64,000 nt of DNA, taken from the IMG/VR virus record IMGVR_UViG_3300009545_000021, positions 5,949-69,948 of that record. One strand, given 5' to 3'. The DNA comes from a virus. The notes under the pieces are model-generated. The model searched no databases and had not been told where the DNA came from. It saw nothing but the letters and a program-made list of their open reading frames with translations. A program made the translations under genes and the position numbers. Shown piece by piece: positions 1 to 64,000 of the stretch (within the stretch, counting starts at the first letter, position 1; every line of letters begins with the position of its first letter).

Positions 1-285
1 GCATCAACCGTGCTGGCCGCTGCTCTGCGCCGTGTGCCGCGACGGCTTCCATATCGATGATTATGCCCGCTCGATCCGCAAGCCCGCCCGCCAGATCCGC
101 CGGCTGTTTCGCCGGGCGCTCGACGACATCGCGGTGCGCTACAAGCTCTTGGACGAGCGCGAATACCGCAAGCGCTGGGGTTATCGTCGCCGGCTGAAAG
201 AGATCGCCCGCGAGCGGCAAGAACACTTCCAAAAAATTCGGAAGCGTCGCATGCTCAAGGCCATTGCCATGGGGAGTGCGCCGTG

Positions 286-576
286 ATGTGCAGCTACTCG
301 ATGATCGCCGATCATTATCTCGACAAGTATCGATCGCAGTTCGGCCAGGTGGTAGGCGGCTCGATCTATTTCGATCCGAGCCTGTTTGTGCGCAAAGAGG
401 ATTTTTTGGCGCTGAAGGCCGATTTCGAGGACATGAAGCGCCTGCTGGCCAAGGCCAAGGCCTATGACATCAAGCATGACGAGCCCGATTGCGAGGTGGC
501 GGAGAAGGTGGCGCTGCTGCGTCGCTTCGCCGTGCTGATCGGCGTCGATTTCGACGACGTGGTGCCGGCAAAATGA
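286..576 (+). CDS. hypothetical phage protein
   Basis: GGGGAG RBS at 271-276; stop overlaps start of the HNH gene (ATGA). Confidence 0.6.
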   Translation: MCSYSMIADHYLDKYRSQFGQVVGGSIYFDPSLFVRKEDFLALKADFEDMKRLLAKAKAYDIKHDEPDCEVAEKVALLRRFAVLIGVDFDDVVPAK

Positions 577-947
577 CCGTGCCTTTCACCAAAGCCTGGC
601 GCCGGCGGGTGATGCTGACCGATATGGCGATCGAGCAGCATTGGGGCTGTTTCTATTGCCAGGTGCGCATGCTCTCGCCGGACGTGGTCCCGGACGGCCA
701 TCGCCTGCGCGCCACCTTCGACCATGTGAAAGCGGAGTCGCGCGGCGGCGGCTTTTGGCGCGGCAACCTGGTGGTGGCCTGCTGGGAATGCAACAACCGC
801 AAGGGCTCTCTGGATCTCGACAGCGAGGAGGCGGTGACGTTTTATCGCTGGGTGGCGCAGAAGATGCGCCGGCGGTTGCATGGGGCATTGCCGGCCGCGC
901 TGACGGATCTGGTGGCTTCACGCGATCGTGAGCCAGCTTTCGATTGA
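573..947 (+). CDS. HNH endonuclease
   Basis: CFYC...ATFDHVKAESRGG...NLVVACWECNNRKG: CxxC, DH, N, CxxCN pattern. Confidence 0.88.
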   Translation: MTVPFTKAWRRRVMLTDMAIEQHWGCFYCQVRMLSPDVVPDGHRLRATFDHVKAESRGGGFWRGNLVVACWECNNRKGSLDLDSEEAVTFYRWVAQKMRRRLHGALPAALTDLVASRDREPAFD

Positions 948-972
948 CGGTTCCAGAAAATTCGGATCGACT
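944..972 (+). promoter_or_regulatory. putative sigma70 promoter with operator in the spacer, upstream of the tRNA-like gene
   Basis: TTGACG (944-949), 17 nt, TCGACT; spacer holds TCCAGAAAATTCGGA (952-966), matching the operator at 60392. Confidence 0.55.
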
Positions 973-976
973 GGGA

Positions 977-1053
977 TGGTCAGGGCTTGGATTGGTTCGG
1001 GCAGGGGCCTCTAATCCCCACGCTCGCGGGTTCGAATCCCGTCTGGCCCTCCA
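977..1053 (+). tRNA. atypical tRNA with probable CUA (amber) anticodon
   Basis: T arm GCGGG-TTCGAAT-CCCGT, acceptor TGGTCAG/CTGGCCC, encoded CCA, D stem GCTT/GGGC, loop CT-CTA-AT; several non-canonical pairs. Confidence 0.65.
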
Positions 1054-1142
1054 TCGATCGAGGTCGACCGCGTGACGTAGATTTCGCCTTTCCAGGCCCG
1101 GCGCATGGCTTCCTCGAGCCACCCCAAAAGCATGAGGAAGCC

Positions 1143-1592
1143 ATGACCGCTTTGCTGGAATTGAAGATCCGTACCCTGACGCTGGGGGCGGAAAGCCGCA
1201 TCAACAAGGTGCAGTGCGAGCGCTTGCTGCGGCGGGCGCGCCGGCTCGAATCCAAACAGAAAACCTCGGTCGAGCAGCGCGCCGGCTATGCGCATGTGCG
1301 CCACCACCGAATAACCGTGGTGCGGCCGGCGGCGCGGATCTCGGGCCTGGCCTATGGCTTTCTCAAGGGCCGGCTCTATCGCGAAATCGAGAACAAGACG
1401 CACCAGCCGGTGCACCCCGACACGATGAAGGCGGTGTTGAAGCTGGTGGTGCGCTTCGGGGGCGAAGACATTCCCGAAGCGGCTTGGCAAGCCTGGTGGG
1501 AGGCGCAGGCTCAATGTACCGCGGTCGAGCCGGAACCGGGCTCGGGCGCCTTGAGCCCGGTGATCACCGAAGCAATCTTGTCGGTCTCGTAG
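1143..1592 (+). CDS. hypothetical phage protein (LAYGFLKGRLY motif)
   Basis: GAGGAAG RBS before ATG 1143; basic helical ORF. Confidence 0.65.
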   Translation: MTALLELKIRTLTLGAESRINKVQCERLLRRARRLESKQKTSVEQRAGYAHVRHHRITVVRPAARISGLAYGFLKGRLYREIENKTHQPVHPDTMKAVLKLVVRFGGEDIPEAAWQAWWEAQAQCTAVEPEPGSGALSPVITEAILSVS

Positions 1593-2407
1593 CCGAGCAG
1601 CGCGCAGACGGTGCGCACGAAGACATCCTCGTAAAAGGGCAGGCCGAGGCAGACGTGGCAGGCGGCAAGGATGGTGTTCGTGACCATGCTGGCCGGGGGC
1701 AGCTGGCCCCCGTGCTGCTTGTTGTAGGCATGGATGAGGCGCCCGACACGGATGAGGACCGGTTCCATCAAGGCCCGGTCCTCGAAGGTGGTTTCGGTGA
1801 TGGTGGTCACGGCTTTGCTCCCCGCCCGAACAGCTTGGTGATAGCCCACGCATGTCGCTCGGGAAAGCCGACGGGCGCCTCGCCGCTGACCGCCTTCAAG
1901 GCCTGGTCCATGGCGTAGCGATGTAAGGCGTGGGGCGGCGTGCTGCGGTCCTCGAACAGCAGCGAGTGATAGGCGGTGGTGTAGGCCTGCAGGGCGGCGT
2001 CGAGATGTTTGTGCGGCTCTTCGCTCATGCTGAAAGAATCTCCTTGGCGATGTCGGCAACAGGGGTGGTGTCGTCGAGCTGCAGGGCGCGCTGCAGCCTG
2101 TCGAGCTGGGGCAAGAGCGGAGCCATGAAGGTCTCGAGTTTGCCCGGCCAATCGACCAGCATTTCGGGCAGGCAGATGCCGCCGAAGACCAGCACGACAT
2201 AGCCTTGCGGCCGGTTGCGGTGGGCTGGATCGCTGAAATGCAGCGTGCGCTCGTTGATGGGGGAAAGATCGGCGAGCGTGGCGCGCTCGGTGGTGGGCCA
2301 CCAGCGCTCGCCATCATGGATGTTGATGCGCCAGCCCTGCGCCTCGGCGCGCTCGATCAGATGCAGGGTGACGGCGCGTTCGGCGGCGCGCAGGCGTTCG
2401 GGGCTGA

Positions 2408-2950
2408 TCATGTCTTGCCTTCCGTCTGGCGCGCCAGGCGCTCCAGCTCGATCCGGTTCTGGCGCGTGCGCCGGCGCTTCAACTCCTTCCATGCCAGCTC
2501 CTCCACCGTCTTCTTGCGCTTATAGGGCCGCTCGAAGCGCGGCGGGGAAGCGGGCGCAAAGGAATGGCCGGCGGCGAGCAGGCGTTCCTTGCCGGGATCG
2601 TAGCGCCGCGTCCCGGTTTTGTAGACCAGCAGCTCCAGCGCCCATGTCGGCACGTTGCGGCTGGCCTTTTGCGTGGGCGTGCGCAGCCACGACAGAACCG
2701 TCGCCGGCGAGACGCCGAGCATGGCGGCGGTCTGCGCCTTGGTCAGGCCGATATTGTCCATGACGTCGCGAAAGATCGCCTGGCGCAGCAGGACGATTTC
2801 CGCCAGCATGTCCTTGCGTGGCTCGATCAAAAGCACTTCGTCGAATTTCGGGCCGCTTAGCAGGCGAGCCCGGTCTTCGGCGGAGCGATAATCGAAAGTG
2901 CGATTGGAAAATTCGTCGTCGTCGGATTCTTCGCGGGGTTTTTGCATCAT
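2408..2950 (-). CDS. XRE-like HTH DNA-binding protein
   Basis: IGLTKAQTAAMLGVSPATVLSWLR helix-turn-helix. Confidence 0.75.
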   Translation of the reverse strand: MMQKPREESDDDEFSNRTFDYRSAEDRARLLSGPKFDEVLLIEPRKDMLAEIVLLRQAIFRDVMDNIGLTKAQTAAMLGVSPATVLSWLRTPTQKASRNVPTWALELLVYKTGTRRYDPGKERLLAAGHSFAPASPPRFERPYKRKKTVEELAWKELKRRRTRQNRIELERLARQTEGKT

Positions 2951-5298
2951 GGCGATTTTCCCATTTGCATTGGCGGTTTTTTCAGGCCGGGCCGGGCTTT
3001 TCGGCGATCGGCACGAGGGAGGCGACGTCATAGACCGCCTGCGCGTTGGCGCTGGGGCGCCAGTCGAGCCGGGGGCTATGGTGCAGGGCGAGGAATCCAG
3101 CCTCGGTTTCGGAGTGGGCGGCGAGGCGCTCGGCCTCCTCCTCCGACAGGTCGAGTTCAAGCGCGGCCGTGTCGTAGGTGACACGGGCGCGGGCGAGCGT
3201 CAGGCGGTAGAGCATGGGGCCCCTATTCGTCTTCGTGGCGCAGCTTGCGGACGTGGCCGGCGAGGTCCGGCACGACCTGAAAGCCGGCGCCGCTCCTGTC
3301 CTGTTCCGTGCCGTTGTCGAAAAGGACAGTGTATTCAGGTGGTCCGCCTGTCAGGGTGACGACAATGCTGCGGCCGTGGTTCTCGCGGTTTTCAGCAAAG
3401 GCGATAGCCTCGGCCACATCGAAGACGGAAACGAAGGGGCCGGCGACAAAGCGAATGGGTGTTTCGACGGGCAAGCCGTGCCCGAAAAACGTGTAAGCGA
3501 TTTGCAGCACGTCGCGCGGCTGGGTGATGGGCGCTTGCCCGAAGGCGGCAAACGTGGCGCTGCTCCTGGCGGCACGGGCGGCGCGGCGCTCGGAACCGGG
3601 GAGGGGTACGGGTTTCTTTCGCGGCATGGGTCGTCAGGCTCCTTTGGCTTTGGCAATGGTGGTTTCGATGATCTCGCGGAACGAGTTTTTCAGGTCGCGG
3701 GCATTGCTGCCGCGCACCGTAACGGCTTCGATGGCAAGGACGCTGGCGAGGTGTTCCAAGGCGGCCAGCATCTGCGGCGCGGCGACGACAAGCGGCGCCA
3801 AAAGGCGCCGCTGCTCTTCGTTGCCCAACAGGCGGGCGACAAGGATTTTGCCCTCGTCGTCGCCGATGTACTTTCGGTTTGCCGTGAGGATGCGCCAGCC
3901 CATCAGACGCCCTCGCAATGCAGCACGCGGGCGATGCGGCGACGGCTGGCCGGCGTGACGTTGGCGGGGATGTGCAGGGCAATGCTGCGCTGCTCATTGG
4001 TGCGCGGATCGAACCGGCCCTGGTCGCGCAGCTCGCGCGGGGCGTGCAGCTGATCCATGTCGGCCTCGACGAAACGGCCGCCGCGCTCGTCGTCGAACAA
4101 GGCGACGGCCTCGCGGAAAGTCAGTTCACGGGCGAGGTAGCCGGCGGCGGTGTTGTCGTTGTGCGCGGCGCTCTCGGGGGTGACGATTTCGAAGGTGAGG
4201 GCAAAGCGATACATGACAGGGGGGTCCTTGTGGGTTGCACGATGAAGCGGATTGCAGCGCTTCGTGAGACGGCGCGCGCGGCGCCGTCCTGCGAAGGGCT
4301 CAAGCTGTTTCGAGAAAGTCGGTGATGGGGCCGTCCTCCTCGTCAAAGACGTTGACGATGCCTCGGCTATCGGGGTCGTCGGGGTAGAGCGGAATCCACA
4401 CCGTATAGGCGATGCCTTGGGTGTTGCCGTAGTCCTCGATATCCTCGATGCGGCCACGGGCGCCGGCGGAGAATTCAAGCTCGTTGCCCTCGTCGTCATC
4501 GCCGAGGGTGGCAACTTTGGTGCGGACGGGCTCGCCCTTGTGGAAGGACAGGCGGCTGAGCTGGTGGGGCAACAGAAGAGGGCGGTTCACGGCTTTTTCT
4601 CCTCAAAGAACAGCTTGTGCAGGAGCCAGCACAAGACGATGGCGGTTGCGATGGATTCGAGCATGTCAGGCCCTCCGGCGCAGGGCGGTTTGCTTGGTAA
4701 TGGCGCGGTCGAGCTGGTCGGCGAGCTGCTGGGCGCGGATGGCGGCGGTCTTGCAGGCCTGCACCTGGGCGAAGCTTTTGGCCTTCTGCGCGGCGGCGTT
4801 GGCATTGGCTGCCGCTTCGCGAAGGGTGTTGCGCATGAATTGCGCCTCGACGGCGTCCATGCTGGCGGCGATCTCGATCGGGCTGGATGCATAGATGTGC
4901 ATGTCAGGCCTCCGCGTCGGCAAAGCGCTCGGCCCGCTGGCGGGCGAGGCAGGCGCGGGTTTCGGCGGCGTCCGCCAACAGGAACGAGTGAGCGTTGCGC
5001 AAGCCGTAGAGGGCGTTTCGAAAGTTGGCGGCGCGGATCGACGACACGACAGACGAATAGCGGGGCTCGTCCATCTCATGATGGTTGAGCCGCTGGCCGT
5101 TGGCCAAGGTCTCGTCGATGGCGCGGAGGGCCTGGGCGACGCGCTCGCGATAATCGGCGAGGGCGCGATAGGCCTCCTGGGTGCGGTGCAGGGCGACGGC
5201 GTGGGCCTGCTTGGCCGTGAGGGTGGCGCCGCAGGCCATCGGGCTATCGAGCGCGGCGGCGGCCTCGGTGAGATAGGCGGGGATGAGGGCCATGTGCA

Positions 5299-5577
5299 TC
5301 AGGCCTTCTGCGGCGTGGTGAAGGCCGGCGCTTCGGGGTGCTTGACCGAAATGCAGACATAGACGTTGCCGTTTTCCTCGGGCATGCCGCCTGCGTACCA
5401 ATCGCCGCCCCATCCGAATTTCAGGGCGAGGGCCTGAGCGGCGGCGGCGTGGTTCTGCTCGGTGTTCAAGCTGTAGCTGTAGCTGACCATGATGGAACCG
5501 GCGGCGGCCTTGGCCTTGATGCGTGAGCCGCGCGCGTTGGAGGGGCCGAAGTATTTCGTAGTGATTGCCTGGAACAT
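5299..5577 (-). CDS. conserved phage hypothetical protein
   Basis: MFQAITTKYFGPSNARGSRIKA...NHAAAAQAL; GAGGA RBS. Confidence 0.7.
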   Translation of the reverse strand: MFQAITTKYFGPSNARGSRIKAKAAAGSIMVSYSYSLNTEQNHAAAAQALALKFGWGGDWYAGGMPEENGNVYVCISVKHPEAPAFTTPQKA

Positions 5578-5660
5578 GCTGTCCTCGTGGTGGTCGGGGT
5601 TGAAGCGGATTGCGGGCGCTTCGTGACGGGGCCGGCGTGCGGTCCCGCTGCGAAGGGTCT

Positions 5661-6083
5661 TCAATCGAGATGCAGAAAGCCGTCATCGCCCTTGTAGGCG
5701 TCCGTCTGGCCCCATTGTTCGGCGGCCTTCGTCAAGGCGTCCTGCACGGCCTGGGGCAATTCGAGGCGGTCCCAATAGCCGACACCATGGCCGTTTCGGG
5801 TGCACCAAAAATCGCGGCCGGCCGACGTGTCGTCGTAGGCGCCCTCATAAGCGAGGGCGAGGCAGTCGCAATTTTCGACCTGGAAGCGGACACAGTCGCG
5901 CTTGATGGCTTCGAGCGTGTCGGGGTGAATGTCGCTGACGGTCATGCCGGCCAGCTCGTCGGCGGGGTCGCTGGTCTCGGTGAAGAAAAGCGCCTCGATG
6001 TAGCCGCGCGTAAAGGCGTCGAGATGATTGAAAGCTTCGACGGCCTCGATGCCGGGTCCGCCGGACAGGATAAATTCGGGCAT
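5661..6083 (-). CDS. conserved phage hypothetical protein
   Basis: GRDFWCTRNGHGVGYWDR motif seen in phage early proteins. Confidence 0.7.
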   Translation of the reverse strand: MPEFILSGGPGIEAVEAFNHLDAFTRGYIEALFFTETSDPADELAGMTVSDIHPDTLEAIKRDCVRFQVENCDCLALAYEGAYDDTSAGRDFWCTRNGHGVGYWDRLELPQAVQDALTKAAEQWGQTDAYKGDDGFLHLD

Positions 6084-8413
6084 GGGGTCAGGCCTTCGGG
6101 TTGTAGTAGTAGGGTTTTGCGTAAAGCGTGGTGAGGTACTTCCCGCGCTTGTCGCGAAGCTCCATTGAGGGCATGCCGCGCGCATCGTCCTTCGGAAACC
6201 AAAAGTCGCGATTGCGGTCGAAGGCGGGGCGCCAGTGAGGCGGCAAGGCTTCGCGGACGGCGGCGAGGTCGGGGCCGACAAGCTCGCTCGTTTCGGTGTT
6301 GAGATAGCCGGCGAGCTGGCGCGGGGTTGTACGAACGCTCGCGGCAAAGCCGGGGACGTGGCGTGAGAAAGAAAGCGTGTAAAGCATTGTCACGGCGGTG
6401 ATTCCTATTCAGGCGATTCCGATGATGTTGAGGAGTTCGTTATAGTCGTCCGCAGTGGGAACGCGTTCGGCGGTGTTCAACGCCTCGTTGTAAGCCTTCA
6501 CCTCCTGTTTGATCGCGAGGTGATCCTTGATGGCTTCGCGCACCGCTTCGGCCTCGGCAGCGTCTTGTTCGGCGATGTCGTCGCGGGTGTCGTTGGCGCG
6601 CTCGCGAAACTGCCGGGCGATCCAGTCGGCGGAAATCTGCAAGGGGTGGCGCGGGTCGATGGGTCCGCCCTTGCAGATACTGTCCACGGCATGCTCGGAA
6701 ACAAAGCAATCGGAAATGAGGGTTCGGCCGGCTTCGACGGCCTGTCCCTGGCGATGGAAGGTGAGATACTGGCCATCGACGCTGATGGTCAGGCCAGCGG
6801 CCTTGCTGCGGGTGAGGGCGGAAAGAATGGTGATCATGGGCGATGGTCCTGCGGGGTTTTTCGAATGAAGCGCGATTGCGGTAGCGCTTCGGAAGGCGGC
6901 GAGGTGAGGCGCCGCTAACCGAAGGGCTCAAGGGCGGTAGGGCTTTTCGAGCCACTTGCCCAAAGGCCATGTTTGGCCGCTGGTGAAGCAAGAGTCCTTG
7001 TCGCCGAAATGCCCGGCTTCGCCTGGGAAGCGGGTGTTTTCGTACCATTCCTGGTCGCTGCGAAATTGCGGAGCGTAGTAGCCTGGGCGGATCGGGTCGC
7101 CGCGATGAGCGCCGCTGTCGGGGGCTTCGTGAGCCCATGCGGGAACATGGTCCATGGTGTAGCGGTGCGGGTAGGCGCTCTGGGCTGTGGCGAAGGAAAT
7201 TTTGCGGGTCACGGTCGGGGCTTTCGGGTGTGAGGGCTGGGTGGGTTCAAGGGGCGGAGCGAGTAAGCGTCGCGGGAGCAATTCGAAGGAATGCAGCCAC
7301 GTCTTCGCTCGCATCCTGCATGGCGATATTGCCGATATCTCCGGTGCGATGAGCCTTGCGAGCTGCATCAAGGTAGTTTGCGGCCTTATGGGGTGTCGGA
7401 CCAGCCCGGAAGGCCTCGCGAGCTTCGTTGAAAGCATCGCGGTCGCCGGCTGCAACCGGGGCGTGTGGCGTTTCCACAGTCCAACGCGGAGTCGGATCGC
7501 GTTCCCACGAATAGCGCGTGATGTCGTCGAGCTGCGCCCATGACTTGCGCGGCGTCTTGTCGTCATACAGCGGGCGGGCGGCGCAATCGGTCTCGTAAGC
7601 GATTTGACCGGGGGTTTTCGGGGTTTCGGCCTGGGGCTTGCCGAGGGTGAGGGCACGAAAGAAACCCGAGTCGTTGAGCGCGGCGGGATGGTCTCTATTG
7701 AAGGCGAAAGCGGAGCGCATTGCCTGGGCGAGCGTGTCATAGCGCAGCGGCTTGCCGAGTGTTCCCGTGCAAGTTTCGAGGGTGCCGTTCTTCCAAACGA
7801 ATTCGATGCCAAACGTTCCGGTTTCACTGGTGCTGAAAAGTGCCTCGGCGTCGCTTTGGGTTTGAGCCGCTTCGGGTTCGATGATGCCGGCGTCTTCGCG
7901 GATTTCCTGCTGAGCGTCGGTGTTCGCTAGGCCATTAGCGAGGCCCTGACGGATGCGGCGCGACAGGATCTCGCGCGCCTTTTCGGGGTTGGCGTGCCAG
8001 CAACGGGCGATGAGTTCGCCCCGCAGATTGTAGGCCTTCCAAGCGGGGCCGTTCGCCTCATGAACGCTGCGACGCTGAATGCTCGCAACGGGCTTGGCGT
8101 TGAAATAGACGGTTTCGTGCTGGGTTGCCTGGGTGAGCTGGAAAGCGAGCTTGTCGAGCGAGGCTTCGTATTCGGCCATGACGCTTTCGACGTCGCGGCT
8201 GTTGAAGGTGCCAATCTCTACGCCATCAAGCCAGAGTGCCCATTTCCGCGAGCCTGCGCCGATGTGATGGGCAACGATGCGGCCCGAAGCGCTGGTTTTG
8301 ACCGACTTCGCGAGGGTTTTCGACATATGCTAATCTCCTACAAGACAGAGGGTGGATAAGTGGCAGGGCCGATTGCGGCGGCGGGCGGTGACGAATCAAC
8401 CGCCTGACCTATG

Positions 8414-8460
8414 GTGTATCATGATACGCGAAACGAGTAAAACCCTGATATCAATGGGTT
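8414..8460. promoter_or_regulatory. divergent control region between the leftward operon and terS, with palindromes
   Basis: Perfect palindrome GTATCATGATAC (8416-8427) and AACCC-TGATATCA-AT-GGGTT (8441-8460) in an AT-richer intergenic gap. Confidence 0.5.
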
Positions 8461-8468
8461 AGGTGAAA

Positions 8469-8996
8469 ATGAGCCAGAATCCGGTTGATGATCACGAAAA
8501 GTTGATCACGGAAATCGACGTGAGGGATGTGCGGGAGAGGCTGTTGCGGGGGGCGGTGCGCTCCCTCGCGACACAAGGCCGTTCTGGTCGTCCGCCTGCG
8601 TTCTGCCCGACCGACAAGGACCGAATGTACGTCGCCTCGATGGTCGCTGCTGGCGTTACTCGGGCTTCTATTGCCGATGTCATCGGGGTGAGTGTGCAGG
8701 TGCTGGCGAAAGCCTTTGCTGACGAGATTGCGACGGCCGAAGCTATTGCGACAGAGCTGGTGAGCCGGAAAATGTTCGAACGCGCCCTGGGCGATGGGCC
8801 GAATGGCTATCAGGCGGGCGCCTTGTGGCTGTCGCGGCGCTCCGGATGGCGCGAAAGGCCGCAAAATGAGCCGAACGACGCGTCCGAGGCCCGTGAGCTG
8901 GACCTTTCGGGCCTGTCGCGGGATGAGCGCGCCATGCTGCGGGCGGCACTGGAAGCTAGGAAGATGAGGCGGGGCCATGACACGTTGGAGGGATGA
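8469..8996 (+). CDS. probable terminase small subunit
   Basis: GRPP + HTH (GVTRASIADVIGVSVQVL), LWLSRRSGWRE, C-terminal LDLSGLSRDE typical of TerS. Confidence 0.65.
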   Translation: MSQNPVDDHEKLITEIDVRDVRERLLRGAVRSLATQGRSGRPPAFCPTDKDRMYVASMVAAGVTRASIADVIGVSVQVLAKAFADEIATAEAIATELVSRKMFERALGDGPNGYQAGALWLSRRSGWRERPQNEPNDASEARELDLSGLSRDERAMLRAALEARKMRRGHDTLEG

Positions 8997-9675
8997 GGCG
9001 GCGAAGGCGGGTTGCGCGCGCTTCGGTGACGGCGAAGTGATTGATAACGTTGATCACAATCGCGTGAGGAGGCCTGATCACAAGAAAGTGAACAAGCGCG
9101 GCGCGGTTGATCACGAAGCCGTGAGCGATGGGCCGTTCGGCGACGACCTGCCTGGAGCTATGAGCAATCCGGCTGACAGCCCTGCGCCGGGCGCGCGGCA
9201 CCTTTCGGATGCAGACATAGCCGCCATGCACTTGCAGCATAGCGAGGAGCTGCGCGAGCTTCGCGCCGAGCTGGCCACGCTGCGCGCCATGCTGGAGGCT
9301 TTCGCCAACGACAATGAAGCGCCAGCCTGGGCCGAAGCCTCGGGCATTCATGCCGGCCTGCCGCGCACGCTGACGGGCGTGCCTTCGCCCCAGCTCAAGA
9401 GGCCGCGCGCATGGCGCAAGCCGGTCACGGGCCTGTGAAGTCTTTCGCCCCCAACACCACAACACCCCCAAGGGGAGCAGCCCCAAGCGGGGAGGGCGGC
9501 GCCCCGGTCACGGCGGCGTTACCTGCCAGCCCGGCCACGGGCGAAAAGACCTCGCCGCGCCAGCCTCGACCCCCCCCACCCCCCCTGCCGCGGCGGGGAA
9601 CAGGAACCAGGGGGCCCCACCCGCACAACGCGGGTCCCATCCAATAGAATTAACATCTATCATCTGTGAAATTCA

Positions 9676-10467
9676 ATGCAGCATGTCGTAATGTACTCGG
9701 GTGGCCTTGGTTCTTTCGGCGCCGCGCATCGCGTGATCGAGGCGCACGGCAAGGAGGGCATAACGCTTCTCTTCACCGATACCTTGATCGAGGATGAGGA
9801 TCTTTACCGCTTCCTCGACGACACCGAGCTGCATTTCGGCGTACCGGTGACGCGCATCAAAGATGGCCGCGACCCCTGGCGCGTCTTCAACGAGGTCCGG
9901 TTTCTCGGCAACACCCGGATCGATCCCTGCTCCCGCATCCTCAAGCGCGAGCTGGCCGATCGCTGGCTGGTGGAGAATTGCGATCCGTCCTCAACGACCG
10001 TGCACCTTGGAATCGATTGGACCGAACAGCATCGGTTCGATGACGGGAAGGGAGGGGGTGCCAGGCTGCGCTATCAGCGGAATGGCTGGCGCGCCGAAGC
10101 GCCGTTGTGTCAACCGCCCTATCTTTGGCGCTCCAGACTTTACGCGATGCTCGAGACCGTCGGTATCAAGCCGCCGCGGCTCTACGCGATGGGCTTCGTT
10201 CACAACAACTGCGGCGGCTTTTGCATCAAGGCAGGGCAGGGGCACTTTGCGCTGCTCCTCAAGACGATGCCGGAGCGTTATCGGTTGCACGAGGAAGAGG
10301 AGCTGGCCCTTGTCGAAAAACTCGGCGCGGAGGTGGCAATCCTGCGCGACCGGCGCGGCGGCAAAACCCGGCCGATGACGTTGCGCGACTTCCGGCTTAG
10401 GATCGAGGCGAAGCAAGCAATCGACGAAGACGAGATCGGCGGTTGCGGCTGTTTTGTTGATACCTAA
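9676..10467 (+). CDS. PP-loop (PAPS reductase-like) protein with Cys cluster
   Basis: N-terminal VVMYSGGLGS, LFTDT, CSRILKRE, HNNCGGFCIKAG, C-terminal GGCGCF. Confidence 0.8.
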   Translation: MQHVVMYSGGLGSFGAAHRVIEAHGKEGITLLFTDTLIEDEDLYRFLDDTELHFGVPVTRIKDGRDPWRVFNEVRFLGNTRIDPCSRILKRELADRWLVENCDPSSTTVHLGIDWTEQHRFDDGKGGGARLRYQRNGWRAEAPLCQPPYLWRSRLYAMLETVGIKPPRLYAMGFVHNNCGGFCIKAGQGHFALLLKTMPERYRLHEEEELALVEKLGAEVAILRDRRGGKTRPMTLRDFRLRIEAKQAIDEDEIGGCGCFVDT

Positions 10468-10501
10468 GAACATCCCGCAATCTGTGAAATAGGATCGCTC
10501 T

Positions 10502-10750
10502 ATGTCCGTCTTCACCCCTGAGGAAGTCGCTTCGCTTTGGCGCTACCAGTTCGGCCCCTGGGGATCGCCCTTCGATCACGATCCCGTGAACCCGCCGCGC
10601 ATGCATCCCTTCACCTGCGGCAACCGTGACGGTCACCCTAAGATCGCCGGCGACAAGGGCATCCTCGTTCCGACGACCCGCGGCTGGATCTGCCCTATTT
10701 GTGATTACACTCAGGATTGGGCGTATGACCTTATGAAGAGGTGGCCATGA
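10502..10750 (+). CDS. small putative Zn-binding phage protein
   Basis: HPFTC...WICPICDYTQDWA. Confidence 0.6.
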   Translation: MSVFTPEEVASLWRYQFGPWGSPFDHDPVNPPRMHPFTCGNRDGHPKIAGDKGILVPTTRGWICPICDYTQDWAYDLMKRWP

Positions 10751-11061
10751 CCTATCTCGAGGCCCTCAGGGCGATGGAGACCGGGCGCCTAGTTCGTCGT
10801 CAGGGCTGGCCGCCGCTGCAGACCTTGCGGCGTTCGCTGCGCCGGCGCGTTCGGACGGATGAGTTCGGCCAGCCGTTGCGCGACCCTGGCGGCAACGCGA
10901 TCTGGGAATGGGCCCCATGTTTGGAGGAGCGGCTTATGGGGCGGGTTGTCTGGTCGGGCTGGGAACCGTTGCTCGAAGACATGCAGGGCGAGGATTGGCT
11001 GGTGGCGGCCGAGATCTGCGATCGCCCCTCGAAAAGGGAGAGGGTGAAGCATGCCGTCTGA
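10747..11061 (+). CDS. DUF2829 / Tad2-like protein
   Basis: MTYLEALRAMETGRLVRRQGW...WEPLLEDMQGEDWLV matches the family's N- and C-terminal motifs. Confidence 0.65.
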   Translation: MTYLEALRAMETGRLVRRQGWPPLQTLRRSLRRRVRTDEFGQPLRDPGGNAIWEWAPCLEERLMGRVVWSGWEPLLEDMQGEDWLVAAEICDRPSKRERVKHAV

Positions 11062-11429
11062 GGCGATGGAAGGCGCGCGCGTCGCTGCCGAAATCAACCT
11101 GATCGTCAATCGCAAGCGCTTTGTGCACTACGCGCATTCGGGCGACCCGCGCCGGGATGACTGGGTCGAGGTGGTGTCGGGCTATGTCGAGGGCTCGACG
11201 GTGGTCAAGCGTTGGCCGACCTCGGCCGAGGCGCAGGCGGCGTGGGAGGCGGAGTATGTTCGGCTCTTCGCCGGCCATGGAGATTTTAACAGCGTCGAGT
11301 GGCGGGTGCAGCCGGAAGTCGATCACGACAACATCGGGTGGGCGATTTATTCGCGGCTGCGGCTGTTCGCGTCCGGCGAGTGATCACGCTGATTTGATCC
11401 CCGTCGGCTTTCCGGGTTCAGTATGGTTT

Positions 11430-11533
11430 GGGTCCCATGGTTGTCGGGCGCGCCGGGTGGGAGCTGGGCGGCGCGAGGTTTGATCCTTCATTTGGCTAGG
11501 ATCGAGCGCGCTATCTGACGATTATGAAGGCCC
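11430..11533 (+). ncRNA. putative structured intergenic RNA
   Basis: Long closing stem GGGTC-CATGGTTGTCGGG-CGCGC / GCGCG-TCTGACGATTATG-GGCCC with many G-U pairs; inner hairpin TTGATCCT/AGGATCGA. Confidence 0.45.
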
Positions 11534-11818
11534 CGCGATCCTGCCCTCCAATCAGCGGATTGCGGCCCGGCTCCACGATTTTGAGGAAAGATCATGCAAG
11601 ACACGCAAGAGTTCAGCGATCTGCGCGAACGGGTTCGTTCCGGCACCAGGCTGCGGCAAGCGGCGAACCAGTTTTTGGCGCAGCTGTCGCTCGACGGGGA
11701 TTTCGATCATGAGGCCGAAGAGGGCAGCAGTTGCCCGGTCTGCGCGGCCATGTTCGTGCTCGAGCAGGCGATCGGCGGGGATTTCAGCCTGATGCCGGAA
11801 ACGGAAGGGCCGTGACGA

Positions 11819-12040
11819 ATGACCGGTGACGACTGGTGCCCGATCGAGACAGCGCCGAAAGATGGCACCAAGATTTTGCTTGGACGCTTCGTCGAGGGCG
11901 ATGACTACGACGGCATCATGAGCGTCGATCGGTATCGGCGACCGGAAGACAATGCCGGGTGGGTCGGCTTTGGGCTTTTCAACATGCGCTGGTGGCCGCC
12001 GACGCATTGGATGCCGCTTCCCTCGAGGCCGCGGCGGTAG
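11819..12040 (+). CDS. DUF551-like protein
   Basis: WCPIETAPKDGT...PTHWMPLP. Confidence 0.8.
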   Translation: MTGDDWCPIETAPKDGTKILLGRFVEGDDYDGIMSVDRYRRPEDNAGWVGFGLFNMRWWPPTHWMPLPSRPRR

Positions 12041-12177
12041 GCCAATCTTCCCGCCTCAGGATCGGAAGGGCGCGAGCGCGCCATAGGTTTTTCTGCTCTC
12101 GGTATAGTGCGTCTCCCAGGTGCCGCCATTGCAGGCGACAGCGAGGAGGGCGGCGAAGTGCTCGACCGCTTCGGGCT

Positions 12178-12687
12178 TCATACGGCGCCCTCGGTCACCT
12201 GCAGGAGCTGCAGCCGCAGCTTTTCAACCGCCAGCGTCTCGGCCGTGAGCTGCCAGTCCAGCATGTCGCGGTGCTTGGCGAGGATCTTCAATTTCAGCTC
12301 CTGGATGTGCTTCTCGCTGATGAGGATATAGTCCAGAAAGGCGTCGTCGGCTTCTTCGGCCTTGTCGCGCGCATTGGCGCGCCACAAGGCGTTCTCGGCT
12401 TCGGTTTTCTTCAAGTCCACCTCGAAGCGTTCGACCGCCTTTTGCAGCGCATCCATCTTTTCGAGCAGATAGACCACCAGGTCGGCGCGATCGGGCCACA
12501 CCAGGTCGTTGCCGGGATTGTCCGCCTGCCAGCGCTTGATGGCGCGCATGTCGGCTTTCCAGCTCAGGTCGAACGTCGCCTGCAATTGGTCGGCCCGTTC
12601 GACAGCGCAATTGTGATGACCGGCGTGCCGCCAGCAGCCGTCGAAATGGGTCTGGCCCGGGTTGTCGGGGTGGGGAAGATCGGTCAT
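12178..12687 (-). CDS. hypothetical protein with coiled-coil C-terminus
   Basis: HFDGCWRHAGHHNCAV N-terminal motif, heptad-rich tail. Confidence 0.55.
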   Translation of the reverse strand: MTDLPHPDNPGQTHFDGCWRHAGHHNCAVERADQLQATFDLSWKADMRAIKRWQADNPGNDLVWPDRADLVVYLLEKMDALQKAVERFEVDLKKTEAENALWRANARDKAEEADDAFLDYILISEKHIQELKLKILAKHRDMLDWQLTAETLAVEKLRLQLLQVTEGAV

Positions 12688-12854
12688 TTCAATACCCATA
12701 CAAAGGCCCAAACGATGAAAGTGAGGGCGGTCCACTCGACGATTTTGACCAGCGCGTCCGGCCAAGACATGCACGTTCTCCTGCAAATCCGAACATTTGA
12801 TTTGCATCCTGAAAAATTGGAAATCAAATCTACGTTTTTATCGGGAGTGAGCCC

Positions 12855-13178
12855 ATGGCCGATGCCGTCGATCCGATTGTCAAAGACCTGGCCAAGGCCA
12901 TCGGCGAAAAATTCGACCAGCAACTTTTCGACAAGATGAGCTTGCTCGACGACCCGAAACAGGCAACGGCCTTGGCTTACATGGCGGCGCTGCACACATG
13001 CATCTTCGCGGCAAAAATAACCGCCATCGGTCTGATGCACGGGCCGGAACACGCCGGCACGATCAAGGCGATGACGGAGGCGAACGAGACGGTGATCGAC
13101 CTCATCACCCGGGGCATGCGCACGGGCATGGCCATCTTGGAGCGGACGCAGCGTGGGCGGACATCTGCGCCTGGCTGA
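12855..13178 (+). CDS. hypothetical protein
   Basis: GGGAG RBS; divergent from 12687 across an AT-rich gap with inverted repeats. Confidence 0.55.
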   Translation: MADAVDPIVKDLAKAIGEKFDQQLFDKMSLLDDPKQATALAYMAALHTCIFAAKITAIGLMHGPEHAGTIKAMTEANETVIDLITRGMRTGMAILERTQRGRTSAPG

Positions 13179-13260
13179 AGGCGAACGGGCTGGAGATGCA
13201 CGTCACGCTCAAGGGCGAGGTCTGGTTCTGTACGGCTCGCACAAAAAGACCGCGACGTCC

Positions 13261-13290
13261 TTGACCGCGCAAAAGCGCGACGATAGGACT
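13261..13290 (+). promoter_or_regulatory. putative sigma70 promoter for the ncRNA locus
   Basis: TTGACC-17 nt-TAGGAC directly before about 570 nt of structured non-coding sequence. Confidence 0.55.
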
Positions 13291-13472
13291 CATAAACAGA
13301 GCGCATCGGTTGCGAAGGCCCCTTAATCCTCCCACGGGAGGGGTCGAGCCCTGGGTGATCAGGGCTTTCGGGTGCGCTCATCCTCTTCCTGTAGCGAGCG
13401 CAGACATGCGCTATCGGGCGGGCAGGGAGGCCGAGAAGGGGGATGCCCCGTTATCGAGCCTCCCGTAAGTTT

Positions 13473-13547
13473 AGCCGGGGCGAATGCTCGGCGGGTCTAC
13501 ATTCTGTCGAAATGAACGGACTCGCCAACCAACTCGTCGCCCCGGCT
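13473..13547 (+). ncRNA. Y RNA-like unit 1 (Ro-binding-type stem, no tRNA module)
   Basis: Terminal stem AGCCGGGGCG/CGCCCCGGCT, GGCGAATG motif, inner stem GGCGGGTC/GACTCGCC, TACATT. Confidence 0.7.
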
Positions 13548-13554
13548 TTCTCGA

Positions 13555-13690
13555 TCGACGTCGAGACGAATGCGGGTCGTGATTACATTGCTGGATCTTG
13601 GTTCGAATCCAAGTTGCTCCCTCGGGAGCGATGGCCGAATGGTAAGGCAAACGAAAGACATCACGTCCTATTTTGTCGTCTCGACGTCGA
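13555..13690 (+). ncRNA. YrlA-like Y RNA unit 2 with permuted tRNA module
   Basis: Stem TCGACGTCGAGACG/CGTCTCGACGTCGA, GACGAATG, TACATTG; T arm CTTGG-TTCGAAT-CCAAG, capped acceptor-like stem TTGCTCC/GGAGCGA, D arm GCC-GAATGGTAA-GGC. Confidence 0.85.
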
Positions 13691-13696
13691 CCCGTT

Positions 13697-13838
13697 CGAC
13701 GCTGCCGCGAATGCCTGTGTGACTACATTGTAAGCTTGAGGTCGTCGGTTCGATTCCGATCGCTGGGCGCAAGCCCGGTGTAGCTCAGGGGTTAGAGCGC
13801 AAGAGGACGTCATGCATTCCCTTGTCGCGGCAGCGTCG
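13697..13838 (+). ncRNA. YrlA-like Y RNA unit 3 with permuted tRNA module
   Basis: Stem CGACGCTGCCGCG/CGCGGCAGCGTCG, CGCGAATG, TACATTG; T arm GTCGG-TTCGATT-CCGAT, stem CGCTGGGC-GCAA-GCCCGGTG, D arm GCTC-AGGGGTTA-GAGC. Confidence 0.85.
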
Positions 13839-13867
13839 TTTCCTCCTCACGCCCTTGTGATCGGACA

Positions 13868-13884
13868 TTCCAGAATTTCTGGAA
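13868..13884. promoter_or_regulatory. operator-like palindrome before the vWA gene
   Basis: TTCCAGA-ATT-TCTGGAA, same half-sites as the operator at 60392-60406. Confidence 0.65.
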
Positions 13885-13888
13885 TTAG

Positions 13889-14683
13889 ATGACGGCCTCG
13901 CAACCGGGACCCCACCCCATGCAGCACGATTTCATTCTGCTCGACCGTTCGCAATCCATGGATTCACACTGGAGCGAAGCCCTCGCCGCGGTCAACACCT
14001 ACGTCGCCAAGCTCGCCGCCGACAAGGTCGATACCGGCGTCACGCTGGCGGTTTTCGATACCGTCGTCGGCCAGCCGAGCTTCGATATCCTGCGCGATCG
14101 CATCATCCCCTCGACCTGGCACCCGGTCGAAACGCGCGAGGCTTTTCCGCGTGGCATGACGCCGCTCTATGACAGCGTCGCCAAGATCGTCCACCTCGCC
14201 GAGCAGGGCAATTACAGCAAGGTCGCGATCATCATCATGACCGACGGCGAGGAGAATTCGAGCAAGGAGTACGACCGCAAGGGCGCGGCGGACCTGCTCG
14301 ACAAATGCCGCGCCAAGGATTGGGCGGTGATCTTCCTCGGCGCCTCGTTTGACAACCGTGTGCAGGCGGCCGGTCTCGGCGCGACGCGCAAGATGTCGGT
14401 GCCGATGTCCGCCGGCAATTACGTCTCCACCATCAACACCCTGTCGGCCAAGCGCGGGCTCTATGCCAGCGGTGCGGCGACGATGGACTCGATGGAGTTC
14501 AGCGACGCCGAGCTGGCCGAAGCTGTCACCCCGGCACCGGTCTGGGTGCCCGATCCCAATTATGCGCAGCCGGCGGATTTCGATCCGACGCCGAGCGCCG
14601 GTTCGCCGCCCGACAGCGCGCAGCCGGGCTCTTCGAGCAGTGATGATTCCGCCGCTTCGGTCGACGTAGGGTCCTCGACATGA
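13889..14683 (+). CDS. von Willebrand factor A (vWA) domain protein with acidic P/S-rich tail (start may be 13919)
   Basis: MIDAS DRSQS, GMTPLYD, IIIMTDGEENSS. Confidence 0.88.
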   Translation: MTASQPGPHPMQHDFILLDRSQSMDSHWSEALAAVNTYVAKLAADKVDTGVTLAVFDTVVGQPSFDILRDRIIPSTWHPVETREAFPRGMTPLYDSVAKIVHLAEQGNYSKVAIIIMTDGEENSSKEYDRKGAADLLDKCRAKDWAVIFLGASFDNRVQAAGLGATRKMSVPMSAGNYVSTINTLSAKRGLYASGAATMDSMEFSDAELAEAVTPAPVWVPDPNYAQPADFDPTPSAGSPPDSAQPGSSSSDDSAASVDVGSST

Positions 14684-15012
14684 TTTCGCGCCGCGGCTTC
14701 GTCACCGGCCTGGTCGGTCTCCTGGCCGCGCCGGCGATCGTCAAGTATGAATGGATCATGCCGGTGAAATCGCCGGTGATCGGCAACGCAATCATCAATA
14801 AAATGCATCTTCTGACCAACCCGGCTCCGATCTTGGAGGGTTGGAAGTTTCTCGGTTGGCAACATGCCGTATACGACGCGGCAACCGGCCTCTACCGCAT
14901 GGGTCCTTTGGAGCCGTGTGACCGCCCAACAGAACAAGGGTTCATGTTTTCCAAATGGGGACATGACCCGCCATGCGAGAACCCAAACGCGCCCGTCGCC
15001 GTCGCGACCTAG
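14680..15012 (+). CDS. small protein with twin-arginine-like leader
   Basis: MISRRGFVTGLVGLLAAPAIVKYEWIMPV. Confidence 0.65.
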   Translation: MISRRGFVTGLVGLLAAPAIVKYEWIMPVKSPVIGNAIINKMHLLTNPAPILEGWKFLGWQHAVYDAATGLYRMGPLEPCDRPTEQGFMFSKWGHDPPCENPNAPVAVAT

Positions 15013-15164
15013 AGCGCATGAAAGCCCGTTGCCGCCGCATCTATCCGCATGACGTCAATGGCAAGCTCGCCAACAACCTGAAGCCTTGCTCTTGCTCTAT
15101 GGGATGCGGCAATCGCCGCTCCTATGACGGCCCGAAACGCCAGGAGCTGCCATGTCGGGACTGA
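14973..15164 (+). CDS. small basic Cys-containing phage protein
   Basis: KPCSCSMGCGNRR; Arg-rich N-terminus. Confidence 0.5.
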   Translation: MREPKRARRRRDLERMKARCRRIYPHDVNGKLANNLKPCSCSMGCGNRRSYDGPKRQELPCRD

Positions 15165-15484
15165 TCACCCGCCGCAACTTCGTCGCCGGCCTGGCGGTTG
15201 CGCTGGCTGCACCGGCCATCGTGAAATACGAGTGGATCATGCCGGTTCGCTCGCTCAAGCCGGCGGTGATCCCGCCGCCGCAGCCCGAGATTGTTTTGGG
15301 TTACTATGCATTTTCAGAGGTCAGCGTGCCGGATGCCCTCAAGCGGGGTTGGTGGCGCGTTCGGCGCCTTTACATGAAAGATGGCAACGTCGAGATCTAC
15401 CGGGAATTCACGCCCTACGATCCTCGCCTTGGCGAGCCTTACCCCTACGTTCTGGATAAGTGGACGGAAACGCTCTCGACCTGA
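15152..15484 (+). CDS. second small protein with twin-arginine-like leader
   Basis: GGAG RBS; MSGLITRRNFVAGLAVALAAPAIVKYEWIMPV. Confidence 0.65.
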   Translation: MSGLITRRNFVAGLAVALAAPAIVKYEWIMPVRSLKPAVIPPPQPEIVLGYYAFSEVSVPDALKRGWWRVRRLYMKDGNVEIYREFTPYDPRLGEPYPYVLDKWTETLST

Positions 15485-17193
15485 CCCTGCGTCGGGCCCT
15501 CGCCAACGAACAGGCCGCTCTGCTCGAGCTGGACCGGATCGATTGCGAGGAGTCACTGTCGACCTTCGTGCGCGGAGGCTGGCGTTTTATCGATCCCGCG
15601 CCCCTGGTCTGGGGTTGGCACCTGGACGCCATTGCCGAGCACCTGCAGGGGGTGATGCTCGGTCATATCCGCAACCTTCTGATCAATGTGCCGCCGCGGT
15701 CCTCGAAATCCTCGATGATCTCGGTGGCCTTTCCGGCCTTCGTCTGGGCGCAACGCGAGCGCGGCCCGCTCGCCGGCCCGCAGGTGCAATTCCTCTGCGC
15801 CTCCTACGCGCAGCCGCTCTCCAACACCCTGTCGATCAAGTGCCGCAGCCTGATGCAGTCGCGCTGGTATCAGGAACGCTGGGGGGATCGGTTTCAGCTC
15901 GCCGGCGACCAGAACCGCGTCACCCGCTTCAACAACACCGAAAACGGCTACCGCATCGCCACTTCGGTTGATGGCGGCGCTACCGGCGAGGGCGGCAACG
16001 TCCTGATCATCGACGACGCGGTTTCGGCCAAGGAAGGCAATTCCGAGGCGCACCGGCTCGCTGCGAACGAATGGTGGGACACCACCATGTCGACCCGCCT
16101 CAACAACCCGGAGGTCGACGCCCGCATCATCGTCGCACAGCGCCTGCACGAAGACGACCTGCCCGGCCACGTCCTCGACAAGGACGATGGCAACGAATGG
16201 ACGCACCTCAATCTGCCGATGCGCTACGAAAGCGACCGGCATTGCGTCACCGTTTTGATGTGGGACGAGGAGGGCCAGCCGGCCAAGACCTGGCAAGATC
16301 CGCGCCTGGTCGAGGGCGAGCTGCTTTGCCCGGCCCGTTTCACCGATCGCGTCGTCTCCCGGCTCGAGCGCGATCTGGGTCCCTACAACGCCGCCGGCCA
16401 GCTGCAGCAGCGCCCCGAGCCCAAGGGCGGCGGCATCTTCAAATATGAGTGGTGGCAGCCTTTCGGCAATCCGACCGACCTCGCCGACCCGCTTTATCGC
16501 AAGTATCCCAAGTTCGATTACGTCGTCGCCTCGCTCGACACGGCCTATACCGAAAAACAGGAGAACGACTTTTCGGCCATGACGTTGTGGGGCGTCTGGT
16601 CTGGAAGGGCCCTCCCGATCTCGCCCGCCCGGGCCGATCGGGAGGGCAACCGCTACAACACCGGCGAAGAATCCCGCTGGCGTGATGCGATCGACGCGAC
16701 TAAGATCATGCTAGTTTGGGCGTGGCAGGAGCGTTTGGACCTGCACAGCCTGGTCAAGAAGGCGGCGCAGACCTGCAAGGATTTCAAGGTCGACCGGCTG
16801 CTGATCGAGGCGAAGGCCTCCGGCATCTCGGTGGCGCAGGAAATCCGCCGGCTCTACCTCAACGAAAGCTGGGGCGTTCAGCTCATCAACCCGGGCAACC
16901 TCGACAAGGTGGCGCGGGCCTATTCGGTGCAGCATCTGTTTTCGGAAGGCATGATTTGGGCGCCCTATCACGGCGACCAGCCGCGCAGCTGGGTCGAGCC
17001 GGTGATGCGGCAGATGGCCAGTTTCCCCAAAGCAACGCATGACGACTTGACCGATAGCGCCACGATGGCGCTGCGGCATTTGCGCGATGTCGGCTTTGCC
17101 GTGCGCTCTGCCGAAATCGAGGAGGAAATCGACCGTAGCCTGACCTATAGAGGCAAGCCGCCCGCGCCGCTTTATCCCGGCTGCGGCGCATGA
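15460..17193 (+). CDS. terL: terminase large subunit
   Basis: LLINVPPRSSKS Walker A variant, LIIDD Walker B, QRLHEDDL, nuclease SLDTA...IEAKASG...HDDLTDS. Confidence 0.95.
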   Translation: MDGNALDLTLRRALANEQAALLELDRIDCEESLSTFVRGGWRFIDPAPLVWGWHLDAIAEHLQGVMLGHIRNLLINVPPRSSKSSMISVAFPAFVWAQRERGPLAGPQVQFLCASYAQPLSNTLSIKCRSLMQSRWYQERWGDRFQLAGDQNRVTRFNNTENGYRIATSVDGGATGEGGNVLIIDDAVSAKEGNSEAHRLAANEWWDTTMSTRLNNPEVDARIIVAQRLHEDDLPGHVLDKDDGNEWTHLNLPMRYESDRHCVTVLMWDEEGQPAKTWQDPRLVEGELLCPARFTDRVVSRLERDLGPYNAAGQLQQRPEPKGGGIFKYEWWQPFGNPTDLADPLYRKYPKFDYVVASLDTAYTEKQENDFSAMTLWGVWSGRALPISPARADREGNRYNTGEESRWRDAIDATKIMLVWAWQERLDLHSLVKKAAQTCKDFKVDRLLIEAKASGISVAQEIRRLYLNESWGVQLINPGNLDKVARAYSVQHLFSEGMIWAPYHGDQPRSWVEPVMRQMASFPKATHDDLTDSATMALRHLRDVGFAVRSAEIEEEIDRSLTYRGKPPAPLYPGCGA

Positions 17194-17294
17194 TGACGAG
17201 CCGATCCTATCGGGCTTGCGCGTCAAAACCCCGCTGGACACAGCTAGATCTTTTCGGCACCATCGCCGGCGCAACCACCATATGGATCGCCGCC

Positions 17295-17642
17295 ATGGAC
17301 CTCGAAGACCGTCGGGACCCTCCGACCGGACGCCAGATTCAAAAAGCTCGCCGCACGCTGAAGTGGAACGCCACGCGCCTGGCCGACGTCGCCGGCGTTT
17401 CGCACGGCATCATCGAAAACTGGGAAGCCGAATATCGCGTCAGCCGCCCCATTCACCGGGAAATGGTGCGCGCCACGCTCGAAGCGGCCGGGTTCCGCTT
17501 TCTCGACGACAGTGAGAGCGAAAAAGACCGGGTCGTCTGGGCCAAGAACGGCGAGCCGGTCGAAGAGCCGCCGCTGCCCAAGAACATCGTCAAGATCAAG
17601 CAGAAGGCCGCCGAGCGAAAGGCAGCGTTAACGGCTTCTTAA
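17295..17642 (+). CDS. XRE-family HTH protein
   Basis: TGRQIQKARRTLKWNATRLADVAGVSHGIIENWE. Confidence 0.8.
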   Translation: MDLEDRRDPPTGRQIQKARRTLKWNATRLADVAGVSHGIIENWEAEYRVSRPIHREMVRATLEAAGFRFLDDSESEKDRVVWAKNGEPVEEPPLPKNIVKIKQKAAERKAALTAS

Positions 17643-17734
17643 GCTTGTTCCACATTTCGTGGATTTTTCGGCCAAGGTGTGATTCACTGGCTCTGCAATA
17701 CGCGAGGTCACCCCGCGTTCCCAAGGAGCCCCCG

Positions 17735-17929
17735 ATGATCATTAGCCCTGACCAATCAAAACGTTATCGCCTGGCCTTGAACTGGACCGTCGAGCGTCTC
17801 GCCGACCTGACCGGCCTGAGCCGCTCGACCCTTTATGGCTGGGAAGCCGGCAAACGGCTCATCCGCCAGTCCAATCTGCGCATGATCCGCGCCACGTTCG
17901 ACGGCGCCATGGAAGCCTTGAGGACGTAA
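17735..17929 (+). CDS. XRE-family HTH protein
   Basis: AAGGAG RBS; RLALNWTVERLADLTGLSRSTLYGWEAG. Confidence 0.8.
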   Translation: MIISPDQSKRYRLALNWTVERLADLTGLSRSTLYGWEAGKRLIRQSNLRMIRATFDGAMEALRT

Positions 17930-17930
17930 C

Positions 17931-18311
17931 ATGCGCCTTTCCCACCGCCTGGTCGGTTGGGCTTATCGGCTGAGCGCCGCGCTGCACAAGCGCGGCCTCG
18001 TTGCCTGGTCCCTGACCTTCGCCGACGACAATGTCAGCCGCGCCGATCTCGACAAGGCGGCCGACACGATTTTCGACCGTCTCGGTGAGGATGTCCGCAC
18101 CGCGGCGCGCTGGCGCAAAGGTGAGGCCGAAATCCTCGGGGATCGCCTCTCCCGCCGCTACGATCTCGGCATGGCGCTGAACGAGGCCGCCAATCGCGCC
18201 TTGCAGGATCGCGCGCAGGCCAAGAAGCAAGAACAGCCGTTGACGGGCACGCAGTCGGCGGCGCTCGAATTCCAAAAGCGTTATCTGCAGGATCTGATCA
18301 ACAAGTCTTGA
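17931..18311 (+). CDS. hypothetical protein
   Basis: GAGGA RBS; coupled to the upstream HTH gene. Confidence 0.5.
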   Translation: MRLSHRLVGWAYRLSAALHKRGLVAWSLTFADDNVSRADLDKAADTIFDRLGEDVRTAARWRKGEAEILGDRLSRRYDLGMALNEAANRALQDRAQAKKQEQPLTGTQSAALEFQKRYLQDLINKS

Positions 18312-18511
18312 TGCGGCATCCGCCTCATCCTTCCGGGCGTCCGCGCCCGCCGCGTCGTCTCGGTATTGTTTCCAGAGTGCAGGGCCAGCCGCAGGGATTT
18401 TTGAATCCGCGGCTCGAGGGTCCCTGGCACGACACGCGCGCTTTCGGCTTCACCGATCCCCGCCGCGATTACCTCATCGCTGACGAGGAGCAGGACAAGC
18501 GCCGCTAAATC

Positions 18512-20734
18512 ATGGCCGTCATTCCAAACATCCGCCTGGCGCCCCCGCCGGACGATCGCCCTGCTTTGCCTGAAAGCCTGGATGTGCAGGTGATCGCCGA
18601 CGGCGATAGCGGCATGCGCATCGATCCCAAGACCGGGGCGCTCGAAATCCCGACGGCCGACGGCGGCGTCATCATCGATTTCAATCCGAATGCGGCTCGC
18701 GATGCCGCCGGCGCCAAAGACCACGATGCCAATCTCGCCGAGTACATCGACGAGATGGGCCTGGGCATGGTCGCCTCCGAGCTGATGACCGGCATTCAAA
18801 ACGACGAACAGAGCCGGGCACAGTGGTTGGAGATGCGGGCGCTCGGCATTCGCCTGCTGGGCCTGTCGCTCAACACGCCGCAATCCGACGTCACCGCCTC
18901 GGCCGCCGGCACCGAAGGCATGTCGACGATCCAGCATCCCCTCATGCTCGAGGCGACGCTGCGCTTTCAGGCCAATGCCCGCGGCGAGCTTCTGCCCTCC
19001 GGCGGCCCGGTCAAGGGCACGTCGATGCTACAGGGTGACGGCCCGAACAAGGACAACCTGGCCGAAGCGCTCGAGCGCGACTTCAACTATTGGCTGACCT
19101 GCATCGCCACCGAATATGTGCCCGATACCGATCGCACGCTGTTTCGGGTCGGCTATGGCGGCTGCGAGTTCAAGAAGGTCTTTCACGACCCGATCCGCCG
19201 GCGCCCGCGCATCGAAAGCGTCGATGCCAAAGACCTGGTGGTCTCGGACGCCTCGACCGACATGGCGAGCTGCGCCCGCATTACCCAGATCATTTCGATG
19301 CGGCGCTCGATCCTCAAGCGCATGCAGATCGTCGGCGCCTATCGCGACGTGCCGCTGTCGCATATGGGCTATCAGATGGCCGATCCCGTCAAGCGCGAGA
19401 TCGCCGAAATGCAGGGCACCATGGCGGTGCCGCAGCGCCCGGAAGATCAGGATTATACGATCTACGAGTGTTATTGCGAGCTGGACCTGCCCGGCTTCGA
19501 GGACAAGGAAAACGGCAAGGCGACCGGCCTGCCGCTGCCCTATAAGGTGACGATCGAGAAGGATAGCCAGCAAATCCTGGAGATCCGGCGCAACTGGCGC
19601 GAAGACGACGAAATGAAGCTGCCGCGCCAGCGCTTCGTCAAATACCCCTTCGTGCCGGGCCTGGGCTTCTACGATATCGGCTTCGTCCACATTCTCGGCA
19701 ACACCACCAACGCCATCACCGCGGCCTGGCGCGAAATGCTCGACGCCGGCATGTTCGCCAATTTTCCGGGCTTCCTCTACGCCAAGATGGCCGGGCGCCA
19801 GCTCACCAACGAATTTCGGGTGCCCCCCGGCGGCGGCGTGCCGATCGAGACCATGGGCCAGCCGATCAATCAGGCGGTGATGCCGCTGCCCTACAAGGAC
19901 ATTTCGCCGGCTTTCGCGCAGTTCACCGACCAGATCGCCCAAACCGGCCAGCGCGTCGGCGGCACGGCGGAAATTCAGGTCGGCGAGGGCAATACCGAGG
20001 CGCCGGTGGGCACGACGCTCGCCTTGATCGAGCAGGCGCAAAAGATCATGGATGCGGTGCACAAGCGCCTGCATGCGGCGCAGTCGGAAGAATTCCAGCT
20101 CCTGAAGGAATGTTTTCGCGAGGACCCTGGCGCTTTCGTCCGGGCCCTGCGTGGAAAAGGCTCGCGCACCGATTGGAACGAGCAGCAGTTCCTGGACGCG
20201 CTCGAGGCCGTCGACATCGTGCCGCGCGCCGACCCCAACACGCCCTCGCACATGCACCGCCTGATGAAGGTGATGGCGGTCAAGCAGCTGCAGGGCGCCA
20301 ATCCGACGCTTTACGATCCGCGCGCCGTCGATGTCTGGGCCCTCAATCAGATCGGCGTCGCCGATGCGCAGTCGCTGTTCGCCCCGCCCAACGCCAATGG
20401 GCCGCCGCCCGACCCAAAACTGATCGCCAAGACCATGGAGCTGCAGCTCAAGGCACAGCAGGCGCAGGCGGACAACGCCGCCGACATCGCCGATACCCAG
20501 CTCAAGGCCAAGACGGCGGTGCAGCAGAGCCAGGACAAGGCCCTGGATCGCCAGTCCAAGGAGAAGATCGCCGCCATGGATCTCGCCCGCGAGATGGTGG
20601 TGCACTCGACCCCGCCCGGCGTCATCGGCGACCAGGTTCACGCCGCCGACCAGGCCGGCATCATGCCCGGCCCCGCCGGTGCCAGCGCCGAGCCTACGCC
20701 TTCCACCCCAACGCCGTCCCCCGAGCTGTTCTGA
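18512..20734 (+). CDS. portal protein (P22-like, long helical C-terminus)
   Basis: 740 aa after terL; HDANLAE, HPLMLEA..FQA, FVPGLGFYDIG, PVGTTLALIEQ; Q/A-rich coiled-coil tail. Confidence 0.88.
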   Translation: MAVIPNIRLAPPPDDRPALPESLDVQVIADGDSGMRIDPKTGALEIPTADGGVIIDFNPNAARDAAGAKDHDANLAEYIDEMGLGMVASELMTGIQNDEQSRAQWLEMRALGIRLLGLSLNTPQSDVTASAAGTEGMSTIQHPLMLEATLRFQANARGELLPSGGPVKGTSMLQGDGPNKDNLAEALERDFNYWLTCIATEYVPDTDRTLFRVGYGGCEFKKVFHDPIRRRPRIESVDAKDLVVSDASTDMASCARITQIISMRRSILKRMQIVGAYRDVPLSHMGYQMADPVKREIAEMQGTMAVPQRPEDQDYTIYECYCELDLPGFEDKENGKATGLPLPYKVTIEKDSQQILEIRRNWREDDEMKLPRQRFVKYPFVPGLGFYDIGFVHILGNTTNAITAAWREMLDAGMFANFPGFLYAKMAGRQLTNEFRVPPGGGVPIETMGQPINQAVMPLPYKDISPAFAQFTDQIAQTGQRVGGTAEIQVGEGNTEAPVGTTLALIEQAQKIMDAVHKRLHAAQSEEFQLLKECFREDPGAFVRALRGKGSRTDWNEQQFLDALEAVDIVPRADPNTPSHMHRLMKVMAVKQLQGANPTLYDPRAVDVWALNQIGVADAQSLFAPPNANGPPPDPKLIAKTMELQLKAQQAQADNAADIADTQLKAKTAVQQSQDKALDRQSKEKIAAMDLAREMVVHSTPPGVIGDQVHAADQAGIMPGPAGASAEPTPSTPTPSPELF

Positions 20735-20746
20735 AAGGGCGCCGAG

Positions 20747-21466
20747 ATGAGCATGAAGAAAGAGGCCAAGGCCTCGCACGCTTCCAAGCGCGCCGCCATG
20801 GGCCTGACCACGGCCTTTCCGATCAAGAAGACGGCCGGCCCCTCCGATGCGCCGCTGAGCAATGACGAGCAGTCTTGGCAGCTGCCGGCGGCCGGGCGCA
20901 AGCATGGCGGGCGCATCGGCATTCCCGGCGGCGGCGCCAAGCACCGCCTCGATCGCAAGGGGCCCGGGAAGGCAGTCGGCGCGCCGGGCTTCGCCATGCA
21001 GAGCGCTGCACCGGCGATGGATTCCGGCGCGCCGTCGCCCGATCTCGAGATGAAGAAGGGAGGTGCGGTCAAGCGCGCCGATGGTGGGCGTGTTGGCTAC
21101 GCCGATGGCGGCCCGGTCAAGCAGAAGAAGGGCGCGACCACAGTCAATGTCGTGATCGCGCAGGCGCCCTCCGGCGGCGCCGGCGGCGCGCCCATGCCGC
21201 CGATCACCCCGCCGATGGGCCCACCCCCTGGGCCTCCGCCGGGACCGCCTCCGGGTCCCCCGCCCGGCGGCATGGGGGGAGGGGCCCCGACCATCATCAA
21301 CGCCCCGCCTGGCGCGGGCGGTGGACCGCCGCCGCCGATGCGCAAGGATGGCGGCCGGGTCGACAAGTCGCTGGCCATGGATGACGGCGCCGGCGGCGGC
21401 CTCGGCCGGCTCGAGAAGGTCAAGAAGTACGGCGCCAATGCCGGCAAGACCCCGCCGGGGCCTTGA
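20747..21466 (+). CDS. basic Gly/Pro-rich head-module protein with repeated xxxGGxV motifs
   Basis: RKHGGRI, MKKGGAV, RADGGRV, YADGGPV, RKDGGRV; (GPPP)n tract. Confidence 0.75.
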   Translation: MSMKKEAKASHASKRAAMGLTTAFPIKKTAGPSDAPLSNDEQSWQLPAAGRKHGGRIGIPGGGAKHRLDRKGPGKAVGAPGFAMQSAAPAMDSGAPSPDLEMKKGGAVKRADGGRVGYADGGPVKQKKGATTVNVVIAQAPSGGAGGAPMPPITPPMGPPPGPPPGPPPGPPPGGMGGGAPTIINAPPGAGGGPPPPMRKDGGRVDKSLAMDDGAGGGLGRLEKVKKYGANAGKTPPGP

Positions 21467-21684
21467 ACCATGTACGTCATCGCGCGATCGGACATTGAGG
21501 ACATCAAGAGGGCCTTGCGCAAGGCCGTCTGGAAGGATGCCAATGGCCTGATCATCGATCAGAGCAAGCACGAGACCTATTACGAAAAGGCGGCTGAGGT
21601 CGCCCTTTCGATCCTGTCCCCGCATGCTTTCCATGAGATCCGGCCGAGCGATACGGTGCCGATCAACCTGTTCGACATCCGTAA

Positions 21685-21909
21685 GTGAATTCGCTCGATA
21701 TCGATTTTGCGCGTCGCCTCGACGCGCTGCTGCGCGAAGAGATTGAGACCCGCACCAACAACATCGCCGCCGGCCATGCGCAGGACTACGCGAAGTATCG
21801 CGAGATGGTCGGCGGCCTGTTCGCCCTGCAAGCCCTGCGAGAAATCGTCCATCGCGTGCACGACGAACTGATGCACGGCCCAACCCCCACACAAAGGCAA
21901 ATGTCATGA
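21685..21909 (+). CDS. small conserved head-module protein
   Basis: GHAQDYAKYREMVG helical hairpin, positioned before the GroES-like gene. Confidence 0.6.
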   Translation: MNSLDIDFARRLDALLREEIETRTNNIAAGHAQDYAKYREMVGGLFALQALREIVHRVHDELMHGPTPTQRQMS

Positions 21910-22313
21910 CGGTGAGCGCCCTTCCGCGCGCCCCCGGGCTGCTGCAGCAGTCCAGCGAAGAGGATATTCGCAAGCAGATCGGCGACCTGAGCCGCTTCAC
22001 GGTGATGCACAATCAGGTGCTGGTCGCCATTTTCATCCGCCCGGAAAAGACCGCTGCCGGCATCTACCTGCCGAACCAGACTCTGAAAGAGGATGTCTGG
22101 CAGGGCAAGGTTGGCCTGGTCCTGAAAAAGGGCCCGCTCGCCTTCGTTTCCGACAATCGCACCGATTTCGGCGGCCTCGACGTCGAGCCGGGCGATTGGG
22201 CTGTGTTTCGCGTCTCCGATGGCCTGCAACTCAACGTCAACGGGGTGGTCTGCCGCCTCGTCGAGGACGTGCACATCAAGGCCGTCACCCCCGATCCCCT
22301 CCTGATCTACTGA
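21906..22313 (+). CDS. GroES/Cpn10-like co-chaperonin
   Basis: HNQVLV, mobile loop EKTAAGIYLP, GLVLKKGP, VEPGDWAVF, EDVHIKAV. Confidence 0.85.
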   Translation: MTVSALPRAPGLLQQSSEEDIRKQIGDLSRFTVMHNQVLVAIFIRPEKTAAGIYLPNQTLKEDVWQGKVGLVLKKGPLAFVSDNRTDFGGLDVEPGDWAVFRVSDGLQLNVNGVVCRLVEDVHIKAVTPDPLLIY

Positions 22314-22321
22314 GCACGGCG

Positions 22322-23275
22322 ATGGCCATCGACAAAAACGACGACGATCTCATCCTCGACATCCCGGAGTCGGATGTCGCCGGCAAAGCTGAGCCGGCAA
22401 AGTCTTCCGAAGACGAGGGCGTTGCCGCCCTCAAGGCCCGGGTCGAGGAAGCCAAGAAGGCGCGCGAGGCCGATCGCCTGGCGCGCGAGGAATCCGAGCG
22501 CCGCGCCGCCTCCGCCAGCGAGGAAGCCAATCGCCTGCGCCGCGACATGGCCTCGGTGCGGGCCGAAGCCTCGTCCGATCGCCTGAATATGGTGGTCGCG
22601 GCCATCGACAGCGTGCAGCGCGAGGCGGAAATGGCCACGGCCGCCTTCGAAGCCGCCGCCACCACCGGTGATTACAAGGCTTTGGCCAAGGCGCAGCGCG
22701 AAATCTCGCGTGCCGAGGCCCGTCTCATGCAGCTTGAGGCCTCGAAAGATGCGGTTTCGGCCGAAATCAGCGCCGCCAAGGGCCGCGCCGAGCAGCCGCA
22801 GCGCGCCGAGAGCAACAATTCGGACCCGGCCGACCGCTATATCGCCAGTTTGACGCCGCGCAGCGCCGTTTGGATGGCACAGCACCGCGATTTGCTCGCC
22901 AGCAATGGTGCGCCGAAGCAAGAATTGATCGCAGCGCACAATCTCGCCCTCGCCAAGGGCCATCAGGCCGATTCCGACGGCTATTTCAGCTATATCGAGC
23001 GCAAATTGACCGAATTTCGCAATGAAGACGCTGAAACCGGCACCGCTGAGCCCGACAACGGCAATATCGTCGTCGATCTCGCCCCCAAGCGCAGCGCCGC
23101 CCCCTCCGCCCCGGTCAGCCGCAGCGCGCCGGGCGACCGCAACAACGGCACCCGCGTCACTTTGAACCGCGAACAGCTCGAAGCGGCCGAAATCGCCGGC
23201 ATGACGCCGTCCGAATACGCCGAATCGCTGCGCAGCCCCGAAACCAAGGCGCGTTTGGCGCGCTATATCCGCTGA
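22322..23275 (+). CDS. probable scaffolding protein
   Basis: Acidic N-terminus, long coiled coil, C-terminal APVSR...VTLNREQLEAAEIAGMTPSEYA; upstream of capsid. Confidence 0.7.
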   Translation: MAIDKNDDDLILDIPESDVAGKAEPAKSSEDEGVAALKARVEEAKKAREADRLAREESERRAASASEEANRLRRDMASVRAEASSDRLNMVVAAIDSVQREAEMATAAFEAAATTGDYKALAKAQREISRAEARLMQLEASKDAVSAEISAAKGRAEQPQRAESNNSDPADRYIASLTPRSAVWMAQHRDLLASNGAPKQELIAAHNLALAKGHQADSDGYFSYIERKLTEFRNEDAETGTAEPDNGNIVVDLAPKRSAAPSAPVSRSAPGDRNNGTRVTLNREQLEAAEIAGMTPSEYAESLRSPETKARLARYIR

Positions 23276-23286
23276 AGGAGGCCGAA

Positions 23287-23829
23287 ATGGCCGAACGCAC
23301 CCCCAAATACCGCTATACCGAGGAAGAGGCCGCCCTGGCCGAAGGTTTGACGCCGCCGGCCCCGCCGGCCGCCGCCCGTTCGGCGCTGCGCAGTGAATCG
23401 ACGCATGGCCGGGTGCGCAAGCGCAAGGGTGGCTCGACCCTCAACCGTTTCCATGTCGATGCCTGGAAGATTCCGCCCGGCTGGTCCTATGAATGGAAGC
23501 GCCACACCCTCGCGGGACAGCAGGACCCGGCCTATGCGGTCGAAATGGCCGAGCAGGGCTGGGAAGCCGTGCCGGTCGATCGTCACCCCGAATTCATGCC
23601 GTCCGGTTGGACCGGCCCGATTTTGCGGGACGGCATGCTGCTCATGGAGCGGCCGATCGAGCTGACGCGCGAGGCTCAGGAAGAGGACATGGCCAATGCC
23701 CGCATGACGGTGCGCATCAACGAAGCGCGCCTCAACGGCACCCCGGCCGGCTCCTTCGATCGCACCAAGGCGAGCGTTCGCCACGAGCACACCGACGGCC
23801 TGGCGGAAAGTTTCGAGATTCCGGGCTAA
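23287..23829 (+). CDS. conserved head-module protein
   Basis: AAGGAGG RBS; IPPGWSYEWKR...GWEAV...GMLLMERP. Confidence 0.7.
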   Translation: MAERTPKYRYTEEEAALAEGLTPPAPPAAARSALRSESTHGRVRKRKGGSTLNRFHVDAWKIPPGWSYEWKRHTLAGQQDPAYAVEMAEQGWEAVPVDRHPEFMPSGWTGPILRDGMLLMERPIELTREAQEEDMANARMTVRINEARLNGTPAGSFDRTKASVRHEHTDGLAESFEIPG

Positions 23830-23956
23830 CGGGTCTTGCGAAAGCGCCAGATCCGAGTCAATCGTAACGGCATCTGCGCTTCCTCGGGTCGAGGGAGCAT
23901 CACCCGATCACGGCACGGCGGGACGCTGGCTGGATCATCCCATTGGATGACCAGTC

Positions 23957-24556
23957 ATGGCCAACACCAATGCCCCGTTTGGGTTCGTGCCGACCAGCAA
24001 CATGTCTGGTGCGGCGCCCAATTACGGGCAGGTCACCCGCCTCGCGCAATACAACGCCGCGGCCATCTACACGGGTGACGTCGTCGCTTCGCAGGCCGAC
24101 GGCACCATCGCCATCGCTTCCCCCGGCACCACGCAGATCTTCGGCATCTTTGTCGGCTGCGAATACCTGTCGGTGTCGCAGGGCAAGCTGATCTGGAACA
24201 ATTATTGGCCGGGCAGCGACGTCGCCTCGGGCAATTACGTCACCTGCTACTGCATCAACGATCCCGCGGCCCTGTTCACGGCGCAGGCCGGCGGCTCGAC
24301 CTCGACGGGCATCGTGCTCGCCGACATCGGCAACAACGTCAATTTCGCGGTCGGCACCCCGACGGCGGCCAATGGCCGTTCCGGCGCCTATGTCGACGTG
24401 ACGACGCTGTCGCCGTCCACCACCACGCGCCCCTTCCGCATCATCTCGCTGATCACCGCGCCGCCCGGCGCGAACGGCACCGATGCGACCTCCGCCTACA
24501 ACCAGATCGTCGTCGGCTTCAACTTCGCCGATAGCCGCTCCACCACCGGCACGTAA
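23957..24556 (+). CDS. probable capsid decoration/cement protein
   Basis: MANTNAPFGFVP..., GIFVGCEY, beta-rich, immediately before the capsid gene. Confidence 0.7.
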   Translation: MANTNAPFGFVPTSNMSGAAPNYGQVTRLAQYNAAAIYTGDVVASQADGTIAIASPGTTQIFGIFVGCEYLSVSQGKLIWNNYWPGSDVASGNYVTCYCINDPAALFTAQAGGSTSTGIVLADIGNNVNFAVGTPTAANGRSGAYVDVTTLSPSTTTRPFRIISLITAPPGANGTDATSAYNQIVVGFNFADSRSTTGT

Positions 24557-24568
24557 GGGAGAGATCCG

Positions 24569-25483
24569 ATGCCTGTTAATCTCTCCCAAATCCGCGACCT
24601 TCTGGTTCCCGGCCTGCGCGGCGTCATCGGCAAGTACGCCCAGATTCCGATGCGCTGGGACAAGATGTACGAAAAGGCCAACTCGAAGATGGCCTTGGAG
24701 CGCACCGCTGAGATGCGCTTCCTGTCGCTGGCCCGCCTGAAGACCGAAGGGGGCCAGACCTCTTTCGACAATCAGGCCGGCGAGCGCTACGTCTACAACC
24801 AGAGCCACAATGAAATTGCGCTCGGTTACGCGATGACCCGCAAGGCCATCGATGACAACCTGTACAAGACGCAGTTTCAGCCCTCGAACCTCGGCCTCAA
24901 CGAATCCTTCGCGCAGACGAAGGAAATCTATGCGGCCAATCAGTTCAACACCGCCACCACCTACAATTCGGCGGTGGGCGGCGACGGCAAGGCTTTGTGC
25001 GCCACCGATCACCCGATCGACGGCGGCACCTATGCCAACACCCCGAGCGTGCAGGTCGACCTGAACGAGTCCTCGCTGCTCTCGGCGATGATCTCGATCC
25101 GCACCGGCTTCTACGATCAGGCGGGGCTGCGCGTCTTTGCGCAGGGCCGCAAGCTCCTGATCCCGCCGCAGCTCGAGCCCGTCGCCATCCGGTTGACCAA
25201 GACCGAACTGCGCCCGGGCACGGCCGACAACGATGTGAACGCGATCCTGTCGACCGCCGGCGGCCTGCCGGAAGGTTACATGGTGAACGAATATTTCACC
25301 TCGCAGTATGCCTGGTTCCTCCTGACCAATATCAAGGGCCTCGTTTACATGGAACGAGTGCCCTATGAGATGGATATGGAGGTCGACTTTACTACGGATA
25401 ACCTCCTGGTGAAGGGCTACGAGCGGTATTCGTTCGGCTACTACAACCCGCGCGCCATCTGGGGCTCGTTCCCGACCAGCTGA
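24569..25483 (+). CDS. major capsid protein
   Basis: 304 aa; LSQIRDLLVPGL, KTEGG, GGDGKALCATDHP, KLLIPPQL, C-terminal ERYSFGYYNPRAIWGS. Confidence 0.85.
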   Translation: MPVNLSQIRDLLVPGLRGVIGKYAQIPMRWDKMYEKANSKMALERTAEMRFLSLARLKTEGGQTSFDNQAGERYVYNQSHNEIALGYAMTRKAIDDNLYKTQFQPSNLGLNESFAQTKEIYAANQFNTATTYNSAVGGDGKALCATDHPIDGGTYANTPSVQVDLNESSLLSAMISIRTGFYDQAGLRVFAQGRKLLIPPQLEPVAIRLTKTELRPGTADNDVNAILSTAGGLPEGYMVNEYFTSQYAWFLLTNIKGLVYMERVPYEMDMEVDFTTDNLLVKGYERYSFGYYNPRAIWGSFPTS

Positions 25484-25494
25484 GGGGTAGCCCC

Positions 25495-26415
25495 ATGACC
25501 ACGACCGCATTTTCCGGTCCCGTCGTCGTCTTCGGATCGACGGCGGGCCCGCTCGAGTACAATCCCCAGCGTGGTCCGTCGATGTTCGACGAAGGCACGC
25601 TGGTGATGGACCCGCGCGATGCGCTGCGCTACATCCCCGGCCAGCGCGGCGACCAGCCGAACTATGGCTGGTCGATGATGGGCATGATCCCGGTCATCTC
25701 CGATGTGCCGCCGACGCTGACCGCGACGGCGATTGCCGCCTCGCAGACGCCCGTCGCCGGGACCGCCTTGACGCTGGTTTCGGTCTCCGGTGCCGGCATT
25801 GTTGCCGGTGCCTCGCTGGTGCGCACCGATACCGGCGCCACCGTCACCGGCCTCTTGGCGATCGAGGTGGCGGTGACGCCGGTGACCTTCGGCTCCGGCG
25901 GCTCGGGCAACGGCGGCCCGGTCAATGCCTGGGACCCGACGACGATGCTCTCGCGCGCCGTGCGCATCGTTTCGGCCGGTGACGACAGCAACGCCACCTT
26001 CGTGGTGCGCGGCTATGACATCTACAAGTATCCTGTCACCGAAACCATCACCGGCGCCAACGGCACCGCCACCGGCAAGAAGGCGTTCAAGTACATCGCC
26101 TCGATCACGCCGGCCGGCACCCTGTCCGGCTCGGCCGTCACCGTCGGCACCACCGACGTCATCGGCCTGCCGCTCTATGCCGGCTCGGTCGGCGAAGTGT
26201 TCTGCTACTGGAATTCGCTCGTCACCCTGCCGACCTTCGTCGCCGGCGTGACCACCTCGCCGGCGACGGCGACGACCGGCGATGTCCGCGGCACGATCAC
26301 CTTGCCCACCGCCTCGGATGCGACCAAGCGCCTGGCGCTCTTCCAGTCGCCGAACCCCGCCAACTTCAAGACGACGGCCCTGCAGGTCGGCGTCACGCAA
26401 TACGCCGACTTCTGA
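25495..26415 (+). CDS. virion structural protein
   Basis: T/G/A-rich beta protein after capsid; MTTTAFSGPV. Confidence 0.65.
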   Translation: MTTTAFSGPVVVFGSTAGPLEYNPQRGPSMFDEGTLVMDPRDALRYIPGQRGDQPNYGWSMMGMIPVISDVPPTLTATAIAASQTPVAGTALTLVSVSGAGIVAGASLVRTDTGATVTGLLAIEVAVTPVTFGSGGSGNGGPVNAWDPTTMLSRAVRIVSAGDDSNATFVVRGYDIYKYPVTETITGANGTATGKKAFKYIASITPAGTLSGSAVTVGTTDVIGLPLYAGSVGEVFCYWNSLVTLPTFVAGVTTSPATATTGDVRGTITLPTASDATKRLALFQSPNPANFKTTALQVGVTQYADF

Positions 26416-26427
26416 GGAGAGTGAGCC

Positions 26428-26748
26428 ATGAAGGGTCACAAGAAGCACCGTGCCTATGGCGGCGTCGTCGACAAGGACGAGCCGGCCAAGGACGCCTATG
26501 CGGGCGGTGAATCCAACGTCCGCAAGGAAGCGAACGAGAAGGCGGCCGGTGGCCGCGTCGGCCGCAAGTTCGGCGGCAAGATCGACAGTGGCAAGGATCT
26601 CGGCAAGATCGAGGGCAAGGCCGCCAAGATGCATCTCGGCCGCCCTGGTCGCAAATCCGGCGGGCGCGTCGGCGCCGATTCCTCGCCGCTGTCTTCGGCC
26701 GCCAAGACCTCGAATGCGCCGGGACATGATGCCTCGGAGTGTGGTTAG
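26428..26748 (+). CDS. basic Lys/Gly-rich protein with xxxGGxV repeats
   Basis: GAGGAG RBS; RAYGGVV, KAAGGRV, RKFGGKI, RKSGGRV. Confidence 0.75.
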   Translation: MKGHKKHRAYGGVVDKDEPAKDAYAGGESNVRKEANEKAAGGRVGRKFGGKIDSGKDLGKIEGKAAKMHLGRPGRKSGGRVGADSSPLSSAAKTSNAPGHDASECG

Positions 26749-26963
26749 GCCCTGCCTATAGCCGCGGGGGACGTCTGACCACAGCGCAGCGCAACGACAT
26801 GCCCGCCAAGGAGTTCGCTCTTCCTGGCGGGCGTTATCCTATCAACGACCCGAGCCACGCCCGCAACGCCCTGGCGCGCGTCAGCGGCAATGGTTCGCCG
26901 GCCGAAAAGGCCAAGGTCCGGGCGGCGGTGCACCGCAAATATCCCGATATCGGCAAGGACTGA
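26739..26963 (+). CDS. small basic helical domain (DUF6582-like)
   Basis: EFALPGGRYPINDPSHARNALARV...KVRAAVHRKYP; start codon uncertain. Confidence 0.65.
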   Translation: MWLGPAYSRGGRLTTAQRNDMPAKEFALPGGRYPINDPSHARNALARVSGNGSPAEKAKVRAAVHRKYPDIGKD

Positions 26964-26967
26964 CGCC

Positions 26968-27282
26968 ATGGGCGCCACCGTGACCGGTCAAATCGCGGAC
27001 CTTCGACGTGAAGTCCGCGAAATCCTCCACCTTCTCAAAGCCACGAGGTTTTCGATCATGTCCGCTCTTTCCGACCTCCAAGCCGCCGTTGCGCAGGAAA
27101 CCACGGTTTCGCAGTCGGCGATCACCCTGTTGCAGGGCCTCAAGGCCCAGCTCGATGCCCTGATCGCCGCCGGCAATGACGATCCGGCTCTGGCCGCCCT
27201 GACGGCGCAGCTGTCGACCGACACGAGCGCGCTCGCCGCGGCCGTCAGCGCCAACACGCCGGCCAGCCCGCCGACGCCCTGA
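26968..27282 (+). CDS. Ala-rich coiled-coil phage protein (start may be 27058)
   Basis: LSDLQAAVAQETTVSQSAITLLQGLKAQL...AAVSANTP. Confidence 0.6.
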   Translation: MGATVTGQIADLRREVREILHLLKATRFSIMSALSDLQAAVAQETTVSQSAITLLQGLKAQLDALIAAGNDDPALAALTAQLSTDTSALAAAVSANTPASPPTP

Positions 27283-27314
27283 AATCGGCTGCATCGTTCT
27301 GAAAACGACTGACC

Positions 27315-27338
27315 TGGGGCGCTTCGGCGCCCCATTTC
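27315..27338 (+). terminator. hairpin/weak intrinsic terminator after head genes
   Basis: TGGGGCGC-TTCG-GCGCCCCA-TTTC. Confidence 0.6.
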
Positions 27339-27355
27339 ATTAACCGAGGCACCTC

Positions 27356-28006
27356 ATGGGTCTTCCGATCACCGTCACCAAGACCCTGGCGGCTGCCTCG
27401 GTCAACAATATCGCCCTGTCGCAAACTCCGTCCGGCGCCGGCAATCTGACGCTCAACGGCTCGACCGTCACTGGCGGCGTCGCCACGCTCGACACGGCGC
27501 GGCGCGTGCTCTTCACCTTCGCCGCCAATGAGGCGGCCCGCACTTTCGTGGTCTATGGCACCAACGAATACGGCAACGCCCAGCAGGAAAACGTCACCGG
27601 CACCGCTTCCACCGCGGTGACGCTGAAGGACTACAAGACCGTCACCCGGATTTCGGTTGATGCGGCCACGGCCGGCGCCCTGACGGTCGGCACCAACGGC
27701 GTTGGGGCCAGCGCCTGGCTCTCGGTCAGCCGCAGCATGACGCCCTCCAACATTTCGGCCAGCGTCGTCGTCACCGGCACGGTCAACTACACCGTGCAAT
27801 ACACCTACGACCCCGATCCGTTCGGCTTTACGCCCAATCCGAGCGGCCCCGTCGCCACCACCTTCAACCATCCCCTCCTCACGGCCCAGACCGCCACCGC
27901 CGAAGGCACCTTCACCTATCCGGTGACGGCGATCCGGCTGGTGGTGAATTCGGGCACGGGCAGCGCCGCCCTGACGCTGCTGCAGGCCGGCATTGCGGGA
28001 CCCTGA
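27356..28006 (+). CDS. virion structural protein
   Basis: GAGG RBS; T/A/G-rich, N-terminal half resembles part of 25495-26415. Confidence 0.65.
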   Translation: MGLPITVTKTLAAASVNNIALSQTPSGAGNLTLNGSTVTGGVATLDTARRVLFTFAANEAARTFVVYGTNEYGNAQQENVTGTASTAVTLKDYKTVTRISVDAATAGALTVGTNGVGASAWLSVSRSMTPSNISASVVVTGTVNYTVQYTYDPDPFGFTPNPSGPVATTFNHPLLTAQTATAEGTFTYPVTAIRLVVNSGTGSAALTLLQAGIAGP

Positions 28007-28007
28007 G

Positions 28008-28922
28008 ATGCGCAACCTTCTGATCTGGCTCGCCTGCGCCGCCGTTTTGCTGCTCGTCTGCAGCGAGGCGAGTGCGCAGCAATCGACGCTCGTCACCATC
28101 CTCAACGGCGCGAGCGTGGTCTCGAGCGGCAATCCGCTGCCGGTCTCGGGCTCGGTCACCTCGACCTCGACCACCAACGCGCCCGTCGCGCCGGCGACCG
28201 CGACCGCGACCAATTCGGCGCTGATCGGCTGCGAATTCGTCTCGGCCGGCGTCACCTTCACCGATGGCCAGCAGGGTTCGGTCAGCTGCGATTCCAAAGG
28301 CAATCTGCAGGTCGGCGGCAATGTTGCCTCCGGCTCCACGGATTCGGGCAATCCGGTCAAGATCGGCGGGCGCTACAACCTGACCCTGCCGACCTTCACC
28401 GACGGCCAGCGCGGTGATTTCCAGATCAGCGCCCGCGGCGCCGCCATCGTGCAGTTTCAGCAGCCGGGCTCGAGCTTTTCGACCAGCGCCGTGACCAACA
28501 CCACGATCGGCGACGGCCTGACCAACACCGTCAACACCTATCTGTTCGCCTCCTACCCACTCGCCTATAACGGCGCGACCTGGGACAAGAGCTTTACCTG
28601 CACCAGCACGGCCTCGGTCAGCGTCACCGCCGGCAACACCACGCAGATCGTGGCGCTGTCGGGCTCGACCAATATCCGCGTCTGCTCCTTCGCCATCACG
28701 ATGTCGGCGGCGGGCACCGCGCAGTTCGTTGCCGGCACGGGCAGCAATTGCGGTAGTGGCACCGCCAATATCACCGCGGCGATGTCGCTCGCGACGGCGA
28801 CGCCGCTGGCGATGGCCGCCGGCCCGGGCGTCTCGGTGTTCCGCGCCGGCGCCTCGAATGCCCTGTGTGTGGCGGCCGTGACCGGCAACGTCACCGGCTT
28901 CGTGACCTACGCGCAGTTCTGA
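28008..28922 (+). CDS. virion-module protein with N-terminal signal-peptide-like segment
   Basis: MRNLLIWLACAAVLLLVCSEASAQ then S/T/G-rich beta sequence. Confidence 0.6.
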   Translation: MRNLLIWLACAAVLLLVCSEASAQQSTLVTILNGASVVSSGNPLPVSGSVTSTSTTNAPVAPATATATNSALIGCEFVSAGVTFTDGQQGSVSCDSKGNLQVGGNVASGSTDSGNPVKIGGRYNLTLPTFTDGQRGDFQISARGAAIVQFQQPGSSFSTSAVTNTTIGDGLTNTVNTYLFASYPLAYNGATWDKSFTCTSTASVSVTAGNTTQIVALSGSTNIRVCSFAITMSAAGTAQFVAGTGSNCGSGTANITAAMSLATATPLAMAAGPGVSVFRAGASNALCVAAVTGNVTGFVTYAQF

Positions 28923-30953
28923 ATGAGCGCCCTCACGACCCCCGGCACGGCCCATCTCGTCTCGGGGCCGATGACGAGCCGCATGGCCGCCATCGGCCTG
29001 GCGCGGCCGGGCCTGGCGGGCGGCTCGACCTGGTCGAGCGCCAAGCAGCTGGGGTTTCGCTCAAATCCACCCTCGACCGAACTGGCGCCGGCCGAAACCT
29101 GGCTCGGAGCACCGGTCAATTCCCTGCTCGCCTTCACCTATGCCGGCCAGACGGTCATGGCCGATATGGCGGGTTATGCGCAGACGCAGGCCGCCGCCTA
29201 TGCCGGATTCGGGCGCTGGATCAACTGGGCCATCGGCCTCAACGTCGCCGGCGTGCCGCTGGCGGATGTGGCGAGCGGGGTCTATGATTCCGTCTTCTTC
29301 GCCATCGCGCAGGCGATCGCCTCCTACGCGGTGCAGCCGATCATTCCGGCGCGCCTGGGCTGGGAGTTCAATCTTTATCCGGCCGGGACCTATTATCCCT
29401 GGTCGGCGAACGGCGTTGAGGCCGCCTACATCGCCGCCTTTCGCCGCGTCGCCCTGATCTTCCGCGCCGTTTCCACGCGCTTTCGCATCGGCTGGGTGCC
29501 GAATTGCACCTTCGGCAATCCGACGGTCTACAACCCGGCCCTGGCCTGGCCTGGCGGCGACGTCGTCGACTATATCGGCATGGATACCTATTTGATCTAT
29601 GCGCTCGACGTGGTGCCCGATGCCGGGGCCACGCTCGATGCCAAGATCTATGACGCGGTCAACTTCAAGTTCACCTCGACCTATGGCCTGAACTGGCTTT
29701 ACGGCTATGCCGCCACGCAGGGCAAGCCGCTGGCGCTCGACGAATGGGGCGTCAATCTCGACTACGCCGAATATTTCGTCGCCAAGTTCGCGGCCTATAT
29801 CCGGGCGCAGCGCGTGCTGTTCCATGGCTATTGGGACCAGAACAACCCCGGCCAGCCCAACTATCAGGACAAGCTCTCCGGCAACGCCTATCCGGCGACG
29901 GGGCTGCAGTTTCAGGTCGAGTTCGGGCCGATCACGATCTATACGCCGAGCGCCGTCAACGCGGCGCAGGATGGTGACACCTATATCGCCCTGACCGCTT
30001 CCAAGCCGGTAACCTGGTCGATTGCCGCGGCGCCCGCCGGCTATTCCCTGGTCGGCAATGCCCTCCTGGTCAGCGCCAGCGCCGCCAGTCATACGGTGGC
30101 GATCACCGCGACGGACGAGCGCGGCCTGACCGCAACTCTGTCGCTGGCGGTGACCATGGTGGCGAGCCTCGCCGCCTGGACGCCGGCGGCGATCAGCGCC
30201 CAACTCGATCTGTGGCTCGACGTTGCCGATGCCGCCACTATCACCAGCGCCGGCGGCACCTGTTCGCAGATCACCGACAAGAGCGGCAACAGCCATACGG
30301 GCACGCAGGCGACGGGGGCCAATCAGCCGGCCTATTCGACCACGGCGCGCAACAACCTGCCCGGTCTGACCTTTGACGGCTCGAATGACTGGATGGGCCT
30401 GGCCAGCGCCTCGACCCTGGTGGCGGCCGGCGCCAAGCGCGCTGCCTTCATCGCCTTCTTTTCGAACGCCGCCGACAGCTCGGGCTTCAAATATACCTGG
30501 GGCCTGGCCGACAACGCCTCGACCACCATCGCCCGCACCGGCACCGGCTCGGGCACGCTGCGGGTCTTCGCCAACACCGGCCAAAACACCGCGGTCAGTG
30601 TCGCCGGCACCGACGTCGTCGCCTCGGCCCTGTGGGATTCCACCGCCACACCGGGCCAGCTGCAGCTGATCAACACCACGGTCAACGGCACGGCCGTGCC
30701 GTCGATGTCGCTGACCTCGGCATCGGTATCGCTGACGCGGGCGACGATTGGAGCGCGCCCCGCCGGGGCCAGCGGCGCCGCCGATTTCTGCGACCACATC
30801 CTCAAAGAGCTGATCCTGCTCAAGAACAGCGCCAACACCTATCTGGTGGCGCTCGTCGTCGGTTATCTCGCCTGGAAATGGGGCGCCAGCAGCGTTGCAG
30901 CGCTGCCGTCGGATTTCCCGTTCAAACAGGCCGCGCCGAAATTGGTCAGCTGA
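28923..30953 (+). CDS. GH26-like glycoside hydrolase fused to Ig-like and LamG/ConA-like domains
   Basis: RLGWEFN, WPGGDVVDYIGMDTY, GKPLALDEWG; C-terminal LWLDVAD...DKSGN...GLTFDGSND...YLAWKWG. Confidence 0.8.
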   Translation: MSALTTPGTAHLVSGPMTSRMAAIGLARPGLAGGSTWSSAKQLGFRSNPPSTELAPAETWLGAPVNSLLAFTYAGQTVMADMAGYAQTQAAAYAGFGRWINWAIGLNVAGVPLADVASGVYDSVFFAIAQAIASYAVQPIIPARLGWEFNLYPAGTYYPWSANGVEAAYIAAFRRVALIFRAVSTRFRIGWVPNCTFGNPTVYNPALAWPGGDVVDYIGMDTYLIYALDVVPDAGATLDAKIYDAVNFKFTSTYGLNWLYGYAATQGKPLALDEWGVNLDYAEYFVAKFAAYIRAQRVLFHGYWDQNNPGQPNYQDKLSGNAYPATGLQFQVEFGPITIYTPSAVNAAQDGDTYIALTASKPVTWSIAAAPAGYSLVGNALLVSASAASHTVAITATDERGLTATLSLAVTMVASLAAWTPAAISAQLDLWLDVADAATITSAGGTCSQITDKSGNSHTGTQATGANQPAYSTTARNNLPGLTFDGSNDWMGLASASTLVAAGAKRAAFIAFFSNAADSSGFKYTWGLADNASTTIARTGTGSGTLRVFANTGQNTAVSVAGTDVVASALWDSTATPGQLQLINTTVNGTAVPSMSLTSASVSLTRATIGARPAGASGAADFCDHILKELILLKNSANTYLVALVVGYLAWKWGASSVAALPSDFPFKQAAPKLVS

Positions 30954-30971
30954 GCGCTTGAAGGAAAGACG

Positions 30972-31283
30972 ATGTCGACACAGACCTTGACCGGGCCGGG
31001 CGCCGGCACCCCGGTGCTGATCACCGGCAAGACCCTGTCGCCGGTGCTGCCCGGCTTCCTCTGCCTGGTTTCGGGCACGCTGACCTATAATGTCGAGGCG
31101 ACCGGCAACGCCGTCGGCACCGACCCCACGACCTGGTCCTGGACGCCTTTGTCCAACTTCACCGGCCTGACCGCCTCGACCGACGGGGCTCTTCTCGCCA
31201 TGGCGACGCATCTGCGCCCGAACGTCACCGCCTTCACCTCGGGCAGCCTGGTGTTTCAGGTCATTCAGCCGAGCGCCAAATAG
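30972..31283 (+). CDS. small virion structural protein
   Basis: AAGGA RBS; beta-sandwich-like sequence. Confidence 0.6.
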   Translation: MSTQTLTGPGAGTPVLITGKTLSPVLPGFLCLVSGTLTYNVEATGNAVGTDPTTWSWTPLSNFTGLTASTDGALLAMATHLRPNVTAFTSGSLVFQVIQPSAK

Positions 31284-31978
31284 TGGCCGTCTCCACCACC
31301 TATGCCTTCGCGCCGTCTTCGGGCGAAGTCCTGCTCTATGCCCTGTCGATGTGCGGCATTCGCCCGACGGCGATCACGCAAGAGCACATGTTCAACGGCC
31401 GCATGGCGGCGAATTTCCTGCTGGCGAGCTGGGCCAACAAGCAGGTCAACCTGTGGAACGTCGACCTGATCGAGGTGGCGCTGGTGCAGGGCACCGCGAC
31501 CTACAATGTCGATCCGACCTGCGTGATGATCCTGGACGCCTATATCCGCACCGGCGACGGCACCGATGCGGTGGAGGACCGCGTCATCTTCCCGATCTCG
31601 CGCACCGAATATGCCTCCTATCCCAACAAGTCGATTCAAGCGCCGCCGACGGTGTTCTGGTTCGATCGCCTGCTCTCGCCCACCATCACGCTCTGGCAAG
31701 TGCCGGACGGCAACGGACCCTATCTGCTGCGCTACTACCGGGTGACGCAGATCGCCGATGCGACGCTGAACAACGCGACGCAGCCGGCCATTCCCTATCT
31801 GTGGCTCGACGCCTTCGCCACCGGCATTGCCGCGCGCCTGGCGACGATCTACGCCCCCGATCGGGCCATGGGCTTCGCCACCCTGGCGGAGCAGACCTGG
31901 AACATCGCCGCCGGCCAGAATGTCGAGAACGTCAATCTCTACATTCAGCCGGGCCTGGGCGGCTATTACGTGCGCTGA
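31283..31978 (+). CDS. head-tail adaptor-like protein
   Basis: WANKQVNLW, PISRTEYASYPNK, ITLWQVPD; position in neck module. Confidence 0.7.
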   Translation: MAVSTTYAFAPSSGEVLLYALSMCGIRPTAITQEHMFNGRMAANFLLASWANKQVNLWNVDLIEVALVQGTATYNVDPTCVMILDAYIRTGDGTDAVEDRVIFPISRTEYASYPNKSIQAPPTVFWFDRLLSPTITLWQVPDGNGPYLLRYYRVTQIADATLNNATQPAIPYLWLDAFATGIAARLATIYAPDRAMGFATLAEQTWNIAAGQNVENVNLYIQPGLGGYYVR

Positions 31979-31981
31979 GCC

Positions 31982-32347
31982 ATGGCCTGGCGCTTTCATG
32001 GTCGGGCCCGGGTCGATGCCCGCAACCCGCGCGCCTTCGGCGTCTGTGAGGGTTGTAATTTTTGGTACAACCTCGTCGACCTGAAATGGCAGTACCAGTG
32101 GGCGGGTTCGCAGATCCAGAACCTGCGCCAGCTCAAATGCCGCACCTGCCTCGACGTGCCGCAACAGCAGCTGCGCTCGATCATCCTGCCGGCCGATCCG
32201 CAGCCGGTGTTCAACGCCCGGCCGCAGAATTTCGACCTGGCCGAAACCGACTACCGCGTCACCCAAGACGATGACCGCCGCATCACGCAGGACGATTCTC
32301 CGCGCGTGACCATGGAAACCGGCGATGACCTGGTGATCCCCGACTGA
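31982..32347 (+). CDS. CxxC-CxxC small neck-module protein
   Basis: AFGVCEGCNF...CRTCLDVPQQQL. Confidence 0.7.
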   Translation: MAWRFHGRARVDARNPRAFGVCEGCNFWYNLVDLKWQYQWAGSQIQNLRQLKCRTCLDVPQQQLRSIILPADPQPVFNARPQNFDLAETDYRVTQDDDRRITQDDSPRVTMETGDDLVIPD

Positions 32348-34758
32348 TGGCGAACGTTCAAATCCCCGACCTGCCGGCGGCCATTGGCCTGGACGGTAGC
32401 GAAGAATTGGAGATGGTGCAGGGCGGCACCTCCAAGCGCGCCACGTCGCTGCAGATCGCCGCCCTCGCCGGCGGCGTTTCGGTGACGGAACCGGCCAATA
32501 CCGTCTATGCCGGGCCGACCTCGGGCGCGCCGGCGCTCCCGGCCTTCCGCGCCTTGGTGACGGCCGACTTCCCGGTCACCGGCGTCACCGCCGGCACCTA
32601 TGGCGACGCCACGCACATTCCCGCGGTGACTGTGGATGCGACGGGGCGGGTGACGGCGGCGAGCAACATCGTCGCCACGGGCACGGTGTCCTCCGTCGGC
32701 CTGTCGATGCCGAGCGAATTCTCGGTGGCCAATTCGCCGGTCACCACCTCAGGCACCCTGACGGTGACCTGGAATGCGCCGGTGACGGCGGCCCATGGCG
32801 GCACCGGGCAATCGTCCTACACCATCGGCGACCTGCTCTATGCGTCCGGCGCCACGGCGCTGTCGAAACTCGCCGATGTCGCCACTGGCAATGCGCTGCT
32901 CGCCGGCGGTGTCGGCGCCGCCCCCCTGTGGGGGAAGGTTGACGTCACCACCACCATCACCGGCATTCTGCCGGTGGCCAATGGTGGCACCGGGCTCGCT
33001 TCGGGCACCTCGGGCGGCGTCCTCGCCTACACCGCTTCGGGTACGCTCGCCTCTTCCGGCGCTCTGACAGCCAATGCCCTCGTGCTTGGGGGCGGCGCCG
33101 GTGCCGTGCCGACAGTGCTCGGCTCACTCGGCACCACCACGACGGTGTTGCACGGCAACGCCGCGGGCGCACCGACCTTCGGCGCGGTGTCCCTGACGGC
33201 GGATATCACCGGCACGCTCGGCGCCGGCAATGGCGGCACCGGCAATGCCAGTTATGCTGTCGGCGACATCCTCTATGCCTCGGGCGCGACGACCCTCTCG
33301 AAACTGGCCGACGTTGCGACCGGCAACGCGCTGATTTCGGGCGGCGTCACCACGGCGCCCTCCTGGGGCAAGATCGGCCTGACCACGCACGTCTCGGGCA
33401 CGTTGCCGATCGCCAATGGCGGCACGAATGCCACCACGCAGATCGGCGCTTGGGATTCGATTACGGCCGTCGGAACCACCATTCCGTCAGCCTCGACGAT
33501 CAACCTGACCACGGCGACCGGGCCGATGGTCGATATTTCCGGCACGACGACGATCACCGGTGTGACGCTGGCGCAGGGCGCGACACGCACGGCGCGCGCC
33601 ACCGGAGCATTCTACATTCAAACCAGCGCCAGCCTTGTCGTAAACGGCGATTCGGCTGGGTATGGTTGGCAATGCTCGGTAAATGACATCCTTTATTTCG
33701 AGGGGTTCGCTGGCTCGGTTGTTGCTGTCTGGGTTGTCGCGATGGGCGGTCCCGGCGGTTACAACCAACGTACAGCGTCCACGACAGCTCAAACCCGCAA
33801 CGCCATCATCAACGGTGACATGTCGGTGGCGCAGCGCGGCACCTCGTTCAGCACGCCGGCGAGCAACGCCTACACGCTCGATCGCTGGTTCGTCTTTTAT
33901 GATGGCACGATCGGCACGTTCACGATTTCGCAAAACACTTGGGGAGCGGGCCTGCCGTCGTCGCGTGAGCGGACCTACTATCTGCAATGGAATCAAACGG
34001 CTGCCGGATCAGGCTCAACCGCTCGGCTTTTGGTCACGCGCCTTCCGAACGTGCGGACATTGGCGGGGCAGTCGGTCACGGTATCGTTTTATGGGCAAGC
34101 GGATTCCACCCGGACCGTCGGTATCCAATTCACGCAATTCTTTGGCACGGGCGGCTCGCCGTCGGCCTCCGTGACGACGGCGCTGACAAGCCAGAGCGTA
34201 ACGTCGGGCGCTCTTCGATATTTCGCAACGGCCACGCTGCCGAGCTTGTCGGGGAAAACGCTTGGCAGCAACGGCGACGATTATCTGCAACTCGCCTTCT
34301 CGATGCCGCTCAACGTGACCTTTGCTCTCAACATTTGGGATGTGCAGCTCGAATTGGGCGTGAACCCGAGCGAATTTGCGCGTCAGTCCTTTCAAGATCA
34401 GGTGCAGGCATGCCTGCCGTACTACGAGAAGTCCTTCACCTATGCCACGGCGCCGGCGCAAAATGTCGGCACCAATACCGGCGAGTGGCGCTATGTGGCG
34501 GCGATTGCGGCTGCCGGCACCGAACGAGCGCCGACGACCACCTTTAAGGCGCAGAAGCTGAAGACGCCGACGATCACGATCTACAACCCGGCGGCGGCGA
34601 ATGCCCAAGTGCGCGATATTCAGGCCGCGGCTGATTGCTCGGCAACGACGTCGGGCAACATCAACAACAATGGCTTCGTGCTGTTCTGCACCGGCAACGC
34701 CTCGACCGCGGTCGGCAATTCGCTCGGCTTTCACTGGACGGCGGAGGCGGAACTTTGA
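32347..34758 (+). CDS. tail fibre protein
   Basis: 803 aa; PAFRALVTAD, GGTG repeats, NAIINGDMSVAQRG...YTLDRW, VQLELG...CLPYYEKS. Confidence 0.85.
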   Translation: MANVQIPDLPAAIGLDGSEELEMVQGGTSKRATSLQIAALAGGVSVTEPANTVYAGPTSGAPALPAFRALVTADFPVTGVTAGTYGDATHIPAVTVDATGRVTAASNIVATGTVSSVGLSMPSEFSVANSPVTTSGTLTVTWNAPVTAAHGGTGQSSYTIGDLLYASGATALSKLADVATGNALLAGGVGAAPLWGKVDVTTTITGILPVANGGTGLASGTSGGVLAYTASGTLASSGALTANALVLGGGAGAVPTVLGSLGTTTTVLHGNAAGAPTFGAVSLTADITGTLGAGNGGTGNASYAVGDILYASGATTLSKLADVATGNALISGGVTTAPSWGKIGLTTHVSGTLPIANGGTNATTQIGAWDSITAVGTTIPSASTINLTTATGPMVDISGTTTITGVTLAQGATRTARATGAFYIQTSASLVVNGDSAGYGWQCSVNDILYFEGFAGSVVAVWVVAMGGPGGYNQRTASTTAQTRNAIINGDMSVAQRGTSFSTPASNAYTLDRWFVFYDGTIGTFTISQNTWGAGLPSSRERTYYLQWNQTAAGSGSTARLLVTRLPNVRTLAGQSVTVSFYGQADSTRTVGIQFTQFFGTGGSPSASVTTALTSQSVTSGALRYFATATLPSLSGKTLGSNGDDYLQLAFSMPLNVTFALNIWDVQLELGVNPSEFARQSFQDQVQACLPYYEKSFTYATAPAQNVGTNTGEWRYVAAIAAAGTERAPTTTFKAQKLKTPTITIYNPAAANAQVRDIQAAADCSATTSGNINNNGFVLFCTGNASTAVGNSLGFHWTAEAEL
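32797..33430 (+). repeat. internal protein repeats in the fibre shaft
   Basis: GGTGQSSYTIGDLLYASGATALSKLADVATGNALLAGG vs GGTGNASYAVGDILYASGATTLSKLADVATGNALISGG; LPVANGGT/LPIANGGT. Confidence 0.8.
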
Positions 34759-35123
34759 AATACGCCAACGCCGAAAAGACCGTCATCGATATGGAGGATG
34801 GCCGCTTTATCCCGGTCGATCCGACCAACCGGGATTATGCGGCTATGGTCGCGAGCAACGTCGCGATCGGCGCCTATGTGCCGCCGGCGCTGTCGCCGAT
34901 CCTGTCGCCACTGCAGTTCATCAGCCGGTTCACCGATGCCGAGCAACTGGCCCTGGCGCAGGCGGCGATGATGCAGGCCCCGATCAAACTCTGGTACGAC
35001 AAATTGCTCGCGGCCGAATTCATCGACCTGACCGATGTGCGTGTCACCTCCGGCGTCGATGCCATGGTCAGCGCCGGGCTCGTGACCAGCGATCGGGCCG
35101 CGGCGGTGCTGAAGGTCGGGTGA
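34755..35123 (+). CDS. tail fibre assembly/chaperone-like protein
   Basis: GGAGG RBS, TTG start overlapping fibre stop; FIPVDPTNRDY, LSPLQFISRFT. Confidence 0.65.
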   Translation: MKYANAEKTVIDMEDGRFIPVDPTNRDYAAMVASNVAIGAYVPPALSPILSPLQFISRFTDAEQLALAQAAMMQAPIKLWYDKLLAAEFIDLTDVRVTSGVDAMVSAGLVTSDRAAAVLKVG

Positions 35124-35130
35124 GGGCGCC

Positions 35131-35808
35131 GTGGATTACTCGACCTATGTCGCCACGATGCAAAACCTGATGGTGGTGCAGACGGGGGATGCGAATTTTA
35201 CGCAGATCCTGCCGACCATCATCACCTCGGCCGAAGAGCGGATCTGGCGCGACCTCGACCTGATCTCGACCATCGTCACCGACACCAGCGCCTCGACCGC
35301 CGTCGGCAGCAACACCGTGGCGATCAACGCCAATTTCGTCGTGGTGCAGAACGTCAACATCTCCGGTTCGGGCCTGGCGCGCACGCCGCTGACGCCGGTC
35401 AACCGGGCCTTTATCGACACGGTCTATGGCAATGCGGCGATGACCGCGGCGCCGGTCTATTTCGCCATGCTGACGCAAAGCACCCTGATCGTCGGCCCGA
35501 TCCCGGATGCGCCCTATACGGTGGAAGTGATCGGCACGCAGCGCCCGGCCACGATGTCCTCGACCAATCCCAACACCTTCATCGGCGACAACCTGCCGGA
35601 TCTCTTCATCGCCGCTTCGATGATCTTCGCCTCGGGCTACCAGCAGAATTTCGGCAGCCAGGCCGACGATCCGCGCATGGCCGCCTCCTGGGATACGCAA
35701 TATCAGGAACTGCTCAAGGCGGCGGGTGTGGAAGAGCTGCGCAAGAAATTCCAGAGCCAGGCCTGGTCGCCGCTCTTCCCGACTCCGGCGGCGCCGCCGC
35801 GCGGCTGA
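35131..35808 (+). CDS. head-tail adaptor/neck protein
   Basis: IITSAEERIWRDL, LIVGPIPDAPY, PDLFIAAS. Confidence 0.7.
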   Translation: MDYSTYVATMQNLMVVQTGDANFTQILPTIITSAEERIWRDLDLISTIVTDTSASTAVGSNTVAINANFVVVQNVNISGSGLARTPLTPVNRAFIDTVYGNAAMTAAPVYFAMLTQSTLIVGPIPDAPYTVEVIGTQRPATMSSTNPNTFIGDNLPDLFIAASMIFASGYQQNFGSQADDPRMAASWDTQYQELLKAAGVEELRKKFQSQAWSPLFPTPAAPPRG

Positions 35809-35828
35809 TGCTCTCAAGAGCAGCTTAA

Positions 35829-37853
35829 ATGCCTTTTGGTGCTCTCAAACTCATGCCCGGCGTCAACGCCGAGCAGACGCCGACCTTGCTGCAGGCGGGG
35901 ATTTCGCAAAGCCAGCTGATCCGCCACCGCGCCAACCTGCCGGAAAAGCTCGGCGGCTGGTCGAAATTCTATCCGAACGCCGTCTCGAGCCCGATCCGCG
36001 ACCTGCACGCCTGGGAAGGCATCAACAACGACACGCATTTGTCGGTGGGGGCGGAATCTTCGCTCCTGGTGATCAGCTCGGGCGTGGCGCAGGACATCAC
36101 GCCGCGGCAGGTCTCCACCGATCCGACGGTGGATTTTTCGACGATCAACGCCTCGAACGTCGTCACCATCATCGATGCCGGCATCACGCCGACCACCTAT
36201 GACACGCTGTTCCTGTCGACCCCGGTGGCAATCGGCGGCCTGGTCCTGTCGGGCTCTTATGCCATCGCCACAGTCACCGGCGCGCACAGCTACACCATTC
36301 TGGCCGCCGCCAATGCCAATGCCACGGTGAACCATGGCGGCGCAGTGCCGCAGTTCACCACGGTATCAGGTTCGGCCACCGTCACCGTTACCCTGGCGGC
36401 GCACGGCTATATCGTGGGAGAATCCTTCAACGTCGCGGTCTCGACCACGGTCGGCGGCGTCACCATCGCCGGCAACTACGTCATTCAGACGGTGCCGACG
36501 GCCAACACTTTTACCATCAACGTCTCGGCCGCGGCGACCTCCTCGACCTCCGGTTTCGAGAACGGCGGCAACGCCCATTTCATCTACTTCACCGCGCTCG
36601 GGCCGCCGCCGGAAAGCGCCGGCTACGGTGTCGGCGGCTATGGCCTGGGCGGCTATGGCACGGGCCAGTCGCAAACCGGCACGCCGGGCACGCCGATCAC
36701 CGCCACCGATTGGACGACGGACAATTGGGGCGAAATCCTGCTCGCCTGCCCGCAAGGGGGCGCGGTCTATTCCTGGTCGCCGGATTCGGGCTTCACCACC
36801 GGCGTGCAGGTCTTCGGCACGCCGATCATCAACGGCGGCATCTTTATCGCCATGCCGGCGCAGATCCTGGTGTGCTGGGGTTCGTCCACCGGCGGCGTGC
36901 AGGACCCGCTGCTCATCCGCTGGTCGGATGCCGGCGACTTCACCGACTTCGTGCCGCTCTCGACCAATCAGGCCGGCTCGTTCCGGGTGCCGACGGGCTC
37001 AAAAATCGTCGGCGGCCTGCAGGCGCCGCAGCAAGCCCTGATCTGGACCGATGTCGATATCTGGGCCATGCAATATATCGAGCCGCCGCTGGTCTTCGGC
37101 TTCAACAAGATCGCCACCGGCTGCGGCGCCCTGTCCTCGCACGCGATGGCAGCGCTCGGCTCGGCCGTCTACTGGATGGGCCTCGACCAGTTCTATGTGC
37201 TGACCGGCAACGGCGTGGCGGGGCTGCCCTGCGATGTCTGGGATGTGGTCTTTCAAAACCTCGACACCGACAACCTGCACAAGATCCGCGCCGCGCCCTC
37301 GTCCGGCTTTGACGAAATGGCCTGGTACTATCCGAGCCTGTCTGGCACCGGCGAGATCGACAGCTACGTCAAGGTCAATATCGGCGGCTCCTCGCTGCAG
37401 TGGGACTATGGCAGCCTGGCGCGCTCGGCCTGGATCGATCAATCGGTGCTGGGCCAGCCGATCGGCGCCTCGCCGCAAGGGCTGATCTACCAGCACGAGA
37501 TTTCGCCGGATGCCGACGGCACGGCGATGAATCCCTCGTTCCAGACCGGCTATTTCGTGCTGTCGGAAGCGGAAGACTATTCGTTCGTCGACCTGATCGT
37601 GCCGGATTTCAAATATGGCTACGCCGGCGGCGCGCAGACCGCCGTGCTGCTGGTGACGATCTATGCGGTGGATTTTCCGGGCGACACGCCGAGGAGCTAC
37701 GGCCCGTTCACGCTGAGCGTGGCGCAGCGATTCGTCTCCGGTGTGCGGGTGCGCGGGCGCCAGATCGCCTTCAAGTTCGAAAGCCAGGATCTGGGGACGT
37801 GGTGGCGCTACGGCGACGTGCGCTTTCGCTTCGCCCCGATGGGAAGGCGCTGA
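35829..37853 (+). CDS. tail nozzle / packaged-DNA stabilisation protein (P22 gp10-like)
   Basis: 674 aa; EKLGGW, LIRWSD, NQAGSFR, LIWTD, W/D-rich beta-propeller signatures, C-terminal WRYG...MGRR. Confidence 0.75.
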   Translation: MPFGALKLMPGVNAEQTPTLLQAGISQSQLIRHRANLPEKLGGWSKFYPNAVSSPIRDLHAWEGINNDTHLSVGAESSLLVISSGVAQDITPRQVSTDPTVDFSTINASNVVTIIDAGITPTTYDTLFLSTPVAIGGLVLSGSYAIATVTGAHSYTILAAANANATVNHGGAVPQFTTVSGSATVTVTLAAHGYIVGESFNVAVSTTVGGVTIAGNYVIQTVPTANTFTINVSAAATSSTSGFENGGNAHFIYFTALGPPPESAGYGVGGYGLGGYGTGQSQTGTPGTPITATDWTTDNWGEILLACPQGGAVYSWSPDSGFTTGVQVFGTPIINGGIFIAMPAQILVCWGSSTGGVQDPLLIRWSDAGDFTDFVPLSTNQAGSFRVPTGSKIVGGLQAPQQALIWTDVDIWAMQYIEPPLVFGFNKIATGCGALSSHAMAALGSAVYWMGLDQFYVLTGNGVAGLPCDVWDVVFQNLDTDNLHKIRAAPSSGFDEMAWYYPSLSGTGEIDSYVKVNIGGSSLQWDYGSLARSAWIDQSVLGQPIGASPQGLIYQHEISPDADGTAMNPSFQTGYFVLSEAEDYSFVDLIVPDFKYGYAGGAQTAVLLVTIYAVDFPGDTPRSYGPFTLSVAQRFVSGVRVRGRQIAFKFESQDLGTWWRYGDVRFRFAPMGRR

Positions 37854-38074
37854 TGGCCGACAACAATTCCAATGCCAACCTGATCACCACGCTGCTCAAC
37901 GGCGTGCGCTATCTCGGCCAGATCGCCACGACGCTCTCGACCACTTTTCCCCAGACCGGGGGAACCTCAAGCAGCGCCACCGCCGGCGCCGCGACACTGC
38001 CGGCCAATCCGGTCGGATTCATCACCGTGACGCTGCCCGACGGCACCGCCGCCAAGATCCCGTATTATGCCTGA
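37853..38074 (+). CDS. small virion protein
   Basis: TGATG coupling; ATLPANPVGFITV...KIPYY. Confidence 0.65.
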   Translation: MADNNSNANLITTLLNGVRYLGQIATTLSTTFPQTGGTSSSATAGAATLPANPVGFITVTLPDGTAAKIPYYA

Positions 38075-38540
38075 TCCGCTGACCGCCCAATATCGCGAGC
38101 ACGCGATCGCCACCGCCATGCGCTCGGGCATGCGCAAGCCGCATGTCGGGCCGCTACTCTCGGCCGTGGCCGGGCGCACCGACCATCTGCCGATCGACGT
38201 CATGGCCGGCTCCTATGTGCTGCCGGCCGACGTGGTCTCGGGCCTGGGCGAGGGCAACACCATTTCCGGCATGCAGGTGATCCACCACATGTTCGGCTCC
38301 AACCAAACGCCCTATGGCGGGCGCATGCAGTTCGCCAAGGGCGGCGCCGCCGAGCAGCCGGGCGAGAACGTGCCGATCGTCGCGGCGGGCGGGGAAGTGG
38401 TGCTCTCGCCCGATCAGGTGCGCCAGATCGGCGGCGGGGATCTCGACCGCGGTCACGCCATTCTCGACGCCTTCGTCAAGCACACGCGGCGCAAGACCAT
38501 CAAGACGCTGAAGAAACTCCCGGGACCGGCCAAGAAATGA
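38067..38540 (+). CDS. conserved protein with two related half-motifs flanking FAKGG
   Basis: LPIDVMAGSYVLPADVVSGLGEG and VPIVAAGGEVVLSPDQVRQIGGG. Confidence 0.75.
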   Translation: MPDPLTAQYREHAIATAMRSGMRKPHVGPLLSAVAGRTDHLPIDVMAGSYVLPADVVSGLGEGNTISGMQVIHHMFGSNQTPYGGRMQFAKGGAAEQPGENVPIVAAGGEVVLSPDQVRQIGGGDLDRGHAILDAFVKHTRRKTIKTLKKLPGPAKK

Positions 38541-39019
38541 GCGAATACGCCGTTCGTGTCGCCACGCCTCAGGATCGGGCGAGCGTGGTCGACCTCATCC
38601 ATCTGCTGCACGACGAAAACGGCCTGTTTTCGCTCTCCGACCGCAAGGTCGAACAGCAGCTCGATCGCTATTACAAGGGCGGCACCGCCATTCTCGGCGT
38701 CATCGGCCCGATCGGCGCGGTGGAGGGCTCGATCTTCCTCTCGATCGAAGAGCCCTATTATTCGGAAGACCTGCAGCTGACCGAACTGTGGAACATGGTG
38801 CACCCGGCACATCGCACCAAGGATCATGTCGGCAAGCTGTTGGACTTTGCCAAGCGCTGCTCGGACGAAACCCAGCTGACGCTGATGATCGGCATCATCT
38901 CCAACAAGCGCACGGCGGCAAAGCTGCGCATTTACGGCAAGAAATTGGAACCGGCCGGCGGATTCTTCGTGTGGAATCCGCAGTTCGCCGGCGGCCATTG
39001 GCTGAGCGCCGCGGAATAG
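38537..39019 (+). CDS. GNAT-fold acetyltransferase-like protein
   Basis: VRVATPQD start, ELWNMVHPAHRTKDHVGKLLDFAK resembling motif A. Confidence 0.65.
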   Translation: MSEYAVRVATPQDRASVVDLIHLLHDENGLFSLSDRKVEQQLDRYYKGGTAILGVIGPIGAVEGSIFLSIEEPYYSEDLQLTELWNMVHPAHRTKDHVGKLLDFAKRCSDETQLTLMIGIISNKRTAAKLRIYGKKLEPAGGFFVWNPQFAGGHWLSAAE

Positions 39020-39023
39020 GGCC

Positions 39024-42000
39024 ATGGGCGGAAAATCCACCTCCTCGACCACCACGACACAGCTGCCGCCGGAGCTGCGGCAGGCCTATAAGGATCTGGT
39101 CGGCCAGGCGCAGGGTATTTACAACAATACCTCGTACACGCCCTATTCCGGCGGCTCGTCCAACTCGCTGATCGATGCGGCCAATTCGACGCTGACCAAT
39201 TCGGCGACGGCCGGCGACCCCTATTTCGGCGCCGCCACCGGTGCGCTCTCCAACGCCCTGAATCCGGCTTACAACTCCGTCGGCAATTACATGAACCCCT
39301 ACACGTCGGGGGTCGTGAATGCGACGATGGCGAACATGAACGAACAGAACCAGCAGCAGCAGCAGCAGGTTCTGGGCAACGCCATTGCCAAGGGCGCCAT
39401 GGGCGGGGACCGTGTCGGCGTGGCGCAGTCGGAACTGGCGCGCCAACAGAACCTGGCCAATCAGCAGACGATTTCCGGCCTGTGGAACCAGAATTATTCG
39501 CAGGCCCTGCAGGCGGCGCAGGGCCAGCAGGCACTCGGCCTGCAGGCGGCCAACACCTATTCGGGCCTGGGCACCGCGGCCTCGACGGCGGCCGTGCAGT
39601 CGGGTCTGGCGGCGCTGCAGGGCGGCGAGAACCAGTACAACCGCGACTATGCGCAGTATCAGGCCGAGCAATCCTACCCCTTCCAGAAGGCGAGCTGGCT
39701 CGGTTCGATCGTCGAGGGCCTGGGCTCCTCGGCCGGCGGCAGTTCAACGACAACCTCGCAAGGGGGCAATGGTCTCTCCAGTATTTTTGGCGGCGCGTTG
39801 GGGCTTGGGGCACTCCTCCTTCGCTCCGATGAACGCTCCAAGGAGGATATCGAACCGATCGGCAAGGCCTTTGATGGCCAGACCCTCTATCGCTTTCGCT
39901 ACAAGGGCGAGCCGCAAACCCATGTCGGTTTCCTGGCGCAGGAAGTCGAGCAGCGCCATCCCGAGGCGGTCGGTGAATCCGGCGGCGTGAAGGGCGTGGA
40001 TTATCGCGCCGCCACCGAGGATGCCGCCGATCGCGGCAAGTTCGCGCCCGGAGGGGTCGTCCCTTATGGGGGCACACCCGGCACTACGCCGGCGACCGGC
40101 GCCGATGCCAGCTATATCCCGGCCCCGTCACCGGTGGGCGGCGGCAGCGCCCTGCCCAAGGGCGGCAGTAGCGGCGCGAGCCAGCAGCAAGATCCGCTGC
40201 AGGGCGTGATGAGTGGCGTCAAGGGCGTCAACGACATGGCCAAGACCGGCCGGGAACTGGGCCTGCCGCAAAAGATCGCCTCGCTGACCGGCGCCGATGC
40301 CAGCGCCACCTTGCCGCAGGAAGCGACCATGGCGGCGCAGGGCCTCGGCACTGCCGCCGCACCGGCGGCCGGTGCGGCGGGGGGCACTGGCGGCCTGATG
40401 TCGGCGTTGATGGGGCTGTTCTCCAAGGGTGGCGTGGTCGGGCGCAAGGGCTATGACGATGGCGGCGATGTCTGGCCCTCGTTTGACGATGCCGACATGC
40501 TGCGCAATGACGGCTTGAGCGCACCGACGCCGCCGCCGGTGCAAGGACCGCCGATTCCCCCCGCCGCGCCGGCGAAGCCTTTCGCGGCGAGCCGTCTGCC
40601 GGATACGCAGGATTATCGCCCCGAAGACAGCCCGAGCTATTCGACGCCGCGCAGCGACCCGGGCGTGGTGCCTTCGCCGCCGGAGCGCCCGGCCGGCGGC
40701 GTGCTCGGCATCAAGCCGACGCCCCCGCCCAAGGACAACGAAAAGGGCTATCGCCCCGAGGATTCGCCCAAGGCGGCGAGCGGGGCACCGACCGCGGATG
40801 CGCCCTATGCCAATGACCCGCTGATGAACCTGGCGGCGCGGCAGGCCGGCCTGGTGACGCCGCAGGCGCAGGCCGAGCCGATCGCCCCCGAAACGGCGGC
40901 GGACGATTATGGCGTGATCCGCAATGCCGGGCTCGCCAATCCGGCGATGGCGGCACCCAAGCCGCAGATCCCGCTGGCGCCGGAAGGCTCGGGCGATGAA
41001 CTGATGAACATTGCGGCGGCGCAGGCGGCCGAGGTGCCCAAGCCCGGCGTTGCGCCGCAAGCGGACGCGCCGGCGATGGCCGGCCTGGTGCCGCTGCCGC
41101 CGCCGCGCCCCAAGGGCCAGATCCTCGGCGGTCAGGGCGGCGTTGCCCCCGACCAGACCGGTTCGGTGCCGCCGCCGAGCAACGACAACGCCCCGGCCGC
41201 CCCGGCTCTGCCGGCGCCGATCAGCGTCGCCCCGGCGCCCAAGGTGCACGGCATGACGGCCAAGCAGGCCAATGCCGACAATCCGGACGCCCCGGTCGGC
41301 CGCCTGAGTGCCGGCCAGCAGGCGCGGGTGGCGCAGGGCCAGCCGATCTATGTGCCGCGGCTTTCGGGTGCCTCGGTCGCCGGTGCGCAAAACTGGCTGC
41401 AGAGCCTGAGCAATGCGGGCCTGGATCACATGCATGCGGCGATGATGGCCGGCAATATCCAGACCGAATCCTCCTTCCGCCCCGATGCCTGGAATCACGC
41501 CGAGAACGCCCATGGCGCCATGCAGTGGGAAGGGGACCGCTGGGATGGTCCGAACGGCCTGCAGGCCTTCGCCGCCCGCTCCGGACGCGATTGGCGCGAT
41601 CCGCAGGTGCAGGCCAATTTCATGCGCTGGGAAGGCGAGAATATCCCGCGCCTGAAGGGGCCGTGGCAGCAGTTCCTGGCGGCGCAGACGCCGCAGCAGG
41701 CGCAGGAGGCCTTGGCCCATTTCATCGGCTACAAGCGCGACGACCGGCACGGCAACGACAATGCGCGCCTGGCCAACGGCATGGCGATCCTGGGCGGTTC
41801 GCCGACCGCGGTGGCGCAGACCGGCAATGCGACCGGCAACGATACCACCGGCTCCATCCCGCAAACCGGTGGAGTCGTTGCTCAAAACGCCGCCGCGCCG
41901 ACCGGCAATGAAGGCGGCATTCTGCAGGGCCTCAAGAATGCCCTCGGCATTCCTCAGGGCCTGTCGGATGAGGCCAGCATTGGCCTTCTACAGGCCGGTC

Positions 42001-43367
42001 TCGGCATTATGGGGGGCACCTCGCGCAACCCGTTTGTCAATATCGGCCAGGGCGGCCAGAAGGGCGTCGAGGCATATTTGCAGGGCCGCAACATGCGGCG
42101 CGAGGAGGCGCTGGCGCAAAGCGATATCGGGTACAAGAAAGGTCAGCTCGGTCTCGAGGGCCAGCGCGTCGACCTGGAAGGCAAGCGCCTGGCGCAGGAT
42201 GCCGACCTTAAGCGGCAGGAGCTGGCGCAGCAGAGCGCCTATCAGGCCAGCGAGATCGCCAAGAATCAGGCCGAGGTTTCGGCCGGCCGCTACAATGTTA
42301 CGCAAGGCCCGAACGGCTTCATTGTGCAGGACCGCTACAACCCGCTGAACACCCGGTTCATGAACATGGACGAGCTGCAGGCGGCGCAGGCCTCGGGCGA
42401 GATTCCGTCGGGACCGCCGGCGATTGGTACGCCGCCCCCGGCCGTCGCCGGTGCGATTGCCCCGCCCAAGCCGGGCGGCGTGCTGACGCCGCAGGCTGCC
42501 CCGGAAATGCCGGCCGGCCCTGCGCCTTCGGGCCTGGTGGCCCCGCCGGCCGGCCCCGCCCCGGCGCCTTCTGGGCCGGTGCCGCCGGCCGCGGCGGTCG
42601 AGCCGAGTTACAACATGGCGCCCGCCAAGGGCAATCTCGAGGGGCTCGAGCCGGAAGTGCGGTCGGCGCCGTTCTCGATGATGCAGTTCGGCCAGGAAGG
42701 GCCAAAGGTTCTCGGCCAGATCTACCAAAAGAAGGTCGAGGGCGCCGGCGACGTCGCTGCCGCGGCGCAGAGCACCAACTTGGCGCTCGACCAGATGCAG
42801 GAATATCTTTCGCAGATCCCGGCCAACAGCTGGGTGGCGCCCGGTACGGCGCATGCGACTCGAGTCGAGTGGGCGAGGGCGCTCAACACCACGCTCAACA
42901 AGCTCGGATTCCAGTCACAGATCCCGCCGGAAGAAGTGGCGGCCGGCGAGGCCCTGATCAAGGCGCAGACGGGCCTCGGCTTCGAGCTGGCCAAGACGCT
43001 GGGTTCGCGCGAGGCCGGCTTTATCGTGCAGCAAGCGGTCAATTCGGTGCCTGGCGGCGCGCTGTCGCCGGAAGGCTCGAAAAAGCTGATCGCGGCGATG
43101 AAGGCGGCCAATCAGCGCAAGATCGACTATGCCGACTATATCCAGAAATATGGCGCGCGCAGCGCCGGCGACCTGACCGGCGCCGATGCGACCTTCAACA
43201 AGTTCGCGCCGCCTGAACTCTATGCCCTGATGGCCAATACGCCGGCGCAGCAGCTGATTCCGGCGGTGCAGATGCTGCGGCGCAATCCCGGCACCTGGCG
43301 CGAATTCGAAAGCCATGTCGGGCAGGGCACGGCCAAATATGTTCTGGGACTGGCAGGCCAGCAGTGA
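39024..43367 (+). CDS. 1447-aa ejection (internal virion) protein: DNA-transfer N-terminus, peptidase S74 chaperone domain, Pro-rich linker, phage tail lysozyme-like domain, helical C-terminus
   Basis: MGGKSTSSTTTT, Q-rich helices; SDERSKEDI...GFLAQEVE...VDY; GNIQTESSF...GAMQWEGDR. Confidence 0.8.
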   Translation: MGGKSTSSTTTTQLPPELRQAYKDLVGQAQGIYNNTSYTPYSGGSSNSLIDAANSTLTNSATAGDPYFGAATGALSNALNPAYNSVGNYMNPYTSGVVNATMANMNEQNQQQQQQVLGNAIAKGAMGGDRVGVAQSELARQQNLANQQTISGLWNQNYSQALQAAQGQQALGLQAANTYSGLGTAASTAAVQSGLAALQGGENQYNRDYAQYQAEQSYPFQKASWLGSIVEGLGSSAGGSSTTTSQGGNGLSSIFGGALGLGALLLRSDERSKEDIEPIGKAFDGQTLYRFRYKGEPQTHVGFLAQEVEQRHPEAVGESGGVKGVDYRAATEDAADRGKFAPGGVVPYGGTPGTTPATGADASYIPAPSPVGGGSALPKGGSSGASQQQDPLQGVMSGVKGVNDMAKTGRELGLPQKIASLTGADASATLPQEATMAAQGLGTAAAPAAGAAGGTGGLMSALMGLFSKGGVVGRKGYDDGGDVWPSFDDADMLRNDGLSAPTPPPVQGPPIPPAAPAKPFAASRLPDTQDYRPEDSPSYSTPRSDPGVVPSPPERPAGGVLGIKPTPPPKDNEKGYRPEDSPKAASGAPTADAPYANDPLMNLAARQAGLVTPQAQAEPIAPETAADDYGVIRNAGLANPAMAAPKPQIPLAPEGSGDELMNIAAAQAAEVPKPGVAPQADAPAMAGLVPLPPPRPKGQILGGQGGVAPDQTGSVPPPSNDNAPAAPALPAPISVAPAPKVHGMTAKQANADNPDAPVGRLSAGQQARVAQGQPIYVPRLSGASVAGAQNWLQSLSNAGLDHMHAAMMAGNIQTESSFRPDAWNHAENAHGAMQWEGDRWDGPNGLQAFAARSGRDWRDPQVQANFMRWEGENIPRLKGPWQQFLAAQTPQQAQEALAHFIGYKRDDRHGNDNARLANGMAILGGSPTAVAQTGNATGNDTTGSIPQTGGVVAQNAAAPTGNEGGILQGLKNALGIPQGLSDEASIGLLQAGLGIMGGTSRNPFVNIGQGGQKGVEAYLQGRNMRREEALAQSDIGYKKGQLGLEGQRVDLEGKRLAQDADLKRQELAQQSAYQASEIAKNQAEVSAGRYNVTQGPNGFIVQDRYNPLNTRFMNMDELQAAQASGEIPSGPPAIGTPPPAVAGAIAPPKPGGVLTPQAAPEMPAGPAPSGLVAPPAGPAPAPSGPVPPAAAVEPSYNMAPAKGNLEGLEPEVRSAPFSMMQFGQEGPKVLGQIYQKKVEGAGDVAAAAQSTNLALDQMQEYLSQIPANSWVAPGTAHATRVEWARALNTTLNKLGFQSQIPPEEVAAGEALIKAQTGLGFELAKTLGSREAGFIVQQAVNSVPGGALSPEGSKKLIAAMKAANQRKIDYADYIQKYGARSAGDLTGADATFNKFAPPELYALMANTPAQQLIPAVQMLRRNPGTWREFESHVGQGTAKYVLGLAGQQ

Positions 43368-46300
43368 CCGATCCCTATGCCTCGATCTTCGGGCCCGCGA
43401 GCCCGCAGACGACGCCGATGGCGCCGCCGCTGACGCCGAAGGACACGCCGGCGCCGCCCTCGACCACGGCTGACCCCTACGCCTCGATCTTTACGAGCGC
43501 GCCGGCACCGGCGCAGCCCGCAAGTCCGACAGGGTTGCCGCCGAGCCCGACGGGCGGGGGTACGCCGGCGCCGAGCGGCGAGGAGAGCCTGGCGACGCCG
43601 GGCGGTGTCCTCAAGCATGCGGCGTTCGGGCCGATCCGCAGCCTCAGCGATACGCCGGCCGGCATGGCGAACCTGGTCGAGACCGGGCTTTGGGAAAAGC
43701 TGCATCCGTTCAGCAACCCGGATACCGGCGAGAGCTATTTCAAGCAGCTCGGCCGCGATCTCGGCATGGTCTCCACGCCCGCGCCGGAGGGGCAGGGCTA
43801 CCAGCCGGTGTCGGGGCCGCTGCTGCAGAAAGCGCAGAGCGCCGTCGGCCTGAACGCCAACGACTATCTGCCGCGCCCGGCCAACGGCCCGGAGCGGGTG
43901 GCGGAGGGCATCACCAGCGCCGCCGCCTCGCTGGTGCTGCCGGAGGCGCTGGTCTCCCGCGCCGGCATTCTCGGGCCCGGCGCCAAGGCGGCGCTCGAGC
44001 CGGTTTTGGGTTCGGGCACGACGCAGAGCATGCTCGCCAATGCCCGCCTGGGCGCGGCGGCCGGGGCGGGCAGCAGCCTGGCGCAAGAGGTGGTGCCGGA
44101 CAAATACAAGCCGCTCGCCGGTCTGGTCGGCACTGGCCTCGGCCTCGGCGCCGCGGCGGTGCCCGGCATTCTGGGCAAGGCGGCCGGCGTCGCCGTGCCG
44201 CCGGTGACCACGGCTGGCAAGCGCATCGCCGTCGGCCGCGATCTGATCAAGGCGGCCGACAATCCGCAGGCGATCATCGGCGATACCGGTCCGGTGACCG
44301 ACAAGCGCATCCTGCCGGAGTCGCCGCAGAGCCTGGGCGAAGCCTATAGCGATCCGGGCCTGCAGGGCCTGCAGGGCCGCATTGCCGGGCCGACGACGAA
44401 GGAAGGCGCGGACCTGGCGGAACAGCAGCAGCGCGCCCGCGTCGAGGCCCTGACCGGGGCCGGGCGGGGCGATGCCACCAGCCTGCCGCAGCTGTTTCGC
44501 GATCAGGCGGCGAAGATCGAACAGGACACGCAGGCCGCGCTACAGCGCCAAGCGCAGGCGGCCGATCAGGCCAAGGCAGCGGTCGGAATCGGTGGCCTGA
44601 AGGAGGCCAAGGTCGGCGCGGCCGGTCGCTCGGTGCTGGAGGACATGGATACGGCCGAAAAGGCCCGCATGAAAGGCCTCTACGATGCCGCCGAGGCCAA
44701 TGGTCCCGTCAACGTCCTGACCTCGGGCGTGCAGGAGGCCAAGGCCAAGGCCTATGATTCGCTCAACCCGACGGCGCAAAAGACGCTCGATCCGATCGAG
44801 AAGACCATCACGGCGCATATCGATACGCTGGGGCCGCAGATTCCACTGTCGGAACTGGGTAGCCTGAAGAGCTGGATTTCGGCCGAAATGCGCAAAATGG
44901 ACAATACGGCGATGCCGTACCAGCGCATGGGCGAGTTGCGAAAGGGCGTCGATTCGTCTATTGATGATACTCTCGCCAAAGTCGATGATTTGGAACGAAC
45001 TGCCGTTGCCAACGGCACTTTGGCTCCCGATGATACGACGGCTGCCAGGATCAAGAAAGTTGTCGACGAATACAACCGCCCCGCATCTGAAACTGATACA
45101 GGACGCAATGAGCCGGCAAGAGCCGTGGCAGCGGCCGGGCCTGCTCCAAGCCCTGTGGAAGGAAGCGCGGGCGCAAAGCGACTTTCAAATGGCGCAGGCG
45201 ATCAGGGCCTACGAGAATTTGGCACGCCGCCAGCCCCTGCCGCCGCACAAACCGGGCCGGTAGGCGCCGGGCGCCTGCATTATCCCGGCGGCGCCGTCGA
45301 TGTGCGCTATGAGTTGGCCGACCTCGCCGACCTGAAGACTTCGCACGATGCCGATTTCCGGGCCAATCCGGACTATCCGGCCGAGCTGCAGCCGCGCGAT
45401 CGTTCGGGCTATGCGGCGCAGGATCAGGTCAATCAGATGGCGAACGGCCTGCAGCCCGAACGGCTCGGCCGCTCCAGCGAAATCAATGCCGGCGCGCCGC
45501 TGGTCGGGCCCGACAATGTCGTGGAAAGCGGCAATGGCCGCACCCTGGCGCTGGCGCAGCGCTATGCCAAGGGCAACAATGAAGCCTATCGGCAGTGGCT
45601 GCAGGCGCAGGGCTATGACGTTTCCGGCTATCAGCGCCCGGTGCTGATCGCCCGGCGCACCACGGCGCTGTCGCCGAAGGCGCGCGAATACATGACCGGC
45701 TCGGCCGCCCTCAATCAGGGGCTCGGCCGCAGCGGCGTCGAGAAGGCGGCGAGCGATGCCAAGCTGCTCGGCGACGACGTGCTGCAGCGGGCGCGCGGCG
45801 GGGATCTTCTCTCGGAAGAGAATGGCGACTTCGTCCGCGCCTTCATGGCCAAGCTGCCGGCGAACGAGCGCGCCGACCTGGTGGACGCCAAGGGCGCGTT
45901 GACAAAGCCCGGGCGCGACCGCATCAATGCTGCGCTGACCATGAAGGCTTTCGGCGACCGCTCGGTGATCGAGCAGGCTTTCGCCACGCCCGACCCGACG
46001 GTGCGCTCCATCGCCAACGGCATGGTCAAGGCGGCGCCGATCTGGGCCAAGATGCGCGAGGCCGCCAAGGCCGGCGGCATCGCCGCCGACCACGACATCA
46101 CCGACGCGCTCCTGACCGACCTGCATGCGGTGATGCAGGCCCGCGCCAAGGGCTTTTCGGCGCAGTCGATCCTGGATCAGGCCTCGCTCTTGGGCGAAGA
46201 TGCCGCGGCGCACGACCTGTTGTTTTCGCAAACCAAGGCCGGCACCCGGCTGGCCGGCGAGCAGAAGATCGCCGACAACCTGCAGCGTTATGCCGAAAAC

Positions 46301-47626
46301 GCCCTGAAGAACACCGCCGGCGATCGGCTCTTCGGTGAGGCACTGCCGGCCAAGGACGTCCTGAAAGCGACGGTCGACAAACTCGGTAAGGAAGGCGAGG
46401 AAGCGGCGCCGAGTTTCGCCACTGGCGCCGGTGAGACGGCCGGGCCGGAACTGGCCAGCCGCCAGCAGCTCGAGGGCCTGCGCAAGGCGGATGCCGAATA
46501 CAAGGCCTTCATGGAGCGCAAGCGCCCGGTCAAGGGCCTGCTGCAGCGCGCCCCCTACAAGACGTCGCCCTACAAGATCACGGACGACAGCCTGCCCGAT
46601 CATCTGTGGAAGAGCGGCGCCAGTGGCGCGAATGCGATCAACGATTATGTCGCCTTCACCGGCAAGAGCAAGACCGGCCTCGACGCGCTCGAATCGGCCG
46701 CGGCGCTGTCGCTGCAGCGCAAACTCGGCCAGGACGGGCGGCTGAGCCCGGCCAAATATGACCGCTGGCGCGCCGACCATGATTCGGCGATCCAAGCCAT
46801 GGAACAGGCGCGGCCGGGTTTTCTGGCCCGGTTCGATTCCTATGCCGGCGCCGAACGGGCGATGGAAGAGGCGGTGACGACGCGCCGGGCCCTGGCGGAT
46901 GGTTTCGCCAAGTCGGAAGCCGGCAAGATCATGCATCTGACCGCCGGCGCCGATGTCGCCAAAAAGCTCGGCCAGATCCTGGAGGGCCAGGGGGGCGTGG
47001 GCAAGCTGCAGGAACTGATGCGGGCCACGCACGGCAACGCCGATGCGATCGAAGGCCTGCGGCAGGGCGTGCTCGATCACATCTTCAACCGCCAGACCGG
47101 CACCAAAAGCCTTTCGGACAGCGAGCTGGCGCTGAAGGAAAAGGAATTCCGCGACTATGTGCGCAAGCATCAGGCCGGGCTGCAGGCGGTGCTGGCGCCC
47201 GATCAGCTGGCGCGGGTCAATGCCGTGGCGGAAGATATGGCGCGCTCGGCCCGCACGCGGGAGCTGGGCAAGGTGGAGGAGCCGGGGGCGCAGCCGGCCG
47301 GCGGCACGCTGAAGCGGGCCTTTCAGAACTATGCCCAAAAGGATCTGACCTCAAAAATGTTCGCCGGGCTCGGCTGGCTGATCGGCGGCGTGCCGGCGGC
47401 GGGTGTGGGCTATTCGATCGGCGAGCTGCGCAAGGCCGGCTTTGCCAGCGTCGAGCAGCTCAAGCGCGAAGCGATCCTCAATCCCGAGATGGGCCGCACC
47501 TTCATGCAGATGGCGCACGCCAAGGACGCCGGCATGACGGGCCTGGGCCTGAGGACGAAATTGCTGCGGGCGGCACTCGCCGGCAGCCATGTGCAAAATC
47601 AGGGCCCGGCGCAACCCGCCGGTTGA
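43364..47626 (+). CDS. 1420-aa internal virion protein containing a DdrB-like ParB domain
   Basis: YPAELQPRDRS...GAPLVGPDNVVESGNGRTLAL at about 45300-45700; DPYASIF N-terminal repeats. Confidence 0.8.
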   Translation: MTDPYASIFGPASPQTTPMAPPLTPKDTPAPPSTTADPYASIFTSAPAPAQPASPTGLPPSPTGGGTPAPSGEESLATPGGVLKHAAFGPIRSLSDTPAGMANLVETGLWEKLHPFSNPDTGESYFKQLGRDLGMVSTPAPEGQGYQPVSGPLLQKAQSAVGLNANDYLPRPANGPERVAEGITSAAASLVLPEALVSRAGILGPGAKAALEPVLGSGTTQSMLANARLGAAAGAGSSLAQEVVPDKYKPLAGLVGTGLGLGAAAVPGILGKAAGVAVPPVTTAGKRIAVGRDLIKAADNPQAIIGDTGPVTDKRILPESPQSLGEAYSDPGLQGLQGRIAGPTTKEGADLAEQQQRARVEALTGAGRGDATSLPQLFRDQAAKIEQDTQAALQRQAQAADQAKAAVGIGGLKEAKVGAAGRSVLEDMDTAEKARMKGLYDAAEANGPVNVLTSGVQEAKAKAYDSLNPTAQKTLDPIEKTITAHIDTLGPQIPLSELGSLKSWISAEMRKMDNTAMPYQRMGELRKGVDSSIDDTLAKVDDLERTAVANGTLAPDDTTAARIKKVVDEYNRPASETDTGRNEPARAVAAAGPAPSPVEGSAGAKRLSNGAGDQGLREFGTPPAPAAAQTGPVGAGRLHYPGGAVDVRYELADLADLKTSHDADFRANPDYPAELQPRDRSGYAAQDQVNQMANGLQPERLGRSSEINAGAPLVGPDNVVESGNGRTLALAQRYAKGNNEAYRQWLQAQGYDVSGYQRPVLIARRTTALSPKAREYMTGSAALNQGLGRSGVEKAASDAKLLGDDVLQRARGGDLLSEENGDFVRAFMAKLPANERADLVDAKGALTKPGRDRINAALTMKAFGDRSVIEQAFATPDPTVRSIANGMVKAAPIWAKMREAAKAGGIAADHDITDALLTDLHAVMQARAKGFSAQSILDQASLLGEDAAAHDLLFSQTKAGTRLAGEQKIADNLQRYAENALKNTAGDRLFGEALPAKDVLKATVDKLGKEGEEAAPSFATGAGETAGPELASRQQLEGLRKADAEYKAFMERKRPVKGLLQRAPYKTSPYKITDDSLPDHLWKSGASGANAINDYVAFTGKSKTGLDALESAAALSLQRKLGQDGRLSPAKYDRWRADHDSAIQAMEQARPGFLARFDSYAGAERAMEEAVTTRRALADGFAKSEAGKIMHLTAGADVAKKLGQILEGQGGVGKLQELMRATHGNADAIEGLRQGVLDHIFNRQTGTKSLSDSELALKEKEFRDYVRKHQAGLQAVLAPDQLARVNAVAEDMARSARTRELGKVEEPGAQPAGGTLKRAFQNYAQKDLTSKMFAGLGWLIGGVPAAGVGYSIGELRKAGFASVEQLKREAILNPEMGRTFMQMAHAKDAGMTGLGLRTKLLRAALAGSHVQNQGPAQPAG

Positions 47627-47772
47627 CCCGAAGGGGGCTTCTCAGTACCATAATGACACTCTCCTTCGCGTAGTGGCAGGGCGGGTGGCCTAGTGGTAGA
47701 TTGCGGGACGGCTGGCGCTTGCGCTGGCCGTTTCGCGTTTGAGGACCCCCCGTTCTTCGATCGGGCGGGGCG

Positions 47773-49284
47773 ATGGCGTCAACCTTCACCACCAACAAGC
47801 ATCTCGAGCTGCAGGGCACCGGCGACAATTCCGGCACCTGGGGTTCCGAGCTGAACACGGCCGTCTTCACCCTGGTCGACCAGTGCCTGGGCTCGACCAC
47901 CTCGATTGCGCTCGCGGCCTCGCCGGTGACGCTGTCGACGGCGCAGACGCAAAACCTCGCCATTTCCTTTACCGGCGTCCTGACCGCCAACGTCACCGTG
48001 ACGATTCCGGCCGTCGGCGGCTTTTTCATCTTCCTCAACTCGACCACCGGCAATTTCACCGTCACCATCGCTTCGGCGGGCGGCGGTACTTCGCAGATCC
48101 TGCCGCGCAGCTATGCCGCCTATTTTCTGACGGACGGCACCAACGTCTACAATGTGCGCCAGCCGCTCGGCATTTTCGTCGATGTCGCGGCGGCGGCCAG
48201 CGTCGATATCGGCACGGTGCCGAACGGCCTGGTCAACGTCACCGGCTCGGGCGCCACCATCACCAATTTCGGGTCGACGGCGCGCACGGTGCAGACGCTG
48301 TTCTATGTCAAGTTCAACGGCGTCAACACCATCACCAATTCGGCCTCGATCGTCTGCCCTGGCAGCGCCGACATCACCACGGCGACCAATGACGTCTATC
48401 TGGTCTGGTTTGCGGGCGCTGGCGTCTATCGCATCATCGGCGCCTTTCTCGCCTCCGGCCAGGCGCTGGTCACGCCGTCCTCGACCTTCGTGTCTGTGCC
48501 GCAGACGATCCTGTCTGGCCCGAAGGATTCGAGCGGCAATCCCTCGTTTTTCCCGACCTCGTCGGCCTCGCTCTCGCTGCTGTCGCAAGGGCTGACCACC
48601 ACACCGTTGGTGGTGACCTGCTCGGGCGGCTACGGCGCCAACGGCCTGGTCAACTATATCGCCTCGATCTCGACGAATCAGACCTGGACGGCGACGGCGA
48701 GCACGACGACCTATTTCGGCTGGAACCTGCAGACCTCGGCCGTGGTCAACACGACGCTGCGCCCGCTCTATCAGCGCGGCGGCTCGATCTCGACGACCTC
48801 GGGTCAGTACACTTACGACATCACCGCCGGGCAGATGTATCTGGGCACCGGTGCCGGCACCTCGACGGTGCGCGTCGTCTTCCTCGGCCAGGGCGTGGCG
48901 AGCGGTTCGGCCATCACCTCGGTGGTGATGTACGGCTACCTCAATTCGTTCGGCACGAGCGTCAGCGGCTCGGCCCTGTCGCTCTTTGCGCAGGGCTATG
49001 GGCTCTGGGGCTCGTCGCCGACGATCACCGCGGGCAACAATCTGGCCAGCGTTTCCTATGATTCAGTAACGGCCGGCATGGTTTTCACGTTCACGATCGC
49101 CTGCGTGAATGCCAATTACCATGTCGATGTCGTCTCGGAAGGCAACCCGGCGGTCGGCAACACCGGCGTCACCCTCTACAACAAGACGACGACCGGATTC
49201 AGTGTCAAGGGCGCCAATTCCTCCGGCCAGCTCTCGCCGCGCGCGGGCGATTCCTGGTCGATGATGGTCTATCAGCGCCTCTAA
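47773..49284 (+). CDS. second tail fibre / receptor-binding protein
   Basis: MASTFTTNKHLELQGTGDNSGTWG anchor; T/S/G-rich body. Confidence 0.75.
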   Translation: MASTFTTNKHLELQGTGDNSGTWGSELNTAVFTLVDQCLGSTTSIALAASPVTLSTAQTQNLAISFTGVLTANVTVTIPAVGGFFIFLNSTTGNFTVTIASAGGGTSQILPRSYAAYFLTDGTNVYNVRQPLGIFVDVAAAASVDIGTVPNGLVNVTGSGATITNFGSTARTVQTLFYVKFNGVNTITNSASIVCPGSADITTATNDVYLVWFAGAGVYRIIGAFLASGQALVTPSSTFVSVPQTILSGPKDSSGNPSFFPTSSASLSLLSQGLTTTPLVVTCSGGYGANGLVNYIASISTNQTWTATASTTTYFGWNLQTSAVVNTTLRPLYQRGGSISTTSGQYTYDITAGQMYLGTGAGTSTVRVVFLGQGVASGSAITSVVMYGYLNSFGTSVSGSALSLFAQGYGLWGSSPTITAGNNLASVSYDSVTAGMVFTFTIACVNANYHVDVVSEGNPAVGNTGVTLYNKTTTGFSVKGANSSGQLSPRAGDSWSMMVYQRL

Positions 49285-49299
49285 CCGAAAGCTTTCGTC

Positions 49300-49752
49300 A
49301 TGCAAACCACTGCGCGGGGCCGGGCCCTGATCACGCAGCGCGAGGGCGCGCGTCTGAAGGCCTATCGCGACGCCGTCGGCATCTGGACGATCGGCGTCGG
49401 CCACACCGCTGCGGCGGGAGCGCCGGTGCCGGTGGCCGGCATGACGATCACGCCGAGCCAGTCCGATCAGATCCTGTCGCACGACCTCGCCAAGTTCGAA
49501 GCGGCGGTGTCGGGCGCCGTGCATGTGCCGCTGGCCGATCACGAGTTCGACGCCCTGGTCTCGCTCGCCTTCAACATCGGCGATGAGGCCTTCGCCCGTT
49601 CGACCCTGGTGCGCAAACTTAATGCCGGCGATCGGGCCGGCGCCGCCGAAGCCTTCCTGATGTGGGCCAATGCCGGCGGCAAGCCGATCCTGCTCGGCCG
49701 TCGCAAGGCTGAGCGCAAGCAATTCCTCAACCCCTACGGAGCGAGCCCATGA
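49300..49752 (+). CDS. endolysin, GH24 lysozyme
   Basis: EGARLKAYRDAVGIWTIGVGHT (E-x8-D-x5-T), FDALVSLAFNIG, RRKAE. Confidence 0.93.
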   Translation: MQTTARGRALITQREGARLKAYRDAVGIWTIGVGHTAAAGAPVPVAGMTITPSQSDQILSHDLAKFEAAVSGAVHVPLADHEFDALVSLAFNIGDEAFARSTLVRKLNAGDRAGAAEAFLMWANAGGKPILLGRRKAERKQFLNPYGASP

Positions 49753-49960
49753 CGACGACGGTCCATATCGTCCTGCCGAAACAGAACCACAGGCGCGTGA
49801 AGGTGATCACACAAGATTCGGTCGTCACCGTGCCGGGCGAGCGCGAGTGGGGCGCTGAAGACGAGCGGCCCGCCGACATCGTCGAAAAGGGCGAAGTGCT
49901 CTCGCTCTACGTCACCGACACCCGCCGCATCATCATCGAAGAAATCGACTGAGGCCTCCC

Positions 49961-50140
49961 ATGATTACGACCTTTGACAAGGCGATCGCCGCCTTCCTCG
50001 GCGCGCTGCTCTCTATCCTTGTGCTGTTGCACGTGCCGGTGCCGACCTTCCTGGAGGACCCGACGTTGCAGGCGACGATCGGCGCGCTGATCGCCGGCAT
50101 CCTGACCTACTTCGTGCCGAACAAGCCGGCCTCTTCGTGA
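49961..50140 (+). CDS. putative holin (two TM segments)
   Basis: GAGG RBS; KAIAAFLGALLSILVLL...IGALIAGILTYFVPNK (59 aa, not in ORF track). Confidence 0.7.
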   Translation: MITTFDKAIAAFLGALLSILVLLHVPVPTFLEDPTLQATIGALIAGILTYFVPNKPASS

Positions 50141-50364
50141 CCTGGCTGCAGGCCTTCCTGGCCTTGCTGGAGCTGGTCAATACGCTCGCGAGCCTGGCGC
50201 GCGAGCAAAAGCTTGCTGACGAGGGGAGGGCCGATGCTTTTGCCCGTATCACCAAAGCCGCCTTGGCCGATATCGCCGCCGGCAATGCTGCTCGCGCTGC
50301 TGCTCGCGCTCGCGATTCTGCTCCTGGCGGGTTGCAGCAACCTGACGGGTGGCAGCGAGACTGA
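50137..50364 (+). CDS. i-spanin (Rz-like)
   Basis: N-terminal hydrophobic helix, Ala/Arg coiled coil, ends PDGWQRD; overlapped by a lipoprotein gene. Confidence 0.65.
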   Translation: MTWLQAFLALLELVNTLASLAREQKLADEGRADAFARITKAALADIAAGNAARAAARARDSAPGGLQQPDGWQRD

Positions 50365-50506
50365 TTGGCAGAAACTGTCGAAGGTGGCGGCCTGTGGCGT
50401 CTTCGGGCCGATCACCTATTCCAAGCAAGACACTGACGCAACACGCCGCCAGATCCGCGAACATGATGCCGCTGGAGCGGCCGTCTGCGGATGGAAACCG
50501 AAATAA
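50285..50506 (+). CDS. o-spanin (Rz1-like lipoprotein)
   Basis: Lipobox LLAGC after hydrophobic stretch; overlaps i-spanin in another frame. Confidence 0.7.
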   Translation: MLLALLLALAILLLAGCSNLTGGSETDWQKLSKVAACGVFGPITYSKQDTDATRRQIREHDAAGAAVCGWKPK

Positions 50507-50859
50507 TGCCTGCCGGCGAATTGCTGATGCCCGTTGATGATGCCCGCGTCCTCAAAGAGGCGGAGATCCTGGTTCTGCGTTCGATTCAGGACGCCATTAA
50601 GCGCATCGATTCCAACGGGGAGAAAATGAATGACCGCCTCCAGGAAATAGGAGAGCGCATGATCCGCGTCGAGATGCAGGACACCCGCGCCGATGTGGCG
50701 GCGCTGACGGAACGGGTGCGCAGCATGGAAGATCGCCTTGCGATCCAGCAAGGAGCCGTCGGCATTGTCGGCTGGGCCATCGCCAACTGGTACGGCATCG
50801 CCATGTTCGCCTTCACGATTTATGTGCTGATGCGCCAAGGTGGCCTGAAGTTTCCCTGA
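50506..50859 (+). CDS. coiled-coil protein with C-terminal TM helix
   Basis: Heptads then WAIANWYGIAMFAFTIYVLM. Confidence 0.6.
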   Translation: MPAGELLMPVDDARVLKEAEILVLRSIQDAIKRIDSNGEKMNDRLQEIGERMIRVEMQDTRADVAALTERVRSMEDRLAIQQGAVGIVGWAIANWYGIAMFAFTIYVLMRQGGLKFP

Positions 50860-50895
50860 AATCCCTGCGGCCCCGTCCTGTCGCCTGTGGGCCTA

Positions 50896-50929
50896 CCGCC
50901 GCTTCCGTAATGGAGGCGGCGGCTTTTTT
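50896..50929 (+). terminator. intrinsic terminator ending the late operon
   Basis: CCGCCGCTTCC-GTAAT-GGAGGCGGCGG-CTTTTTT. Confidence 0.85.
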
Positions 50930-51129
50930 GCGTGCGGACGGTTCCAAGGGAGCGCTGTGGCGAAGCAGCCGAAAACGCTGGTGGAGCGACGATCGGCGGT
51001 CTCGATATCGACATAGGGGCTGAAGCGATCGGTTTTGCGGCGCCAGCGGGCTTCGGCCCAGATCACCTTTCGGATCGCGGGGGGAGGGCGAAAGACGGTG
51101 TACCAATGACCGTTCGACCGGAGCATTGG

Positions 51130-51657
51130 TCAGCTCGGCTCGCCGTGGTCATGCGGACCGAACAGCGCCTCGATCTTCTCGAGACAATAGGGGTGCAGGC
51201 CGCCGTGGTTCTCGGAATCCTCCAAGCCCGCGCCGACGCCATAGCCGGAAAAGCCGGTCCAGACGTTGCCGTCCGGCTGCGTCAGGCGGATGAACTGGAA
51301 ATGGTTGTCGGCGACGATGTAGTGCGCCTCGATCTTGTGGCCGTCGACTTCCATGACGATCGGCGGCCGATTGTTTTCAGCGTGGGTATAGGCATCGAAG
51401 GAGGGCGGCGACAGCTCTTCGGCAAAGCCGCGATACAGGCTCGTATAGGATTGCTTGTACAGACAGACGAAAATCGGGCCGTCGCCGAGCACGACATGGA
51501 AGCCGCGAATGGCGGAGGGGTCCGGATTCGCCGAGGTCCAGCCCGGCCAGGCGCCCGGCGTCGAGCGCAGGCCTGCAGGGGTAAACTCGACGTCGCTGCG
51601 CTCCTCGACGCGCAGGCCGTTTCGGTAGGCGTAGCCGCCATAATCGCTATAGGCCAT
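51130..51657 (-). CDS. hypothetical phage protein
   Basis: GGAG RBS; MAYSDYGGYAYRNG...GYGVGAG. Confidence 0.65.
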   Translation of the reverse strand: MAYSDYGGYAYRNGLRVEERSDVEFTPAGLRSTPGAWPGWTSANPDPSAIRGFHVVLGDGPIFVCLYKQSYTSLYRGFAEELSPPSFDAYTHAENNRPPIVMEVDGHKIEAHYIVADNHFQFIRLTQPDGNVWTGFSGYGVGAGLEDSENHGGLHPYCLEKIEALFGPHDHGEPS

Positions 51658-52282
51658 TGTCGTCTCCGTTCATTGGCGCAGGTGGTTGGTCGGCTGGCCT
51701 TCCCGGGTAGCCTGTGCCGCCAAGATTTCTCGTTCGAGGCGCGCTATCATTTCTGCCATCTCGGTCTCGGCCTTCCGGATTTGCCGTCGCATCCTGCGAT
51801 CGAAAAGCCAGCCGCGCACGAGAAGAAAAAGCAAGAGGGCGACGGTGGTGGCGTTGAGGATGTAGTTGAAACCGACCATCCATGTCGGCTGGACGCCGAG
51901 GGCCCATAGAACGGTTGCGCCGGCGACGGCCAGGATGGCTTGGCCGGTGAGTGTCAAGGCGATCTCGACGGTGAGAGCTTGGACATTCATGAGGCGATCC
52001 ACTCTTCGCCGGTCTCGAGATTGCGTCGCCGGCCGGTTTTGGGGTGCCGGTGCCAGCCCTCGGGATCGCCGCTGCCATTCCATTGGATCAGGGCGATGAG
52101 GGCGCCTTCGAGAGACTGGTAGCAATAGCGCTCGGCATAGCCGACAAAGTCGATGTCGACGTGCATCGTCCAATGAAACATCAGCCGGTGGATGCCGCAT
52201 AAGCGCCCGTCGGGCAGATTGCGCATGGTGACATATTCCTGGCGGATGGCTTGCGGCAATTCGTTGGGTGTGATCATGGGCC

Positions 52283-52693
52283 TTACCGCAGCTGGCTGGC
52301 GTCGCCGACGCCATAGACGCGCTCCAGACGCCTGATCTCCTCGACGATCAGCGCATGCAGACGCGGGCAGCGCTTGGGCATTTCAGCCAGGCCCGTGCCG
52401 ATGCCGTCACGCGGGATGACGATCAGCCGGCCATCGGCAGCCGCCAGCTGCACGCGGTCGAGCGCCCACAGGATCTCTTCGCGGGCATCGTCCTGGTCGT
52501 CCCGGAAAAAGTCGCCGTCGAACAGGGTCGGCGCCCATTTGGTGGGAACGCCGATGGCATTGGGCTCGCCGCGCATCGCCCGGGCCTGTCCGCCGAGGCC
52601 GCGCTTGGCGACGTTGTCGCCGAAGACGAAGCGGGCCTCGGGATTGTCGCGACACATCTGCCGGGTGATCTCGTAGGCGTAGATGATCGGCAT
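52283..52693 (-). CDS. conserved phage protein, possibly macrodomain-like
   Basis: FVFGDN...GLGGQA...NAIGVPTK...IPRDGIGTGLA. Confidence 0.6.
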   Translation of the reverse strand: MPIIYAYEITRQMCRDNPEARFVFGDNVAKRGLGGQARAMRGEPNAIGVPTKWAPTLFDGDFFRDDQDDAREEILWALDRVQLAAADGRLIVIPRDGIGTGLAEMPKRCPRLHALIVEEIRRLERVYGVGDASQLR

Positions 52694-53266
52694 GGCGGCC
52701 TCAGTGCACGGTGGTGGACGAGGGGGATTGCATCTGCTGGTTGGCCTGGATGACGGCATTGATCATTTCCACCACCATCGGGCGCGGCATGGCGAGATAG
52801 GCTTCGAGGTCGGCCTGGCGCACCACCATGAGCACGATCGGAAAGCAGCCGGGATCGGCGATCGGCACATCGACCTCGTAGCGGCCGGGCTGCTCGATCG
52901 AAAGATGCGAGGGTTTGATGCTCTTGGAATAGGTCACGAAGGTGTGCTCGGGCGGACAGGTGATCGCGATCGTCTCGCCGGGACGCCAGAAGATCACAGC
53001 CTCGTTAAGAACGGTCTGAAGGGCCATCCGGCTTCTCCTCGATCAAACGCTGCAGGTCGATCCACGACCTGGCCCCCAAAGGCCGCCAGTTGAAGCAGGG
53101 TTGGCCGAGCCAGCCATGCATGATGCAGACGCATGGCTGCACGACGCAGTGTCCATAATTGTCCAGGAAATATGGATCTGGCAAATCCCATTTTTCGGGC
53201 GGGAAAGGCACGTATTCATAATCCGTTTCCATGAGGCCTCGGGCGTGAACGACTCGCGAACGAGTC

Positions 53267-53522
53267 CTGGGACTTTTCCTGGGACTTTCGGGTCCGCAGC
53301 TGTCCCTTGTTGGCCTTTGTTCTCCCTTGGTTGCCTCCCGTGAGGGAGGTGGAGAACATTCGTTATGACATTGATTTTTGAGGGGAAATTGTGGTCGGAG
53401 CGCCGAGATTTGAACTCGGGACCCCAAGTCCCCCAGACTTGTGCGCCAGATCCTATTTCTCCTTTACTGACATAGGTTTAAGGTCCATCTCGACCTGGTT
53501 CTGGGACTTTTTCTGGGACTTT
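53267..53522. repeat. integrase arm-type sites flanking the att core
   Basis: CTGGGACTTT at 53267, 53279, 53501 and 53513: two direct-repeat pairs with 12-bp period. Confidence 0.8.
53392..53446 (-). other. attP core: 3' part of tRNA-Pro(GGG)
   Basis: Minus strand GCGCA-CAAGT-CTGGGGG-ACTTG-GGGTC-CCGAG-TTCAAAT-CTCGG-CGCTCCG-ACCA; 5' acceptor strand and D loop missing; adjacent to int stop. Confidence 0.9.
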
Positions 53523-54667
53523 CTCGGCTGCGCGTCTGCGGCATCAAGGGTGTCGCGCACGTCGTTCATGTCGAGATGGGCATAGGTTTGCGCCGTGATG
53601 GCGATGGTGGCGTGCCCCAAAAGTTTCTGCGTCGCCTTGAGGTTCCCGGTCTTCTGGATCAGGCGCGAGGCCCGCGTGTGACGCATATCGTGGAAGCGGA
53701 CGGCCAAGCCCAAACCCTTCTTGTCCTGGACGACGCGGCGCCATTTCGTCTTGAGGCCCTGATAGGTCACAGGGTAGCGCGTGCCGCGCAGGCGCAGGAT
53801 CTTGGTCTTGTTCTCACGGCAGGTGCGCTCGCACACATAGGTGAAAACCCATTCGTCGTCGGCCTTCGGACAGGCAGACAGGATCGCGGCGATGGCGTTG
53901 GAAATCGGGATGGTGTGGGGGCGGCCACCCTTCTGGGTGACGGTGATGGTGCGGCTATCCCAATCGATCTGATCCCAGCGCAGCAGGCACTCGGCCAGGC
54001 GCAGGCCGGCGGCCAGGGCGAAGCGGAAGACATCGCGAAAGCCTTCGGGCAACTCTTCGGCGATGCGGTCCTCGTCGGATAGTTTCAGGACGCGCATGAC
54101 GGCGCCCTTGCGCGTCGGCAGGAGGTGGGTCGTCCATTTCGGCTCGAAGGGAAGGGCCTGCTTCCACACTTCCTTGGCGCGGCGAAAGATCGGCTGCAGC
54201 AGCTTGATCGTGGTCATGTTGACGGTGCGCGGTGCCACGAGCTGTTCGGCCGCGCCGGCCTTGGTCTTCTTGCGGCCCCAGCGCGTCTCGCCGCGGCGGC
54301 TGGCAACCCAAAGAGCAATGTCGTTGTCGGTGATGCTGTCGAGCCGGCGGTTGGCCCCAAAATAGTCGCGGGCGCGATTGAGGTGGGTGTGCAGCTGGCT
54401 CGCCATGGCTTGGCCGATCGCCACCTCGGCCCAATAGCGATCGCAGGCCTGGCCGATGGTCATCGGGGCCAGGCCCTTGCCTACGGCCTTAGCGGCACGA
54501 CTTTGCCGGGCCCATTCCTCGGCTTCGGCGAGGATCGGCTGGACGGCGGCCCGGGCTTTGGCTTCGGTGGTGGCGGTCGTTGATCCAGAGAACCGACGGC
54601 CGCCGCGCTCGAAATCGTAGACGTAGGTCTTGGACCCCTTTGGTTTGTAGACGAGTTTGCTGCCCAA
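53453..54667 (-). CDS. int: tyrosine integrase
   Basis: GLRLAE, QKGG, HDMRH, LLGH, TYAH catalytic motifs; AGGAG RBS before TTG 54667; N-terminal arm-binding segment. Confidence 0.93.
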   Translation of the reverse strand: MGSKLVYKPKGSKTYVYDFERGGRRFSGSTTATTEAKARAAVQPILAEAEEWARQSRAAKAVGKGLAPMTIGQACDRYWAEVAIGQAMASQLHTHLNRARDYFGANRRLDSITDNDIALWVASRRGETRWGRKKTKAGAAEQLVAPRTVNMTTIKLLQPIFRRAKEVWKQALPFEPKWTTHLLPTRKGAVMRVLKLSDEDRIAEELPEGFRDVFRFALAAGLRLAECLLRWDQIDWDSRTITVTQKGGRPHTIPISNAIAAILSACPKADDEWVFTYVCERTCRENKTKILRLRGTRYPVTYQGLKTKWRRVVQDKKGLGLAVRFHDMRHTRASRLIQKTGNLKATQKLLGHATIAITAQTYAHLDMNDVRDTLDAADAQPRKSQKKSQNQVEMDLKPMSVKEK

Positions 54668-54855
54668 GGGGCGGTGCTCCTGTTGCGTTCGATAAAGGCG
54701 GAGAGGTCGGCTTCCTGAAAGAGGATCTTCTTGCGAACCTTGCCGTTGCCGGCGCGAATGAAGGTGATTTCGTTGTCGTCGATATGCCGGCGCAGGGTTT
54801 TGGCGCTGATCTTCAAGAGACCGGCGGCCTCGTGCAGGGTGAGCAGGGCTTCCAT
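54481..54855 (-). CDS. excisionase-like HTH protein
   Basis: LLTLHEAAGLLKISAKTLRRHI...ILFQEADLSAFIE; overlaps int 5' end. Confidence 0.8.
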   Translation of the reverse strand: MEALLTLHEAAGLLKISAKTLRRHIDDNEITFIRAGNGKVRKKILFQEADLSAFIERNRSTAPWAANSSTNQRGPRPTSTISSAAAVGSLDQRPPPPKPKPGPPSSRSSPKPRNGPGKVVPLRP

Positions 54856-55087
54856 CAGGGCACCTCATCGCCGACGGACAGGCTCTCGAGATCGGTCCCG
54901 ACCAGCCGCAGTTGCATGAAGTTGAAAATATGCACGATGCCGTCGTCGTTTTCGACCACGGCGCGCCACTGGCCGCTGCGCTTTTGAAAGACGGCGACCA
55001 AGTTGCCCCGAAAATAATAGTCGCCACCGACCTTTTCGACCCGGCAACCGACATAGCTGGTGAAGGGGAGGGACATGAAGCCGTCGC

Positions 55088-55507
55088 TCATTTTTCATTC
55101 TTCCGGCGCTTGGGGAACGGTCGGGACGGCCAGGGCCGTTTCGGCTTTTCGGGTGGGGGCGCCTCGCCGGTGGTTCTGGCGAGGAGCGTGGCGCGAAAGG
55201 CGGCCTGGTCGGCGGCCAGGCGCTTGGCCTTGGCGATCGCGGCGATGTCGCTGCCGGCGGAGGTCGCCGGCGTGCCCCAGGTCTTGATCTCGTGCTCCTC
55301 GACCAAGAGCGGCTGGATATAGCGCGGGTCGTTCGGGTCCGGCGTCATGACGCCATCGTCGTTGACGGCCCTCGTACCGAGCGGGGGCATGTGATCCCAG
55401 TGGATCTGGCCGCGGCGGATCTGCTCCAGCGTAAAGCCGAGGGCGAGCAGGCAAGCGTCGAGCCGCACGCCGACGGGAACATATTTGCGATGCTTGGCCG
55501 TGGTCAA
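55088..55507 (-). CDS. HNH-like protein
   Basis: IHWDHMPPL...NDPRYIQPL...HEIKT; GGAGG RBS. Confidence 0.55.
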   Translation of the reverse strand: MTTAKHRKYVPVGVRLDACLLALGFTLEQIRRGQIHWDHMPPLGTRAVNDDGVMTPDPNDPRYIQPLLVEEHEIKTWGTPATSAGSDIAAIAKAKRLAADQAAFRATLLARTTGEAPPPEKPKRPWPSRPFPKRRKNEK

Positions 55508-55781
55508 TCGATGACCTCCGGTTTGCCGCCAAGGCCGCAATAGCCGCGCATCGGCTGGCGCTCGCGCGTGTACCAGCCGCCAGCGGCCTCGCCGTTGTTG
55601 CCGCTGCAATTGAAGATCCAGCGCTCCTCGGCGGCCGGCGGCGGCTGACCGTTGGACAGGAAAAGTTCTTCCTGCTCGACGAACCAGCGCCAAGCCATGC
55701 AGCCGGAGCCGCGGCAACCCATCTCTCCGCCCGAAAAGCTCGCCGGGCAGCAGAAATCATGGGCATCCTGCTCTTTGTAGA

Positions 55782-56237
55782 TCACGCCGCAGCCTCCTCG
55801 ATCGCATCGGTCAGGTTGACGCCGGAAACCCTTTCGACTTCCCGGCGCCAATGCCCGGTGGGAATACCGGGCAGCATTTCGCGCAGCACGATTTCCCGAC
55901 AGAACTCGACATGGTCGAGCCATTCGGGCGGCGTCCAGTCCTTGGTCGAGGAGGATTCGAAGTGCAGGACTTCGCCCTCCTGGCCGATCTTGGCGGCCTT
56001 GATGCGAAAAGCGCGCATCATGAAGATCGAATGCACGGCATCGCCGTTGGGCAGGCCCATGCCCTTGGCCAGATAGTGGCAGAGATTGCGGTAGAAGCGC
56101 CGCAACTTGTCGGCATCCTTCATGGCCAGGATGACGAGCATGGGCTTGTTTTCGGCGAAGCGAGCAAGCGCCAGCCTGTCGTATTCGGCGGCAGGCACCA
56201 GCGTCACGCCAATACGGCAGGCGGCGATCTCGATCAT
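55782..56237 (-). CDS. hypothetical recombination-region protein (DUF1367/NinB-like)
   Basis: LVPAAEYD...LRRFY...SSTKDW; position downstream of RecT-like gene. Confidence 0.45.
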   Translation of the reverse strand: MIEIAACRIGVTLVPAAEYDRLALARFAENKPMLVILAMKDADKLRRFYRNLCHYLAKGMGLPNGDAVHSIFMMRAFRIKAAKIGQEGEVLHFESSSTKDWTPPEWLDHVEFCREIVLREMLPGIPTGHWRREVERVSGVNLTDAIEEAAA

Positions 56238-56672
56238 GCGGGATTCCTCAGGGAAGGGCGCCGACCGGAGCGGCAAAGAGGGTGAAGGGAGTGTTGAGAA
56301 CGCTTGGTTCGCGCGGCCATTTCACCGCGCCGGTTTCGGCGAGGCTGCGCATTGCCTGCGCCCCTTCGGCGGGCGTGGCGTGCGGCGGCCAGATGCTGAA
56401 CAGCTCGTAGGTCTGATCATCGTCCAAGCCGAGCCACGCCTGCGCCGTCTGGCGCACGGGGATACCGGCCAAATCGCTGGCGCGTGTCAGCTTTGCGGCG
56501 ATATGAACGGTCCACGCCGCAAGGCAACCGGCGCGCTCAGCATTGCGTCCGCCGTAATCGGTGAAATGTTGCTCGGGATGGTAGGCGCCCATATTGAAGC
56601 CGAGTCCTTCGATGGAACCGGCCTCGACGACGTCGGCAACGTGCAAAAGACGATCGTGGAACATCGCATTAC

Positions 56673-58016
56673 TCACTGCTGGAGGGTTTTGTGCCTGGCC
56701 TGATAGCCCGCCAGCCAGGCCTGGCGGAGAGGGGTGTTTTCGATAAGGTCTTCCGGCGGATCGGCCATCTTGCCGGCGGCGGCGGCGAGCGAGCCGCGCT
56801 TGCGGGCCCGGGACAGCTCTTCGTCGTCGACCGACGCATCGGCCTGGACCTGCGGGCGACCGGGCGGGGGCGCGGGCGGTGCCGGCGGGGTGGCCGGTTC
56901 CGGCGTGTCGGCCAGGGTGCGCTCGATCGCCCGGGCCTTCATGGCGATCAGGGTGCGGGTCTCGGCGGCCGACAGCACGCGCGGCGGCTGCTGGCGCTTG
57001 GCCCAACGCTCCTCGATCTCCATCGGTGACTTGCAGGCGGCCAGCGCCTTGTCGGCGGCGATCAAATAGCGGGCGAAGTCGAAATCGCTCTCGCCGACGA
57101 CTTCGCGCACCGGGGCCTCAGCCGGGGCCGGCTTGGGCGCAGGCGGTGGGGGCGGGGTGGGCGGCGCCGGCTCCGAGGGTGGCGGTGGGGGTTCGGGTGC
57201 CGGCGGAGGAGGAGGCGGCGCAGGGGGCGTTTGCGGCGCTTCCTGGGGCATATCTTCGGGCGGTACGTCCTCGCTCTCCGGCTCGGGCGCCGGCTCGTTC
57301 TGATTGGCGGGGACCGGGATCTCGCGCGGCGCGCCGACCTGCACCGAACCGCCATCGGTCTCGACCACGGCATCGATGATGACCTCGTCGGCCGGCGGCC
57401 TGTTGTGGCCGATCGGCGGCGGAGGCGGCTGCAGCGAGATGCCGTCCTGCATCGGCACGTCCTGCTGCTCTTCGATAATGGCCAGGCCCTTGAGCACATC
57501 GGGGAAAGCATCGCGCAAGGCGAAGGCGCGGGCGCGCATCTGCAGCATGCGCTTGGCATAGCCCTGCCAGGGGCCGGGCTTGGCCCACAGCTGGGCGCGC
57601 TTGGCCTCGGCTACCGAAAACTCGCCCTTCTTCGGCTTCTTGCCCTTGCGGTGAACGAGGCAAACCGCCTTCCATGAATCGGTGAACTCGACGCCCTCCA
57701 TGAATTCCTCATGGTCGTCGAGCAGGCCGGAGCGCTCGCACAGGCCGAGGGCGGCATCGCCCCAAACCGAGGGGCGGCCGTTGATCATGGCAATCGACTG
57801 CAGCGCCATCATCGGCGGCAAGCCGACTTCCATGCCGTGCAGGATGGCGGCGACGGCCGTCTCTGCGCTCTTGAACGGCGTCCAGCCGGCGGCGACGGCG
57901 AGCTGTGCCAGGCGCCAGGCCTCGTCGATCGTGGTCGGCACGATCGCCTTGACGGTGGCGCCGGCGACGATCGGGCCCTTGTTCGGGCGCGCGTCTTCGA
58001 TCTGCAGTGCGGACAT
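56673..58016 (-). CDS. RecT-like single-strand annealing protein with Pro-rich tail
   Basis: GMEVGLPPMMALQSIAMINGRPSVWGD...PWQGYAKRMLQMRARAFALRDAFPDVLKG. Confidence 0.85.
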   Translation of the reverse strand: MSALQIEDARPNKGPIVAGATVKAIVPTTIDEAWRLAQLAVAAGWTPFKSAETAVAAILHGMEVGLPPMMALQSIAMINGRPSVWGDAALGLCERSGLLDDHEEFMEGVEFTDSWKAVCLVHRKGKKPKKGEFSVAEAKRAQLWAKPGPWQGYAKRMLQMRARAFALRDAFPDVLKGLAIIEEQQDVPMQDGISLQPPPPPIGHNRPPADEVIIDAVVETDGGSVQVGAPREIPVPANQNEPAPEPESEDVPPEDMPQEAPQTPPAPPPPPPAPEPPPPPSEPAPPTPPPPPAPKPAPAEAPVREVVGESDFDFARYLIAADKALAACKSPMEIEERWAKRQQPPRVLSAAETRTLIAMKARAIERTLADTPEPATPPAPPAPPPGRPQVQADASVDDEELSRARKRGSLAAAAGKMADPPEDLIENTPLRQAWLAGYQARHKTLQQ

Positions 58017-58025
58017 GGAAGCTCC

Positions 58026-59018
58026 TTAGGCCGCGCGTTGTTCGGTGATGATCTCGCAACCCGGCGCCGCGATCCGCGCCTTGGAGGCGGCGAGGGCGTT
58101 GGCCAGGCTCTGGACCACGGCGCGCACTTCCTCGCTCTCGGCGAAGTAGGCGAGCGCCATGGCATAGTCGGTGATCTGGGCGCGGCGGAATTCGCGCATC
58201 GCCACGGTACCGCGCGTGCCGGCCTTGACCGGTTCGGCGGTGACACCTTCTGTCTTGGCAGCGTTCGCCTCGCGCCGCGCCTTCTCGGCGGTCAGAAAGC
58301 CGGCGATCTTGGTCTTGACCAGCTTCTTGGCGGCCTCGGCCTGGTTCGACAGCGGGAAGTACTTTTCGCGCAAGACCTGCAGGGCCCGGTTGTGCGGGCG
58401 CATTTCCTTTTCATAGCGGGCGTCGGCCTCGTTCTGCAGCTCCTGCAGCGACTTGACCAGATCGGCATAGGCGTCGGCCTGAATCTGGTTCTTGGGATCG
58501 GGCAGCGCCCGCGCCGTTTCGGCCTTGGCGGCAATGTCTTCCTTGAGCAGGGTGAATTCGTCCGGCGGCTGGTTGTGGCCGATGGAGGGCACGATTTCGT
58601 CGCTCGGCTTTTCGATCTGCTCGGCCAGTTCGGCGGGCAGCACATTGGTGCTGGCGCTCGGATCGGTCTTGCGTCGCGGTGCCGGCTGGGCGACGGCGGT
58701 CTTGACCACCTCGGCCGTGGCGGCGGCAAAGCCGCTGGCGGGGAGGATGCGCTCGTGCGGCCAGCCCTTGCCGGCCATGACGTCGAGATAGAGCGCATGC
58801 TCGATCGGAAAGCCGGCGACCTGCAAAAACAGGTCGGCGATGTCGTTGGCATCGCCCACGGGCTTGCCGGCCTTCAAGGCGACGGGCTTGCCCTCATGAA
58901 ACCAGATCGCCACCGGATCGAAGCGGCGGGTGCGGTAATAGCCGGTGTGAATGTCGCCTTCATGCGCCTCGGGCCGCTTGCCGGCCAGGGCGTCGAGATA
59001 GAACTGCCATTCGCTCAT
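58026..59018 (-). CDS. recombination-region coiled-coil protein
   Basis: GYYR...PVAIW N-domain, IGHNQPP, long helical C-terminus ending PGCEI. Confidence 0.65.
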   Translation of the reverse strand: MSEWQFYLDALAGKRPEAHEGDIHTGYYRTRRFDPVAIWFHEGKPVALKAGKPVGDANDIADLFLQVAGFPIEHALYLDVMAGKGWPHERILPASGFAAATAEVVKTAVAQPAPRRKTDPSASTNVLPAELAEQIEKPSDEIVPSIGHNQPPDEFTLLKEDIAAKAETARALPDPKNQIQADAYADLVKSLQELQNEADARYEKEMRPHNRALQVLREKYFPLSNQAEAAKKLVKTKIAGFLTAEKARREANAAKTEGVTAEPVKAGTRGTVAMREFRRAQITDYAMALAYFAESEEVRAVVQSLANALAASKARIAAPGCEIITEQRAA

Positions 59019-59269
59019 CGTTTCGCTTTCTGGGTCGGATCGGCGTTGCGGGCCGGGGCCTCGTCATAGAGAGGCGCCAATTCGGGAATGCGGCGCAGGC
59101 GGGCGATCAGGGTGATGACACCGCGCCCGTCCTCGCCATTGGCAAACCGCCATTTGCCGGTGCTGGGCCAGAAGTCGACCCGATGCTCGATCCGGAAATG
59201 ATGGTTGGAGAATTTCAGATAGTCGAAGCCGTTGGCGACCAGATGCGCGATCGGATCAACAGCCCGCAT

Positions 59270-59665
59270 TCAGCGCCCTCCGACGCCGAGCTGCGCCGCG
59301 GTCAGGCGATGCTCGTCATTGGGGTCGCGACGCTTGGCCGGCGCGTCGAATTCGCCGGTCTCGCGAATGAAGTCCTCGATGGCGTTGTATTCGGGGCGCA
59401 GCAGATCCTGCCAAGTGTCCTCGATCACCGAGGCCAGAGCTTCTGGCGCCACGTCGGCGCCGCTGAACTGCTTCAAATCCTTAACCTCGCGCACAAAAAG
59501 AGCGGCGACGATCTCCAGGATTTTGCGATGACGATCACGAATTTCCCTGGCATCTTCGGGCCAGGGCTCGCCGTTCAGTTCGTGGATGCCCGGTTGCAGC
59601 GCGGCCAGCTCGGCCAGGAACACCGAATAGGACACTTTTTGAGCGCTCTTGAAGAGTGAAATCAT
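59270..59665 (-). CDS. hypothetical protein, first gene of the leftward early operon
   Basis: ORF downstream of an AT-rich promoter gap; ends EHRLTAAQLGVG. Confidence 0.55.
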   Translation of the reverse strand: MISLFKSAQKVSYSVFLAELAALQPGIHELNGEPWPEDAREIRDRHRKILEIVAALFVREVKDLKQFSGADVAPEALASVIEDTWQDLLRPEYNAIEDFIRETGEFDAPAKRRDPNDEHRLTAAQLGVGGR

Positions 59666-59890
59666 GAGAGGATTCCGGCTTGAGGGTCGATTGCCAGAGG
59701 ACCCTATGCCAAAAATTCCAGATTTTCAAGAACGAACTTCTCCAAAATATGGATTTGTTGCCGGCAAAAAGTGTGCAACGATACTGGAATGTCGGTTGCC
59801 GAGTACCCGCTTTTTGGCCACGCGCATATCGCGTGATTCGGCAAAGCCGATAAAACGCCCTCGAAAGGTGGGCATAGGGAGATTTTTCAG

Positions 59891-60121
59891 ATGGGCGTGG
59901 AACAGTCGACGGCCAACTACAGCTATAATCGACGGATTGCCCTCAACTTGGCCGCACAGCTGCCCGACAGCCGGCAGGATGCCCTGGAAGTGGTGGAGTT
60001 TTTGCGTCAGCTCATCGGCTTCATCGCGCCGGATCAGCCGGTCTTTCCCGGCAACGCGGAGCGGATTTCCGACAGTTTCGACAATAGCTTGCCGGATAAT
60101 CCGGACTCGTTGCCGAAATAG
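59891..60121 (+). CDS. small protein convergent with and overlapping the repressor gene
   Basis: AGGGAG RBS; RRIALNLAAQLPDSRQDALEVVEFLRQL amphipathic helices. Confidence 0.55.
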   Translation: MGVEQSTANYSYNRRIALNLAAQLPDSRQDALEVVEFLRQLIGFIAPDQPVFPGNAERISDSFDNSLPDNPDSLPK

Positions 60122-60333
60122 ATCCAGTCCAGTGTCAGGCCGGGGATGCGCTGCACCAGATGGATGGCAGCCCATTGCGGCAACGGTTTACCATTTTCAT
60201 AGGCTGACCAGGTGGAATAGCCGATGGCGTATACGGTTGCGAAAGCACCCTGCGTCGGATAGCCGAGCAGGGTGCGCAGGAGCCTCAGACGGGCGCCGAC
60301 CGCGCCGTAATCGAAATTCAGATCCGTTGCCAT
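60034..60333 (-). CDS. CI-like XRE repressor (no peptidase domain)
   Basis: VGARLRLLRTLLGYPTQGAFA...YSTWSAYENG...LTLDWIYFG; divergent from cro-like gene. Confidence 0.85.
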   Translation of the reverse strand: MATDLNFDYGAVGARLRLLRTLLGYPTQGAFATVYAIGYSTWSAYENGKPLPQWAAIHLVQRIPGLTLDWIYFGNESGLSGKLLSKLSEIRSALPGKTG

Positions 60334-60339
60334 GTGCGC

Positions 60340-60412
60340 CATGGTAAAAGCGATTCTCCAATTTGACGATCTAGATTTTTCGGATTTACATTCCAGAAAA
60401 TCTGGATATGGT
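60340..60412. promoter_or_regulatory. lysis/lysogeny switch: divergent promoters and two operators
   Basis: Operators TCTAGATTTTTCGGA (60370-60384) and TCCAGAAAATCTGGA (60392-60406); rightward TTTACA-16-TATGGT; leftward TCGTCA-17-TACCAT. Confidence 0.75.
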
Positions 60413-60418
60413 CGGGCC

Positions 60419-60700
60419 ATGTTCGTTGCGAGTTTGACGCCCCTGTATCGGGTCGATGCGGTGATCGAAGTGCTCGGCGGCAATAATGTCGTCGCCGAAT
60501 TGACCTCGACCCCTCTCCATCCGGTGCGCAACAAGACGGTGTGGTCCTGGCGGGCTCTGAACAGCTTTCCCGCCAAGACCTATGTCGTCCTGTCTTTGGC
60601 TCTCATGCGGGCCGGCTATTGTGCGCCGGTAGCGCTGTGGGGGATGATCGATCCGACCGAAACGGTTCACAGTGGACCAACCTTTCATCCTGCGAGTTGA
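60419..60700 (+). CDS. Cro-like protein
   Basis: VDAVIEVLGGNNVVAEL...TVWSWRALNSFPAK; divergent from repressor. Confidence 0.7.
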   Translation: MFVASLTPLYRVDAVIEVLGGNNVVAELTSTPLHPVRNKTVWSWRALNSFPAKTYVVLSLALMRAGYCAPVALWGMIDPTETVHSGPTFHPAS

Positions 60701-60822
60701 ACGTGCCCGCTTCCCATCGCTCCACCGCCATCGCCCACCACGCCGCCCGATCGACACGCACGGCCTGCACGAGTTCGCTGGCCAGTTCGCCGATCGGGCG
60801 CCAGTTGTCCTGGTGATCCAAG

Positions 60823-61236
60823 ATGTCCTCGACGCAACGCAACGTCCGCAACGCTTACCCTCCGACGTCGCCTATTCTGCCCATCGTCGACAGACAGTTG
60901 GGCGTGACGGCGAGACTGCTGGGCTCCTTGAGGGAGCCTGATGTCGGCGAGGCGCTGCGCGCCTTCCTGCGCAAGCGCCATCCCCACGACACCGCCAAGG
61001 CGGTCGGGCGCCTGACCGGGATCTCACCGCACAGCGTCGACAAATGGCTGAACCGGGCCTCGATCCCCAGCGGCGTGCCGCTGCTGCGGCTGCTCATCGC
61101 CTACGGCCCCTCGCTGGCGGTGGCGCTTTTGCCCAATGGGCCGGAGTGGCTGAAGGAGGCCTATCGCAGCGAGGTCAAGGAACAGCTGCGGGCGGAAATG
61201 GCGGAAATGGCGGCCAAGCTCGAGCAGATGCCGTGA
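60823..61236 (+). CDS. CII-position HTH regulator
   Basis: TAKAVGRLTGISPHSVDKWL...LIAYGP. Confidence 0.7.
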   Translation: MSSTQRNVRNAYPPTSPILPIVDRQLGVTARLLGSLREPDVGEALRAFLRKRHPHDTAKAVGRLTGISPHSVDKWLNRASIPSGVPLLRLLIAYGPSLAVALLPNGPEWLKEAYRSEVKEQLRAEMAEMAAKLEQMP

Positions 61237-61365
61237 ACCGGCTGCAGCTCTGGGGCCTGCGTCTCATCTCCGCCTTCTCGCTCTGGCTGGCCCGGATTCA
61301 CATCCGGGCGGGCCGGACCAACATGCAGATCTCGGACTGGGCCGACAACAAGATAGGAGGCGAGG

Positions 61366-61830
61366 ATGGAAATCGTAGCGATCCTCAAAGAGGCGACGGA
61401 CAAGCTCAACCACCACAGTGAGGGCGTCGCCTTCAACCTCGGCGACCTGCAGCATGCGATCGAGCAGACCGCCAAGCACGCGGCGATGTCGCTGGAGGAG
61501 ATGCGCCAGCTCGCCCTGTCCTCGCGCTCCGCGCTCGGCAAGTCGATCGAGGAAATGCGGGCGGCGTTCGGCGAAGTCTGCGATTCCATGCTGAGCCACG
61601 TCGAGGCCGGCCATGCCGTGCAGATGACGCAGCTCTCCACCGTCGCCAACGTCGTCGACCAGTCGCTGCGCGATCTGACCAGTGCCGCCGAAAAGATCCG
61701 CGGCACTGTGCTCTCCCAGATCTCGACGCCGCTCCCGACCGGGCAGCTGAAAGTGTTTCCGCCGCTGCGCCTGGCCGAAAATCTCGACCAGACGCTCAAC
61801 GACAACCATGATGACACCAAGGTCGCCTGA
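61366..61830 (+). CDS. hypothetical helical protein
   Basis: AGGAGG RBS. Confidence 0.6.
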   Translation: MEIVAILKEATDKLNHHSEGVAFNLGDLQHAIEQTAKHAAMSLEEMRQLALSSRSALGKSIEEMRAAFGEVCDSMLSHVEAGHAVQMTQLSTVANVVDQSLRDLTSAAEKIRGTVLSQISTPLPTGQLKVFPPLRLAENLDQTLNDNHDDTKVA

Positions 61831-61833
61831 GGC

Positions 61834-62112
61834 ATGCGCAATCAAAGGGACGCCATCGCGGTCATGTCCGATCGCGTCGGCTGCACGAAGGAACAGGCCC
61901 GCGAAACGCTGTACCAGCTCGGGCAGGCCCTCAAGGTGACGCTCAATACCGGCGAGCGCGCCTTCATTCCCGGCATCGGCTATTTCAAGATCAAGGTCCG
62001 GCCGGCGCGCCAGTATCGCAAGCCGCTGACCAATGAGCCTATCGCCGTGCCCGAACGCAAAACCGTGACCTTCAAGCCGGCGGCCGATTTCCTGCTGGGC
62101 CTGAAGAAGTGA
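61834..62112 (+). CDS. HU/IHF-family DNA-binding protein
   Basis: IPGIGYFKIKVRPARQYRKPLTNEPIAVPERKTVTFKPA. Confidence 0.9.
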   Translation: MRNQRDAIAVMSDRVGCTKEQARETLYQLGQALKVTLNTGERAFIPGIGYFKIKVRPARQYRKPLTNEPIAVPERKTVTFKPAADFLLGLKK

Positions 62113-62115
62113 GGC

Positions 62116-62445
62116 ATGGTGCGCGATCTCGCCCTGGGGCATCTCAAGCCCGGCTCGATGAACAAGACCGAGGCGGCCTATGCGCAGCGGCTGGAGCTGC
62201 TGCGCCGGGCCGGGAAGATCCTCTGGTACGAGTTCGGCGCCCTGAGCCTGCGCCTGGCGCCGGACACCTTCTATCGACCGGATTTCGCCGTCATGGCCGG
62301 CGACAGCGTTTTGGAGATGCACGAGGTCAAGGGGTTCTGGCGCGAGGATGCCCGCGTCAAGATCAAGGTCGCGGCCGAACTGTTCCCGTTTCGCTTCCTG
62401 GCGGTGCAGCGCGCCGGCTCGGACTGGACGACAGAGGTGTTTTGA
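62116..62445 (+). CDS. PD-(D/E)XK nuclease (DUF1064-like)
   Basis: MNKTEAAY...YRPDF...HEVKGF. Confidence 0.8.
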   Translation: MVRDLALGHLKPGSMNKTEAAYAQRLELLRRAGKILWYEFGALSLRLAPDTFYRPDFAVMAGDSVLEMHEVKGFWREDARVKIKVAAELFPFRFLAVQRAGSDWTTEVF

Positions 62446-62770
62446 TGATGGCGCTGGCGCGTGAGGCGAGGCTTCTGTTCGAACATGGCACCATGCCCGA
62501 CGTGCTGCCGGCCGGCGCGGTTTTGGGCGCGGCGGTGCGGGACCTGGCCAAGCGCGAGGTGATGGCCAAGACCGCCAATGGCGAAGGCCAAGCCTACGCC
62601 TTCCTCGCCTGCCATGTCCGCACCGCCGGGGGCAGCGTGCAAAAACTCCTGGCGCGCGCCCTCAAGGATATCGAGCGCGGCCGGCGTTCAGGAAAACTCA
62701 ACACTCGTCGTCTCTATTTTTCAGAACAGAAGTTGACAGAGGCCCTGGCTTTGGCAAAGGATCAGTCCCT

Positions 62771-63712
62771 ATGGTGAAAAGTGTATTGGTCGATGCCTCA
62801 GGGTTGATCTATCAGGGTTTTCATGCCTCCAAGCGGCAGGAAGATCAGTTTCGCCTACGCTCCGATGGTTTCCCCGTAGCGGCCTTGCGTGACTTTACGC
62901 GACGCATCTGGAATTTCGTATTCGACGGCATTCGCGGCATCCAACTCGATCGCGTCGGCATCGTCTTTGACTATGACGGCCGCACCATCCGCCACGATCT
63001 CTATAGCGGCTACAAGGGTGGCCGGGATGAGCGCCCCGAGGAATTGAAGCAGCAACTTCCGCTCATGCGCGATGTCGTGCGCGCCTTCGGCCTGATCCCG
63101 ATCGAGCTGGCTGGCTATGAGGCCGACGACCTGATTGCCTCCTATGCCAAGCTCCTGCACGAGAACAACGGCGATGAAGTCGTCATCGTCACCTATGACA
63201 AGGATTTCTGCCAGCTGGTGCGCCCCGGCGTCACGCTCTATTCGCCGGCGGTCGGTGATCCTCGCTTTGCCGGCTACCGCCCGGAAAAATGGATGAGCCG
63301 TGACGAGGTGATCGAGAAATTCGGCGTGCCGCCGAGCCAGGTCGTCGATGTCCAGTCGCTGATGGGGGACGCGGCCGACAAGGTGCCGGGCGTGCCGAAG
63401 ATCGGCGAGAAGCTGGCGGCCGAGCTGATCCGCGATTTCGGCTCGGTCGAGAACGTCATCGCCTTCGCCCACACCATCCGCAAGCCGGCGACGCGCAAGG
63501 CGATCGAGGCCCATATCGACGACATCCGCCTGTCGCGCCAGCTCGTCTCGCTGTTCGACGATCTCGACGTGCCGGTGCCGATCGAGGCACTGGCGCTCAA
63601 ACCTCCAGAACCTGAACCTCTCCTCGCCTTTTTTACGCAGATGGAACTTGTTTCGTGGCGCCGTCGTACCTTGGAACATTTCGGTCTCGTCGAGGCAGTC
63701 GAGCATGCCTGA
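62771..63712 (+). CDS. stand-alone 5'-3' exonuclease (Pol I N-terminal/flap endonuclease family)
   Basis: LVDAS, VFD...RHDLYSGYKGGR, YEADDLIAS, DKDFCQL, LMGDAADKVPGVPKIGEK. Confidence 0.92.
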   Translation: MVKSVLVDASGLIYQGFHASKRQEDQFRLRSDGFPVAALRDFTRRIWNFVFDGIRGIQLDRVGIVFDYDGRTIRHDLYSGYKGGRDERPEELKQQLPLMRDVVRAFGLIPIELAGYEADDLIASYAKLLHENNGDEVVIVTYDKDFCQLVRPGVTLYSPAVGDPRFAGYRPEKWMSRDEVIEKFGVPPSQVVDVQSLMGDAADKVPGVPKIGEKLAAELIRDFGSVENVIAFAHTIRKPATRKAIEAHIDDIRLSRQLVSLFDDLDVPVPIEALALKPPEPEPLLAFFTQMELVSWRRRTLEHFGLVEAVEHA

Positions 63713-64000
63713 TGAGCGCCCCGGTCAAATGGCTTCCCGAACAGATCGCTGCCCTGCGCCAGTTCTGGCGCGAGGGCCAGTCGACGGACGAGATTGCCCG
63801 GCGCCTGGGCACGTTCACCGCCAAGGCCGTGTCGCTGAAGGCGCATGGCCTGGGCCTGCCGCGCCGCGCCGAACCGGGACCGCCGGCGGTCAAGCGCTCT
63901 GCCGGCATCACCTTGCCGGCGATCCGCGGCTCCTCGAAGGAGGAGCGGTTTTTGTCCGTGCCCCTGCTCTGGGGCCCGGCCCGGGAAAACTGCAGTCTGA
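63712..64000 (+). CDS. GcrA-like HTH protein (truncated by window end)
   Basis: TGATG coupling; WLPEQIAALRQFWREGQSTDEIARRLGTFTAKAVSLKAHGLGL. Confidence 0.75.
   Translation, partial: MSAPVKWLPEQIAALRQFWREGQSTDEIARRLGTFTAKAVSLKAHGLGLPRRAEPGPPAVKRSAGITLPAIRGSSKEERFLSVPLLWGPARENCSL

Follow-up and report, generated by a model that had tools for sequence, protein, structure and literature searches.

Y RNAs are small RNAs whose usual partner is the ring-shaped protein Ro60. The phage locus described here carries three RNA units that resemble them, which raises two questions: whether these units are genuine Y RNAs, and what such RNAs would serve in a phage that brings no Ro60 of its own. The window, i.e., the whole stretch of DNA that was analyzed (64,000 nucleotides), corresponds to positions 5949–69948 of an IMG/VR phage record of 69,948 bp (labeled G000).

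Architecture of the Array

Three structured RNA units lie on the + strand at window positions 13473–13838, separated by spacers of 7 and 6 nt, with a protein-coding gene following closely on the same strand.

13473–13547, + strand: unit 1, short YrlB-like Y RNA without a tRNA-like module, 75 nt
13555–13690, + strand: unit 2, YrlA-like Y RNA, 136 nt
13697–13838, + strand: unit 3, YrlA-like Y RNA, 142 nt
13889–14683, + strand: stand-alone vWA/MIDAS protein, 264 aa, starting 51 nt after unit 3

Each unit is closed by a terminal stem that is a perfect inverted repeat (100% complementary), and the stem sequences differ between units. In unit 1, an 11-bp stem (13473–13483/13537–13547, with GGCGAATG on the 5′ strand) encloses a second stem (GGCGGGTC/GACTCGCC) and TACATT at 13498–13503. 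The 15-bp stem of unit 2 (13555–13569/13676–13690) is accompanied by GACGAATG at 13565–13572, TACATT at 13584–13589, and TTTTGTCG on the 3′ strand, and the 14-bp stem of unit 3 (13697–13710/13825–13838) by CGCGAATG, TACATT at 13724–13729, and CCTTGTCG on the 3′ strand. All three units have CGAATGC in the 5′ strand and GTCG in the 3′ strand, with TACATT following the second stem.

Units 2 and 3 additionally harbor a tRNA-like part with the T-arm block GGTTCGA(A/T)TCC. It consists of a T arm with GGTTCGAATCC (13600–13610), a loop-capped acceptor-like stem, and a D arm in unit 2, and of a T arm with GGTTCGATTCC (13747–13757), an 8-bp acceptor-like stem with a GCAA cap, and a D arm (GCTCAGGGGTTAGAGC) in unit 3. 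The acceptor-like stem is tetraloop-capped in both, and neither unit has an anticodon arm or a free CCA end. Unit 1 folds with an energy of −38.4 kcal/mol (z −4.87), and the z values of units 2 and 3 are −5.77 and −3.88, respectively; each unit beats 200 of 200 dinucleotide shuffles.

No sigma-70-like promoter was found by a scan of positions 12800–14000, and a terminator scan near the array returned two terminator-like sites, both on the minus strand and unrelated to the array. Since the spacers are so short, the three units would probably be made as one precursor, which would then be trimmed to RNAs of about 75, 136, and 142 nt. Between unit 3 and the start of the vWA gene lies a 9-bp perfect inverted repeat with a 1-nt spacer (ATTCCAGAA T TTCTGGAAT, 13867–13885) that could be an operator or a hairpin.

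Identity of the Three Units

At gathering thresholds, Rfam gives no matches in the 64-kb window. In E-value mode, a search of 701 bases yields three full-length matches, all on the + strand and in tandem: YrlA (RF02553) at 13704–13834 for unit 3 (50.2 bits, E = 2.9e-10, model positions 1–114), YrlA at 13563–13685 for unit 2 (38.5 bits, E = 7.1e-7, model positions 1–114), and YrlB (RF02565) at 13473–13547 for unit 1 (32.5 bits, E = 1.1e-4, model positions 1–78), these E-values holding for the 701-base search and being about 90 times larger if the whole window is taken. All three scores lie below the gathering scores of the two models, which are 69 bits for YrlA and 97 bits for YrlB. The 38–50 bits of units 2 and 3 are similar to the scores of Ro60-adjacent phage Y RNAs such as those of G037 (53.2 bits) and G058 (46.4 bits). 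The motif GNCGAAN0–1G on the 5′ strand of the terminal stem, a YrlA motif (Chen et al. 2014, PMC4201824), is present as GACGAAUG in unit 2 and as CGCGAAUG in unit 3, which has a paired C in place of the first G.

Two covariance models were used in addition. R1 was built from an alignment of 34 sequences, and R2 was rebuilt without the sequences of the window, from 32 Y RNAs of other phages. R1 has exactly three strong matches in the whole phage. R2 recovers unit 3 with 93.8 bits (E = 3.2e-21), unit 2 with 86.3 bits (E = 2.3e-19), and unit 1 with 45.3 bits (E = 2.5e-9), and finds nothing better than E = 0.33 elsewhere in the window. The alignments of units 2 and 3 to Rfam and R1 place the T arm, the loop-capped acceptor-like stem, and the D arm in that order. 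When unit 1 is aligned to R1, the 75 model positions of the tRNA module shrink to 7 nt, and both stems are aligned by R1 and R2 alike.

Tandem tRNAs are a known source of false positives in YrlA searches (Chen et al. 2014, PMC4201824). ARAGORN predicts no tRNA genes in the window, so the units are not false positives of this kind. The Rfam hits carry particular weight as independent evidence, because the pattern with which homologs were retrieved came from the window's own units. Judged by sequence and model alignment, the three units are genuine Y RNAs of the bacterial YrlA/YrlB kind; the names YrlA-like and YrlB-like are used here because their scores fall short of the gathering scores and no Ro60 gene is adjacent.

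Homologs and Covariation

A motif pattern derived from the units of the window retrieved 58 stretches from IMG/VR, which gave 48 distinct candidates with a closing stem; 14 length outliers were dropped and 34 sequences aligned (alignment A2). Since the conserved blocks are prescribed by the pattern used for retrieval, and the alignment follows the model, conservation of these blocks is partly built in, and the invariance of CGAAUGC in all 34 aligned phage homologs is required by the pattern itself. RNAalifold predicts 30 pairs in five helices from the 34 sequences (terminal stem, second stem, T arm, acceptor-like stem, and D arm), with compensatory changes at 25 of the 30 pairs.

A search with R1 returned 180 hits, individual checks being confined to the stronger half, and the 150 best matches, from 77 sources, were used for covariation. 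In these model-aligned homologs, 95.4% of the cells are paired versus 61.5% in shuffles, and slid controls give 36–47%; changes on both sides occur in 29 of the 30 pairs. Helices 3–5, which make up the tRNA-like domain, have compensatory changes in 15 of 16 pairs. The predicted fold is therefore backed by strong covariation across about 150 phage homologs, and the three divergent paralogs of the window likewise keep it through compensatory changes.

These results bear on most of what the initial annotation had claimed from the sequence. Its three back-to-back units at 13473–13547, 13555–13690, and 13697–13838 are placed accurately, with perfect terminal stems that all beat 200 shuffles. Its proposal of one architecture with different stem sequences and covariation among copies is borne out by stems that differ around shared CGAATGC and TACATT blocks and by homologs that covary. 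The order of T arm, acceptor-like stem, and D arm that it described for units 2 and 3, and found lacking in unit 1, reappears in the Rfam and R1 alignments. It had also called the units Y RNA-like, which agrees with two YrlA matches and one YrlB match in Rfam (below gathering, E from 1e-4 to 3e-10) and with R2 scores of 45–94 bits. In line with this call, the Rfam YrlA model matches units 2 and 3 over its full length, albeit below the gathering score, and the covariance models R1 and R2 recover all three units, with covariation in the homologs.

The T/acceptor/D part of unit 3 (13737–13801) is 82.6% identical over 65 nt to positions 87773–87838 of Gordonia phage Sixama, a stretch that is the junction of two adjacent tRNA genes (tRNA-Met/tRNA-Ile). 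This likeness hints that YrlA-type modules could arise from tandem tRNAs.

Genomic Setting

The record carries direct terminal repeats, has a completeness of 100% and a GC content of 64%, and is a complete temperate phage genome. The only sequencing run found to contain this DNA is a rhizosphere metagenome (a DNA run), which is probably its source. Besides the array and the vWA gene, the genome encodes the following.

9676–10467: PAPS-reductase-like gene
10741–11061, + strand: Tad2-like (Thoeris anti-defense 2) protein, 106 aa (Pfam PF11195, 32 bits, cut-off 25)
upstream of the array: DUF551 gene
15460–17193: large terminase (TerL), followed by portal, major head protein, and tail genes
53453–55054, − strand: tyrosine integrase
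56673–58016, − strand: RecT-like annealing protein, plus exonucleases
elsewhere in the phage genome: DnaB helicase and DNA methyltransferase

With the Tad2-like gene lying 2.4 kb upstream of the array, this stretch of the genome looks accessory or anti-defense in nature. A stretch at the C-terminus of the RecT-like protein weakly resembles ribosome modulation factor, with a score below threshold (PF04957, 22.8 bits, cut-off 27.9).

TerL–portal synteny is retained in 69 of the 80 loci with the closest TerL relatives, and none of these 80 loci has a vWA gene or an R1 match; both the array and the vWA gene are thus accessory in this phage. No close relatives of the phage that carry the array were found, nor were any relatives of it among the Y RNA loci. 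Its best vWA relative is 56% identical and its best TerL relative 55%, and phage G001 shares with it four gene regions only (vWA, TerL, portal, and the next ORF), at 41–56% identity.

Directly after the integrase stop, on the minus strand at 53392–53447, is a 3′ fragment resembling tRNA-Pro(GGG) that comprises an anticodon arm, a T arm, an acceptor strand, and CCA and lies 40 kb from the array. This 56-nt fragment is probably the attP core and hence a lead to the host. Allowing up to three mismatches, it has no matches in five genomes and in 401 further genomes of uncertain phylum, and an Rfam search around the integrase returned nothing relevant.

The Neighboring vWA Gene

The vWA gene occupies the position relative to the Y RNAs at which phage Ro60 genes are usually found. 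Its product matches Pfam VWA with 23.8 bits, exactly at the cut-off, and phrog_7371 with E = 8.5e-27; VWA and VWA_CoxE are the only Pfam families detected, with no match to TROVE or vWA_Ro60. It has an N-terminal MIDAS motif, and its AlphaFold2 model (pLDDT 83.4) resembles generic vWA and integrin I domains in the top Foldseek matches, with no Ro60 among the matches listed. An HMM of phage Ro60s does not match the protein at E ≤ 10, and hhalign against the vWA domain of a phage Ro60 gives a probability of 68%. The protein has 264 aa, versus 438–545 aa for three phage Ro60 ORFs. That it is a split or truncated Ro60 was considered and rejected: phage Ro60s keep a vWA domain of their own, and the likeness seen here is generic to vWA domains.

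Relatives of the vWA protein are common in Hyphomonadaceae, Caulobacterales, and other alphaproteobacterial MAGs and also occur in Gordonia, Streptomyces, Microbacterium, and Pseudomonas phages, often beside tRNA arrays. R1 has nine matches in six of 80 viral vWA loci. The matches in L035, L037, and L074/L075 overlap tandem tRNAs, as does the second match in L058. True Y RNA/vWA neighbors are the present phage, L058 (183–316), and L133, with distances of up to about 3.3 kb in the latter two. None of 80 bacterial vWA loci has a Y RNA within 5 kb of the vWA gene. Because most Y RNA hits beside viral vWA genes are tandem tRNAs, the vWA family appears to go with tRNA islands generally, and a general vWA/Y RNA gene pair is mostly rejected. 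In locus L002, a piece at 2700–2770 between tRNA genes, just upstream of a vWA homolog, has a T arm, a UCCA-capped stem, and a D arm without the CGAAUGC/UACAU stem; this could be either a YrlA-type tRNA-like module that stands on its own or an unusual junction of tRNAs.

Absence of Ro60

The phage encodes no Ro60 or TROVE protein. Ro60 was searched for in three ways, two of them with working positive controls. Pfam TROVE has no matches in the whole phage. Profiles of three and of 11 phage Ro60s both find nothing in it at E ≤ 1, and the best E-value of an HMM of the 11 phage Ro60s is 0.85. The same HMM finds unseen Ro60s in four control loci with E-values from 1e-38 to 2e-181. The only 471-aa ORF outside the window is the DnaB helicase. 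Pfam was not relied on alone because it misses a clear phage Ro60 in G106 (locus L155), which the 11-Ro60 profile detects with E = 1.6e-163. This profile also finds Ro60 in G058 and G074, the G074 match containing one in-frame TGA. The initial annotation had noted no Ro60 gene nearby, and by Pfam TROVE, both profiles, and the HMM, that statement extends to the whole phage; no Ro60 lies within 4 kb on the same strand, the distance used in the published survey.

Absence of Ro60 is not confined to this phage. Fifteen of the records with a pattern hit have a rated completeness of 90% or more. The Y RNAs of 13 are confirmed by R1 (G126 and G129 have no R1 match and were excluded), and TROVE is present in 11 of the 13. 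The two exceptions, G081 and G100, lack terminal repeats, so that their completeness is a CheckV estimate only. Their Y RNAs are strong (87.6 and 106.3 bits, respectively), and the 11-Ro60 profile (A5) finds nothing in either. Neither has a protein in common with G000, whose GC content of 64% compares with 68% in G081 and 41% in G100. The Ro60-less state is thus a recurrent minority state, of which G000 is the best-documented case. Of five vWA-bearing bacterial genomes, one (Asticcacaulis biprosthecium C19) has TROVE, which says little about the real host.

Y RNA Arrays in Other Phages

After four of 150 model hits that overlapped ARAGORN tRNAs were dropped, the census comprised 50 loci with Y RNAs. 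At least two units are present in 32 of them and at least three in 23, with a maximum of nine; long and short units are mixed in 24, and ARAGORN tRNAs occur in 36. Tandem mixed Y RNA arrays are therefore the norm in phages, and many lie beside a phage Ro60 with a vWA domain of its own. The large arrays, of up to nine units, are found in IMG/VR loci L129–L186 (e.g., L170, L150, L174, and L155), where YrlA-like units are combined with YrlB-like ones, mostly inside tRNA islands; a description of arrays on this scale was not found in the literature examined.

In G001, a calcineurin-like metallophosphoesterase gene (by Pfam) lies directly 3′ of the phage Ro60 (L120, 2178–2912), and an ORF of G035 (L118, 4–489) has an N-terminal motif that by eye resembles that of the G001 enzyme. 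A metallophosphoesterase may be a recurrent partner of Ro60 in phages.

The initial annotation had regarded the array as an orphan, diversified phage Y RNA cassette. The orphan part stands insofar as there is no Ro60 gene, while a tandem array proves to be ordinary (32 of 50 loci) and the Ro60-less state recurs (two of 13 phages). Because arrays are ordinary and Ro60-less phages recur, the novelty is real but narrower than had been implied, and the interest lies in Ro60 being absent repeatedly rather than in the array as such. Phage Y RNAs beside a phage Ro60 are known; Y RNAs in complete phages without Ro60 appear to be new. No report of Y RNAs in Ro60-less phages came out of a literature search that lay outside supplementary tables, which may list exceptions.

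Comparison with Known Y RNAs and tRNA Islands

Units 2 and 3 share with YrlA (RF02553) the long 5′/3′ stem with the CGAA(U)G motif opposite UUGUCG, the second stem, and the order of T arm, loop-capped acceptor-like stem, and D arm without an anticodon arm. Unit 1 resembles YrlB (RF02565), the short Salmonella Y RNA that has no tRNA-like domain, in its terminal stem with GGCGAAUGC, CGAAUG motif, second stem, UACAU block, and small apical hairpin. In the known operon, yrlB directly precedes yrlA, and unit 1 likewise lies directly upstream of the YrlA-type units. Unlike YrlB, however, unit 1 is phage-borne and has no rsr or rtcBA genes alongside. The YrlA RNAs of the published set lie near Ro60 (Chen et al. 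2014, PMC4201824), whereas the phage array has no Ro60 anywhere and scores below gathering. That survey, which reports Y RNAs beside Ro60 for 22 phages, searched only TROVE-bearing genomes and took Y RNAs that share a strand with Ro60 and lie at most 4 kb from it.

Among phage systems, Yrl1 and Yrl2 of Thermus phage phiLo (2025, PMC12135203) are tandem Y-like RNAs with the CGAA motif, as in the array, and the Y RNAs of mycobacteriophages, CcrColossus, and Bacillus phage G also occur several in tandem with this motif. The phiLo Yrl RNAs bind the phage Ro60 and host PNPase, and hijacking of host PNPase is their proposed use (PMC12135203). All of these phages bring Ro60 immediately downstream, whereas G000 brings the RNAs only; the host of phiLo is reported to lack Ro60 (PMC12135203). 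Phage Y RNAs beside Ro60 are also described in a jumbo-phage survey, and they have been no more than suggested for Listeria phage CKA15 (2025) and for Bas63 (2024). With phage tRNA islands, the array shares an accessory position between early and packaging genes. It differs from them in that the phage has no tRNA gene at all and the units can neither be aminoacylated nor decode.

Proposed Function and Alternatives

In the known RYPER complex, the tRNA-like module of a Y RNA recruits PNPase. We give about an even chance to the reading that the units are real Y RNAs that load onto host Ro60 in trans, with the tRNA-like module tethering PNPase or tRNA-binding enzymes. All three units keep the bulged helix that Ro60 recognizes in known Y RNAs, and units 2 and 3 a mimic of the tRNA elbow. 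Once expressed, the RNAs would load onto a Ro60 ring (Rsr) supplied in trans by the host, the tRNA-like module would tether the ring to host PNPase or other tRNA-binding enzymes, and host RNA decay and quality control would be redirected during lysogeny or lytic growth. Unit 1 keeps CGAAUGC, UACAU, GUCG, and both stems with little else, which we read as selection on a Ro60-binding module. A Ro60-type helix common to all three units, one of which is little more than that helix, points to a partner that resembles Ro60; with none encoded by the phage, host Rsr is the obvious candidate.

The main rival dispenses with Ro60. In gel shifts, phiLo Yrl1 and Yrl2 bind host PNPase even when Ro60 is absent (PMC12135203), so the protein may not be needed, and YrlA RNAs are described as substrates of tRNA enzymes (PMC4201824). 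The units might then be tRNA-elbow mimics or PNPase ligands that bind or soak up host PNPase, RNase P, tRNA-modifying enzymes, or a defense nuclease, as a host-takeover or anti-defense device. Such a role would suit both a phage without Ro60 and the accessory nature of the stretch, in which a Tad2-like anti-Thoeris gene is found as well. This reading nevertheless leaves the strict keeping of the Ro60-binding motif unexplained, including in unit 1, where the Ro60-type helix is kept although a tRNA-like module is missing, and the lack of an anticodon arm and of a free CCA end would leave anticodon nucleases and acceptor-end toxins without a target; we consider it rather unlikely. The initial annotation had proposed that the array might titrate or retarget host Ro60/PNPase or serve as a decoy for tRNA-targeting defenses. 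A pure tRNA-decoy role fits poorly for similar reasons, there being no anticodon arm, no free acceptor end, and, in unit 1, no tRNA part at all.

The remaining alternatives are less probable. An ancestral Y RNA/Ro60 cassette might have lost its Ro60 and left the RNAs as decaying, functionless remnants, as could be expected from the arrays that flank Ro60 in most phages (11 of 13 complete genomes) and from a vWA gene, not Ro60, being next after the array. Such decay is improbable given terminal stems that are 100% complementary, conserved blocks that are all intact, scores equal to those of Ro60-linked homologs, three divergent paralogs that keep the fold by compensatory changes, and an orphan state that occurs in at least three unrelated phages. 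The adjacent vWA protein, encoded 51 nt downstream on the same strand, could instead form a new RNP with the Y RNAs and partly replace Ro60; array and gene are both accessory and missing from the 80 closest TerL-relative loci, and in L058 and L133 a vWA homolog has a true Y RNA no farther than about 3.3 kb away. Yet the vWA fold is generic, without Ro60-specific likeness, no RNA-binding domain was found in the protein, none of 80 bacterial vWA loci has a Y RNA within 5 kb, and the viral hits are mostly tandem tRNAs, which makes such a partnership quite improbable. That the units are not Y RNAs and represent tandem tRNA pseudogenes, attachment-site debris, or chance hairpins is largely refuted and highly improbable: the sub-gathering Rfam scores and the 82.6% likeness of a 65-nt part of unit 3 to the Sixama tRNA-Met/tRNA-Ile junction are outweighed by the lack of ARAGORN tRNAs, full-length model matches that include both non-tRNA stems, strong covariation, and a real attP-like tRNA fragment that lies 40 kb away, beside the integrase.

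Implications for Phage Y RNAs

So far, Y RNAs of bacteria and phages have come to light through searches next to Ro60 genes. The present array, together with G081 and G100, indicates that strong Y RNAs also occur in complete Ro60-less phages. Since Rfam gathering thresholds miss these RNAs and Pfam TROVE missed the Ro60 of G106, phage Y RNAs and Ro60s are probably under-annotated. The array offers a simple system for asking what Y RNAs do alone or with a foreign Ro60. Tentatively, and at somewhat less than even chances, we propose that some temperate phages, in at least three independent origins, carry only the RNA half of the Ro60 RNP and take the host Ro60 ring, or PNPase directly, to re-aim RNA surveillance. 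If this is true, the presence or absence of a phage-encoded Ro60 in Y RNA phages should follow from whether the host has Ro60.
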